Made by a program: the position numbers and the translations under genes
Part shown: positions 1 through 632 of the stretch, piece after piece
Position numbering within the stretch: the first letter of the stretch is position 1
Layout of the letters: the number at the start of each line of letters is the position of its first letter
Source of the DNA: Escherichia coli
GTDB lineage: Bacteria > Pseudomonadota > Gammaproteobacteria > Enterobacterales > Enterobacteriaceae
Strand: one strand, 5' to 3'
Assembly: GCF_003334335.1 (NCBI RefSeq)
Contig: NZ_QOWQ01000166.1
Length of the DNA: 632 nt
Notes under the pieces: generated by a model
What the model was told of the DNA's origin: nothing
Databases searched by the model: none
What the model saw: the letters and a program-made list of their open reading frames with translations, nothing else

Positions 1-62
1 CCGCAGGCGCTTACGACCAGCGGCAACGTCAGCGCGCAGAGTTTCATTTTCAGCTCTCGCAT
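1..62 (-). CDS. Rz1: o-spanin outer-membrane lipoprotein, lambda Rz1-like, embedded in the +1 frame of Rz (partial)
   Basis: Minus-strand ATG at 62..60, with a second in-frame ATG at 47..45, in the +1 frame relative to Rz. Translation to the window edge: [20 protein letters not shown]. This is a lipoprotein-type signal peptide with a lipobox-like VVSAC, the Cys codon at 5..3. It closely parallels the lambda Rz1 N-terminus as I recall it (MLKLKMMLCVMMLPLVVVGC). An embedded out-of-frame o-spanin inside the i-spanin gene is the established lambda arrangement. Confidence 0.8.
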
Positions 63-282
63 CGGCTAATTCCCTCGAGTATCTGGCATCAAGTGCAGCA
101 ACATCACGCTGGCGCTGCTGCATATCAGTAATGGTTGCATTTGCCTGCTCCAGCTCACTGACTTTTTTATCGCGCTGCTCTTTGTAGGTTATGGCGTTAT
201 CACGGTAATGATTCAGCCCCAGACTAAGCACACCACAGGCTACCAGCATGACAATAATCACCACACACAGAACACGGTTCAT
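1..282 (-). CDS. Rz: i-spanin, lambda Rz-like (N-terminal 94 codons; 3' end lies beyond the window start)
   Basis: Minus-strand ORF with ATG at 282..280 (complement), open to position 1. Hand translation: [94 protein letters not shown]. It has a short N-terminus, one hydrophobic signal-anchor helix, then a charged, Ala/Arg/Glu/Gln-rich segment typical of the periplasmic coiled-coil of i-spanins. Several blocks match lambda Rz as I recall it ([37 protein letters not shown]). Not in the ORF track, presumably because it is truncated by the window edge. Confidence 0.9.
71..76 (-). promoter_or_regulatory. Shine-Dalgarno-like element (GAGGGA) upstream of the Rz1 start
   Basis: On the minus strand GAGGGA lies 8 nt upstream of the Rz1 ATG at 62..60. 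It sits inside the Rz reading frame, as expected for an embedded gene. Assigned on sequence complementarity and spacing only. Confidence 0.35.
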
Positions 283-283
283 A

Positions 284-370
284 TCACCACCAACGAATTG
301 CCCAGACCAGAACAGCAATGGCCACAATACGAATGGCAAATGCCATTGCCCGAATAAGTTCAGCACTCAT
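284..370 (-). CDS. small single-helix hydrophobic peptide, 28 aa, function unknown (paralog C of a tandem triplet)
   Basis: Minus-strand ATG at 370..368, TGA at 286..284. Translation: [28 protein letters not shown]. Short polar N-terminus, then a hydrophobic helix with an Arg/Trp C-terminal end. It aligns without gaps to the neighbouring ORF at 382..498 (RAMAFAI versus RALAFAI). The stop is 1 nt from the Rz ATG. Below the ORF-track length cutoff. The upstream SD is weak (AAAAAG), so expression may depend on coupling. Confidence 0.5.
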
Positions 371-381
371 CTTTTTAAAGT

Positions 382-498
382 TCACGATTTCAGCGCAATG
401 ACCAGTTTTGCCAGCCCATACAGCATCGGAGACACAGCAATACCAACAGCCACCCACTTAATAGCAAAAGCCAGCGCTCTGCTGATGTCATCAGTCAC
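382..498 (-). CDS. small single-helix hydrophobic peptide, about 38 aa, function unknown (paralog B of a tandem triplet)
   Basis: Same frame as the ORF-track entry 382..597, but I place the start at GTG 498..496; an alternative GTG at 504..502 overlaps the upstream stop as GTGA. Stop TGA at 384..382. Translation from GTG498: (M)TDDISRALAFAIKWVAVGIAVSPMLYGLAKLVIALKS. The portion of the track ORF upstream of 504 (CDCRYFIFTNAGCSFSVPRLGDVVF...) is not helix-like and is antisense-frame overlap with the better-supported ORF at 501..632. The N-terminus MTDDIS and core RALAFAIKWVAV match paralog C, and VGIAVSPML matches paralog A. Confidence 0.5.
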   Translation of the reverse strand: MTDDISRALAFAIKWVAVGIAVSPMLYGLAKLVIALKS

Positions 499-500
499 TG

Positions 501-632
501 TCACCCCAGCAGCCCCGACGAAGACAACATCACCCAGGCGAGGGACAGAAAAAGAGCAACCAGCATTAGTGAAAATGAAATACCGACAATCACACACAGG
601 ACCTTTGCCGGCGTTATGAGTTTGTCTGACAT
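501..632 (-). CDS. small single-helix hydrophobic peptide, 43 aa if the ATG at the window edge is the true start, function unknown (paralog A of a tandem triplet)
   Basis: Minus-strand ATG at 632..630, exactly at the window edge, so upstream extension cannot be excluded. Stop TGA at 503..501. Translation: MSDKLITPAKVLCVIVGISFSLMLVALFLSLAWVMLSSSGLLG. Polar N-terminus with two Lys, then a hydrophobic stretch of about 26 residues. The N-terminus MSDKLI parallels MTDDIS and MSAELI in the next two ORFs, which supports this ATG as a genuine start. Core VGISFSLML matches VGIAVSPML in paralog B. Not in the ORF track. Confidence 0.45.
   Translation of the reverse strand: MSDKLITPAKVLCVIVGISFSLMLVALFLSLAWVMLSSSGLLG

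Follow-up and report, generated by a model that had tools for sequence, protein, structure and literature searches.

In lambda, phage 21 and DLP12, the endolysin gene R abuts or overlaps the i-spanin gene Rz. The locus studied here, a 632-nt stretch of Escherichia coli DNA that we refer to as the window, raises the question of where the endolysin gene lies when the space before Rz is filled by small hydrophobic ORFs, and of what these ORFs are. All genes of the window are on the minus strand, and Rz, with the o-spanin gene Rz1 embedded in it, is preceded by three packed mini-ORFs, here called mini1, mini2 and mini3 (Table 1). We find that the endolysin is present and that the lysis cassette is complete, because an R21-like endolysin is encoded in the full element. 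The window almost certainly covers the distal end of a lambdoid late lysis operon of the phage-21/933W type, with the architecture described below. The mini-ORFs themselves are best read as late-expressed, single-pass accessory peptides of the inner membrane in a 933W-type late lysis operon, a reading to which we assign a probability of roughly 0.6.

Table 1. Features of the 632-nt window, with positions counted from its first nucleotide.
Feature	Position	Strand	Description
mini1	501..632	-	43-aa single-pass hydrophobic peptide gene, MSDKLITPAKVLCVIVGISFSLMLVALFLSLAWVMLSSSGLLG; GRAVY 1.64; phrog_4906 match 4.5e-21
mini2	382..504 (or 498)	-	40- or 38-aa hydrophobic ORF, GTG start; GRAVY 1.14
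mini3	284..370	-	28-aa hydrophobic ORF; GRAVY 1.48; phrog_4493 match
Shine-Dalgarno-like GGTGGTGA for Rz	284..291	-	within final codons (RWW-stop) of mini3
Rz i-spanin gene, first 94 codons	1..282	-	PF03245 6.3e-50; phrog_13 1.7e-77
Rz1 o-spanin gene, first 20 codons	1..62	-	+1 frame of Rz; phrog_3198 1.6e-30

The lysis cassette of the full element

The 350 nt 5' of Rz (positions 283-632) consist of the three mini-ORFs, and our ORF analysis bore out the initial annotation in that neither strand of this stretch holds an ORF of endolysin size or likeness. Hydrophobic ORFs on the coding strand cover 100% of these 350 nt, against a mean of 30% in 2000 dinucleotide shuffles, none of which (0/2000) reached 100%. 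The annotated frames show the lowest pN/pS among all six and are also favoured by codon-position bias. Three overlapping candidates, a 71-aa ORF across mini1, a 33-aa ORF across mini2 and a 123-aa plus-strand ORF at 248..619, were rejected on the grounds of second-codon-position substitutions or higher pN/pS.

The window runs into Rz, whose ORF leaves it at position 1. The part inside encodes an N-terminal transmembrane segment and a coiled coil, and the profile matches in Table 1 were scored on the full 164-aa protein from L002, a locus that contains the window exactly. In the same locus the Rz1 ORF is 61 aa long, and its N-terminus is a signal peptide with the lipobox VSAC. The mini3 stop codon lies 1 nt ahead of the Rz ATG, a spacing found in 71 of 83 related loci, and the Shine-Dalgarno-like sequence of Rz (duplex -6.2 kcal/mol) is 2 nt from that ATG; the ribosome-binding site of Rz is provided by the last mini-ORF.

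Identical copies of the window (100%) occur in Escherichia phage PhiR5_1, an isolated phage with E. coli C as recorded host for which we found no paper, and in many E. coli prophages and chromosomes; 615 E. coli genomes contain a match spanning at least 80% of it. Two records contain the window without a mismatch (100% identity), and there the 3' end of R is 1,063 nt upstream of position 632. The holin gene S directly precedes R, and both are oriented like the window genes, so that the first possibility raised in the initial annotation, a holin and an endolysin beyond position 632, proved right. In the exact-match records both genes are intact and placed 1.06-1.8 kb upstream, and in L002 the R stop is separated from the Rz ATG by 1,413 nt. 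Inspecting the upstream region of these records, as had been proposed, yielded a PF04971 holin, an R21-like lysozyme and a Q-family gene. S (L002 4184-4399, ~1.6 kb upstream of position 632) belongs by profile to the phage P21 holin family (PF04971, 1e-32). R (L002 4404-4937) matches PDB entries 3hde and 3hdf, deposited as 'Lysozyme' and which we take to be R21, as well as 4zpu (RrrD). R21 is the SAR endolysin of phage 21; the alignment of R to solved lysozymes begins at residue 12 and covers the N-terminal segment YGLSAAVLALIAAGASA, and R would be expected to show SAR behaviour as well.

The interval from R to the window is taken up by a KilAC antirepressor gene and, just past position 632, by a fourth mini-ORF of 31 aa. 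The full element reads S (a P21-type holin of the pinholin family), R, the KilAC antirepressor gene, four mini-ORFs (three of which are in the window), Rz/Rz1 and the terminase genes. From past a Q-family antiterminator gene and a tRNA cluster through Rz, all annotated genes share the strand of the window genes, and a consensus scan predicted no sigma-70-like promoter on the coding strand from S to Rz (L002 4100-7300). Most likely, the mini-ORFs would be carried on a Q-antiterminated late transcript, a route of transcription that we infer.

The impression of a missing endolysin thus comes from the window boundary. It had led to the alternative suggestions that R was deleted or replaced, or that the peptides belong to an unconventional lysis strategy, readings to which the lack of any endolysin inside the 632 nt alone lends itself. 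We consider the chance of this to be vanishingly small: the exact-match records have an intact holin and an intact R21-like endolysin upstream, R is kept in all those of the 83 related loci in which both genes are included, and the identical sequence occurs in an isolated phage. Since a holin-endolysin pair lies upstream in the same orientation, the mini-ORFs are accessory genes and not replacements, which is the conclusion that the initial annotation itself had tied to such a pair.

The cassette is in itself already known, being standard for 933W-like phages. The 933W/Stx-phage cassette shares with it the S-R-ant-Rz order, in which R and Rz are separated by an antirepressor gene, as well as the P21-type holin, the R21-like endolysin and the embedding of Rz1 within Rz. 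The antirepressor of 933W differs from the KilAC type of the window's phage, and 933W has one mini-ORF, omitted from its reference annotation, where the window's phage has four; unlike the Stx phages, the prophage carrying the window has no stx genes. In a survey of Stx phages, the holin-endolysin-spanin lysis cassette was found to be conserved and the ant antirepressor gene to be present in 126 of the 279 genomes studied (Pinto et al. 2021, PMC8136144); the mini-ORFs are unmentioned in this cassette survey. The phage 21/DLP12/Qin and lambda cassettes contain the same functional parts, and the S, R and Rz proteins have homologs in phage 21 and DLP12; however, R abuts or overlaps Rz in Qin, whereas 1.4 kb of accessory genes separates them in the window's phage. 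To call the cassette non-canonical, as was initially done, is therefore apt in so far as R does not abut Rz as in lambda, but abutment defines the lambda layout and not the 933W-type cassette, of which the present order is the standard one.

The junction between R and Rz in related phages

The synteny comparison that had been called for was carried out on the 83 related loci and placed mini-ORFs at the R-Rz junction, in at least nine architectures. R abuts Rz in none of the 83, and a hydrophobic mini-ORF ends 1-7 nt before the Rz ATG in 78 of them. The arrangement of the window accounts for 32 loci. Copy number and content of the mini-ORFs differ among otherwise near-identical cassettes; at least three architectures include a short form of mini3 that has an ATG of its own, and in one locus (L172) a block of mini1, truncated mini2 and mini3 lies downstream of a full-length copy. 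Among 80 loci retrieved independently, a 60-aa gene is located between R and Rz in every informative one, that is, in those with sufficient flank. Relatives of the mini-ORFs were found between the endolysin and i-spanin genes in all E. coli loci with sufficient flank and in most Salmonella loci.

The family of the 60-aa gene occupies this position in Salmonella and metagenome contigs despite differing cassettes, in which the holins belong to PF04971/PF16080 or PF05106, the endolysins to PF00959, GH19 or phrog_873, and the i-spanins to phrog_13 or phrog_214. Remote members were located ahead of baseplate gene W, behind tail fibre genes, behind a tape measure gene beside defence-like genes, and between a capsid gene and a Mu gp36-like gene. 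The Qin cassette of K-12 has no mini-ORFs, and none are known in lambda, phage 21 or P22. Because copy number varies and because Qin and the latter phages do without them, lysis does not depend on the mini-ORFs. Judged from sequence comparison, the R-Rz junction is a mosaic recombination hot spot at which three small-gene families are variously combined, with or without an antirepressor gene. We found no published description of it as a hot spot for small membrane peptides, and our literature search on small genes between endolysin and spanin genes, or on small phage RNAs encoded there, returned nothing specific; the main text of a paper on Hfq and sRNAs in EHEC does not mention the lysis region.

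Identity of the mini-ORFs

It is very probable that the mini-ORFs are real accessory small-membrane-protein genes or fragments of such genes, and the three differ in how complete they appear. mini1 looks like a full-length gene. Its strong Shine-Dalgarno sequence, AAGGGG (-7.7 kcal/mol), lies just beyond the window edge, its pN/pS is 0.53 in frame compared with 0.62-1.19 in the other five frames, and its family, found in E. coli only, comprises ~60 sequence clusters with a length kept at 43-44 aa; frameshifted copies occur in L041-44 and L064. 933W carries a mini1 homolog with 65% aa identity between ant and Rz. The homolog of this 933W type in E. coli O157:H7 Sakai, XECs191 (beginning MMGWLMISDKLITLVK...), was described as a translated novel gene with RNAseq and RIBOseq signals, whose product is predicted to reside in the inner membrane and to have a single transmembrane helix (Hücker et al. 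2017, PMC5597208). Its translatome RPKM in LB was 12.6 and its RCV 0.43, a weak RIBOseq signal obtained in uninduced cultures, and no function was assigned to it (PMC5597208). XECs191 is a direct homolog of the window's mini1, at ~65% identity. We also considered an origin of mini1 by duplication of the Rz transmembrane segment, as the two peptides share 'VLCV...MLVA' (z 3.3); this was rejected, as similarity at the DNA level is not significant, with z values of 1.6 and, for 933W, -0.4.

A family of 50-66 aa, present in E. coli, Salmonella and Klebsiella, has mini2 and mini3 as paralogs that are truncated at the N-terminus. Save for one conservative change, mini2 equals residues 22-60, the C-terminal two-thirds, of a 60-aa family member (MEKYKRILLRLTMKNGLELKAPVTDDISRAL...), and its PHROG matches are phrog_1115, phrog_3246 and phrog_4493. 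It has a moderate Shine-Dalgarno sequence (-5 to -6 kcal/mol) and two candidate GTG starts, at 504 and 498; the CTG at 537 called by RefSeq/PGAP has no Shine-Dalgarno match and was discarded. The overlap of the mini1 stop and the mini2 start in GTGA suggests translational coupling. mini3 is significantly paralogous to mini2 (z 5.1-6.4) and aligns to the C-terminal part of a 50-aa form found in ~18 loci. As it has no Shine-Dalgarno match (+0.3 kcal/mol), its translation is doubtful. Both lack the conserved N-terminal segment of the long form, which is basic, presumably cytoplasmic, and followed by one transmembrane helix. The long-form family is clearly under purifying selection as judged by pN/pS, with values of 0.26 for the 60-aa family and 0.11 for a Klebsiella/metagenome pair, compared with 0.8-3.0 in other frames; for mini0, the value of 0.29 is the lowest of the six frames.

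Recombination could have left mini2, mini3 and possibly all three mini-ORFs as untranslated remnants of longer genes, kept open since hydrophobic codons rarely give rise to stops and retained at the 3' end for the Rz ribosome-binding site. Such an origin would fit the match of mini2 and mini3 to no more than the C-terminal 38 and 28 residues of the 60- and 50-aa relatives, the ambiguous start of mini2, the missing Shine-Dalgarno match of mini3, and the mini1/mini2 joint, which resembles a scar of illegitimate recombination and recurs in the block behind the full-length copy of L172. The window-type block is, moreover, nearly invariant, and selection inside it is therefore not measurable. However, none of 23 substitutions between mini2 and its relatives falls at codon position 2 and most fall at position 3, the short mini3 recurs with its own ATG, mini1 combines a strong Shine-Dalgarno sequence with conserved length and in-frame constraint, and the window-type arrangement is abundant both among the related loci and in E. 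coli genomes. We therefore think it unlikely that the mini-ORFs are debris of this kind.

Database searches connected the mini-ORFs to no named family. Pfam gave no match for mini1 or the 60-aa form even at E<=10, NCBIfam and PADLOC gave none for the mini-ORFs, and their PHROG matches are to families of unknown function, with none in the lysis category; Pfam, NCBIfam and PHROG matches thus do not place them in a holin or antiholin family. A profile search of 1.84 billion representatives returned 32 matches, all but two of them small proteins and none with a link to a named family. Short matches of mini2 to pinholin TMD2 or to the SAR segment of R, with z 3.6-4.0 in a set of 45 comparisons and 16 residues aligned at z 4.0 for S21 TMD2, were too weak to be retained, and the occurrence of the 50-66-aa family alongside class I holins counts against kinship with pinholin TMD2.

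The long forms have conspicuous leaders. A strong hairpin (-14 to -22 kcal/mol) precedes the small gene by 40-110 nt in each of the 13 long-form loci inspected. An A-run on one side and a T-run on the other give it the look of a bidirectional terminator, and its inner stem varies in sequence while pairing is kept; the same hairpin is found at an unrelated mini0-type gene in L008 and L021. A second leader hairpin overlaps the Shine-Dalgarno sequence. In most long-form loci a promoter-like site on the minus strand (TAGTCA, 18 nt, TATACT or TATAAT) is situated at a constant offset inside the first codons, with two members reaching only 8/12 matches. The full-length relatives appear to move as self-contained modules of terminator-like hairpin, structured leader and small ORF, and by analogy to type I toxins and to P22 ant/sar they may be controlled by a cis-antisense RNA.

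Taken further, the long forms could be small toxic membrane proteins restrained by a small RNA encoded antisense in cis, with the copies in the window being deregulated or decayed versions of them. The proteins are hydrophobic and at most 66 aa long, the upstream hairpin and the minus-strand promoter-like site would fit such control, the second hairpin overlaps the Shine-Dalgarno sequence, and the geometry resembles that of P22, where the sar RNA lies antisense to the beginning of ant. Yet the proposal rests wholly on consensus matches, which in two members are incomplete, and its -10 element coincides with conserved Lys-Tyr-Lys codons, so that constraint on the protein could explain the conservation. 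Neither the S-to-Rz region of L002 nor the leaders in the relatives match an Rfam family, the leader elements are absent from the window and from its genome, which has a different, weaker hairpin after R, and the genes share the orientation of essential late genes, to which they are coupled. On balance we find this reading quite improbable.

Function and significance

If the mini-ORFs are late-expressed accessory peptides, as we prefer, their translation is most likely coupled along the whole series, through an ATGA overlap, a 2-nt gap, the GTGA overlap, an 11-nt gap and the 1 nt before Rz. The peptides might then modulate steps of lysis at the inner membrane, namely holin triggering, release of the SAR endolysin or spanin activity. 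We put this forward tentatively, as a function inferred and one that we hold to be less than probable; the remote relatives at other late-operon junctions argue against a role specific to lysis or spanins, and mini2 and mini3 may be inert, given their missing N-terminal segment and the missing Shine-Dalgarno match of mini3. That they represent unrecognised small inner-membrane families forming a new class of lysis accessory proteins, common in prophages of E. coli and Salmonella with Stx phages among them, is rather unlikely.

The closest positional analogue is LysA of phage P2, the product of a non-essential membrane protein gene between the endolysin and i-spanin genes. LysA reportedly is a membrane protein encoded between endolysin K and lysB/lysC that affects the timing of lysis. 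It is larger and multi-spanning; the likeness to the mini-ORFs is positional only, as no sequence relationship was detected and the PHROG matches are to unknown-function families. Disruptins, such as phiKT gp28, are cationic amphipathic peptides that substitute for spanins in phages without them. The mini-ORFs are of another kind, being uniformly hydrophobic (GRAVY 1.1-1.6) with few charged residues and located beside Rz/Rz1 genes.

A further possibility is that the mini-ORFs are cargo of the moron type, mobile genes for small inner-membrane proteins that are of use to the prophage or to the host cell, through superinfection exclusion or some other effect at the membrane, have no part in lysis and lie at this junction only because it tolerates insertions. 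HK97 gp15 offers a precedent, being a moron within the tail gene cluster whose small membrane protein excludes superinfecting phage. With morons of this type the mini-ORFs share the location of small membrane-protein genes between late genes, the polymorphism and the occurrence at several kinds of junction. Relatives at unrelated late-operon junctions beside accessory, defence-like and antirepressor genes, presence/absence polymorphism and combinatorial shuffling of modules, the hairpin and structured leader that each long-form gene brings with it, and the weak translation signal in uninduced lysogen cultures all point in this direction. Classical morons, however, have their own promoter and a downstream terminator, whereas no coding-strand promoter is predicted in the window's genome and the hairpin of the relatives is found upstream of the gene. 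The tight coupling predicted between their translation and that of ant and Rz, the endolysin/i-spanin position in all informative E. coli and most Salmonella loci, and the lack of a PADLOC match also speak against cargo, and the peptides have almost no periplasmic domain with which to contact an incoming phage. We consider a purely cargo role rather unlikely as well, and retain accessory peptides of the late lysis operon as the preferred reading.

What emerges is the R-Rz junction as a combinatorial hot spot for small membrane-peptide genes, which we regard as a lead for experiment rather than a discovery. At least one of the families is under clear purifying selection and is positionally tied to spanin genes across cassette types. 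The mini-ORF peptide families are a modest lead; because lysis of Stx phages governs the release of toxin, any factor that alters when such phages lyse their host would be relevant to pathogenesis.

Composition of the lysis cassette

Escherichia phage PhiR5_1 (complete genome, recorded host E. coli C) is 100% identical to the window, as are several E. coli chromosomes. Among 5,426 complete E. coli genomes, 2,180 contain a match, which in 615 spans at least 80% of the window. All coherent genes of the window lie on the minus strand and are read from 632 to 1; in the locus of E. coli 2018-166 (L002), where the window occupies 6001-6632, the annotated lysis genes likewise share one strand. The initial annotation correctly described the 350 nt before the i-spanin gene Rz as lacking anything endolysin-sized and as holding three hydrophobic mini-ORFs (mini1 to mini3) alone. 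Of its three explanations, only the first, a holin and endolysin farther upstream beyond position 632, is borne out: both genes are found in L002, with a Q-family antiterminator gene farther upstream. That the endolysin R was deleted or replaced, or that the peptides belong to an unconventional lysis strategy, is unsupported. The structure match of this lysozyme begins at residue 12 and thus covers its hydrophobic N-terminal segment. Phage 933W (L003) is annotated with holin S, R, antirepressor gene ant and Rz/Rz1 in the same order as the window's prophage, so that, with its upstream holin and lysozyme genes, the cassette of L002 has its endolysin and is of a known type. The lysis cassette is ordinary and already known.

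Farther upstream, L002 also has three tRNA genes and one for a SASA esterase. The host prophage has the late region typical of Stx-type phages (Q-family gene, tRNA-Ile/Arg/Arg, SASA esterase), but lacks stx in the interval from the tRNAs to the esterase gene (L002 240-1479; L103 6806-11117). In Stx phages the lysis cassette adjoining stx has been described as conserved, and Ant was reported in 126 of 279 genomes analysed (Pinto et al. 2021, PMC8136144). One Q-family gene of the host prophage is short, at 107 aa, and has two reverse-strand genes after it. Rz in L002 has 164 aa, about 10 residues more than most relatives, and its 3' end is overlapped, just past window position 1, by a 74-aa ORF that matches solely the middle of the 291-residue phrog_2571 profile (function unassigned) and is probably a gene fragment.

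Coordinates of features in the window, in L002 (E. coli 2018-166) and in related loci (other L numbers); duplex energies are for pairing with the anti-Shine-Dalgarno sequence
Feature	Location	Strand	Details
Class II holin	L002 4184-4399		PF04971 'Bacteriophage P21 holin S', 1e-32
Lysozyme	L002 4404-4937		matches solved structures 3hde/3hdf and 4zpu (RrrD)
KilAC antirepressor	L002 5211-5906		
mini0 (fourth mini-ORF)	L002 5903-5998		31 aa, MKMIKMDWKFLLVWLIPFLWVVAQLITAIKG; ATG overlaps ant stop as ATGA; duplex -6.4 kcal/mol
Window's three mini-ORFs	L002 6001-6349		
mini1	window 632..501	minus	43 aa, MSDKLITPAKVLCVIVGISFSLMLVALFLSLAWVMLSSSGLLG; duplex -7.7 kcal/mol, strong
mini2	window, start GTG 504 or 498, end 382	minus	...TVTDDISRALAFAIKWVAVGIAVSPMLYGLAKLVIALKS; duplex (GTG starts) -5 to -6 kcal/mol
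mini3	window 370..284	minus	28 aa; duplex +0.3 kcal/mol, none
Rz	window, start 282, continues past window end	minus	PF03245 6e-50, phrog_13; duplex -6.2 kcal/mol
Rz1	window, start 62	minus, +1 frame	phrog_3198
Rz/Rz1	L002 6351-6845		
74-aa ORF	L002 6842-7066		
Terminase genes	L002, farther downstream of Rz/Rz1		
255-aa ORF	L037 2716-3483		DPPY motif
Upstream hairpin, long-form loci	L004 2369-2401; L093 3417-3451; L098 2432-2462; L087 ~3400-3432		also in L048, L050, L088, L091, L094, L097, L100, L101, L102, L008, L021
Antisense promoter-like site	L004 2442-2471	minus	fixed offset in first codons (KYK...LTM); same offset in L093, L087, L088, L094, L095, L048, L050, L102
8-codon upstream ORF	L093 ~3480-3512		likewise in L094, L095, L088, L050
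Rfam STnc100, three copies	L093 240-436, 545-745, 1477-1701		70-86 bits (gathering score 47)

Coding status of the mini-ORFs

In each mini-ORF a single hydrophobic segment has transmembrane length (hydropathy of the best 19 residues 1.9-2.9), and the 350 nt preceding Rz are 100% covered by same-strand hydrophobic ORFs; dinucleotide shuffles averaged 30%, and as 0 of 2000 equalled the observed value, chance does not explain the stretch. The genes are closely packed: the mini2 GTG at 504 overlaps the mini1 stop as GTGA, 1 nt separates mini3 from Rz, and the Rz ribosome-binding site (GGTGGTGA) lies within mini3's RWW-stop codons. In RefSeq/PGAP, mini2 is a 51-aa protein with a CTG start (window 382-537, L002 6096-6251) and a 37-nt overlap with mini1; this CTG has no Shine-Dalgarno match, and a GTG start is more plausible. 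On the plus strand, a 123-aa ORF (window 248-619) antisense to the mini-ORFs is hydrophilic and unannotated, its pN/pS is not the lowest, and we treat it as a by-product of hydrophobic coding on the opposite strand.

The paralogs mini2 and mini3 (z 5.1-6.4) correspond in alignments to the C-terminal portion of a protein family 50-66 aa in length (the long form), which occurs in E. coli, E. marmotae, Salmonella and Klebsiella and has the consensus M.KYKRILLRLTMKNGLE..AP.T.EIS.A.AFAI[KR].VA... and the ending RWW or LKS. For four sequences of the 60-aa type, with synonymous sites about half saturated, pN/pS is 0.26 in frame versus 0.93 and 3.0 in other frames, and a Klebsiella/metagenome pair gives 0.11; these proteins form a real family. 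The window's mini2 and mini3 lack its conserved N-terminal segment, and the mini-ORFs could be inert remnants, which we hold to be unlikely for the set as a whole and less so for these two. Between mini2 and its relatives, 0 of 23 substitutions fall at codon position 2 and most at position 3. The pN/pS is 0.53 for mini1 and 0.29 for mini0, each the minimum of six frames. Relatives of mini1, exclusively from E. coli, fall into about 60 clusters with lengths of 43-44 aa, and exact-sequence look-ups return all the peptides as widespread, named just 'hypothetical' or 'membrane protein'. The mini-ORFs are real, common and uncharacterised.

The 933W reference annotation (NC_000924) leaves the 153 nt separating ant from Rz (L003 2495-2647) without a gene. 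This interval encodes a 44-49-aa mini1 homolog whose start overlaps the ant stop and which corresponds to XECs191, a novel gene of O157:H7 Sakai whose product is predicted to be an inner-membrane protein with a single transmembrane helix; in LB its transcriptome RPKM was 30.0, translatome RPKM 12.6, RCV 0.43 and coverage 0.55 (Hücker et al. 2017, PMC5597208). This expression signal, from uninduced cultures, is weak.

Mosaic structure of the R-Rz junction

The comparison drew on 80 viral contigs with genes for close Rz relatives, to which five annotated phage regions and a single region of an E. coli chromosome were added; 83 of these loci hold both R and Rz. R abuts Rz in none of the 83, and a hydrophobic mini-ORF ends 1-7 nt upstream of the Rz ATG in 78; of the five exceptions, four have a frameshifted mini1 and one a 255-aa ORF inserted before Rz. 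The intervening content is mini0-mini1-mini2-mini3 without ant (29 loci), a lone 32-aa mini0/mini3 hybrid (MAEKLSTWKFILIWLVFVIMASGYFIGQIRWW; 21), the 50-aa long form of mini3 (18), the 60-aa long form of mini2 followed by mini1 (8), the window type ant-mini0-mini1-mini2-mini3 (3), ant-mini1 as in 933W (2), ant-mini0-mini1 (1) or ant-mini1-mini3 and then the 255-aa ORF (1). A second, independent search with the family profile yielded 80 further loci, all with the 60-aa gene, which lies between R and Rz wherever enough flank is available to show neighbours; behind it comes either mini3 or mini1, the latter with or without mini3 after it. In L172 the full-length gene precedes the very block seen in the window (mini1, truncated mini2, mini3). 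The interval between R and Rz is a hot spot of mosaicism.

The 255-aa ORF, inserted between mini3 and Rz in one viral contig (L037), looks by inspection like an N6-adenine DNA methyltransferase and indicates that the junction accepts larger cargo too. Frameshifted mini1 copies about 130 nt before Rz in viral contigs L041-L044 and L064 point to decayed gene versions in some elements.

Possible roles and regulation of the family

The mini-ORFs have no family match in Pfam, NCBIfam or PADLOC, the PHROG families they match carry no assigned function, and when 1.84 billion representative proteins were searched with a profile, only 32 relatives came up, small proteins in all cases except two. Genomic context is the sole guide to their role, and it points two ways. 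We read the products as dispensable, late-expressed inner-membrane peptides, and our leading, still tentative view (probability about 0.35) is that they modulate membrane steps of lysis. Salmonella and metagenome contigs place the family between endolysin and i-spanin while holins (PF04971/PF16080 or PF05106), endolysins (PF00959, GH19 or phrog_873 type) and i-spanins (phrog_13 or phrog_214) vary; the tight coupling to Rz and the lack of any predicted coding-strand promoter also favour a lysis role. Moron-like cargo, serving for example superinfection exclusion, ranks after lysis modulation and seems to us possible but doubtful. It is favoured by the places where distant members occur: ahead of baseplate gene W, behind tail fibre genes, behind a tape measure gene that adjoins defence-like genes, next to a P22-type antirepressor gene, and with a capsid gene on one side and a Mu gp36-like gene on the other. 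It is favoured too by related cassettes that work with other mini-ORF combinations or, in the K-12 Qin cassette, with none.

Outside the window, all 13 long-form loci inspected, whatever their genomic context, carry a strong hairpin (-14 to -22 kcal/mol) 40-110 nt upstream, flanked by an A-run and a T-run like a bidirectional terminator, with an inner stem that differs among loci while pairing is preserved. Two loci with a mini0-type gene (L008, L021) share it, and in E. coli cassettes without ant it lies about 80 nt past the R stop, i.e. within the late lysis operon. Most long-form loci also have a minus-strand sigma-70-like promoter match (TAGTCA, 18 nt, TATACT or TATAAT). Together these elements might yield an antisense RNA of about 70-130 nt over the ribosome-binding site, with a geometry resembling that of type I antitoxins or the P22 sar RNA. 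We regard such an antitoxin-like transcript as improbable: both elements are consensus matches only, the -10 element falls on conserved Lys-Tyr-Lys codons, the long-form region matches no Rfam family, and the elements are absent from the window and its genome, where a different, weaker hairpin follows R.

A second, small hairpin in the long-form leaders overlaps the ribosome-binding site. Leaders of the Salmonella and 50-aa types contain an upstream ORF of 8 codons (Salmonella version MCREVCSL) that has a strong Shine-Dalgarno sequence and whose TGA overlaps the main gene's GTG start, and a small GGGA...TCCC hairpin there covers a second Shine-Dalgarno-like GGGAGG. A Salmonella prophage with a long-form gene has three STnc100 copies upstream of its holin gene.

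We consider the mini-ORFs a modest, testable lead, which bears on lysis and hence on toxin release in Stx-type phages.

Follow-up and report, generated by a model that had tools for sequence, protein, structure and literature searches.

A 632-nt stretch of Escherichia coli DNA, hereafter the window, carries on its minus strand three small ORFs (ORF1 to ORF3), the 5′ part of the i-spanin gene Rz and, within Rz in another reading frame, the beginning of the o-spanin gene Rz1 (Table 1). Read on the minus strand from 62 to 1, the sequence is ATG CGA GAG CTG AAA ATG AAA CTC TGC GCG CTG ACG TTG CCG CTG GTC GTA AGC GCC TGC GG, which means that the part of Rz1 in the window comprises the whole 19-residue signal peptide, the codon of Cys20 and only two further nucleotides. 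The ORF runs on past window position 1 and has 61 codons in the records that contain an identical window. A TAG triplet two codons 5′ of the first ATG closes the Rz1 frame, and hence this ATG is the earliest possible start. The tetrapeptide VSAC agrees in a pattern test with the lipobox consensus [LVI][ASTVI][GAS]C (PMC6139136). By a second pattern test, the Rz1 N-terminus also passes a PROSITE-style lipoprotein-signal rule. In E. coli, the Lol pathway sorts lipoproteins to the outer membrane when the residue at +2 after the lipid-modified Cys is not Asp. Since the +2 residue after Cys20 is Gly rather than Asp (Thr in lambda), outer-membrane sorting is implied.

Table 1. Positions of features in the window and of the complete Rz1 ORF in two records with an identical window
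Feature	Position	Strand	Remarks
ORF1	632..501	-	43 aa; phrog_4906
ORF2	504..382	-	40 aa from GTG; phrog_1115/3246/4493
ORF3	370..284	-	28 aa; phrog_4493/3246
Rz (i-spanin), 5′ part, codons 1-94	1..282	-	starts with ATG 282..280, leaves the window at position 1
Rz N-terminal transmembrane segment, residues 4-23	273..214	-	mean KD 2.97
GAGGG, Shine-Dalgarno-like	76..72	-	9-10 nt upstream of first ATG; same place as lambda AAGGAG
TAG stop in the Rz1 frame	68..66	-	two codons 5′ of first ATG
Rz1 (o-spanin), 5′ end	1..62	-	codons 1-20 plus 2 nt
First ATG of Rz1 (M1), probable initiator	62..60	-	invariant in 83/83 loci; homologous to lambda Rz1 M1
Second in-frame ATG (M6)	47..45	-	15 nt downstream of first ATG; homologous to lambda Rz1 M6
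Lipobox V17-S18-A19-C20	14..3	-	Cys20 codon TGC at 5..3
Rz1, full ORF	L001 4571..4756 and L002 4571..4756 (locus numbering)		corresponds to window 62..1 and beyond

The host gene Rz is identified by its matches to PF03245 (E = 3.5e-49) and phrog_13 (E = 2.1e-76) and by 67% identity to lambda Rz, with C99 and C153 aligning with C99 and C152 of the lambda protein. The i-spanin features present here comprise the profile match, an N-terminal transmembrane domain as expected for type II topology, and the conserved Cys residues. From the 67% identity to lambda Rz, the transmembrane segment is probably followed by coiled-coil 1, which in lambda Rz comprises residues 27-87. The distance between the two start codons, 282-62 = 220 = 3x73+1, places Rz1 in the +1 frame relative to Rz with its ATG at Rz codon 74 and hence, by homology to lambda, presumably inside coiled-coil 1. 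The preliminary description of this DNA, made from the letters of the window, had proposed two in-frame ATGs and a lipobox Cys codon at precisely the coordinates that the minus strand gives, in an Rz1-like ORF embedded in the +1 frame and beginning within the coiled-coil region of Rz. The 220-nt offset bears out the frame, and codon 74 indeed falls within the lambda-homologous coiled-coil 1. Likewise, the spanin identity that it had assigned is upheld by the profile match of Rz and its identity to lambda Rz.

The Rz N-terminus (282..214, minus strand) itself fits the lipoprotein-signal rule through the motif LVAC16 with Gly at +2, the Cys16 codon TGT lying at 237..235. This motif is kept among close relatives, while lambda Rz does not fit the rule. 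As a true lipobox it was rejected, given that such a motif arises in 7-17% of composition-matched shuffles of the transmembrane segment, and it is most likely a coincidence within a transmembrane domain rich in Leu, Val, Ala and Cys.

Continuation of Rz1 and its surroundings in identical records

The window is matched at 100% by phage PhiR5_1 (PV340545, 24331-24962) and by several E. coli chromosomes. The continuation of Rz1 was taken from two such records, PhiR5_1 (L001) and the prophage of E. coli 2018-166 (L002, RefSeq NZ_CP075632). In both, Rz1 is a 61-aa protein composed of the 20 N-terminal residues followed by GSTPPAPVPCVKPPAPPAWIMQPAPDWQTPLNGIIS[S/L]SE[N/S]G, and it occupies nt 221-406 of an Rz gene of 468 nt (PhiR5_1) or 495 nt (E. 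coli 2018-166), with its stop codon within Rz about 60-90 nt before the Rz stop. The two records already differ at the first base beyond the window, A in PhiR5_1 and G in E. coli 2018-166, and it is for this reason that we infer the exact continuation in the source DNA. Rz1 is intact in either continuation, as it is in each of the other 80 relatives. An early in-frame stop just past the window edge, or a mature part poor in proline, had been named beforehand as observations that would speak against Rz1. No such stop occurs in PhiR5_1 or E. coli 2018-166, where the ORF stays open to 61 aa, and in both the mature protein contains 11 Pro in 42 aa.

From locus position 4633 onward, which is the first base past the window, the two records diverge. 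Rz ends at L001 4818 as a 155-aa protein terminating in ...YIREQCLR and at L002 4845 as a 164-aa protein terminating in ...YIRTQCTKLAFYYPEDI, and the downstream genes also differ, with a Nu1-type terminase in one record and another terminase in the other. The 41 unique Rz genes comprise 29 of 468 nt, 11 of 495 nt and that of lambda with 462 nt. This distribution and the divergence indicate that Rz contains a joint of mosaic recombination, located distal to Rz1 or around it.

The gene order is the same in both records, namely a class II holin, lysozyme, a KilAC antirepressor, three small ORFs, Rz/Rz1 and terminase. The minus strand of the window is the sense strand of this late/lysis region, in accordance with the operon direction proposed in the preliminary description. 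The small and strongly hydrophobic ORF1 to ORF3 fill 632..284 on this strand, between the antirepressor gene and Rz, and have no counterpart in lambda, where R directly overlaps Rz. The PHROGs that they match are of unknown function, the ORFs themselves bear the label 'hypothetical', each in some 1000 contigs or more, and Pfam gave no match for ORF1 or for the long form of ORF2. Start calls for ORF2 vary, with PGAP placing it at 537..382 (51 aa) and PhiR5_1 at 498..382. The PHROG profiles, at 67 and 90 positions, are longer than ORF2, which aligns with their C-terminal part only. Moreover, the stop codon of ORF1 overlaps the GTG of ORF2 in GGGGTGA at 507..501, and ORF1 and ORF2 may therefore constitute one longer gene in other phages. 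ORF2 (DISRALAFAIKWVAVGIAV) and ORF3 share 35% identity and 69% positives over 26 aa (E = 2e-4) and appear to be weak, diverged tandem paralogs. A coding test of ORF1 to ORF3 had just 11 variable sites among 9 unique sequences, the close relatives varying too little. It may be speculated from their position in the lysis cassette that the three ORFs encode small membrane proteins, possibly related to lysis.

On the plus strand, a 123-aa ORF at 248..619 lies antisense to the small-ORF region, and further antisense ORFs of 76, 106 and 70 aa lie over the Rz/Rz1 overlap at L001 4446..4676, L002 4564..4884 and, in lambda (L003), 1267..1479, respectively. These antisense ORFs look like by-products of a biased composition of the sense strand. 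Outside the window, a background lipobox scan revealed a second ORF with a lipoprotein signal (MKMKRNLPLIILLSSLVMGC-TQHKTDMP...) at a distance of up to 1.5 kb from Rz in about 10 IMG/VR loci (within L004-L083).

Comparison of Rz1 with known spanins

The family tests of Rz1 used the full ORF from the records with an identical window. The 61-aa protein matches Pfam PF06085 Rz1 over residues 20-60 (E = 2.1e-21) and phrog_3198 'Rz-like spanin' (E = 1.3e-30), and it shares 67% identity with lambda Rz1 (E = 1e-25). In NCBIfam, no family was found with Rz1 at E <= 0.01, and Rz gave only sub-threshold LysB and MreC matches. This absence is regarded as a gap in the library and not as negative evidence.

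For the comparison with lambda, Rz and the embedded Rz1 were extracted from J02459. In both systems, the +1-frame gene Rz1 begins at nt 221 of Rz, spans 0.47-0.87 of it and ends within it. Positions 1 and 6 are Met in both Rz1 proteins, Cys9 falls in the signal peptide of each, and Cys20 is the lipobox residue, in keeping with the earlier description of a lambda-like arrangement. The motif KPPxPPAWIMQPxPDWQTPLNGIIS is common to them. A periplasmic Cys is also shared, with C30 of the present protein aligning with lambda C29, the residue that forms the homodimer disulfide. Read beyond the window in L001 and L002, the proline content of mature Rz1 (26%) is similar to that in lambda (10/41). The penta-proline stretch of lambda, P32-P36, is represented here by PPAPP, with the Ala at position 34, which is the only position in the lambda stretch that tolerates Ala (PMC5295617; PMC6139136). 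Other differences include the lipobox with its following residue (VSAC-G here, VVGC-T in lambda), a post-Cys linker that is one residue longer and contains more proline (GSTPPAPVP versus lambda TSKQSVSQ), and the Shine-Dalgarno sequence, which is GAGGG here and AAGGAG in lambda. At the level of gene order, Rz and the end of R overlap in lambda, whereas about 1.4 kb with the antirepressor gene and the three small hydrophobic ORFs separates the lysozyme gene from Rz here. The Rz1 proteins of Stx-converting lambdoid phages and E. coli prophages are the same as the present one or share at least 88% identity with it, and the differences concern annotation only, with no biological difference.

Among spanins outside this group, P2 LysB/LysC, T4 PseT.3/PseT.2 and T1 gp11 likewise combine an outer-membrane lipoprotein with an inner-membrane anchor for disruption of the outer membrane (PMC6139136). 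However, the genes are overlapped in P2 and separated in T4, whereas the o-spanin stop codon described here lies inside the i-spanin gene, giving the embedded architecture in which the o-spanin gene is wholly contained in the i-spanin gene in an alternative frame, as is the case in 83/83 loci. The LysC Pfam match of Rz1 is marginal (E = 0.16), and the LysB NCBIfam model stays far under its cutoff (18 vs 92.75 bits). T1 gp11 is a u-spanin and differs from the present Rz1, which is without a C-terminal transmembrane domain. Rz1 ends in ...NGIISSSENG with no hydrophobic C-terminal segment of the kind that marks a unimolecular spanin, and hydropathy over 19-residue windows peaks in the signal peptide. 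Taken together, 62..1 on the minus strand of the window is almost certainly the beginning of an o-spanin gene, the Rz1 of an E. coli phage or prophage that is lambdoid and of the Stx-phage type. The gene lies wholly within the +1 frame of Rz, and no observation contradicts this reading.

Initiation codon and selection on both frames

Conservation was followed in 83 loci, consisting of 80 IMG/VR contigs found by searching with the Rz protein, PhiR5_1, E. coli 2018-166 and lambda. Rz was located in all of them by tblastn anchoring, while anchoring on the motif NHYRDNA missed 15. An ORF of 60-61 aa with a PPAW core, the lipobox and the first ATG is kept in 83/83 loci.

The first ATG is likely to be the main Rz1 initiator on account of its better Shine-Dalgarno sequence, its invariance and the phenotype of a lambda mutant. 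GAGGG forms an anti-SD duplex of -6.4 kcal/mol, a value within the top 7% for positions across the gene, whereas the pairing of the second ATG is weak (-3.0 kcal/mol). The second ATG is replaced by TTG in 2/83 loci while the first remains unchanged, and in lambda Rz1 the M1K substitution causes a lysis defect although M6 and M7 remain (PMC5295617 Table 3). Initiation at the second ATG, alone or together with the first, would yield a 14-residue signal peptide and the same mature protein. Such a start agrees with the retention of M6 in lambda and in 81/83 loci and with the lipoprotein rule, which still fits from M6, the Cys then being residue 15 and the n-region having a single Lys. Nevertheless, position 15 is the lower limit of that rule, and with the weaker pairing, the TTG variants and the loss of lysis in lambda M1K all speaking against it, this start is considered unlikely. 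Conservation of M6 may also reflect a constraint from the overlapping Rz codons (Glu-Asn). Use of both ATGs, resulting in two precursors with the n-regions MRELKMK- and MK- and in one mature lipoprotein, is likewise unlikely. If true, it could adjust how fast or when Rz1 is exported in relation to Rz.

It can further be asked whether the cassette is still in use. At least 80% of the window is present in 615 of 5,426 complete E. coli genomes, the number of places per genome having a median of 2 and reaching 12, and most of these matches are chromosomal prophages. These counts, together with the splitting of the R-Rz junction by about 1.4 kb in this lineage, would be compatible with a decaying cryptic prophage in which Rz/Rz1 persists as an intact-looking remnant that is out of use. 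However, the window matches at 100% the complete 51-kb genome of phage PhiR5_1, for which E. coli C is recorded as the propagation host, neither ORF is disrupted in any of the loci, and the substitutions exhibit purifying selection in both frames, which leaves a cryptic remnant very improbable.

The selection on both frames was assessed from the third codon positions of Rz, which are the second positions of Rz1 codons, so that a drop in diversity is expected in the overlap if both frames are selected. Using 40 unique Rz sequences with lambda excluded, third-position diversity was found to be 0.035 in the overlap as compared to 0.152 upstream and 0.191 downstream, an about 4-5-fold drop. Variable third positions amounted to 14/62 in the overlap and 44/92 outside (Fisher p = 0.002; p = 3e-5 when lambda is included), these p-values being approximate for sequences that are related to one another. 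This dual-coding signature shows that the Rz and Rz1 frames are both under purifying selection. In codon-shuffled Rz, a +1 ATG-initiated ORF of at least 61 codons arises in 6% of cases, and a +1 ORF of at least 40 aa that carries a lipoprotein signal arises in only 0.2% of 20,000 shuffles. Hence, although length by itself is not decisive and the gene is unannotated in both identical records, a chance open frame in Rz that encodes no functional protein is scarcely conceivable. It is effectively refuted by the conservation and dual-coding data, namely the intact ORF in every locus and the wobble suppression specifically within the overlap, and the rarity of such a frame with a lipoprotein signal, the Pfam Rz1 and phrog_3198 matches and the identity to the experimentally characterised lambda Rz1 also speak against it.

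Proposed function and annotation status

By analogy with lambda, in which the spanin mechanism has been described (PMC5295617; PMC6139136), Rz and Rz1 would both be translated from the late lysis transcript, with ribosomes initiating internally at the first Rz1 ATG via GAGGG. The 61-aa precursor would then be exported, Cys20 would be lipid-modified, and signal peptidase II would remove the 19-residue signal peptide. The mature Rz1 would be taken by the Lol pathway to the outer membrane, and there it could bind Rz, an inner-membrane protein, at the C-terminal part that Rz extends into the periplasm. Once holin and endolysin have acted, the Rz/Rz1 complex would fuse the inner and outer membranes as the last step of lysis. 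Lipoylation, outer-membrane localisation, complex formation with Rz and a role in lysis are accordingly predicted for this Rz1 from the lambda precedent (PMC5295617, PMC6139136).

The Rz/Rz1 feature is already known, as the two are textbook overlapping genes and the exact protein is deposited, in line with its characterisation as established biology in the preliminary description. At NCBI, some records give proteins with the exact 61-aa sequence the name 'Rz1 family lipoprotein', while others list them as 'hypothetical protein'. A full-length relative of Rz1 is encoded in 399 phage records. A minority of the Stx-phage records sampled carry an annotation of the o-spanin, and Rz1 is unannotated in GenBank PV340545 (PhiR5_1) and in the PGAP-annotated RefSeq chromosome NZ_CP075632. 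The PhiR5_1 record designates Rz as 'endopeptidase Rz', an outdated name for a protein that is now regarded as a membrane-fusion spanin subunit. In a survey of 677 phage genomes, 196 o-spanins were listed as 'not identified' (PMC6139136). The missing annotation of Rz1 is therefore a database gap and no evidence against the gene, since embedded o-spanins are known to be overlooked by gene callers. The value of the finding therefore lies in annotation. It settles the strand and the identity of the lysis cassette in the window and flags a real gene that both identical public records leave unannotated, as do most of the Stx-phage records in the sample.

Follow-up and report, generated by a model that had tools for sequence, protein, structure and literature searches.

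In the lysis region of a lambdoid Stx-type prophage of Escherichia coli, the ribosome-binding site of the Rz gene is probably written into the very end of the preceding small gene, ORF C. The element uGGuGGUGAu, made up of the last two Trp codons of ORF C, its stop codon and a single-base spacer, would be part of the Rz module and would capture 30S subunits on the late transcript; ribosomes terminating on ORF C could contribute to Rz initiation but would not be required for it. The first-pass annotation had proposed that the peptide genes and the spanin genes are translationally coupled. Coupling of Rz to ORF C is possible, but it is probably not obligatory.

The window (the whole stretch of DNA analysed, 632 nt) represents the reverse strand of part of this lysis region. 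It is 100% identical to positions 24331-24962 of Escherichia phage PhiR5_1 (PV340545.1) and to segments of several E. coli chromosomes. At least 80% of the whole window is carried by 615 of 5,426 complete E. coli genomes, a 200-nt probe spanning the ORF C/Rz junction is covered to at least 80% in 934 genomes, and the uncharacterised peptide genes are found in ~17% of complete E. coli genomes. The gene order in PhiR5_1 and RefSeq is holin S, lysozyme R, a KilAC-type antirepressor (ant), ORF0-A-B-C, Rz with embedded Rz1, and terminase; the holin upstream of the array belongs to class II. Successive distances in PhiR5_1 are -4 nt for ant/0 (ATGA), +2 nt for 0/A, -4 or +2 nt for A/B (GTGA), +11 nt for B/C and +1 nt for C/Rz. 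The features of the window are as follows.

ORF A, 632..501, minus strand: 43-aa single-helix peptide, taken from the ORF list (phrog_4906, E-value: 4.5e-21)
ORF B, 504..382, minus strand: hydrophobic peptide of ~40 aa with a GTG start at 504..502 (phrog_1115, E-value: 6e-25)
B-C spacer (actttaaaaag), 371..381, minus strand: 11 nt, A/U-rich, without a Shine-Dalgarno (SD) element (-4.0 kcal/mol)
ORF C, 370..284, minus strand: 28-aa single-helix hydrophobic peptide, WP_032140280.1 in RefSeq (phrog_4493, E-value: 3.8e-6)
Junction element TGG TGG TGA t, 292..283, minus strand: last two Trp codons of ORF C, stop codon and 1-nt spacer
Rz i-spanin, codons 1-94, 282..1, minus strand: phrog_13; runs off the window (155 codons in PhiR5_1)
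Start of the Rz1 o-spanin, 62..1, minus strand: ATG at 62 or 47, lipobox Cys codon at 5..3, in the +1 frame of Rz

Antisense to ORFs A-C and the beginning of Rz there is a 123-codon ATG ORF (window 248-619, plus strand). None of the matching records annotates it, and most likely it is a shadow ORF arising from the G/T-rich peptide genes.

Comparisons with phage records and protein families show the small ORFs upstream of Rz to be, as judged by homology, real genes that are often left unannotated. By tblastn, ORF A is matched over its full length in 276 phage records (63-100% identity), mostly of Stx-converting phages; in most of the records it is unannotated. It ends in GGGGTGA, an SD-like element for the next cistron. 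ORF B matches phrog_1115, phrog_3246 and phrog_4493, and ORF C matches phrog_4493 and phrog_3246. The first-pass annotation had called ORF C a paralog; this holds with respect to ORF B (BLASTP E-value: 2e-4), whereas ORFs A and C give no alignment. The peptides have no match in NCBIfam or PADLOC, or in Pfam (ORFs A and B scanned; ORF C too short), and their PHROG matches are to families of unknown function only. A full-text literature search with the peptide sequences found no paper, a literature search on genes between R and Rz found nothing relevant, and a survey of Stx-phage lysis cassettes (PMC8136144) leaves the peptides unmentioned.

The annotation of these genes differs from record to record. 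In 933W (L008, AF125520, 1362-1496) and Min27, ORF A lies unannotated between ant and Rz. ORF0, a 31-aa ORF matching phrog_6632 (L001, 3903-3998), is located just outside the window, upstream of ORF A, and is annotated in the PhiR5_1 record and not in RefSeq. Its start overlaps the antirepressor stop (ATGA), it ends 2 nt before ORF A, and its last codons, AAGGGG, are the ORF A SD. The start of ORF B is ambiguous: the GTG at 504..502 shares bases with the stop of ORF A (GTGA), a second GTG, 6 nt downstream at 498, has a stronger SD (-10.4 kcal/mol), and RefSeq places the start 33 nt further upstream, where it reads as CTG (L002, 4096-4251), giving three starts in three annotations.

The identity of the spanin genes is clear from their matches. 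Rz matches phrog_13 ('Rz-like spanin', E-value: 2e-76), with residues 1-155 falling on profile positions 1-154, and is annotated as Rz or as a lysis protein in PV340545.1 and RefSeq. It can be classified as an i-spanin, being a lambda Rz homologue with a hydrophobic N-terminus. The full 61-aa Rz1 ORF is embedded in Rz in the +1 frame (phrog_3198, E-value: 1.3e-30) and has the lipobox ..VVSAC. The two genes are found at the distal end of the holin-endolysin cassette, with the holin and lysozyme upstream and the terminase downstream. An N-terminally extended Rz starting at a GTG 28 codons upstream was considered and rejected, the open stretch not being conserved.

On the minus strand the junction reads TGG TGG TGA t ATG (window 292..280), just as the first-pass annotation had read it, and the frames given for ORF C (370..284) and Rz (282..1) both translate as claimed, with a stop-start gap of exactly 1 nt (window 283). 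The interval assigned to the junction, 280-291, was nearly right, but at 291 it stops one base short of the T that opens the first Trp codon (292). The SD-like element described at the end of ORF C is present and strong, but the distance of 4-9 nt proposed for it needs correcting, GGTGGTGA (291..284) being located 2-9 nt before the ATG. Both genes are on the same (minus) strand, and their stop-start distance of +1 nt falls within the range of -8..+10 nt for which termination-reinitiation has been reported (PMC10666635). The spacings throughout ant-ORF0-A-B-C-Rz are inside this range as well, except for the +11-nt B-C spacer, which is just outside. There is nothing unusual in the 1-nt gap alone, since spacings between -8 and +6 nt are found in 24% of the co-directional gene pairs of E. 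coli (PMC10666635).

SD strength was assessed by hybridising the 20 nt upstream of each gene start to the 16S tail 5'-GAUCACCUCCUUA-3'. The Rz leader, uGGuGGUGAu, forms a duplex of -11.5 kcal/mol with the 16S rRNA 3' tail, consisting of six contiguous pairs (GGUGAU:AUCACC) and two G-C pairs across one U.U mismatch. Among the 16 gene starts tested in the locus this duplex is the strongest, and among all 20-nt windows across the 8.6 kb it ranks in the top 1.7%. Of the 11,163 codon-codon-stop endings possible in this context, just 0.46% pair equally well, and the SD-likeness of the ORF C end exceeds chance. The TGA stop is itself part of the SD, because the same Trp-Trp tail followed by TAA or TAG gives only -8.2 kcal/mol (TGA being worth 3.3 kcal/mol more). 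The SD-like element for Rz is contained in the last ~15 nt of ORF C, a position that counts towards coupling. It is also very close to the start codon, the G that pairs with C1535 being separated from the Rz AUG by 4 nt. Chen and colleagues are said to have placed the optimum of aligned SD spacing near 5 nt in 1994; the value for Rz is ~3 nt. Such a very short SD-AUG spacing would favour reinitiation over fresh initiation.

Conservation of the junction was followed across 100 related loci, 20 of them from annotated phage and E. coli records and 80 from IMG/VR contigs encoding an Rz of at least 90% identity. The block TGGTGGTGA-N-ATGAACCG, where N = T or A, is unchanged in 88 of the 100. These 88 loci fall into 15 distinct 60-nt haplotypes, which stem from a few lineages, and the nine-base block and the ATG never vary among them. 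Variation is found around the block, in the Ile codon (ATT/ATC/ATA), the Arg codon (CGT/CGC), the spacer (T/A) and Rz codons 3-4. The upstream ORF that ends in the block is of three kinds, all terminating in IRWW*: ORF C; a B/C hybrid, common in O157:H7, that joins a B-like N-terminus to the C helix; and an ORF0-like peptide (..FDFSKLIREIR.MAEKLSTWKFILIWLVFVIMASGYFIGQIRWW at the junction). The tail of such a peptide is set by its downstream neighbour, because ORF0 ends in ..AIKG* if ORF A is next and in ..QIRWW* if Rz is next. Alignments of the window with other Stx phages set in 22, 16 or only 3 nt ahead of the Rz ATG.

The junction is also intact in several loci with a damaged upstream ORF, these being prophage sequences which may or may not be viable. 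The upstream ORF of L013 (1400-1517) has two in-frame stops, L003 (2130-2315) has a 13-codon deletion in ORF C and a frameshift in ORF B, five loci (the L067 group, including L067, L069, L075 and L094) have a stop ahead of VMAEKL, and the upstream ORF of L082 is truncated; the nonsense codons fall in the ORF0-like gene, and in all of these loci the Rz junction is kept. The occurrence of the block with three kinds of upstream ORF, several of them broken, indicates that the motif belongs to the Rz module as its probable ribosome-binding site. In Rz alleles without the TGGTGGTGA block, ORF A provides a comparable SD, likewise G-rich and including the stop: GGGGTGA (tail ..GLVG*), followed for example by aagagagATG (933W and relatives), gggggatATG or gcATAAACCGAATG. 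Leaders of this type pair at -10.8 to -11.4 kcal/mol.

One Rz allele (L004, L006 and L011) has ATA as its first codon (ATA AAC CGA ATG), so the Rz start must be the ATG three codons on or, as annotated in one record, a site still further downstream. GGGGTGA is located 11 nt upstream of the later ATG in these loci.

The interval between R and Rz takes 13 arrangements in the 100 loci. It contains between one and four of the small single-helix peptide genes, of types 0, A, B, C or B/C hybrid, and may or may not include the antirepressor. The commonest arrangements are R-0-Rz (31 loci) and R-0-A-B-C-Rz (30 loci, and 5 more with ant or without R in range); others are R-C-Rz (17), R-ant-A-Rz (5, including 933W) and R-B-A-Rz (4). 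This variable mosaic contradicts that part of the earlier proposal by which the peptide genes would not be independent insertions. From the number of arrangements, the peptide genes can be regarded as evolutionarily interchangeable modules. The modules are nonetheless closely joined in every case, and each module's G-rich end would act as the SD for the next gene. The junction appears to mark a recombination boundary in Stx-phage lysis cassettes.

Some haplotypes (L020/L064/L065/L073 and L096) are mixed, with either a C-type upstream ORF and an 'a + CGC' Rz or an ORF0-type upstream ORF and CGT. These suggest recombination crossovers inside or right beside the TGGTGGTGA-N-ATGAACCG block.

A consensus scan of the array found no sigma-70-like promoter, and no convincing terminator was found between ORF C and Rz. 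The terminator-like hits in ORF C are 5-bp stems without a U-tract, and such hits occur at chance frequency (5 found vs 3.5 +/- 1.8 expected). The 1-nt gap leaves no room between the two genes for a promoter or terminator. Rfam gave no RNA element in the window at E <= 1. An arrangement of the moron type (an autonomous promoter-gene-terminator insertion) was rejected, there being no promoter upstream of ORF 0, A, B or C and no terminator before Rz. The tight packing of ant-0-A-B-C-Rz makes a single transcript a reasonable expectation, and it is plausible that the peptide genes and Rz share one late transcript.

Relatives without ant have a strong terminator-like hairpin (15 pairs and a T-run) between R and the array (L020, 749-781; L007, ~1815-1850). 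With such a hairpin after R, the spanin genes would lie beyond a terminator in the late operon and would depend on Q antitermination. In lambdoid late operons, Q-modified RNA polymerase reads through terminators of this kind.

The model favoured here for Rz translation has the following steps. The peptide genes and Rz would be carried on one late transcript. On this transcript, uGGuGGUGAu would pair with 5'-AUCACC(U)CC-3' in the 16S rRNA 3' tail. The Rz AUG would then be loaded by the 30S subunit held at the SD, either a fresh one or, by termination-reinitiation, one that has just finished ORF C at the UGA a single base before. The last ~16-22 nt before the ATG would travel with Rz, such that any upstream ORF reading into them gains the ..IRWW* tail. 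We infer that co-transcription, use of the SD and a sharing of initiation between reinitiating and fresh subunits are each plausible.

A stricter form of coupling, in which Rz is made only or mainly by ribosomes finishing ORF C, via reinitiation or structure melting, is unlikely; it would have the peptide and the spanin made in fixed proportion. The SD ends directly at the AUG, as this reading would have it, and a small membrane-peptide ORF (type 0, A or C) is found directly upstream of this Rz type in nearly all 100 loci. The Rz start region is moreover predicted to be mostly base-paired and the least accessible in the locus (P(unpaired) 0.26, vs 0.34-0.68 for the others, with the ORF C start region the most accessible at 0.68), and the minimum-free-energy fold has the Rz SD and AUG paired with ORF C codons. 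Low accessibility would favour dependence on upstream translation. However, the predicted occlusion is no greater than that obtained with shuffled flanks, 27% of which are equally closed, the z-score of the whole region is only -0.52, and variants that share this junction differ in accessibility, with values between 0.17 and 0.45. A hairpin hiding the Rz start and opened by translation of ORF C was rejected on these three counts. ORF C is also without an SD of its own (-4.0 kcal/mol) and may deliver few ribosomes to its stop codon. Finally, the strong SD persists in loci whose upstream ORF is interrupted or cut short (L013, L003, the L067 group and L082), which argues against obligatory coupling.

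The remaining alternatives are less probable still. It is doubtful that Trp-Trp-stop is kept for the sake of the peptide, for example as an aromatic membrane-interface anchor (..WAIRWW), with the likeness to an SD incidental and Rz starting by other means. The amino acids IRWW are fixed in all 15 haplotypes while the Ile and Arg codons vary synonymously, as expected of such a constraint. For TGGTGG itself, constraint on the RNA and on the peptide are inseparable because Trp has one codon only, and the invariant TGA is the sole part of the block that would speak for constraint at the RNA level. The stop codon never departs from TGA, which alone among the three stops lengthens the 16S pairing, and the same tail is found on three unrelated or partly related peptides and is kept where the ORF is broken; Rz alleles with a different tail (..GLVG*) again spell a G-rich SD. 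It is very improbable that ORF C is not a gene, the stretch being an untranslated Rz leader without a functional stop-start junction. ORF C has 28 codons, no SD and no match in NCBIfam, PADLOC or Pfam (being too short for the Pfam scan), only six phage records match it by tblastn, and it is shortened in L003. It is nevertheless annotated in RefSeq, matches phrog_4493 and has a paralog in ORF B; the 11 nt that differ between L001 and L014 are distributed 3/1/7 by codon position, with all replacements conservative and the frame kept, and the B/C hybrid keeps the same frame and helix. Recoding, either by a prfB-like +1 frameshift at UGG UGA or by UGA read-through, such that ORF C is fused to Rz or extended, is scarcely credible and was rejected. 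In its favour, Rz is offset by +1 from the ORF C frame, an SD-like run precedes the in-frame UGA, and in L001 the reading frame of Rz stays open over the 28 codons before its start, but ~26% of 28-codon stretches are open by chance, and the upstream open frame spans 28, 24, 15 or 10 codons of unrelated sequence depending on the junction class. There is no slippery codon, the tRNA-Trp (anticodon CCA) pairing at 1/3 positions on the +1 codon GGU, and the read-through frame ends after 19 codons inside Rz. Against recoding count both the inability of tRNA-Trp to re-pair in the +1 frame and the lack of conservation of the fusion frame.

If Rz does use uGGuGGUGAu as its ribosome-binding site, little is at stake in the junction itself, which is one more case in phage late operons of such a site being contained in the last codons of the gene before it. 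The junction does fix the true start of Rz, and the IRWW of three peptides would be dictated by the Rz leader, a regulatory sequence shaping the tail of its neighbour. The uncharacterised peptide genes are the more interesting question, because Stx-phage lysis controls toxin release. Tightly spaced E. coli gene pairs are 4.5-fold enriched for subunits of one complex (PMC10666635). It is conceivable, though improbable, that the small peptides act in the inner membrane as partners or timers, either for the spanin or for the pinholin/SAR-endolysin pair, with the junction giving a fixed proportion to Rz; if true, they would constitute a new class of lysis-cassette component in Stx phages.

Set against known systems, the junction appears to be an ordinary tight boundary, an undescribed example of a well-known kind that has the structural features of the reinitiation class. 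At the prfB (RF2) site, too, an SD-like element precedes an in-frame UGA, and the gene that follows is in the +1 frame, but the window site has no slippery P-site codon and no conserved fusion frame, and its SD overlaps the stop, whereas that of prfB is 3 nt before the shift codon. E. coli termination-reinitiation pairs are likewise co-directional, are spaced at -8..+10 nt and have an SD in the upstream 3' end (PMC6728339, PMC10666635). Their commonest distances are -4 and -1 nt, as opposed to +1 nt here, and for these pairs the dependence of the downstream gene on upstream translation is a measured property (Huber et al. 2019, PMC6728339; PMC10666635), at the window junction a possible one. 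In lambda R/Rz, Rz likewise has an embedded Rz1, stands at the end of the lysis cassette, starts against the preceding stop and has its SD inside the last codons of the preceding gene. The upstream gene in lambda is however the endolysin gene R, the overlap is -4 nt (ATGA) and the SD, GAGAGA, is weaker; in the related lambdoid locus L012, the Rz duplex is -6.9 kcal/mol compared to -11.5 kcal/mol at the window junction. The ant-ORF A-Rz arrangement of 933W (GGGGTGA aagagag ATG), also from an Stx phage, similarly places a single-helix peptide gene before Rz, and the G-rich last codons of ORF A and its TGA pair with 16S rRNA at -11.4 kcal/mol. It differs in the peptide, which is ORF A (..GLVG*), and in the spacer, which is 7 nt in 933W and 1 nt in the window.

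What the first reader, a model, noticed from the sequence alone, without database searches (positions are those of the whole stretch)
284..632. Tandem triplet of paralogous mini-ORFs encoding single-helix hydrophobic peptides
Three consecutive minus-strand ORFs (501..632, 382..498, 284..370), each in a different reading frame, encode peptides of 43, 38 and 28 aa with the same architecture: Met, a 5-10 residue polar stretch starting M-[ST]-[DA]-[DEK]-[LI], then one hydrophobic helix. Paralogs B and C align without gaps; by hand count 10 of 28 positions are identical and 9 more conservative. Paralogs A and B share a VGI-x-x-S-x-ML core after a 2-residue gap. I do not recognise the peptides as any named holin, antiholin or toxin family. 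Their size, single helix and tandem paralogous arrangement resemble type I toxin peptide arrays or small holin-like lysis modulators. There is a loose resemblance to Ldr-type peptides as I recall them (AEL...MAF motif, Trp near the C-terminus), but that is unverified and could be compositional. Candidate roles are lysis-timing or membrane-permeabilising peptides, a toxin array inserted into the lysis operon, or superinfection/abortive-infection factors.
Basis: partly seen in the sequence, partly recalled or inferred. Interest (0 to 1): 0.8.

Follow-up and report, generated by a model that had tools for sequence, protein, structure and literature searches.

The report
Tiny membrane-peptide genes beside phage Rz
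The three mini-ORFs are real, already annotated but uncharacterised genes for tiny membrane peptides in the lysis operon of a common E. coli prophage; they belong to two unrelated families, and they are an ordinary-to-moderately interesting lead, not a toxin array.

Summary
The window is the minus-strand late (lysis) operon of a lambdoid, Stx-phage-like E. coli prophage. It is 100% identical to phage PhiR5_1 and sits in about 612 of 5,426 complete E. coli genomes. The three ORFs exist as described.

- **ORF B starts with GTG, not ATG.** A fourth mini-ORF (F0) lies just outside the window.
- **B and C are true paralogues.** They share PHROG 1115/4493, and the shuffle test gives z about 6.
- **A is a separate family** (PHROG 4906) with no detectable relation to B or C.
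- **A is a real gene.** It is under purifying selection across Escherichia, Citrobacter and Cronobacter, and its O157:H7 Sakai homologue was already reported as the translated small gene XECs191.
- **B and C are atypical family members.** Canonical members are 37-50 aa and start with MKNGLExxAP. B lost that motif and its ribosome-binding site at a single recombination junction. C carries an alternative short N-terminus and has no Shine-Dalgarno sequence here.
- **The A-B-C triplet is one nearly invariant young haplotype.** Other prophages carry other combinations of the same cassettes, and one relative has B frameshifted and C deleted.

There is no promoter, antisense RNA or Ldr similarity, so the type I toxin reading is not supported. 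The region is also not a broken holin. Function is unknown; the most likely role is dispensable inner-membrane accessory peptides of the lysis operon.

The parts
501..632 (-). Gene A: a 43-aa single-pass membrane peptide (PHROG 4906 family). It starts with ATG at 632 and stops with TGA at 503-501.
   Evidence: ORF listed. PGAP annotates it as WP_001280935.1. It hits phrog_4906 at E = 4.5e-21. The Shine-Dalgarno pairing energy is -7.7 kcal/mol, within the top 5% of the region. dN/dS is 0.13-0.5, with dS up to about 1 against Citrobacter and Cronobacter. Copies occur in 1,702 of 5,426 E. coli genomes. The Sakai homologue XECs191 has a RIBOseq signal.
382..504 (-). Gene B' (B-prime): a 5'-truncated member of the MKNGLE/AFAI[KR] family (PHROG 1115). 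It is 38 aa from the GTG at 498, or 40 aa from the GTG at 504, which overlaps the stop codon of A as GTGA. The stop is TGA at 384-382.
   Evidence: It hits only the C-terminal halves of phrog_1115 (3e-24), phrog_3246 and phrog_4493. Canonical relatives carry 10 more N-terminal residues, MKNGLELKAP. The GTG at 498 has a Shine-Dalgarno pairing energy of -6.0. One relative, L007, has a 1-nt deletion that frameshifts this ORF.
496..506 (-). Recombination junction GGGGTGA|CAGTGACT, where the 3' end of A is joined to codon 11 of a canonical B gene.
   Evidence: The same junction is present in the window, L092 and L159. Canonical B genes read ...GCGCCTGTAACTGATGAC at this point, with Val encoded by GTA.
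284..370 (-). Gene C: a 28-aa short-N-terminus member of the same family (PHROG 4493 type, ending in RWW). It starts with ATG at 370. Its stop, TGA at 286-284, lies one base before the Rz ATG (TGATATG).
   Evidence: PGAP annotates it as WP_032140280.1. It hits phrog_4493 at 3.8e-6 and phrog_3246 at 9e-5. It has no Shine-Dalgarno sequence (+0.3 kcal/mol). The same short form, with the same ATG, occurs in L010 and L011, where it overlaps the stop of an upstream 49-aa gene as ATGA. The family core has pN/pS of 0.28.
371..381 (-). Spacer between B' and C. It contains TTTAAAAAG, a remnant of the 3' end of the 49-aa gene (FD) that precedes C in other prophages.
   Evidence: Compare the window...CGTGAACTTTAAAAAGATGAGT, with L010 and L011...ATTTATTTAAACAGATGAGT, and with L007.
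1..282 (-). The 5' part of Rz (i-spanin), starting with ATG at 282. It runs off the left end of the window.
   Evidence: PGAP calls it 'lysis protein', and the phage record calls it 'endopeptidase Rz'. The translation is [30 protein letters not shown]....
1..62 (-). Start of the embedded Rz1 o-spanin ORF (ATG at 62). It runs off the window.
   Evidence: In L001 the ORF 5062..4877 on the minus strand encodes [30 protein letters not shown]..., which has a lipobox and is proline-rich. PGAP does not annotate it in L001.

Best explanation
**Shown**
- Window 284-632 is a mosaic stretch of the late (lysis) operon of a lambdoid, Stx-phage-like prophage. The cassette has an S21-type class II holin, a lysozyme of the predicted SAR type, and Rz/Rz1.
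- Between the endolysin or antirepressor and Rz lies an array of back-to-back micro-genes for hydrophobic single-helix peptides: F0 (outside the window), A, B' and C.
- A is an intact member of a conserved family (PHROG 4906). That family normally sits immediately upstream of Rz, or upstream of a 60-aa lipoprotein in other lysis cassettes.
- B' and C are two diverged members of a second family (PHROG 1115/4493). Canonical members are 37-50 aa, with an MKNGLExxAP N-terminus, an [RK]AxAFAI[KR] helix start, and an RWW or ALKS end.
- B' arose once, by illegitimate recombination that fused the 3' end of A to codon 11 of a B gene. This removed its ribosome-binding site, its ATG and the N-terminal motif.
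- C is the alternative short-N-terminus form. Here it is cut away from its usual upstream partner gene.

**Inferred**
- The peptides are made late in infection from the Q-antiterminated late transcript. Translation would be by coupling, through GTGA and TGA-N2-GTG between A and B', TGA-N11-ATG between B' and C, and TGATATG between C and Rz.
- They insert into the inner membrane and act as dispensable accessory modulators of the membrane steps of lysis, not as autonomous toxins.
- A is very likely functional. B' and C may retain helix-mediated activity but are the most expendable parts.
For: **Context**
- Stx-phage cassettes are described as pinholin plus SAR endolysin in PMC8136144.
- PhiR5_1, which is 100% identical to the window, is deposited as a complete phage genome with E. 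coli C as host.

**Families**
- B-C homology is supported, and by the chimera P0117, which has a B N-terminus and a C C-terminus.
- The canonical N-terminal motif is seen in 13 diverse members.
- A conserved GAGG sits 7-10 nt before the MKNG/MKGI ATG in all 9 leaders aligned.

**Coding constraint**
- The annotated frame has the lowest pN/pS of all six frames: A 0.50, B core 0.10, C core 0.28.
- A has dN/dS of 0.13-0.5 between genera.

**Modularity**
- Architectures seen in 170 loci: R-B-A-Rz (75), R-F0-A-B'-C-Rz (70, plus 6 with ant), R-B-A-B'-C-Rz, R-F0-A-B'-A2-Rz, R-FE-B-FD-C-Rz, R-FD-C-Rz, R-C(long)-Rz and R-ant-A-Rz in 933W.
- The same B-A module follows unrelated holins and endolysins in Citrobacter and Cronobacter (GH108 endolysin) and in Salmonella.

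**Single origin of B'**
- The junction is identical in the window, L092 and L159.

**Translation signals and published evidence**
- The A homologue in O157:H7 Sakai, XECs191, has RIBOseq support.
Against: - No experiment addresses function. The lysis-modulator role is inferred from position alone.
- One B-family copy sits beside tail-fibre genes, flanked by terminators, in Salmonella. That fits a general 'moron' better than a lysis-specific role.
- The modules associate with several unrelated holin and endolysin types, so no specific partner can be named.
- For B' and C in this window, selection cannot be demonstrated. The haplotype is nearly invariant (612 genomes at >=99% identity). It shows only 3 synonymous to 1 non-synonymous change in B', and 2 to 2 in C, plus a 3-nt insertion and a truncation.
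- One relative, L007, has B' frameshifted and C cut down to 15 codons while F0 and A stay intact.
- C has no Shine-Dalgarno sequence.
- The RIBOseq signal for XECs191 is weak (translatome RPKM 12.6, RCV 0.43) and comes from uninduced cultures.
Confidence: 0.55

Rival explanations
1. Only A (and F0) are functional. B' and C in this window are recombination debris: gene fragments left by cassette shuffling. They stay open only because the haplotype is young and the ORFs are short.
For: - B' lost its native ribosome-binding site, its ATG and the family's conserved N-terminal motif at a single junction.
- C has no Shine-Dalgarno sequence and has been cut from the upstream gene it is normally coupled to.
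- The triplet haplotype shows almost no diversity.
- L007 carries a frameshift in B' and a 39-nt deletion in C beside intact F0 and A.
- Frameshifted and chimeric family members are common in the protein database: P0094, P0104 (33 contigs), P0246 and P0248.
Against: - B' has two in-frame GTG codons at the junction. One overlaps the stop of A as GTGA, and a GGGG Shine-Dalgarno-like run gives -6.0 kcal/mol.
- B' differs from canonical B (L003) by 8 substitutions, 7 of them synonymous (sequences), although these may predate the truncation.
- The short C form, with its own ATG, is kept intact in three different contexts at 88-93% nucleotide identity, and the C core has pN/pS of 0.28.
- Both ORFs are intact in nearly all of about 80 IMG/VR loci and 612 genomes.
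Confidence: 0.25
2. The peptides are prophage 'moron' products that serve the lysogen, for example by superinfection exclusion or another membrane-level host effect, and not the lysis programme.
For: - A B-family gene stands alone between terminator-like hairpins next to tail-fibre genes in Salmonella.
- The modules move independently of the type of holin, endolysin and spanin.
- XECs191 showed low transcript and ribosome signals in uninduced Sakai cultures.
- The gene content of the array varies between prophages by presence and absence, as is usual for accessory genes.
Against: - No sigma-70-like promoter was found on the coding strand in or upstream of the array.
- In the window the ORFs are coupled stop-to-start with late genes.
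- There is no PADLOC match.
- The low signal in uninduced cultures can come from spontaneously induced cells.
Confidence: 0.13
3. This is a type I toxin-antitoxin array. Each peptide would be a membrane-depolarising toxin held in check by an antisense RNA.
For: - The size and hydrophobicity fit type I toxins.
- Outside the window, canonical B and C genes follow a bidirectional terminator-like hairpin. Their leader carries a conserved minus-strand promoter-like element (TAGTCA-18-TATACT in L003, TTGGCC-16-TATACT in L176, TGGACA-18-TATACT in L012).
- A 48-nt block of that leader is identical between E. coli and Salmonella, while the coding part downstream has pS of about 0.5.
Against: - The window copies lack that leader altogether.
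- There is no promoter-like site on their strand and no Rfam family, even at E <= 1.
- There is no similarity to LdrA, LdrB or LdrC.
- The ORFs are embedded in an operon with stop-start coupling, unlike known type I loci.
- The promoter-like matches come from a simple consensus scan and overlap the ribosome-binding site and start region, which are conserved for other reasons.
Confidence: 0.05
4. The three ORFs are the frameshifted remains of one larger gene, for example a three-helix class I holin.
For: - Three helices lie in three frames over about 350 nt.
- phrog_3246 (90 aa) and the rare database protein P0094 (83 aa) join the C-terminus of A to B.
Against: - A, B and C each occur as separate complete genes, in other orders and combinations (B-A, A alone, C alone, B alone).
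- The fused forms are over-extended ORF calls or single frameshift variants.
- No Pfam or NCBIfam holin matches.
- The cassette already has its own holin.
Confidence: 0.02

Closest known systems
XECs191, a 'novel intergenic small gene' of E. coli O157:H7 Sakai (Huecker et al. 2017, PMC5597208)
   Same: It is a homologue of ORF A (MMGWLMISDKLITLVKSLCVLVGISFLVMLVAIFFSTAWRVLTLSGLVG), and this is the allele found in phage 933W. It lies between the antirepressor and Rz. The paper predicts it to be an inner-membrane protein with one helix, and reports transcriptome and RIBOseq signal.
   Different: It is about 65% identical to the window allele and was called with a longer N-terminus. No function was assigned. 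In 933W-type phages it stands alone, without B or C.
PHROG 1115 / 4493 / 3246 (unknown function), here called the MKNGLE-AFAI[KR] family
   Same: B and C share the helix core [RK]AxAFAI[KR]xxA and the C-terminal ALKS or RWW endings. They also share the position downstream of the endolysin.
   Different: Both window copies lack the conserved N-terminal MKNGLExxAP motif and the family's GAGG ribosome-binding site.
Accessory membrane proteins of phage lysis cassettes, such as the Mu gp25 releasin (DUF2730; PMC9239132) and antiholins
   Same: These are small membrane-anchored proteins encoded with the lysis genes, and they tune the membrane steps of lysis. This cassette also has a predicted SAR-type endolysin.
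   Different: There is no sequence relation (Pfam gave no hits). The window peptides are far shorter and have almost no soluble domain. The same modules also accompany a GH108 endolysin that is not of the SAR lysozyme family.
Type I toxins (Ldr, Hok and similar)
   Same: They are 28-50 aa hydrophobic single-helix peptides, and some are carried on prophages.
   Different: The window has no dedicated promoter, no long 5' UTR, no antisense RNA and no sequence similarity. The ORFs are operon-embedded and translationally coupled.
Lambdoid 'morons' (Juhala et al. 2000, as cited in PMC4104026)
   Same: They are small, mobile, presence/absence-variable insertions in the late region. One B copy is flanked by terminators.
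   Different: In the window there is no own promoter or terminator. The genes are fused into the operon reading flow.

Membership tests
PHROG 4906 (ORF A family) | Full-length profile match | tested here: met
   E = 4.5e-21, with residues 1-43 matching profile positions 7-49 of 49.
PHROG 4906 (ORF A family) | Conserved motif SDK-L/I...CVIVG-SFS-ML...AW...GL-G in a peptide of 43-49 aa | tested here: met
   Alignments of E. coli, Citrobacter and Cronobacter members.
PHROG 4906 (ORF A family) | Position at the end of the lysis cassette, directly before Rz or the phrog_7528 lipoprotein | tested here: not met
   In the window A is separated from Rz by B' and C. In the other architectures it is directly adjacent.
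PHROG 1115/4493 (MKNGLE-AFAI[KR] family), ORFs B and C | Profile match | tested here: met
   B hits phrog_1115 at 3e-24 and phrog_4493 at 1.5e-16. C hits phrog_4493 at 3.8e-6 and phrog_3246 at 9e-5. In every case only the C-terminal half of the profile is matched.
PHROG 1115/4493 (MKNGLE-AFAI[KR] family), ORFs B and C | N-terminal motif M-K-N-G-L-E-x-x-A-P (or MKGIEVETP) | tested here: not met
   The motif is absent from both window ORFs and present in 13 canonical members.
PHROG 1115/4493 (MKNGLE-AFAI[KR] family), ORFs B and C | Helix core [RK]-A-x-A-F-A-I-[KR] and a C-terminal RWW or ALKS | tested here: met
   B has RALAFAIK...ALKS and C has RAMAFAIR...RWW.
PHROG 1115/4493 (MKNGLE-AFAI[KR] family), ORFs B and C | Own GAGG ribosome-binding site 7-10 nt before the ATG | tested here: not met
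   B uses a GTG created at the junction. C has no Shine-Dalgarno sequence (+0.3 kcal/mol).
Type I toxin-antitoxin (Ldr/Rdl type) | Sequence similarity to Ldr peptides | tested here: not met
   Shuffle tests against K-12 LdrA, LdrB and LdrC all give p > 0.1.
Type I toxin-antitoxin (Ldr/Rdl type) | Own promoter and a cis- or trans-antisense RNA | tested here: not met
   No promoter-like site on the coding strand and no Rfam match at E <= 1. These are consensus and library scans only, so an undescribed RNA is not excluded.
Type I toxin-antitoxin (Ldr/Rdl type) | Toxicity on overexpression, relieved by the RNA | not testable with these tools
   Needs cloning and induction.
Holins and antiholins | Match to a holin family profile | tested here: not met
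   No Pfam hit for A or for canonical B. No NCBIfam hit for A, B or C. PHROG hits carry no lysis category.
Holins and antiholins | Hydrophilic, highly charged C-terminal tail, or a dual-start motif | tested here: not met
   A ends in SSSGLLG, B in ALKS and C in IRWW. None has a dual start.
Holins and antiholins | Triggers or delays membrane permeabilisation | not testable with these tools
   Needs lysis curves.
i-spanin (Rz-like) | N-terminal transmembrane helix plus a periplasmic coiled-coil domain long enough to reach the outer membrane | tested here: not met
   At most about 10 residues lie outside the helix. The weak resemblance of A to the Rz helix is not significant.
Mu releasin (DUF2730) | Pfam DUF2730 match | tested here: not met
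   No Pfam match, even at E <= 10. The family is described in PMC9239132.

The most novel reading that the evidence does not exclude
The stretch between the endolysin and the outer-membrane-step gene (Rz/Rz1, or a 60-aa lipoprotein) in enterobacterial temperate phages may be a dedicated, recombining array of micro-genes for single-helix peptides. At least five families are seen: F0, A, B/C, FD and FE. They would form an unrecognised class of lysis-cassette accessory factors that travel between unrelated holin and endolysin systems.

A sub-case is that the canonical B/C genes are controlled by a cis-antisense RNA of about 75 nt. It would start inside their leader and end at the bidirectional hairpin after the endolysin gene, giving a type I toxin-like module built into the lysis operon.
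Probability: 0.15. Interest if true: 0.6.

Novelty: new member of a known kind. Interest (0 to 1): 0.35.

Why it matters
About a third of complete E. coli genomes carry at least one copy of the A family, with up to 11 places per genome, and about 11% carry this exact triplet. Yet none of these peptides has a known function, and phage annotations often skip them. They are unannotated in the 933W record, and C is missing from the PhiR5_1 record.

If they tune the membrane steps of lysis, they would affect the timing of phage and Shiga-toxin release from STEC. If they act in the lysogen, they would be new small membrane effectors.

The locus is also a clear example of how cassette shuffling makes truncated but still open micro-ORFs. 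This matters for judging small-ORF predictions in general.

Tried and rejected
- **Ldr similarity.** Rejected by shuffle tests.
- **A related to B or C.** Rejected by hhalign (probability 0.9%) and by shuffles.
- **A as a duplicate of the Rz N-terminal helix** (VLCV...MLVA). z is at most 2-3 and inconsistent between alleles, so I treat it as compositional.
- **One frameshifted larger gene or holin.** Rejected.
- **The + strand 123-aa ORF (248..619) as the real gene.** It is an antisense shadow. All antisense frames have higher pN/pS than the sense frames, and PGAP does not call it.
- **Library searches.** Rfam found nothing significant; the only hits were sub-threshold rimP-leader matches on the hairpin in L003 and L179. 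PADLOC found nothing. PDB sequence searches found nothing. Pfam and NCBIfam found nothing.
- **GTDB representative genomes.** The scan with the B/C profile gave no confirmed locus. The exhaustive profile search found only 30 clusters in 1.84 billion proteins, so the family is narrow.
- **K-12 prophages.** Qin and DLP12 have no such ORFs between rrr and rzp, so K-12 small-protein data sets do not help.
- **Literature.** Searches for the peptide strings, accession numbers and PHROG ids found nothing except XECs191. The Pas sRNAs and the anti-sRNAs AsxR and AgvB lie elsewhere, upstream of the holin.
- **Selection on B' and C inside the window haplotype.** Too few substitutions to decide.
- **Structure prediction.** Not run. 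For peptides of 28-43 aa made of one predicted hydrophobic helix, it would not discriminate between the hypotheses.
Full report
**1. What the window is**

The 632-base window is 100% identical to Escherichia phage PhiR5_1, which is deposited as a complete genome with host E. coli C. It is also identical to a prophage in E. coli 2018-166 and many other strains. All genes of interest are on the minus strand.

In the RefSeq record the order on that strand is: SASA esterase, DUF1378, DUF826, class II holin (71 aa), lysozyme (177 aa), KilAC antirepressor, three 'hypothetical proteins', then 'lysis protein' (Rz), followed by the terminase genes. The holin sequence is, from my memory of phage 21, an S21-type pinholin. 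A published survey describes Stx-phage cassettes as predicted pinholin plus SAR endolysin plus Rz/Rz1, often with an Ant gene (PMC8136144).

Window 1-282 is the 5' part of Rz. The embedded Rz1 ORF starts at window 62.

**2. Check of the observation**

Four corrections apply.

- **ORF B has no ATG.** A second in-frame GTG at 504 overlaps the stop codon of A as GTGA. PGAP's start at 537 is a CTG with no Shine-Dalgarno sequence and overlaps A.
- **A fourth mini-ORF exists.** F0 (31 aa, MKMIKMDWKFLLVWLIPFLWVVAQLITAIKG) lies immediately upstream of A, outside the window. It overlaps the antirepressor stop as ATGA, and its own stop lies two bases before the ATG of A.
- **B and C are homologous.** The local alignment score is 51 against 23.2 +/- 4.6 for shuffles, with 0 of 5000 shuffles reaching it. 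Both hit PHROGs 4493, 3246 and 1115. A natural chimera, P0117, joins a B N-terminus to a C C-terminus.
- **A is not detectably related to B or C.** The shuffle test gives p = 0.08 and hhalign gives probability 0.9%. The recalled Ldr resemblance is not significant against K-12 LdrA, LdrB or LdrC.

**3. What the pieces are**

*ORF A (PHROG 4906, E = 4.5e-21).*
- Copies occur in 1,702 of 5,426 complete E. coli genomes, at up to 11 places per genome, always annotated 'hypothetical protein'.
- More than 200 protein clusters exist, including ones from Shigella, Citrobacter and Cronobacter.
- Between genera dS reaches about 1 while dN/dS stays at 0.13-0.35. Over all alleles the annotated frame has the lowest pN/pS of the six frames.
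- Its Shine-Dalgarno pairing energy (-7.7 kcal/mol) is in the top 5% of the region.
- In phage 933W it is the only mini-ORF between ant and Rz, and it is unannotated in that record.
- Its O157:H7 Sakai homologue is 'XECs191' of Huecker et al. 2017. That paper predicts an inner-membrane protein with one helix, and reports weak signal in LB: transcriptome RPKM 30.0, translatome RPKM 12.6, RCV 0.43, coverage 0.55 (PMC5597208).
- A is therefore a real, already noticed but uncharacterised gene.

*ORFs B and C (PHROG 1115/4493).*
- An exhaustive profile search of 1.84 billion representative proteins found only 30 clusters, so the family is small and enterobacterial. No member occurs in GTDB representative genomes.
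- Canonical members are 37-50 aa. They begin with MKNGLExxAP (or MKGIEVETP), continue with [RK]AxAFAI[KR], and end in RWW or ALKS. B-type members carry an 11-residue insertion relative to C-type members, and intermediates exist.
- A GAGG lies 7-10 nt before this ATG in all nine leaders aligned. A 31-nt indel lies upstream of it, so the longer 60-aa 'KYKRILLRL' forms used in some annotations are probably over-extended. In agreement, between E. coli and Salmonella those upstream codons show pS of about pN (about 0.12), while codons 23-60 show pS 0.52 and pN 0.10.
- Family-wide, the helix core is under clear purifying selection: pN/pS is 0.10 for B and 0.28 for C, the lowest of the six frames.

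*The window copies are atypical.*
- B' begins exactly at family position 11.
- Upstream of that point the sequence is the 3' end of A: GGGGTGA|CAGTGACTGATGAC. Canonical genes read GCGCCTGTAACTGATGAC there.
- The same junction is found in three architectures (the window, L092 and L159), so the truncation happened once.
- C has the alternative N-terminus MSAELIR. In L010 and L011 this short form overlaps the stop of an upstream 49-aa membrane-protein gene (FD) as ATGA. In the window only about 9 nt of that gene's 3' end remain, and C has no Shine-Dalgarno sequence.

**4. The triplet is one young haplotype within a shuffling array**

Across 170 fetched loci, the stretch between the endolysin and Rz holds one to four mini-ORFs in many combinations:

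| Architecture | Loci |
|---|---|
| R-B-A-Rz | 75 |
| R-F0-A-B'-C-Rz | 70, plus 6 with ant |
| R-B-Rz | 3 |
| R-B-A-B'-C-Rz | 2 |
| R-F0-A-B'-A2-Rz | 1 |
| R-FE-B-FD-C-Rz | 1 |
| R-FD-C-Rz | 1 |
| R-C(long)-Rz | 1 |
| R-ant-F0-A-Rz | 1 |
| R-ant-A-Rz (933W) | 1 |

The loci were collected through searches that keep the best matches, so these counts show variety, not frequency.

- The same 'hairpin, B, A' module follows quite different lysis genes in Citrobacter (Phage_holin_8, Phage_holin_3_7 and a GH108 endolysin). There it precedes a 60-aa lipoprotein (phrog_7528) instead of Rz. In Cronobacter the module is 'hairpin, F0 pseudogene, A', again followed by the lipoprotein. In Salmonella, B sits between a PF00959 lysozyme and Rz.
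- One Salmonella B copy lies beside tail-fibre genes, between terminator-like hairpins.
- The exact B'-C arrangement is present in 612 genomes, with little divergence (581 records are at >=99% identity). About 80 IMG/VR loci differ from the window by 0-4 substitutions over 420 nt.
- Within this haplotype I count 3 synonymous and 1 non-synonymous change in B'. In C there are 2 synonymous and 2 non-synonymous changes, one 3-nt insertion and one truncation. That is too few to decide on selection.
- In phiSTEC1589-Stx1c (L007), B' has a 1-nt deletion and C has lost 39 nt, leaving 15 codons, while F0 and A remain intact.

**5. How it most likely works**

*Shown:* gene order, tight packing, family membership, coding constraint at family level, and the truncation history.

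*Inferred:* the ORFs are transcribed with the late operon, because no promoter-like site lies on their strand. They would be translated by coupling:
- The stop of F0 lies two bases before the ATG of A.
- A and B' are linked by GTGA, or by TGA followed two bases later by GTG.
- B' and C are linked by TGA followed 11 bases later by ATG.
- C and Rz are linked by TGATATG.

The products would be single-helix inner-membrane peptides with almost no soluble part. My preferred reading is that they are dispensable accessory modulators of the membrane steps of lysis. Three points support this.
- They are made at that time and place.
- They occupy a conserved slot just before the outer-membrane-step gene.
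- They vary by presence and absence without abolishing phage viability.

I rate the anatomy and history as well supported and the functional reading as weak, for an overall confidence of 0.55.

The main rival, at 0.25, is that B' and C here are recombination debris and only A and F0 matter. A lysogen-serving 'moron' role gets 0.13, a type I toxin array 0.05, and a broken single gene 0.02.

**6. Comparison with what is known**

- A belongs to PHROG 4906 and is the homologue of XECs191.
- B and C belong to PHROG 1115/4493 but fail two of its defining features, the N-terminal motif and the own ribosome-binding site.
- None of the ORFs meets the tested criteria for holins, i-spanins, the Mu releasin (DUF2730) or Ldr-type toxins.
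- In function, the nearest precedents are small membrane-anchored accessory lysis proteins such as releasins and antiholins, and lambdoid morons.

**7. Novelty and score**

The sequences are already in RefSeq and PHROGs as hypothetical proteins, and one family has published RIBOseq support. What is new here is:
- the split of the three ORFs into two families;
- the definition of the canonical B/C family motif;
- the single-origin truncation of B';
- the picture of a shuffling micro-gene array that moves between unrelated lysis cassettes.

This is a useful lead for phage-lysis specialists but not a surprise. I score interest at 0.35. The most novel reading not excluded is a dedicated class of lysis-cassette micro-peptides, possibly with antisense-RNA control of canonical B/C genes. 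I give it probability 0.15, and interest 0.6 if true.

Noticed in passing
L001 5635-5730 (minus strand), directly beyond window position 632: A fourth hydrophobic mini-ORF, F0 (31 aa, weak hit to phrog_6632). It overlaps the antirepressor stop codon as ATGA. Its C-terminus, PFLWVVAQLITAIKG, weakly resembles the B C-terminus, PMLYGLAKLVIALKS (hhalign P = 1e-3, probability 22%). It is a pseudogene in Cronobacter L181.
   Followed up: partly
Window 1-62 (minus strand); L001 4877-5062: The embedded Rz1 o-spanin ORF (lipobox LVVSAC, proline-rich) starts at window 62. PGAP does not annotate it in this RefSeq record.
   Followed up: no
L003 1369-1471; L176 2397-2553; L012 about 1340-1450: Canonical B and C genes follow a bidirectional terminator-like hairpin (AAAACCCCG...CGGGGTTTT). 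Their leader holds a conserved minus-strand promoter-like element (TAGTCA-18-TATACT, TTGGCC-16-TATACT, TGGACA-18-TATACT). This could give an antisense RNA of about 75 nt. A 48-nt block of the leader is identical between E. coli and Salmonella, while the coding part has pS of about 0.5. There is no Rfam match.
   Followed up: partly
L182 2640-2822; L181 2640-2822; L006 1563-1745: In these lysis cassettes a 60-aa lipoprotein (phrog_7528, unknown function; lipobox LVGC, three Cys in the mature part) occupies the place of Rz/Rz1 directly after A or C(long). Gene calls and annotation show no Rz-like gene, so it may be an unrecognised outer-membrane-step factor.
   Followed up: partly
L176 2501-2701: A B-family gene stands alone between terminator-like hairpins, next to tail-fibre and DUF4376 genes, in a Salmonella prophage. 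It is outside any lysis cassette.
   Followed up: partly
L180 and L181 1-859: A Cronobacter prophage carries Enterotoxin_a (Scabin-like) and LT-IIB genes immediately upstream of its holin genes. This is the same position that stx occupies in Stx phages.
   Followed up: no
Window 382-537 (minus strand): The RefSeq CDS for B (WP_042004856.1, 51 aa) starts at a CTG with no Shine-Dalgarno sequence and overlaps A by 37 nt. The start was probably mis-set by homology to over-extended relatives.
   Followed up: yes
L092 (region between R and Rz): A second, diverged copy of A (MSRKLIMLGEILWVIVCISFSATLIALLLSMAWMTLNSAGLVG) follows B'. Its dN/dS against close relatives is about 0.8-1.2, which suggests relaxed or diversifying evolution after duplication.
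   Followed up: partly
Window 248-619 (plus strand): A 123-aa ORF lies antisense to A, B and C. It is open because it mirrors hydrophobic codons. Its pN/pS is higher than the sense frames, and it is not annotated.
   Followed up: yes
L010 1314-1780: Two further mini-gene families for hydrophobic peptides occur in the same slot: FE (50 aa, phrog_12997) and FD (49 aa, no PHROG). N-terminal and helix modules of FD, B and C recombine, as shown by proteins P0107, P0241 and P0246.
   Followed up: partly

Follow-up and report, generated by a model that had tools for sequence, protein, structure and literature searches.

The antiholin S21-71 of phage 21 is co-encoded with a holin and a SAR endolysin and adjusts the timing of lysis. 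Another group of small hydrophobic peptides, the chromosomal type I toxins (Ldr, Hok, TisB, Ibs), is similar in size and in hydrophobic single-helix character to the B and C proteins described here. In phage P1 the small membrane proteins LydB, LydC and LydD lie beside the holin and the SAR endolysin and adjust lysis timing (PMC9025707). Phage Mu encodes the releasin gp25 (DUF2730), a non-holin membrane protein without which the SAR endolysin is not released; of its 99 amino acids, 73 make up an acidic cytoplasmic domain, and its TMD (N-out, C-in) is N-terminal (PMC9239132).

The stretch of DNA analysed here (the window, 632 bases of Escherichia coli) was found to be 100% identical to positions 24331–24962 of Escherichia phage PhiR5_1 (PV340545) and also to prophages in many E. 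coli chromosomes. It is the minus strand of the lysis cassette in the late region of a lambdoid (Stx-type) prophage, with the gene order pinholin S, SAR endolysin R, Ant, ORF0, A, B', C and Rz/Rz1. S is a 71-aa S21-like class II holin (pinholin), and the N terminus of R is of the SAR type (YGLSAAVLALIAAGASAP). In the matching records the genes come in the order SASA esterase, DUF1378, DUF826, class II holin S, lysozyme R, a KilAC antirepressor, three or four tiny ORFs, Rz/Rz1 and terminase. A, B and C were already annotated as CDS by PGAP, B (WP_042004856.1) and C (WP_032140280.1) being RefSeq hypothetical proteins, and in EDL933 the C-long form is annotated as 'unknown protein encoded within prophage CP-933O'. 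These genes are thus annotated as hypothetical proteins and grouped in PHROGs, and are not a new kind of element; calling the two small ORFs real, related genes was ordinary and correct, and the call falls on a very widespread small-protein family in a well-studied cassette. The families phrog_1115, phrog_3246 and phrog_4493 and the RefSeq entries represent the same proteins, but they are silent on function, on the two tail subtypes and on the connection with the lysis cassette.

Tiny membrane ORFs and inserts were concentrated in the interval between R and Rz, a hot spot that in some loci also contains the KilAC antirepressor and the 31-aa ORF0. One locus (L101, 7346-8047, minus strand) had four tiny ORFs in a row, namely a 50-aa ORF, a B-type ORF with a different head (MFVDKTEN...), a 49-aa ORF and finally C-short. 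The head of the 49-aa ORF (MIKAETT...) was also found fused to a B tail in the database protein P0097. A second example of the hot spot is seen in L001 (4937-6350).

All genes of the window are on the minus strand. Gene A (501..632) encodes a 43-aa single-helix membrane protein (MSDKLITPAKVLCVIVGISFSLMLVALFLSLAWVMLSSSGLLG; PGAP WP_001280935.1) that matched phrog_4906 (E=4.5e-21). Its similarity to B and to C was not significant (p 0.08 and 0.14), and by protein comparison A represents a family distinct from both. Constraint was much weaker on A than on B and C, with 22 synonymous vs 25–26 amino-acid variants. Eight loci (L025-L029 type, e.g. L025) had an allele of A that is unchanged in length (132 nt) but has its C-terminal half in an alternative frame (...LVALRLDDVVFVGDAGVRGI-stop).

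Gene B' (382..504) is a 5'-truncated copy of a B-type member and encodes (TV)TDDISRALAFAIKWVAVGIAVSPMLYGLAKLVIALKS. With GTG 504 as its start codon, which shares the sequence GTGA with the stop of A, the product has 40 aa; it has 38 aa from GTG 498 (498..382) and 51 aa from the CTG at 537 that was chosen by PGAP. GTG 498 was kept in all 38 of the B' junctions compared and GTG 504 in 37 of them. The start annotation of B is discordant between RefSeq (CTG 537) and the phage record (GTG 498), so that the locus also reveals how inconsistently the start codons of very small genes are annotated.

Gene C (284..370) is a 28-aa C-type short form with an ATG start at 370, and was present on about 1000 contigs. 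It is followed by the i-spanin gene Rz (1..282), of which the window contains the first 94 codons and which extends past the window; it is annotated as 'lysis protein' or 'endopeptidase Rz'. The start of the o-spanin gene Rz1 is embedded in Rz (1..62) and was recognized by translation of the +1 frame of Rz, which contains a lipobox. Plasmid and RefSeq records have an 'Rz1 family lipoprotein' at this position, and the Rz1 homologue of L090 is a 61-aa ORF at 1908–2093.

By their sequences, B' and C are real, related protein-coding genes of one small family of putative single-helix inner-membrane proteins, and N-terminally shortened members of its two tail subtypes. The B-type has a full length of 60 aa, M(E/A/S/R)KYKRILLRLTMKNGLE(L/V)xAPVTDDISRALAFAIKWVAVGIAVSPMLYGLAKLVIALKS, and B-long starts with AGGGAG followed by ATG. 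The full-length C-type has 50 aa, (M/V)(G/R)KYKRFFLRLSIMKGIEVETPASLDLTRAAAFAIR(L/I)VA(V/I)AVL(I/V)WA(V/I)RWW, and C-long starts with GTG (ATG in one variant) after a GGAG motif. C-long was recovered with a degenerate DNA pattern search for the C tail, and the B relatives with the 48-aa and 60-aa forms of B. The two long forms aligned without gaps with 21 of 50 residues identical, and the pattern KYKRxxLRL...G(L/I)E...P...RAxAFAI(K/R)xVA is common to both. A full-length member (about 50–60 aa) begins with a basic segment, KYKRxxLRL, and continues through the linker G(L/I)Ex(D/E/K)(A/T)P to an invariant AFAI(K/R) core, which opens the hydrophobic helix, and to a tail, which is either of the B-type (...WVAVGIAVSPMLYGLAKLVIALKS) or of the C-type, ending in RWW. 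In the family alignment A1 the five invariant columns were A-F-A-I and one further Ala (A39).

B' matched phrog_1115 at E=3e-24, and the three families phrog_4493, phrog_1115 and phrog_3246 together with E values of 3e-24, 6.9e-19 and 1.5e-16. C matched the same three, phrog_4493 at E=3.8e-6, phrog_3246 at E=9.2e-5 and phrog_1115 at E=0.053. A profile search of 1.84 billion representatives yielded only 28 clusters, all of them tiny proteins. Pfam-A gave no match to B-long even at E up to 10, with holin PF04971 and DUF2730 included in the search, and the family had no match in NCBIfam or in a PDB sequence-profile search. With PADLOC models (E up to 1) no match was obtained for A, B-long, C-long, C or ORF0. 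Literature searches with peptide strings, Q8X4B6, lysis-cassette and Stx terms and EHEC small-protein ribosome profiling returned nothing on these proteins.

AF2 predicted one long helix (residues 22–59, pLDDT ~90), preceded by an N-terminal helix of low confidence. The B/C helix is moderately hydrophobic and Ala/Gly-rich, with 33–39% small residues and one conserved K/R. Its hydropathy was 1.86 in B and 2.47 in C, in comparison to 1.84 for S21 TMD2, 1.67 for the SAR domain and 3.16 for the Rz anchor, and in these properties the helix is more like TMD2 of the pinholin and the SAR domain than like the anchors of Rz or A. When B-long and C-long were compared with the holin, the SAR domain and the Rz TMD, no similarity was significant after multiple-test correction; B-long scored 36 against S (p ~0.009 before correction for six tests), and C-long against S was not significant. 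The hydrophobic stretch of C has an Arg in it and little length for spanning a membrane, which counts against the reading as inner-membrane lysis proteins that is favoured below.

The promoter scan of the window detected no promoter-like site. Three terminator-like hairpins, weak and located inside ORFs, were judged to be chance. As B and C are on the same strand as S, R and Rz/Rz1, have no promoter or terminator of their own, and have starts and stops that overlap or abut those of their neighbours, they are expected to be on the late transcript together with these genes. In L101 the start of C overlaps the stop of the upstream ORF as ATGA.

Compared with the described systems, B and C resemble Mu gp25 in being small membrane proteins whose genes follow a SAR endolysin gene at a distance of a few genes. 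They are unlike gp25 in having 28–60 aa, a basic N terminus and a C-terminal helix, which is the opposite layout, and in giving no DUF2730 match; in addition a pinholin is present in the B/C cassettes and absent from Mu. By analogy, gp25 would be a plausible functional model for the gene directly after the SAR endolysin. As in the phage 21 and P1 systems, the small membrane proteins are co-encoded with a holin, here of the S21 type, and a SAR endolysin, but comparison with S revealed no significant sequence similarity, and B and C have a single helix and no charged C-terminal tail. Holins have at least one TMD and a highly charged hydrophilic C-terminal domain, whereas the C terminus of B and C is 'KS' or 'RWW' and their charge is N-terminal, and all PHROG matches of B and C were to families without an assigned function instead of holin profiles. 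The family fits the structural definition of neither the releasin nor the holin-like accessories, which are its nearest functional precedents. Type I toxin-antitoxin systems have their own promoter and an antisense RNA, and B and C differ from them in having neither a promoter of their own nor a match to an antisense RNA or toxin family, and in being embedded in an operon.

On balance we favour, with some reservation, the reading that B' and C are real family genes of the lysis cassette that were assembled by recombination and act as accessory inner-membrane lysis factors. Position and physico-chemistry suggest an accessory inner-membrane lysis protein as the most likely role of the family. 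The proteins would be inserted into the inner membrane, with the N terminus probably inside and the C terminus outside, and could tune pinholin hole formation, release of the SAR endolysin or the function of the spanins via helix-helix contacts, and thereby modulate the timing of lysis. In the lambdoid (Stx-type, often Stx-converting) prophages of Escherichia, Shigella and Salmonella the family was always located between the SAR endolysin R and Rz on the same strand, and in most loci B-long or C-long begins about 180–250 nt past the stop of a SAR-type R; these lambdoid loci are close relatives, and their shared synteny is largely one observation. Since many lambdoid cassettes work with R and Rz adjacent to each other, as do rrrQ and rzpQ in the Qin prophage of K-12 with no B/C-type gene between them, any role of B and C should be dispensable or modulatory.

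A more specific and rather tentative proposal, to which we give limited weight, is that B and C, and perhaps A and ORF0, form an unrecognised class of lysis-timing modulators specific to systems with a pinholin and a SAR endolysin. The Ala/Gly-rich helix with its basic residue would then pair with the pinholin TMD2 or with the SAR domain of R, and triggering would be delayed or accelerated. Lysis timing sets the burst size and, in Stx phages, the release of toxin. If the proposal is true, the timing and amount of Shiga-toxin release might also be influenced, given that the family is in the late operon of Stx-type prophages and in a third of the complete E. coli genomes. A new accessory part of the pinholin/SAR-endolysin/spanin pathway would be of interest to researchers of phage lysis and of STEC.

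Another possible but doubtful explanation is that B' and C are real and selected genes but cargo ('morons') that ride in a gap of the late operon where recombination is tolerated, and that they have some role other than lysis, such as superinfection exclusion, membrane toxicity or an effect on host fitness. The mosaic nature of the interval from R to Rz, where unrelated inserts (Ant, ORF0, A and the small membrane ORFs of L101) are found, is consistent with cargo, and so is the existence of cassettes without B/C genes. A diverged family member in L209, located after tail-fibre genes and before unknown ORFs with no recognisable lysis neighbours, points in the same direction. However, in two other phage architectures the diverged members are again placed against holin or endolysin genes, which makes two of the three diverged members examined. 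In L210 a lambda-like capsid module is followed by two tandem family members, a holin (phrog_920), two small membrane ORFs and a SAR-type endolysin, and in L211 the family member overlaps the start of a PF00959 endolysin. Moreover, expression in the lysogen is not expected of genes that have no promoter-like site, and the results with PADLOC and with antisense RNA and toxin families, all without a match, also argue against cargo.

The junction between C and Rz (280..295, minus strand) reads CGTTGGTGGTGAtATG, and the last codons of C encode R-W-W-stop. These codons contain GGTGGTGA, a Shine-Dalgarno-like stretch, and the ATG of Rz is 1 base after the stop of C. Among about 119 such junctions CGTTGGTGGTGA was invariant except for CGC in two, and the 1-nt spacing between the C stop and the Rz ATG was invariant, though the N terminus of Rz varies. 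We also observed that two unrelated small-protein families, the B/C type and the ORF0 type with its W(K/R)F(I/L)L(I/V)W motif, end in (I/V)RWW-stop directly before the next lysis gene, which is either Rz or the endolysin. Their RWW codons, CGN-TGG-TGG-TGA/TAA, form a GGTGGT Shine-Dalgarno-like site, and examples are located at 284-295 of the window, at 2304-2522 of L007, at 3805-3903 of L210 and at 3001-3129 of L211.

These features could be taken to mean that the ORFs are translated spacers only, which deliver ribosomes to Rz by coupling or provide its ribosome-binding site, and that the peptides are functionless. The stop of C next to the Rz start, the invariant end of C with its likeness to a ribosome-binding site, and the RWW-stop ends of two unrelated families would all agree with this explanation, which we nevertheless consider very improbable in view of the variation among alleles. 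Pooled over the C core, pN/pS was 0.22, and it was still 0.21 after removal of the last six codons, which overlap the ribosome-binding site of Rz; conservation also extends well upstream of the junction. In the B core, pN/pS was 0.05 when the B' of the window was set against 11 distinct B-long cores, from which it differs by 3–8 synonymous changes and 0–3 non-synonymous ones, and in loci with the order B-long, A, Rz the B gene is not adjacent to Rz. Furthermore, the N-terminal motif is kept in both B-long and C-long.

The other comparisons of alleles gave the same picture. Thirteen distinct B core sequences had 6/1/17 variable sites at the three codon positions, with 17 synonymous vs 6 amino-acid variants, and C-long had 7/1/26 variable sites, with 30 synonymous vs 6. 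The C-short alleles (MSAEL.., MSADF.., MSTEF..) had pairwise dN/dS values of 0.24–0.33, and between B-long and C-long pN/pS was 0.58 (CI 0.40–0.86, p=0.004). The allele patterns indicate that purifying selection acts on the B and C peptides. In 581 of the 612 genomes with the B'–C tandem the block has an identity of at least 99%, and selection on the truncated B' and C copies was therefore deduced from comparison of alleles and not from divergence of orthologues.

The sequence-only reading had started from the ungapped alignment of B' and C within the window, and had argued that frequent synonymous codons for identical amino acids reflect purifying selection on the peptides after duplication. 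Its coordinates were exact, and we recovered all the codon pairs that it quoted (R aga/cgg, A gcg/gca, A gct/gca, A gct/gcc twice, V gtg/gtc), as well as the replacement of K by R through aag to cgt. In the in-register alignment 9 of 28 residues were identical, 6 of these 9 by different codons, and the identities at the three codon positions were 17/18/11 of 28. Its statement that conservation is higher at the protein than at the nucleotide level does not hold literally, as amino-acid identity was 32% and nucleotide identity 55%, but it holds in the intended sense, since pS (0.63) exceeded pN (0.40) by Nei-Gojobori counts. This excess of pS over pN was reversed in both shifted frames of the alignment. 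Within the window alone the synonymous excess was marginal, because only 28 codons can be compared (pN/pS 0.63, bootstrap CI 0.38–1.11; 147 of 3000 column shuffles, p≈0.05), and it was the B-long/C-long, B' core and C-short comparisons with relatives from outside the window that bore out purifying selection on these frames.

We also performed the proposed shuffle test. The BLOSUM62 local score of B' against C was 47, in comparison to 23.2±4.6 for shuffles of matched composition, and it was reached by 4 of 20,000 shuffles. When the hydrophobic segment alone was shuffled, 5 of 20,000 reached 47, and none of 20,000 reached the in-register sum. As a control, other real small transmembrane peptides of the region scored 15–37. 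Interruption of the orthologous frames by stops, which had been named as the outcome that would speak against coding, was not observed: the frames were intact in 178 of 180 copies, with B open in 121/122 and C unchanged in length in 57/58, the remaining C copy having an in-frame 3-nt insertion that leaves it open as well (58/58). The sole disrupted copy is a B' with a 1-nt deletion after ...DDISRALA in phage phiSTEC1589-Stx1c (L003, 2479-2750), where the C gene is absent. The claim of genuine translation is well founded as to purifying selection on the frames, and translation itself is made probable by this selection and by the gene layout. It was correct, too, that the similarity is not a recent DNA repeat or slippage product, as pS was about 0.6, near saturation, and a DNA-level repeat search gave only short matches at chance level, the best being 15 nt at 80%.

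In a comparison of all six frames the synonymous excess was highest in the annotated sense frame for A, B and C, and second in the antisense frame that shares wobble positions, as is expected of a shadow frame (14/17 synonymous in B, 28/33 in C). That the minus strand is non-coding, with the likeness of B' and C being chance or a decayed repeat and the real feature being the plus-strand ORF at 248–619 or an RNA element, is already contradicted and has practically no probability left: the long ORF does cover A, B' and C and the wobble-sharing antisense frame does have the synonymous excess just given, but the excess is greatest in the sense frames, the ORF fails over C (interrupted in 5 of 22 variants, with 13 synonymous vs 56 non-synonymous variants), Rfam gave no match on either strand of the window at E up to 1, the DNA repeat is absent, and the protein homology is backed by shuffle tests and profile matches. 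We rejected this plus-strand ORF of 123 codons, which lies opposite C, B' and most of A, as a shadow frame; only over B does it fall in the favourable one, and it is kept open by the codon composition of the sense genes.

Homology of B' and C was confirmed. The assumption of a duplication in the sequence-only reading is probably wrong in detail. The comparisons suggest that the B'–C tandem most likely arose when prophages with one type each recombined, and not by local duplication. Recombination is favoured because B' and C are near synonymous saturation, in comparison to a pS of about 0.19 between B' and B-long, and because chimeras that switch at the AFAI core occur in both directions, P0107 having a B head and a C tail and P0102/P0206 a C-short head and a B tail. 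The slot between R and Rz was also found to be occupied singly, by C-long alone in L090 and by B-long alone in 6 loci. Mosaic recombination at the short AFAI core would thus reshuffle the heads and tails of very small genes at this locus. Among the fetched loci the commonest layouts were R, B-long, A, Rz; R, C-long, (Rz); and R, (Ant), ORF0, A, B', C, Rz. Some loci had R, B-long, A, B', C, Rz, and others R, B-long, C, Rz. Altogether B/C DNA was detected in 1779 of 5426 complete E. coli genomes, and the B'–C tandem in 612 of them.

The two tails may be related by a deletion. A good alignment is obtained between the final ten residues of C and the terminus of B (AKLVIALKS), and the diverged members P0210, P0215 and P0219 have tails of intermediate length, P0210 combining a body of B length with a ...LAVRWW end. 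It may thus be that the C-type tail is a B-type one that has lost about 10 internal residues, in which case the ungapped register of B' and C could be wrong for approximately the last ten residues. In one viral contig (L119, from 2870) the C ORF was without its RWW-stop end and continued in frame into a long ORF, which may be tail-fibre-like; this is probably a rearranged or misassembled prophage.

Upstream of GTG 504 the frame of B' was open for 31 codons (505-597 of the window, minus strand), overlapping the 3' half of A, and the CTG start at 537 used by PGAP falls inside this open stretch. Databases contain proteins of 79–83 aa in which A is fused to B', in at least six different forms (P0077, P0078, P0079, P0081, P0082 and P0099). 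Errors in sequencing or real variation could account for them, or they may hint at frameshifting. Each of them had its own indel junction, one being a change from T5 to T6 in CTTTTTC (the run at 549-553).

Follow-up and report, generated by a model that had tools for sequence, protein, structure and literature searches.

Two kinds of described system come closest to the junction analysed here, the start region of the lambda holin gene and the tightly spaced gene pairs of bacterial operons. In phage lambda, the S gene carries a dual-start motif, Met1-Lys2-Met3, which accounts for the S107 antiholin and the S105 holin. Amongst same-strand and coupled gene pairs, overlaps of −4 nt are by far the commonest geometry (PMC10666635). 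Termination–reinitiation needs overlaps or very short gaps, and reinitiation becomes sharply less efficient as the distance grows, with little left by about 20 nt (PMC10666635, PMC6728339).

The window, i.e. the whole 632 nt stretch of Escherichia coli DNA that was analysed, matched Escherichia phage PhiR5_1 (PV340545) and many E. coli chromosomes with 100 % identity. It belongs to the lysis/late region of a lambdoid, Stx-phage-like E. coli prophage, and all of its genes are carried on the minus strand. The gene order around it, as annotated in records L001 and L002, is class II holin, lysozyme, KilAC antirepressor, three small ORFs referred to here as A, B and C, and Rz/Rz1; the co-directional ORFs A and B lie in one transcription unit in the same annotation. 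Co-expression of the small peptides in one operon had been proposed in an earlier reading of the sequence alone (the sequence-only reading), and this context appears compatible with it, as no promoter-like site was found within the A-to-Rz stretch and the terminator-like matches there were weak and of 5 bp only. No equivalent ORFs were present between rrrQ and rzpQ in the Qin prophage of E. coli K-12, so that small-protein and Ribo-seq studies of K-12 are not applicable to this locus.

The Rz i-spanin gene (1..282, minus strand) starts at ATG 282 and is represented by its first 94 codons, the rest being cut off by the window edge; PF03245 was found on its homologues. The Rz1 o-spanin gene (62..1, minus strand) is embedded in Rz in the +1 frame, starts at ATG 62 or ATG 47 and runs off the window. 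Its product has the lipobox VSAC, and the full product in L001 ends ...PPAWIMQPAPDWQTPLNGIISLSESG, an end that presumably resembles that of lambda Rz1. At the C/Rz junction (280..292, minus strand), which reads TGGTGGTGA-T-ATG or, as RNA, GGUGGUGA-U-AUG, a Shine–Dalgarno (SD) sequence containing the stop codon is followed by the start codon (−11.5 kcal/mol). This layout, with the start 1–3 nt after an SD that contains the stop, was found at both the A/B and the C/Rz junctions and, in L085 and L083, also at the antirepressor/A junction (GGAGUGGUGA-CCA-AUG). With the layout recurring in this way, the small genes form a tightly linked chain leading into Rz. The plus strand of the window holds a 123 aa ORF (248..619) that is antisense to A, B and C and unannotated in the records examined; it is probably spurious.

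ORF A (632..501, minus strand) encodes a predicted 43 aa single-pass membrane peptide, MSDKLITPAK...SSSGLLG (full translation MSDKLITPAKVLCVIVGISFSLMLVALFLSLAWVMLSSSGLLG), that matched phrog_4906 (E=5e-21), a family annotated as of unknown function. Across six lineages aligned at 88–96 % identity, pN/pS over ORF A was 0.46 in A's frame vs 0.80 in B's frame, with 17 and 22 replacements, respectively, among 29 distinct variants. Against the homologue in L090, which is 65 % identical, pN/pS was 0.43 in A's frame vs 0.92 and 1.45 in the other two frames. On these substitution patterns ORF A is a real gene.

ORF B (382..498, minus strand; (M)TDDISRALAFAIKWVAVGIAVSPMLYGLAKLVIALKS, ending ...VTVTDDISRALAFAIKWVAVGIAVSPMLYGLAKLVIALKS at base 382) is a 5′-truncated member of a small membrane-peptide family assigned to phrog_1115, phrog_3246 and phrog_4493, and its match (E=6e-25) covered only the C-terminal part of these profiles. 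When the core of B was compared with distant homologues, pN/pS was 0.09–0.25 in B's frame, and the other frames looked unconstrained; pairwise comparison gave 0.37 in its own frame vs 0.62 and 1.09 in the others. Within the A–B lineages the constraint was weak, with six synonymous vs eight replacement variants. As judged by these ratios, the core of B is a real gene under purifying selection in B's frame. A 33 aa alternative-frame ORF (491..390, minus strand; MTSAERWLLLLSGW...) opens with an ATG inside the Thr-Asp-Asp codons of B, with GGGGTGA 9 nt upstream; no constraint was found in this frame, into which frameshifted variants of B read, ending ...GWQNWSLR.

ORF C (370..284, minus strand; RefSeq WP_032140280) encodes a 28 aa paralogue of B, the two being related by sequence (E=2e-4) and by shared PHROGs (E=3.8e-6 for C). 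Both B and C matched the profiles significantly in the AFAI[KR] transmembrane core. No frame-specific constraint was found for C in the six-lineage sample, and its putative status as a gene comes from paralogy and position only. The sequence-only reading had also treated A as a paralogue of B. This label does not stand, since BLASTP did not align A with B, even at E≤100, and the PHROG families of the two differ.

The codons at the A/B junction lie where the sequence-only reading had placed them. The TGA stop of A (503..501, minus strand) overlaps a GTG in B's frame (504..502) to form GTGA, with G504 doubling as the third base of A's last Gly codon. A second GTG in the same frame (498..496) begins 2 nt past A's stop, with C500 and A499 between, and 6 nt past the first GTG, so that two in-frame start codons are present as GTG-ACA-GTG (504..496). 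The first would give a 40 aa form of B and the second a 38 aa form beginning (M)TDDIS. An ATG in the same frame lies further in (426..424). Two SD-like elements precede these codons on the minus strand: GGGGTGA (501..507), which contains A's stop and has a GGGG core that ends 5 nt before GTG 498, and a weaker upstream GGGG (513..516) 8 nt before GTG 504.

The junction was highly conserved. Across 576 complete E. coli genomes its 71 nt showed at least 99 % identity, with 590 genomes holding most of it, and in IMG/VR and metagenomes the sequence GGGGTGACAGTG was found without change at 135 loci. GTG 498 was invariant in all lineages that carry A and B. Codon 504 was GTG in five of the six lineages and ATG in the remaining one (L083/L084), where the junction reads GGGATGACAGTG; this change to ATGA is synonymous in A (GGG to GGA) and converts GTG to ATG in B's frame, and gene callers start B there.

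About 150 further E. coli genomes matched the junction only up to base 501, the last base of A's stop. This A-only class was inspected through two representatives (L256, 608–760; L257, 606–760; O145:H28 RM12761 is among the two), in which A ends ...GGGGCTGCTGGGGTGA, identically to A of the window. In both, the 3′ end of A reads ...TCGTCGGGGCTGCTGGGGTGA, with GGGGTGA retained in the absence of any B. Neither B nor C is present at these loci, where A is followed by an 11 nt spacer and an Rz-like gene; the latter has a different N-terminus (MLSAF...). As A has GTGA where B is absent, GTGA is part of A, consisting of its last Gly codon and stop, and the motif needs no explanation related to B. Nor is it statistically special: in a set of 665 open frames of at least 40 codons from related loci, 34 % ended in [A/G/T]TGA and 10.5 % in GTGA. 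The motif thus exists and is conserved, yet A's own 3′ end would account for all of it. Of the stop/start overlap described in the sequence-only reading, what stands is that it exists, that both GTGs are in frame and that, given the steep distance dependence of reinitiation, both lie close enough to A's stop for termination–reinitiation. What does not stand is a role in its origin for B, since the A-only genomes carry GTGA as well; the overlap was inherited from ORF A and did not evolve for coupling.

Homology within the B family, as found by BLAST against other copies of B, starts exactly at base 498. On this basis the recombination joint is placed between bases 499 and 498. The site would therefore be the joint of two modules, the 3′ end of the 43-codon A and a 5′-truncated copy of B. 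Full-length relatives of B are about 60 aa long and read M..YKRILLRLT-MKNGLE..AP-V-T-[DK]-[DE]-I...; their N-terminal segment varies synonymously, and thus is coding. The segment M..YKRILLRLT-MKNGLE..AP was absent from B and C of the window, both of which begin at the Val/Met position after it and are thus truncated copies. The codon equivalent to 498 is a Val codon in full-length relatives that have their own start upstream (GTA in L003 B′, L090, L096 and L253; GTC in L249), whilst in the truncated copies it is ATG (C and the C/B hybrid of L092) or GTG (B).

On balance, we favour a start of B at GTG 498, after A's stop, to give a peptide of 38 aa. This codon is favoured because B-family homology starts there and because the ATG of paralogue C and of the C/B hybrid aligns with it. 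The only state specific to the A–B arrangement at codon 498 is the one that creates a start codon, which provides moderate evidence for 498, as the change from GTA to GTG there is a single evolutionary event, as is that from GTG to ATG at 504. The preference for 498 in the sequence-only reading, which had appealed to a match with the N-termini of the paralogues, is upheld by these points, but A cannot be counted among the paralogues. On this reading B would be expressed, and it may be coupled to A. A's last Gly codon and stop supply GGGGUGA, and either a ribosome terminating at UGA 503..501 or a fresh 30S subunit on the GGGG run (507..504) would initiate at GUG 498, two bases downstream, to yield a 38 aa single-pass peptide; if GUG 504 were also or instead used, the product would have 40 aa. 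The geometry makes translational coupling plausible at either GTG.

Predicted pairing with the 16S rRNA differed little between the two codons. GGGGU (507..503) gave −6.0 kcal/mol with a 9 nt anti-SD, compared with −5.0 kcal/mol for the upstream GGGG (516..513), a difference of about 1 kcal/mol between GTG 498 and GTG 504. With a 13 nt 16S tail, the upstream element gave −5.6 kcal/mol and GGGGTGA −10.4 kcal/mol. The last value was considered as decisive for 498 but was then given less weight, as the additional U-G-A pairing comes within 2 nt of the start codon, where steric constraints probably make it unusable.

A start at the overlapping GTG 504 itself, which would give a 40 aa B (MTVTDDIS...) reinitiated from the GTGA overlap, is a possible though less probable alternative. 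This codon is in frame, is GTG in five lineages and is ATG in L083/L084, where it is called as the start; it has a GGGG 8 nt upstream and forms the −4 overlap that is the commonest coupled geometry (PMC10666635). These points are countered by the presence of GTGA at the end of A even without B, by the family homology and the paralogue ATG, which align with 498 and not with 504, and by the slightly weaker SD of GTG 504. Initiation only at ATG 426, which the sequence-only reading had named as one outcome that would shorten or invalidate its model of B, appears unlikely, because the conserved AFAIKW core would be lost and no SD was found at this codon (−3.0 kcal/mol).

The start region was also inspected for RNA structure. 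In the minimum free energy (MFE) fold of the window, the SD pairs with bases 548..540 inside A, as does the first base of GUG 498 (fold span 560..487, minus strand). The z-score of this fold was −2.6, and two of 200 shuffled sequences folded equally well. The 5′ arm (548..540) differed in all five other lineages without compensation, indicating a haplotype-specific pairing, and the covariation term of the consensus fold was only −0.64. A structure that hides the SD and start, or that mediates coupling, was therefore rejected, the 5′ arm not being conserved and covariation being essentially absent.

That B is a decaying, 5′-truncated recombination fragment which is not meaningfully translated, both GTGs being incidental, is rather unlikely. 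It would fit with the loss from the N-terminal end of about 22 codons, which full-length relatives conserve, with the weak constraint on B within lineages, with the frequency of GTGA by chance and with the gain and loss of copies in arrays (L003 and P0110). It would also fit with one lineage (L129, L134, L135, L137, L140, L186, L213 and L258) in which the stop of A is TAA and A is intact, whilst B has a 1 nt deletion in a T4 run, flagged by PGAP as a frameshift, and C is truncated to about 15 codons. As B and C are disrupted there and A is not, B and C are dispensable in this lineage. Against decay as the general state, 133 of the 141 B-family loci of the junction census had an intact B, the near-identity of the junction extended over the 576 complete genomes, the pairwise pN/pS of B was lowest in its own frame and a start codon falls exactly at the point where B is truncated.

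The junction census was also considered as a source of natural knock-outs of either GTG. One haplotype dominates the census, and the sole variant in which GTG 504 is lost, GGGGTAACAGTG, was carried by seven loci; its stop is TAA and codon 504 becomes GTA. In those seven loci B has the 1 nt deletion and C is truncated, so the variant is uninformative on the start site.

Longer forms of B that start inside ORF A are extremely unlikely, even though B's frame is open through all of A and such models are found in databases. The RefSeq/PGAP model WP_042004856 (537..382, minus strand; 4096–4251 in L001) starts at CTG 537, 37 nt inside A, and has 51 aa; other models start at GTG 597 (71 aa) or further upstream (90 aa, phrog_3246). 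Over the stretch shared with A, pN/pS was 0.80 in B's frame, with 22 of the 29 variants being replacements, vs 0.46 in A's frame. As A is constrained in its own frame and not in B's, the extension of B upstream of 504 is not coding, and the RefSeq CTG 537 model is rejected by these substitution patterns as over-extended. In addition, no SD was found at CTG 537 (−0.5 kcal/mol) and that at GTG 597 was poor, CTG is a weak start codon and the extension did not resemble the family's true N-terminal extension. The 71–90 aa calls probably underlie the N-terminal part of phrog_3246 by reading through ORF A. Finally, joining of A and B by programmed −1 frameshifting into a fusion of about 83 aa can be practically dismissed: database proteins of 80–83 aa do join A's N-terminus to B, but they are singletons, and two of them can be put down to a single base inserted in a T5 or CC run. 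A's frame contains no slippery X XXY YYZ heptamer, and B's frame shows no coding constraint where it overlaps A (pN/pS 0.80).

Beyond this cassette, members of the B/C family were found in several genomic contexts. Two kinds of lysis cassette have them behind the endolysin. Others follow tail-fibre genes or, in myovirus-like contigs, lie 2 nt ahead of a baseplate gene (sheath initiator). They also occur 1 nt upstream of Rz in a prophage remnant that is very widespread and adjoins sopD; the chromosomes with this sopD-linked remnant are probably Salmonella. The members from baseplate, tail-fibre and Rz/sopD contexts are those of L250–L252 (about 3001–3129), L249 (3001–3189) and L253–L255 (3001–3150). 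In L003 an extra full-length copy, B′ (1177–1359; 60 aa, MAKYKRILLRLTMKNGLELKAPVTDDIS...), lies immediately upstream of A, giving the order B′-A-B-C-Rz, and in P0110 B was deleted between B and C. In L090 only the pair B′-A is present, following a GH108 endolysin, and 5 nt past A comes a gene for a small lipoprotein (lipobox LVGC). From this distribution the B/C family looks like a mobile small membrane-peptide module. The family is narrow, as a profile search of 1.84 billion representatives returned only 20 clusters at 50 % identity. Pfam, NCBIfam and PADLOC gave no hits for the peptides and Rfam gave nothing at the site; the PHROG families that match A, B and C are all annotated as of unknown function, and a literature search by accession and topic returned nothing on these peptides.

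The A/B junction is an ordinary one, in which two tiny membrane-peptide genes of a prophage lysis operon sit close together, and nothing at the site points to a new mechanism. The value of the analysis lies mainly in annotation, in that B would be modelled as a peptide of 38 or 40 aa and not as one of 51 aa (from CTG 537) or 71–90 aa. Hundreds of genomes of E. coli and Salmonella carry these peptides upstream of Rz.

Compared with lambda Rz/Rz1, the locus represents the same cassette, with Rz immediately downstream, Rz1 embedded in it and a C/Rz junction in which an SD plus stop is followed by the start. It differs in the additional peptides A, B and C, which have neither a lipobox nor a periplasmic domain and are therefore not spanins. 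With regard to the PHROG collection, A (4906) and B and C (1115, 3246 and 4493) belong to the same families as the proteins already grouped there, with B covering only the C-terminal part.

The A/B site resembles lambda S in being located in a lambdoid lysis cassette, in concerning a membrane protein and in having two in-frame starts one codon apart. It differs in that the intervening residue of B is Thr and not the charged Lys, and in that B has one membrane segment and is not a holin. Of the features of the lambda S type, the extra residues Met-Thr are uncharged, and no conserved upstream stem–loop was found at B. By analogy, A, B and C might represent a narrow mobile family of single-pass membrane peptides from enterobacterial phages (about 60 aa at full length, in lysis cassettes upstream of Rz and also in tail/baseplate operons) in which the GTG-ACA-GTG of B would act as a dual start, with two isoforms that tune lysis timing in a manner loosely like S107/S105; we regard this as very unlikely.

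The nearest likeness is with the coupled operon pairs that have ATGA or TGATG junctions (Huber et al., PMC6728339, PMC10666635). The A/B pair differs from these in that its candidate start codons are GTG and not ATG, and in that the overlap is inherited from A and not specific to the pair. It shares with them the location in one operon, the NTGA overlap, a second start 2 nt past the stop and an SD-like run within the upstream gene.

Follow-up and report, generated by a model that had tools for sequence, protein, structure and literature searches.

The stretch of Escherichia coli DNA analysed here, 632 nt in its full length (the window), ends on a minus-strand ATG, which raises the question of whether this codon opens a gene of its own or belongs to the interior of a larger protein, and of how far the array of hydrophobic mini-ORFs to which it belongs extends. 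An earlier note on the window had stated that the window ends exactly on the start codon of a mini-ORF named paralog A and that the array may continue beyond the edge. The first statement is correct, as the minus-strand ATG at 632..630 opens a 43-codon ORF (ORF A). The features of the window, together with the mini-ORF adjoining its edge, are as follows:

1..62, minus strand, +1 frame inside Rz: start of the embedded Rz1 o-spanin gene, which runs off the window
1..282, minus strand: 5' part of the Rz i-spanin gene, codons 1-94, which runs off the window
284..370, minus strand: ORF C, 28 aa, with the same PHROGs as ORF B, of which it is a paralog
382..498, minus strand: ORF B, 38 aa, VTDDISRALAFAIKWVAVGIAVSPMLYGLAKLVIALKS, PHROGs 1115, 3246 and 4493
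501..632, minus strand: ORF A, a 43-aa single-pass hydrophobic peptide, MSDKLITPAKVLCVIVGISFSLMLVALFLSLAWVMLSSSGLLG, PHROG 4906
630..632, minus strand: ATG start codon of ORF A, a CDS boundary in both public annotations
L002 3903-3998, beyond the window edge: ORF0, 31 aa, one helix, MKMIKMDWKFLLVWLIPFLWVVAQLITAIKG, annotated in PhiR5_1

Location of the window in a phage lysis operon

The window is 100% identical to positions 24331-24962 of PV340545.1 (Escherichia phage PhiR5_1) and to positions 174628-175259 of NZ_CP075632.1 (an E. coli prophage), and at least 80% of it is present in 615 of 5426 complete E. coli genomes. The flanks beyond the window were read from the identical public records, L001 and L002, and a window position equals 4633 minus the L002 position. 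Read as its reverse complement, the window corresponds to a section of the late lysis operon carried by a lambdoid (Stx-phage-like) E. coli prophage. Both public annotations place a CDS boundary on the window-edge base (L001/L002 4001..4132), and the coincidence of the window end with a start codon therefore reflects how the window was cut and is not a matter of biology.

In PhiR5_1, a DUF1327 gene and an antisense DUF1823 gene are inserted between S and R (L001 1449-2292); the prophage of E. coli 2018-166 lacks this insert (L002 2399-2404 compared), and the terminase modules downstream of Rz also differ between the two, so that the window is common to otherwise mosaic phages. Taking both annotations together, all four mini-ORFs are already on record as hypothetical proteins: ORF0, A, and B are annotated in PhiR5_1, and A, B, and C by NCBI PGAP. 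On the plus strand, an ATG-initiated ORF of 123 aa (window 248-619) lies antisense to ORFs A, B, and C. Its product is hydrophilic and rich in Thr, Pro, and His, a composition as expected for the complement of a Leu/Val/Ala-rich coding sequence; it is unannotated in both records and is most likely a mirror artefact.

The gene order in the identical records is S, R, a 273-nt spacer, a KilAC antirepressor gene (ant), ORF0 (31 aa), ORF A (43 aa), ORF B (38 aa), ORF C (28 aa), and Rz/Rz1. The full Rz gene (L002 4351-4845), annotated as endopeptidase Rz or lysis protein, matches the Rz-like spanin family PHROG 13 (E=1.7e-77), and the Rz1 ORF (L002 4571-4756), which contains a lipobox-like LVVSAC, matches the Rz-like spanin family PHROG 3198 (E=1.6e-30). 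Rz1 is unannotated in both public records. Holin S, termed "class II holin family protein" by PGAP, contains PF04971 in all relatives. R matches the phage 21 lysozyme structures 3hde, 3hdf and 4zpu (RrrD) with E~1e-16, aligned from residue 12; the R N-terminus is MSRKLRYGLSAAVLALIAAGASA, and the structure match takes in the N-terminal anchor. As judged from these matches, the cassette is of the pinholin/predicted SAR-endolysin/Rz-Rz1 type.

ORF0 and the genes upstream of the window

The array does continue beyond the window, by one mini-ORF. The stop codon of ORF0 (TAA) lies 2 nt before the ORF A ATG (TAAag), and its ATG overlaps the TGA of the 231-aa KilAC antirepressor gene in an ATGA arrangement. 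The earlier note had suggested looking for additional mini-ORFs with an M-[ST]-x-[DEK]-[LI] start followed by a helix; ORF0 has the helix but not the motif, and the next gene upstream is already the 231-aa KilAC ant. Beyond ant and the 273-nt spacer lie the SAR-type lysozyme R and the P21-type pinholin S, and the guess that an endolysin and a holin stand upstream was thus borne out. The effect of the window edge is therefore an ordinary one: a single further mini-ORF is cut off, followed by known genes.

ORF0 matches PHROG 6632 with E=1.6e-4 (residues 7-30 on profile positions 20-43 of 45), which is weak for a 31-aa query. Near-identical homologs of ORF0 occur in other layouts, the ATG and the stop are fixed among its seven alleles, and an ATG stands exactly 7 codons ahead of the conserved Trp whichever of three unrelated upstream contexts is present. 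In the window allele, 127 nt of the spacer known from the ant-less layouts are replaced by the ant module (L002 3024-3921), whose right boundary is inside ORF0 at codon 7/8.

The spacer that separates R from the first peptide in those ant-less layouts contains a textbook intrinsic-terminator hairpin, AAAAACCCCGUUUGUUGGCAGCAAGCGGGGUUUUGUUUUUAU (L004 2449-2489, and also at the class-3 locus L019), with an MFE of -25.2 kcal/mol (z=-4.6; 0 of 200 shuffles as stable). Because the hairpin is located within the late operon, the peptides and Rz of these layouts should be accessible only to Q-antiterminated transcription. The hairpin is missing from the window allele, in which the ant module takes its place. 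Between S and Rz of the window allele, no promoter, convincing terminator, or Rfam RNA (E<=1) was detected; the sole promoter-like site in the region is inside ant on the opposite strand, and on neither strand does one flank the peptide ORFs.

ORF A is a stand-alone gene

The sequence directly upstream of the ORF A ATG reads ...ATCAAGGGGTAAAGATG and contains the Shine-Dalgarno (SD) sequence AAGGGG with a 5-nt spacer, just outside the window (L002 3990-3995). An SD was to be sought 5-10 nt ahead of the ATG according to the earlier note, and it is present at 5 nt. The predicted anti-SD duplex of -7.7 kcal/mol is within the top 5% of all positions and on a par with the starts of holin S (-7.4) and R (-8.1). 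ORF A ends at a TGA (503..501), and its residues 1-43 match positions 7-49 of the 49 positions of PHROG 4906 (E=4.5e-21). Its relatives (n=103) have a modal length of 43 aa, and 43 of 70 full-length family members are exactly 43 aa long with the homologous MSDKLI N-terminus kept. The stop at codon 44 is retained in 24 of 24 ORF A nucleotide alleles, which were ascertained through codons 16-26 only. Additionally, in a comparison with 230 background small ORFs, the peak 19-residue hydrophobicity of ORF A ranks within the top 0.4%. The ATG at 632..630 is the genuine start of a stand-alone 43-codon gene.

The possibility that ORF A is the C-terminal part of a larger protein has to be weighed against this result, as the earlier note had named an in-frame extension without a stop and with a better upstream start as the observation that would speak for it. 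Taken literally, such an extension exists: in the window allele, the ORF A frame is open for 68 codons upstream and contains ATGs at codons -62 and -60 (L002 3815 and 3821) behind an SD-like sequence (-7.8 kcal/mol), and a 105-aa protein could begin at the -62 ATG, within the last part of the antirepressor gene. The comparative data, however, show that the extension is non-coding. The comparison set consisted of 80 loci collected via Rz and 120 collected via a degenerate back-translation of the ORF A core, which admitted any synonymous variant, and yielded 150 ORF A contexts. The open upstream stretch is confined to 6 of these 150 contexts, all of which carry the window's own allele, whereas a stop follows after 3 codons in 76 of 76 other ORF0-preceded contexts. 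In L146, L171, and L201, the closest relatives with ant, an ATC>ATT change that is Ile-synonymous in the ORF0 frame produces a TAA in that of ORF A. The match to PHROG 4906 is limited to residues 63-105 of the 105-aa ORF, MSDKLI is where the members of the ORF A family start, and the extension overlaps both ant (PHROG 63, E=1e-57) and ORF0 (pN/pS 0.30), each with a coding signal of its own. The 105-aa ORF was rejected on these comparative grounds; as a protein it is hardly credible and can be regarded as effectively refuted, and the 68-codon opening is an allele-specific accident.

ORFs B and C

ORF B is an N-terminally truncated member of a 48-aa family, the long form of which, MKNGLELKAPVTDD..., occurs in other layouts. 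As it stands in the window (382-504; L002 4096-4251), ORF B has neither the ATG nor the initial 10 residues (MKNGLELKAP) of the 48-aa form, and it must start at a GTG. This start is assigned to the GTG at 498, with GGGG 5 nt ahead of it (junction GGGGTGAca from ORF A); an alternative GTG at 504 overlaps the ORF A stop. The PGAP call for ORF B is a 51-aa version from a CTG codon overlapping ORF A, and frameshift-derived A-B fusion proteins of 83 aa are also on record (e.g. P0270). ORF B matches PHROGs 1115, 3246, and 4493 with E=6e-25, 2e-20, and 5e-17, respectively, and its family extends into Salmonella at 65-80% identity with its length retained.

ORF C follows after a gap of 11 nt and has no SD (+0.3 kcal/mol). 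Its matches to the same three PHROGs have E=3.8e-6, 9e-5, and 0.05. The last codons of ORF C (GGTGGTGA) form the SD of Rz, and the two genes meet at a TGAtATG junction.

Coding signal and relationships of the peptides

The ratios of nonsynonymous to synonymous polymorphism, computed on pattern-ascertained alleles, and the numbers of variable columns by codon position are as follows:

ORF0: pN/pS 0.30 in frame, 0.82 and 0.84 in the shifted frames; variable columns 4:6:9
ORF A: pN/pS 0.64 in frame, 0.77 and 1.08 in the shifted frames; variable columns 18:18:18
ORF B: pN/pS 0.26 in frame, 1.17 and 2.04 in the shifted frames; variable columns 12:11:22
ORF C: pN/pS 0.50 in frame, 1.37 and 1.01 in the shifted frames; variable columns 11:9:15

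These values show frame-specific purifying selection in ORF0, B, and C, and only a weak form of it in ORF A. In the helix of ORF A, 2 of 19 substitutions are polar where 5.7 would be expected (P=0.035), a modest avoidance, and the absence of stops carries little information (P=0.11). The hydrophobic helix of each peptide is an outlier, within the top 0.4-6.5% of the 230 background small ORFs.

The designation of A, B, and C as paralogs did not hold. Only B and C are related (hhalign P=1.2e-6, 82% probability; shuffle z 5.2), whereas ORF A has no detectable homology to B, C, or ORF0 (shuffle z 1.5, 1.2, and -0.4; hhalign P 0.25, 0.11, and 0.63). Likewise, neither ORF A nor ORF0 shows significant similarity to B, C, each other, the pinholin, or the Rz anchor. 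By these comparisons, ORF A and ORF0 are separate families, and "paralog A" is a misnomer.

Searches of the reference collections gave family names at most. Pfam, including DUF2730, contains no match to ORF0, A, or B-long even at E<=10; NCBIfam contains no family for any of the peptides; PADLOC yields none at E<=1 for five peptide forms; and no holin family of PHROG or Pfam is matched by the peptides. In hhalign comparisons with the PF04971 family, P is 0.0067 for B (2.5% probability), 0.96 for C, and 0.9 for ORF0, and A gives no alignment. The peptides do match the PHROG profiles 4906, 6632, and 1115/3246/4493, all of which are labelled "unknown function", and membership thus provides a name and no mechanism. 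In public records, the peptides are named "hypothetical", "membrane", or "prophage protein" only, and the literature consulted by topic and accession, including PMC8136144, PMC10462455, and PMC10903887, does not mention these ORFs. The peptides are real, widespread, and uncharacterised.

Variation of the R-to-Rz interval

The R-to-Rz interval is modular, and several layouts of it are observed: ant-ORF0-A-B-C, as in the window; ORF0-A-B-C; B-long-A; C-long alone; and one peptide of 32 aa by itself, whose head is ORF0-like and whose IRWW tail is C-like. The layouts ant-ORF0-A and B-A-B-C are rarer. Among the 150 contexts, at most four mini-ORFs are present, ORF A invariably follows ORF0 or B, and the bounds are always R or ant upstream and Rz downstream. 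In the array to which the window belongs, four mini-ORFs lie between ant/R and Rz. No junction between the first peptide and Rz exceeds 13 nt in any layout.

Some copies are decayed: A is frameshifted in L039-41, an ATG has been lost in L062, and the ORF0 of L172 contains an internal stop. Because the copy number and order vary (one to four peptides) and decayed copies occur, the peptides are dispensable.

The 32-aa peptide, MAEKLSTWKFILIWLVFVIMASGYFIGQIRWW, fills the R-to-Rz interval of classic Stx phages such as H-19B (AF034975.3 17590-17685), with 45 other phage records, and it has no annotated feature among the records listed, H-19B included. In its head it is similar to ORF0 (z=4.4), and in its tail to ORF C (IRWW). 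A different rearrangement is found on an ENA metagenome scaffold of 554 nt (L202 43-222; protein P0312), in which residues 1-36 of holin S are fused to the helix of a B peptide, the join lying at the micro-homology AGTGGG.GGC, and A, B, and C come next; the deletion took the 3' end of S, R, and the 5' end of B. This chimera is present on one contig only, which may represent a defective prophage. In L035, a 255-aa ORF with a DPPY-like motif (FYCDPPYW), located at about 2216-2983 (interval positions 1111-1878 after R), separates the peptides from Rz and by eye looks like a DNA methyltransferase, and a different 188-aa gene is found where the KilAC ant would be. The R-to-Rz interval appears to be a cargo-insertion hotspot.

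Comparison with known lysis systems

The cassette shares the order S-R-...-Rz, the PF04971 holin, and the embedded Rz1 with those of phage 21, H-19B, and the Stx phages (S21, R21, Rz/Rz1), and Stx-phage cassettes have been described as pinholin, SAR endolysin, and Rz (PMC8136144). In the canonical description of phage 21 and Stx phages, nothing stands between R and Rz, whereas ant and four mini-ORFs are present here.

Accessory membrane proteins acting with SAR endolysins are known from other phages. The Mu gp25 "releasin" (DUF2730) is a small membrane-anchored accessory protein that controls SAR-endolysin release (PMC9239132). A similar kind of role may be envisaged for the peptides described here by analogy, although they have no sequence relationship with gp25; gp25 contains a cytoplasmic domain whereas the peptides are little more than one helix, and Mu has no holin, unlike the present cassette. 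In P1, the extra small membrane proteins LydC and LydD work with the SAR endolysin and modulate lysis according to host or conditions (PMC9025707). The peptides have no homology to LydC/LydD or to antiholins, and with 28-43 aa and one helix they are shorter than known holins and antiholins. The type I toxins Hok, Ldr, and TisB resemble them in length (28-50 aa) and in having a single hydrophobic helix; unlike these toxins, the peptides have no promoter of their own, antisense RNA, or long 5' UTR and are arranged in tandem, translationally chained in a phage late operon.

Possible roles of the peptides

The explanation that best accounts for the locus as a whole, and which we consider probable, is that of a lysis-operon array in which the window edge falls on the authentic ORF A ATG and whose peptides would be translated by coupling and tune lysis. 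The four ORFs would be translated by coupling or re-initiation from the Q-dependent late transcript, and the products would insert as single-pass peptides into the inner membrane while this membrane is accumulating the pinholin, the membrane-tethered SAR endolysin, and the i-spanin. The peptides may then tune the timing of lysis, the SAR endolysin's release, or the activity of the spanin, and the last ORF would also hand ribosomes to Rz, whose SD is inside its final codons. Precedents for a lysis-modulating role are the Mu releasin and P1 LydC/LydD, which have no sequence relation to the peptides; coupled translation, membrane insertion, and lysis tuning taken together represent a serious possibility that falls somewhat short of probable.

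The main rival explanation, which is considered rather unlikely, regards the mini-ORFs as recombination scars that merely relay ribosomes from R or ant to the start of Rz, the peptides themselves being functionless. The short junctions (<=13 nt everywhere) and the position of the Rz SD within the codons of the last peptide are as such a relay would have them, and the variation in number, order, and chimerism (at least five layouts plus the class-3 peptide, with its ORF0-like head and C-like tail), the weak constraint on ORF A, and the tolerance of decayed copies are also in its favor. A pure relay, however, would not be expected to keep a hydrophobic helix in every ORF (top 0.4-6.5%) or a frame-specific selection signal (0.30 for ORF0, 0.26 for B, and 0.50 for C, against about 1 or more in the shifted frames); the B family retains its length at 65-80% identity into Salmonella, and the short layouts demonstrate that Rz can be reached without a long chain. 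Less probable still is an action unrelated to lysis, with the peptides serving as small membrane toxins, as factors of superinfection exclusion or of anti-phage defence, or in another "moron" function. The interval is a cargo hotspot (ant here and the 255-aa ORF in L035), the size and single-helix design of the peptides resemble those of type I toxins and small exclusion proteins, and in lambda the "moron" bor adjoins Rz in the lysis region. These points are outweighed by the tight coupling into the late operon of the peptides, for which no separate promoter-like site on the coding strand, no antisense RNA, and no match in Rfam or PADLOC was detected. In addition, the strong terminator hairpin upstream in the ant-less layouts would block non-antiterminated transcription, so that expression in lysogens is unlikely in these layouts.

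A very improbable reading is that the peptides are decoy copies of the helix of a core lysis protein, either pinholin TMD2 or the N-terminal anchor of Rz, and co-assemble with it. ORF B aligns with pinholin TMD2 (KWVAVGIAVSPMLYGL versus QWAAIGV-LGSLLFGL; 122 of 20000 shuffles), the natural S(1-36)::B chimera (P0312/L202) is joined at that point, and ORF A looks by eye like the Rz anchor (VLCV...MLVA). Despite the one natural chimera, an origin of B as a TMD2 copy was not supported (hhalign of B versus S, P=0.0067, 2.5% probability; DNA z 1.9), and an origin of the mini-ORFs as duplicated 5' ends of Rz was rejected (ORF A versus the adjacent Rz, protein z=1.8, DNA z=0.3). The z of 3.3 obtained with a lambda Rz sequence does not convince when 20 tests were made, and with about 20 comparisons the values are within chance for hydrophobic helices.

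The lysis-tuning reading can also be put in a more general form, which is tentative and, in its full extent, doubtful. The one to four single-helix peptides between the SAR endolysin and Rz in the P21-type cassettes of E. coli and Salmonella lambdoid prophages may represent an unrecognised class of lysis modulators, comprising three unrelated families shuffled as cassettes, which would act in the inner membrane on the pinholin, on the release of the SAR domain, or on the anchor of the i-spanin; how many of them a given prophage has, and in which combination, would determine its timing of lysis and hence of Shiga-toxin release.

Significance

Only S, R, and Rz/Rz1 appear in the classic accounts of Stx-phage and phage-21-type lysis cassettes, but the R-to-Rz interval in fact carries conserved, coupled membrane-peptide genes, which are often unannotated (e.g. 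in H-19B). For research on phage lysis, the peptides offer a modest lead. Should they be no more than ribosome relays, they would provide a neat case of translational coupling shaping tiny ORFs, and if it is true that they tune lysis, the timing of phage and Shiga-toxin release would be affected.
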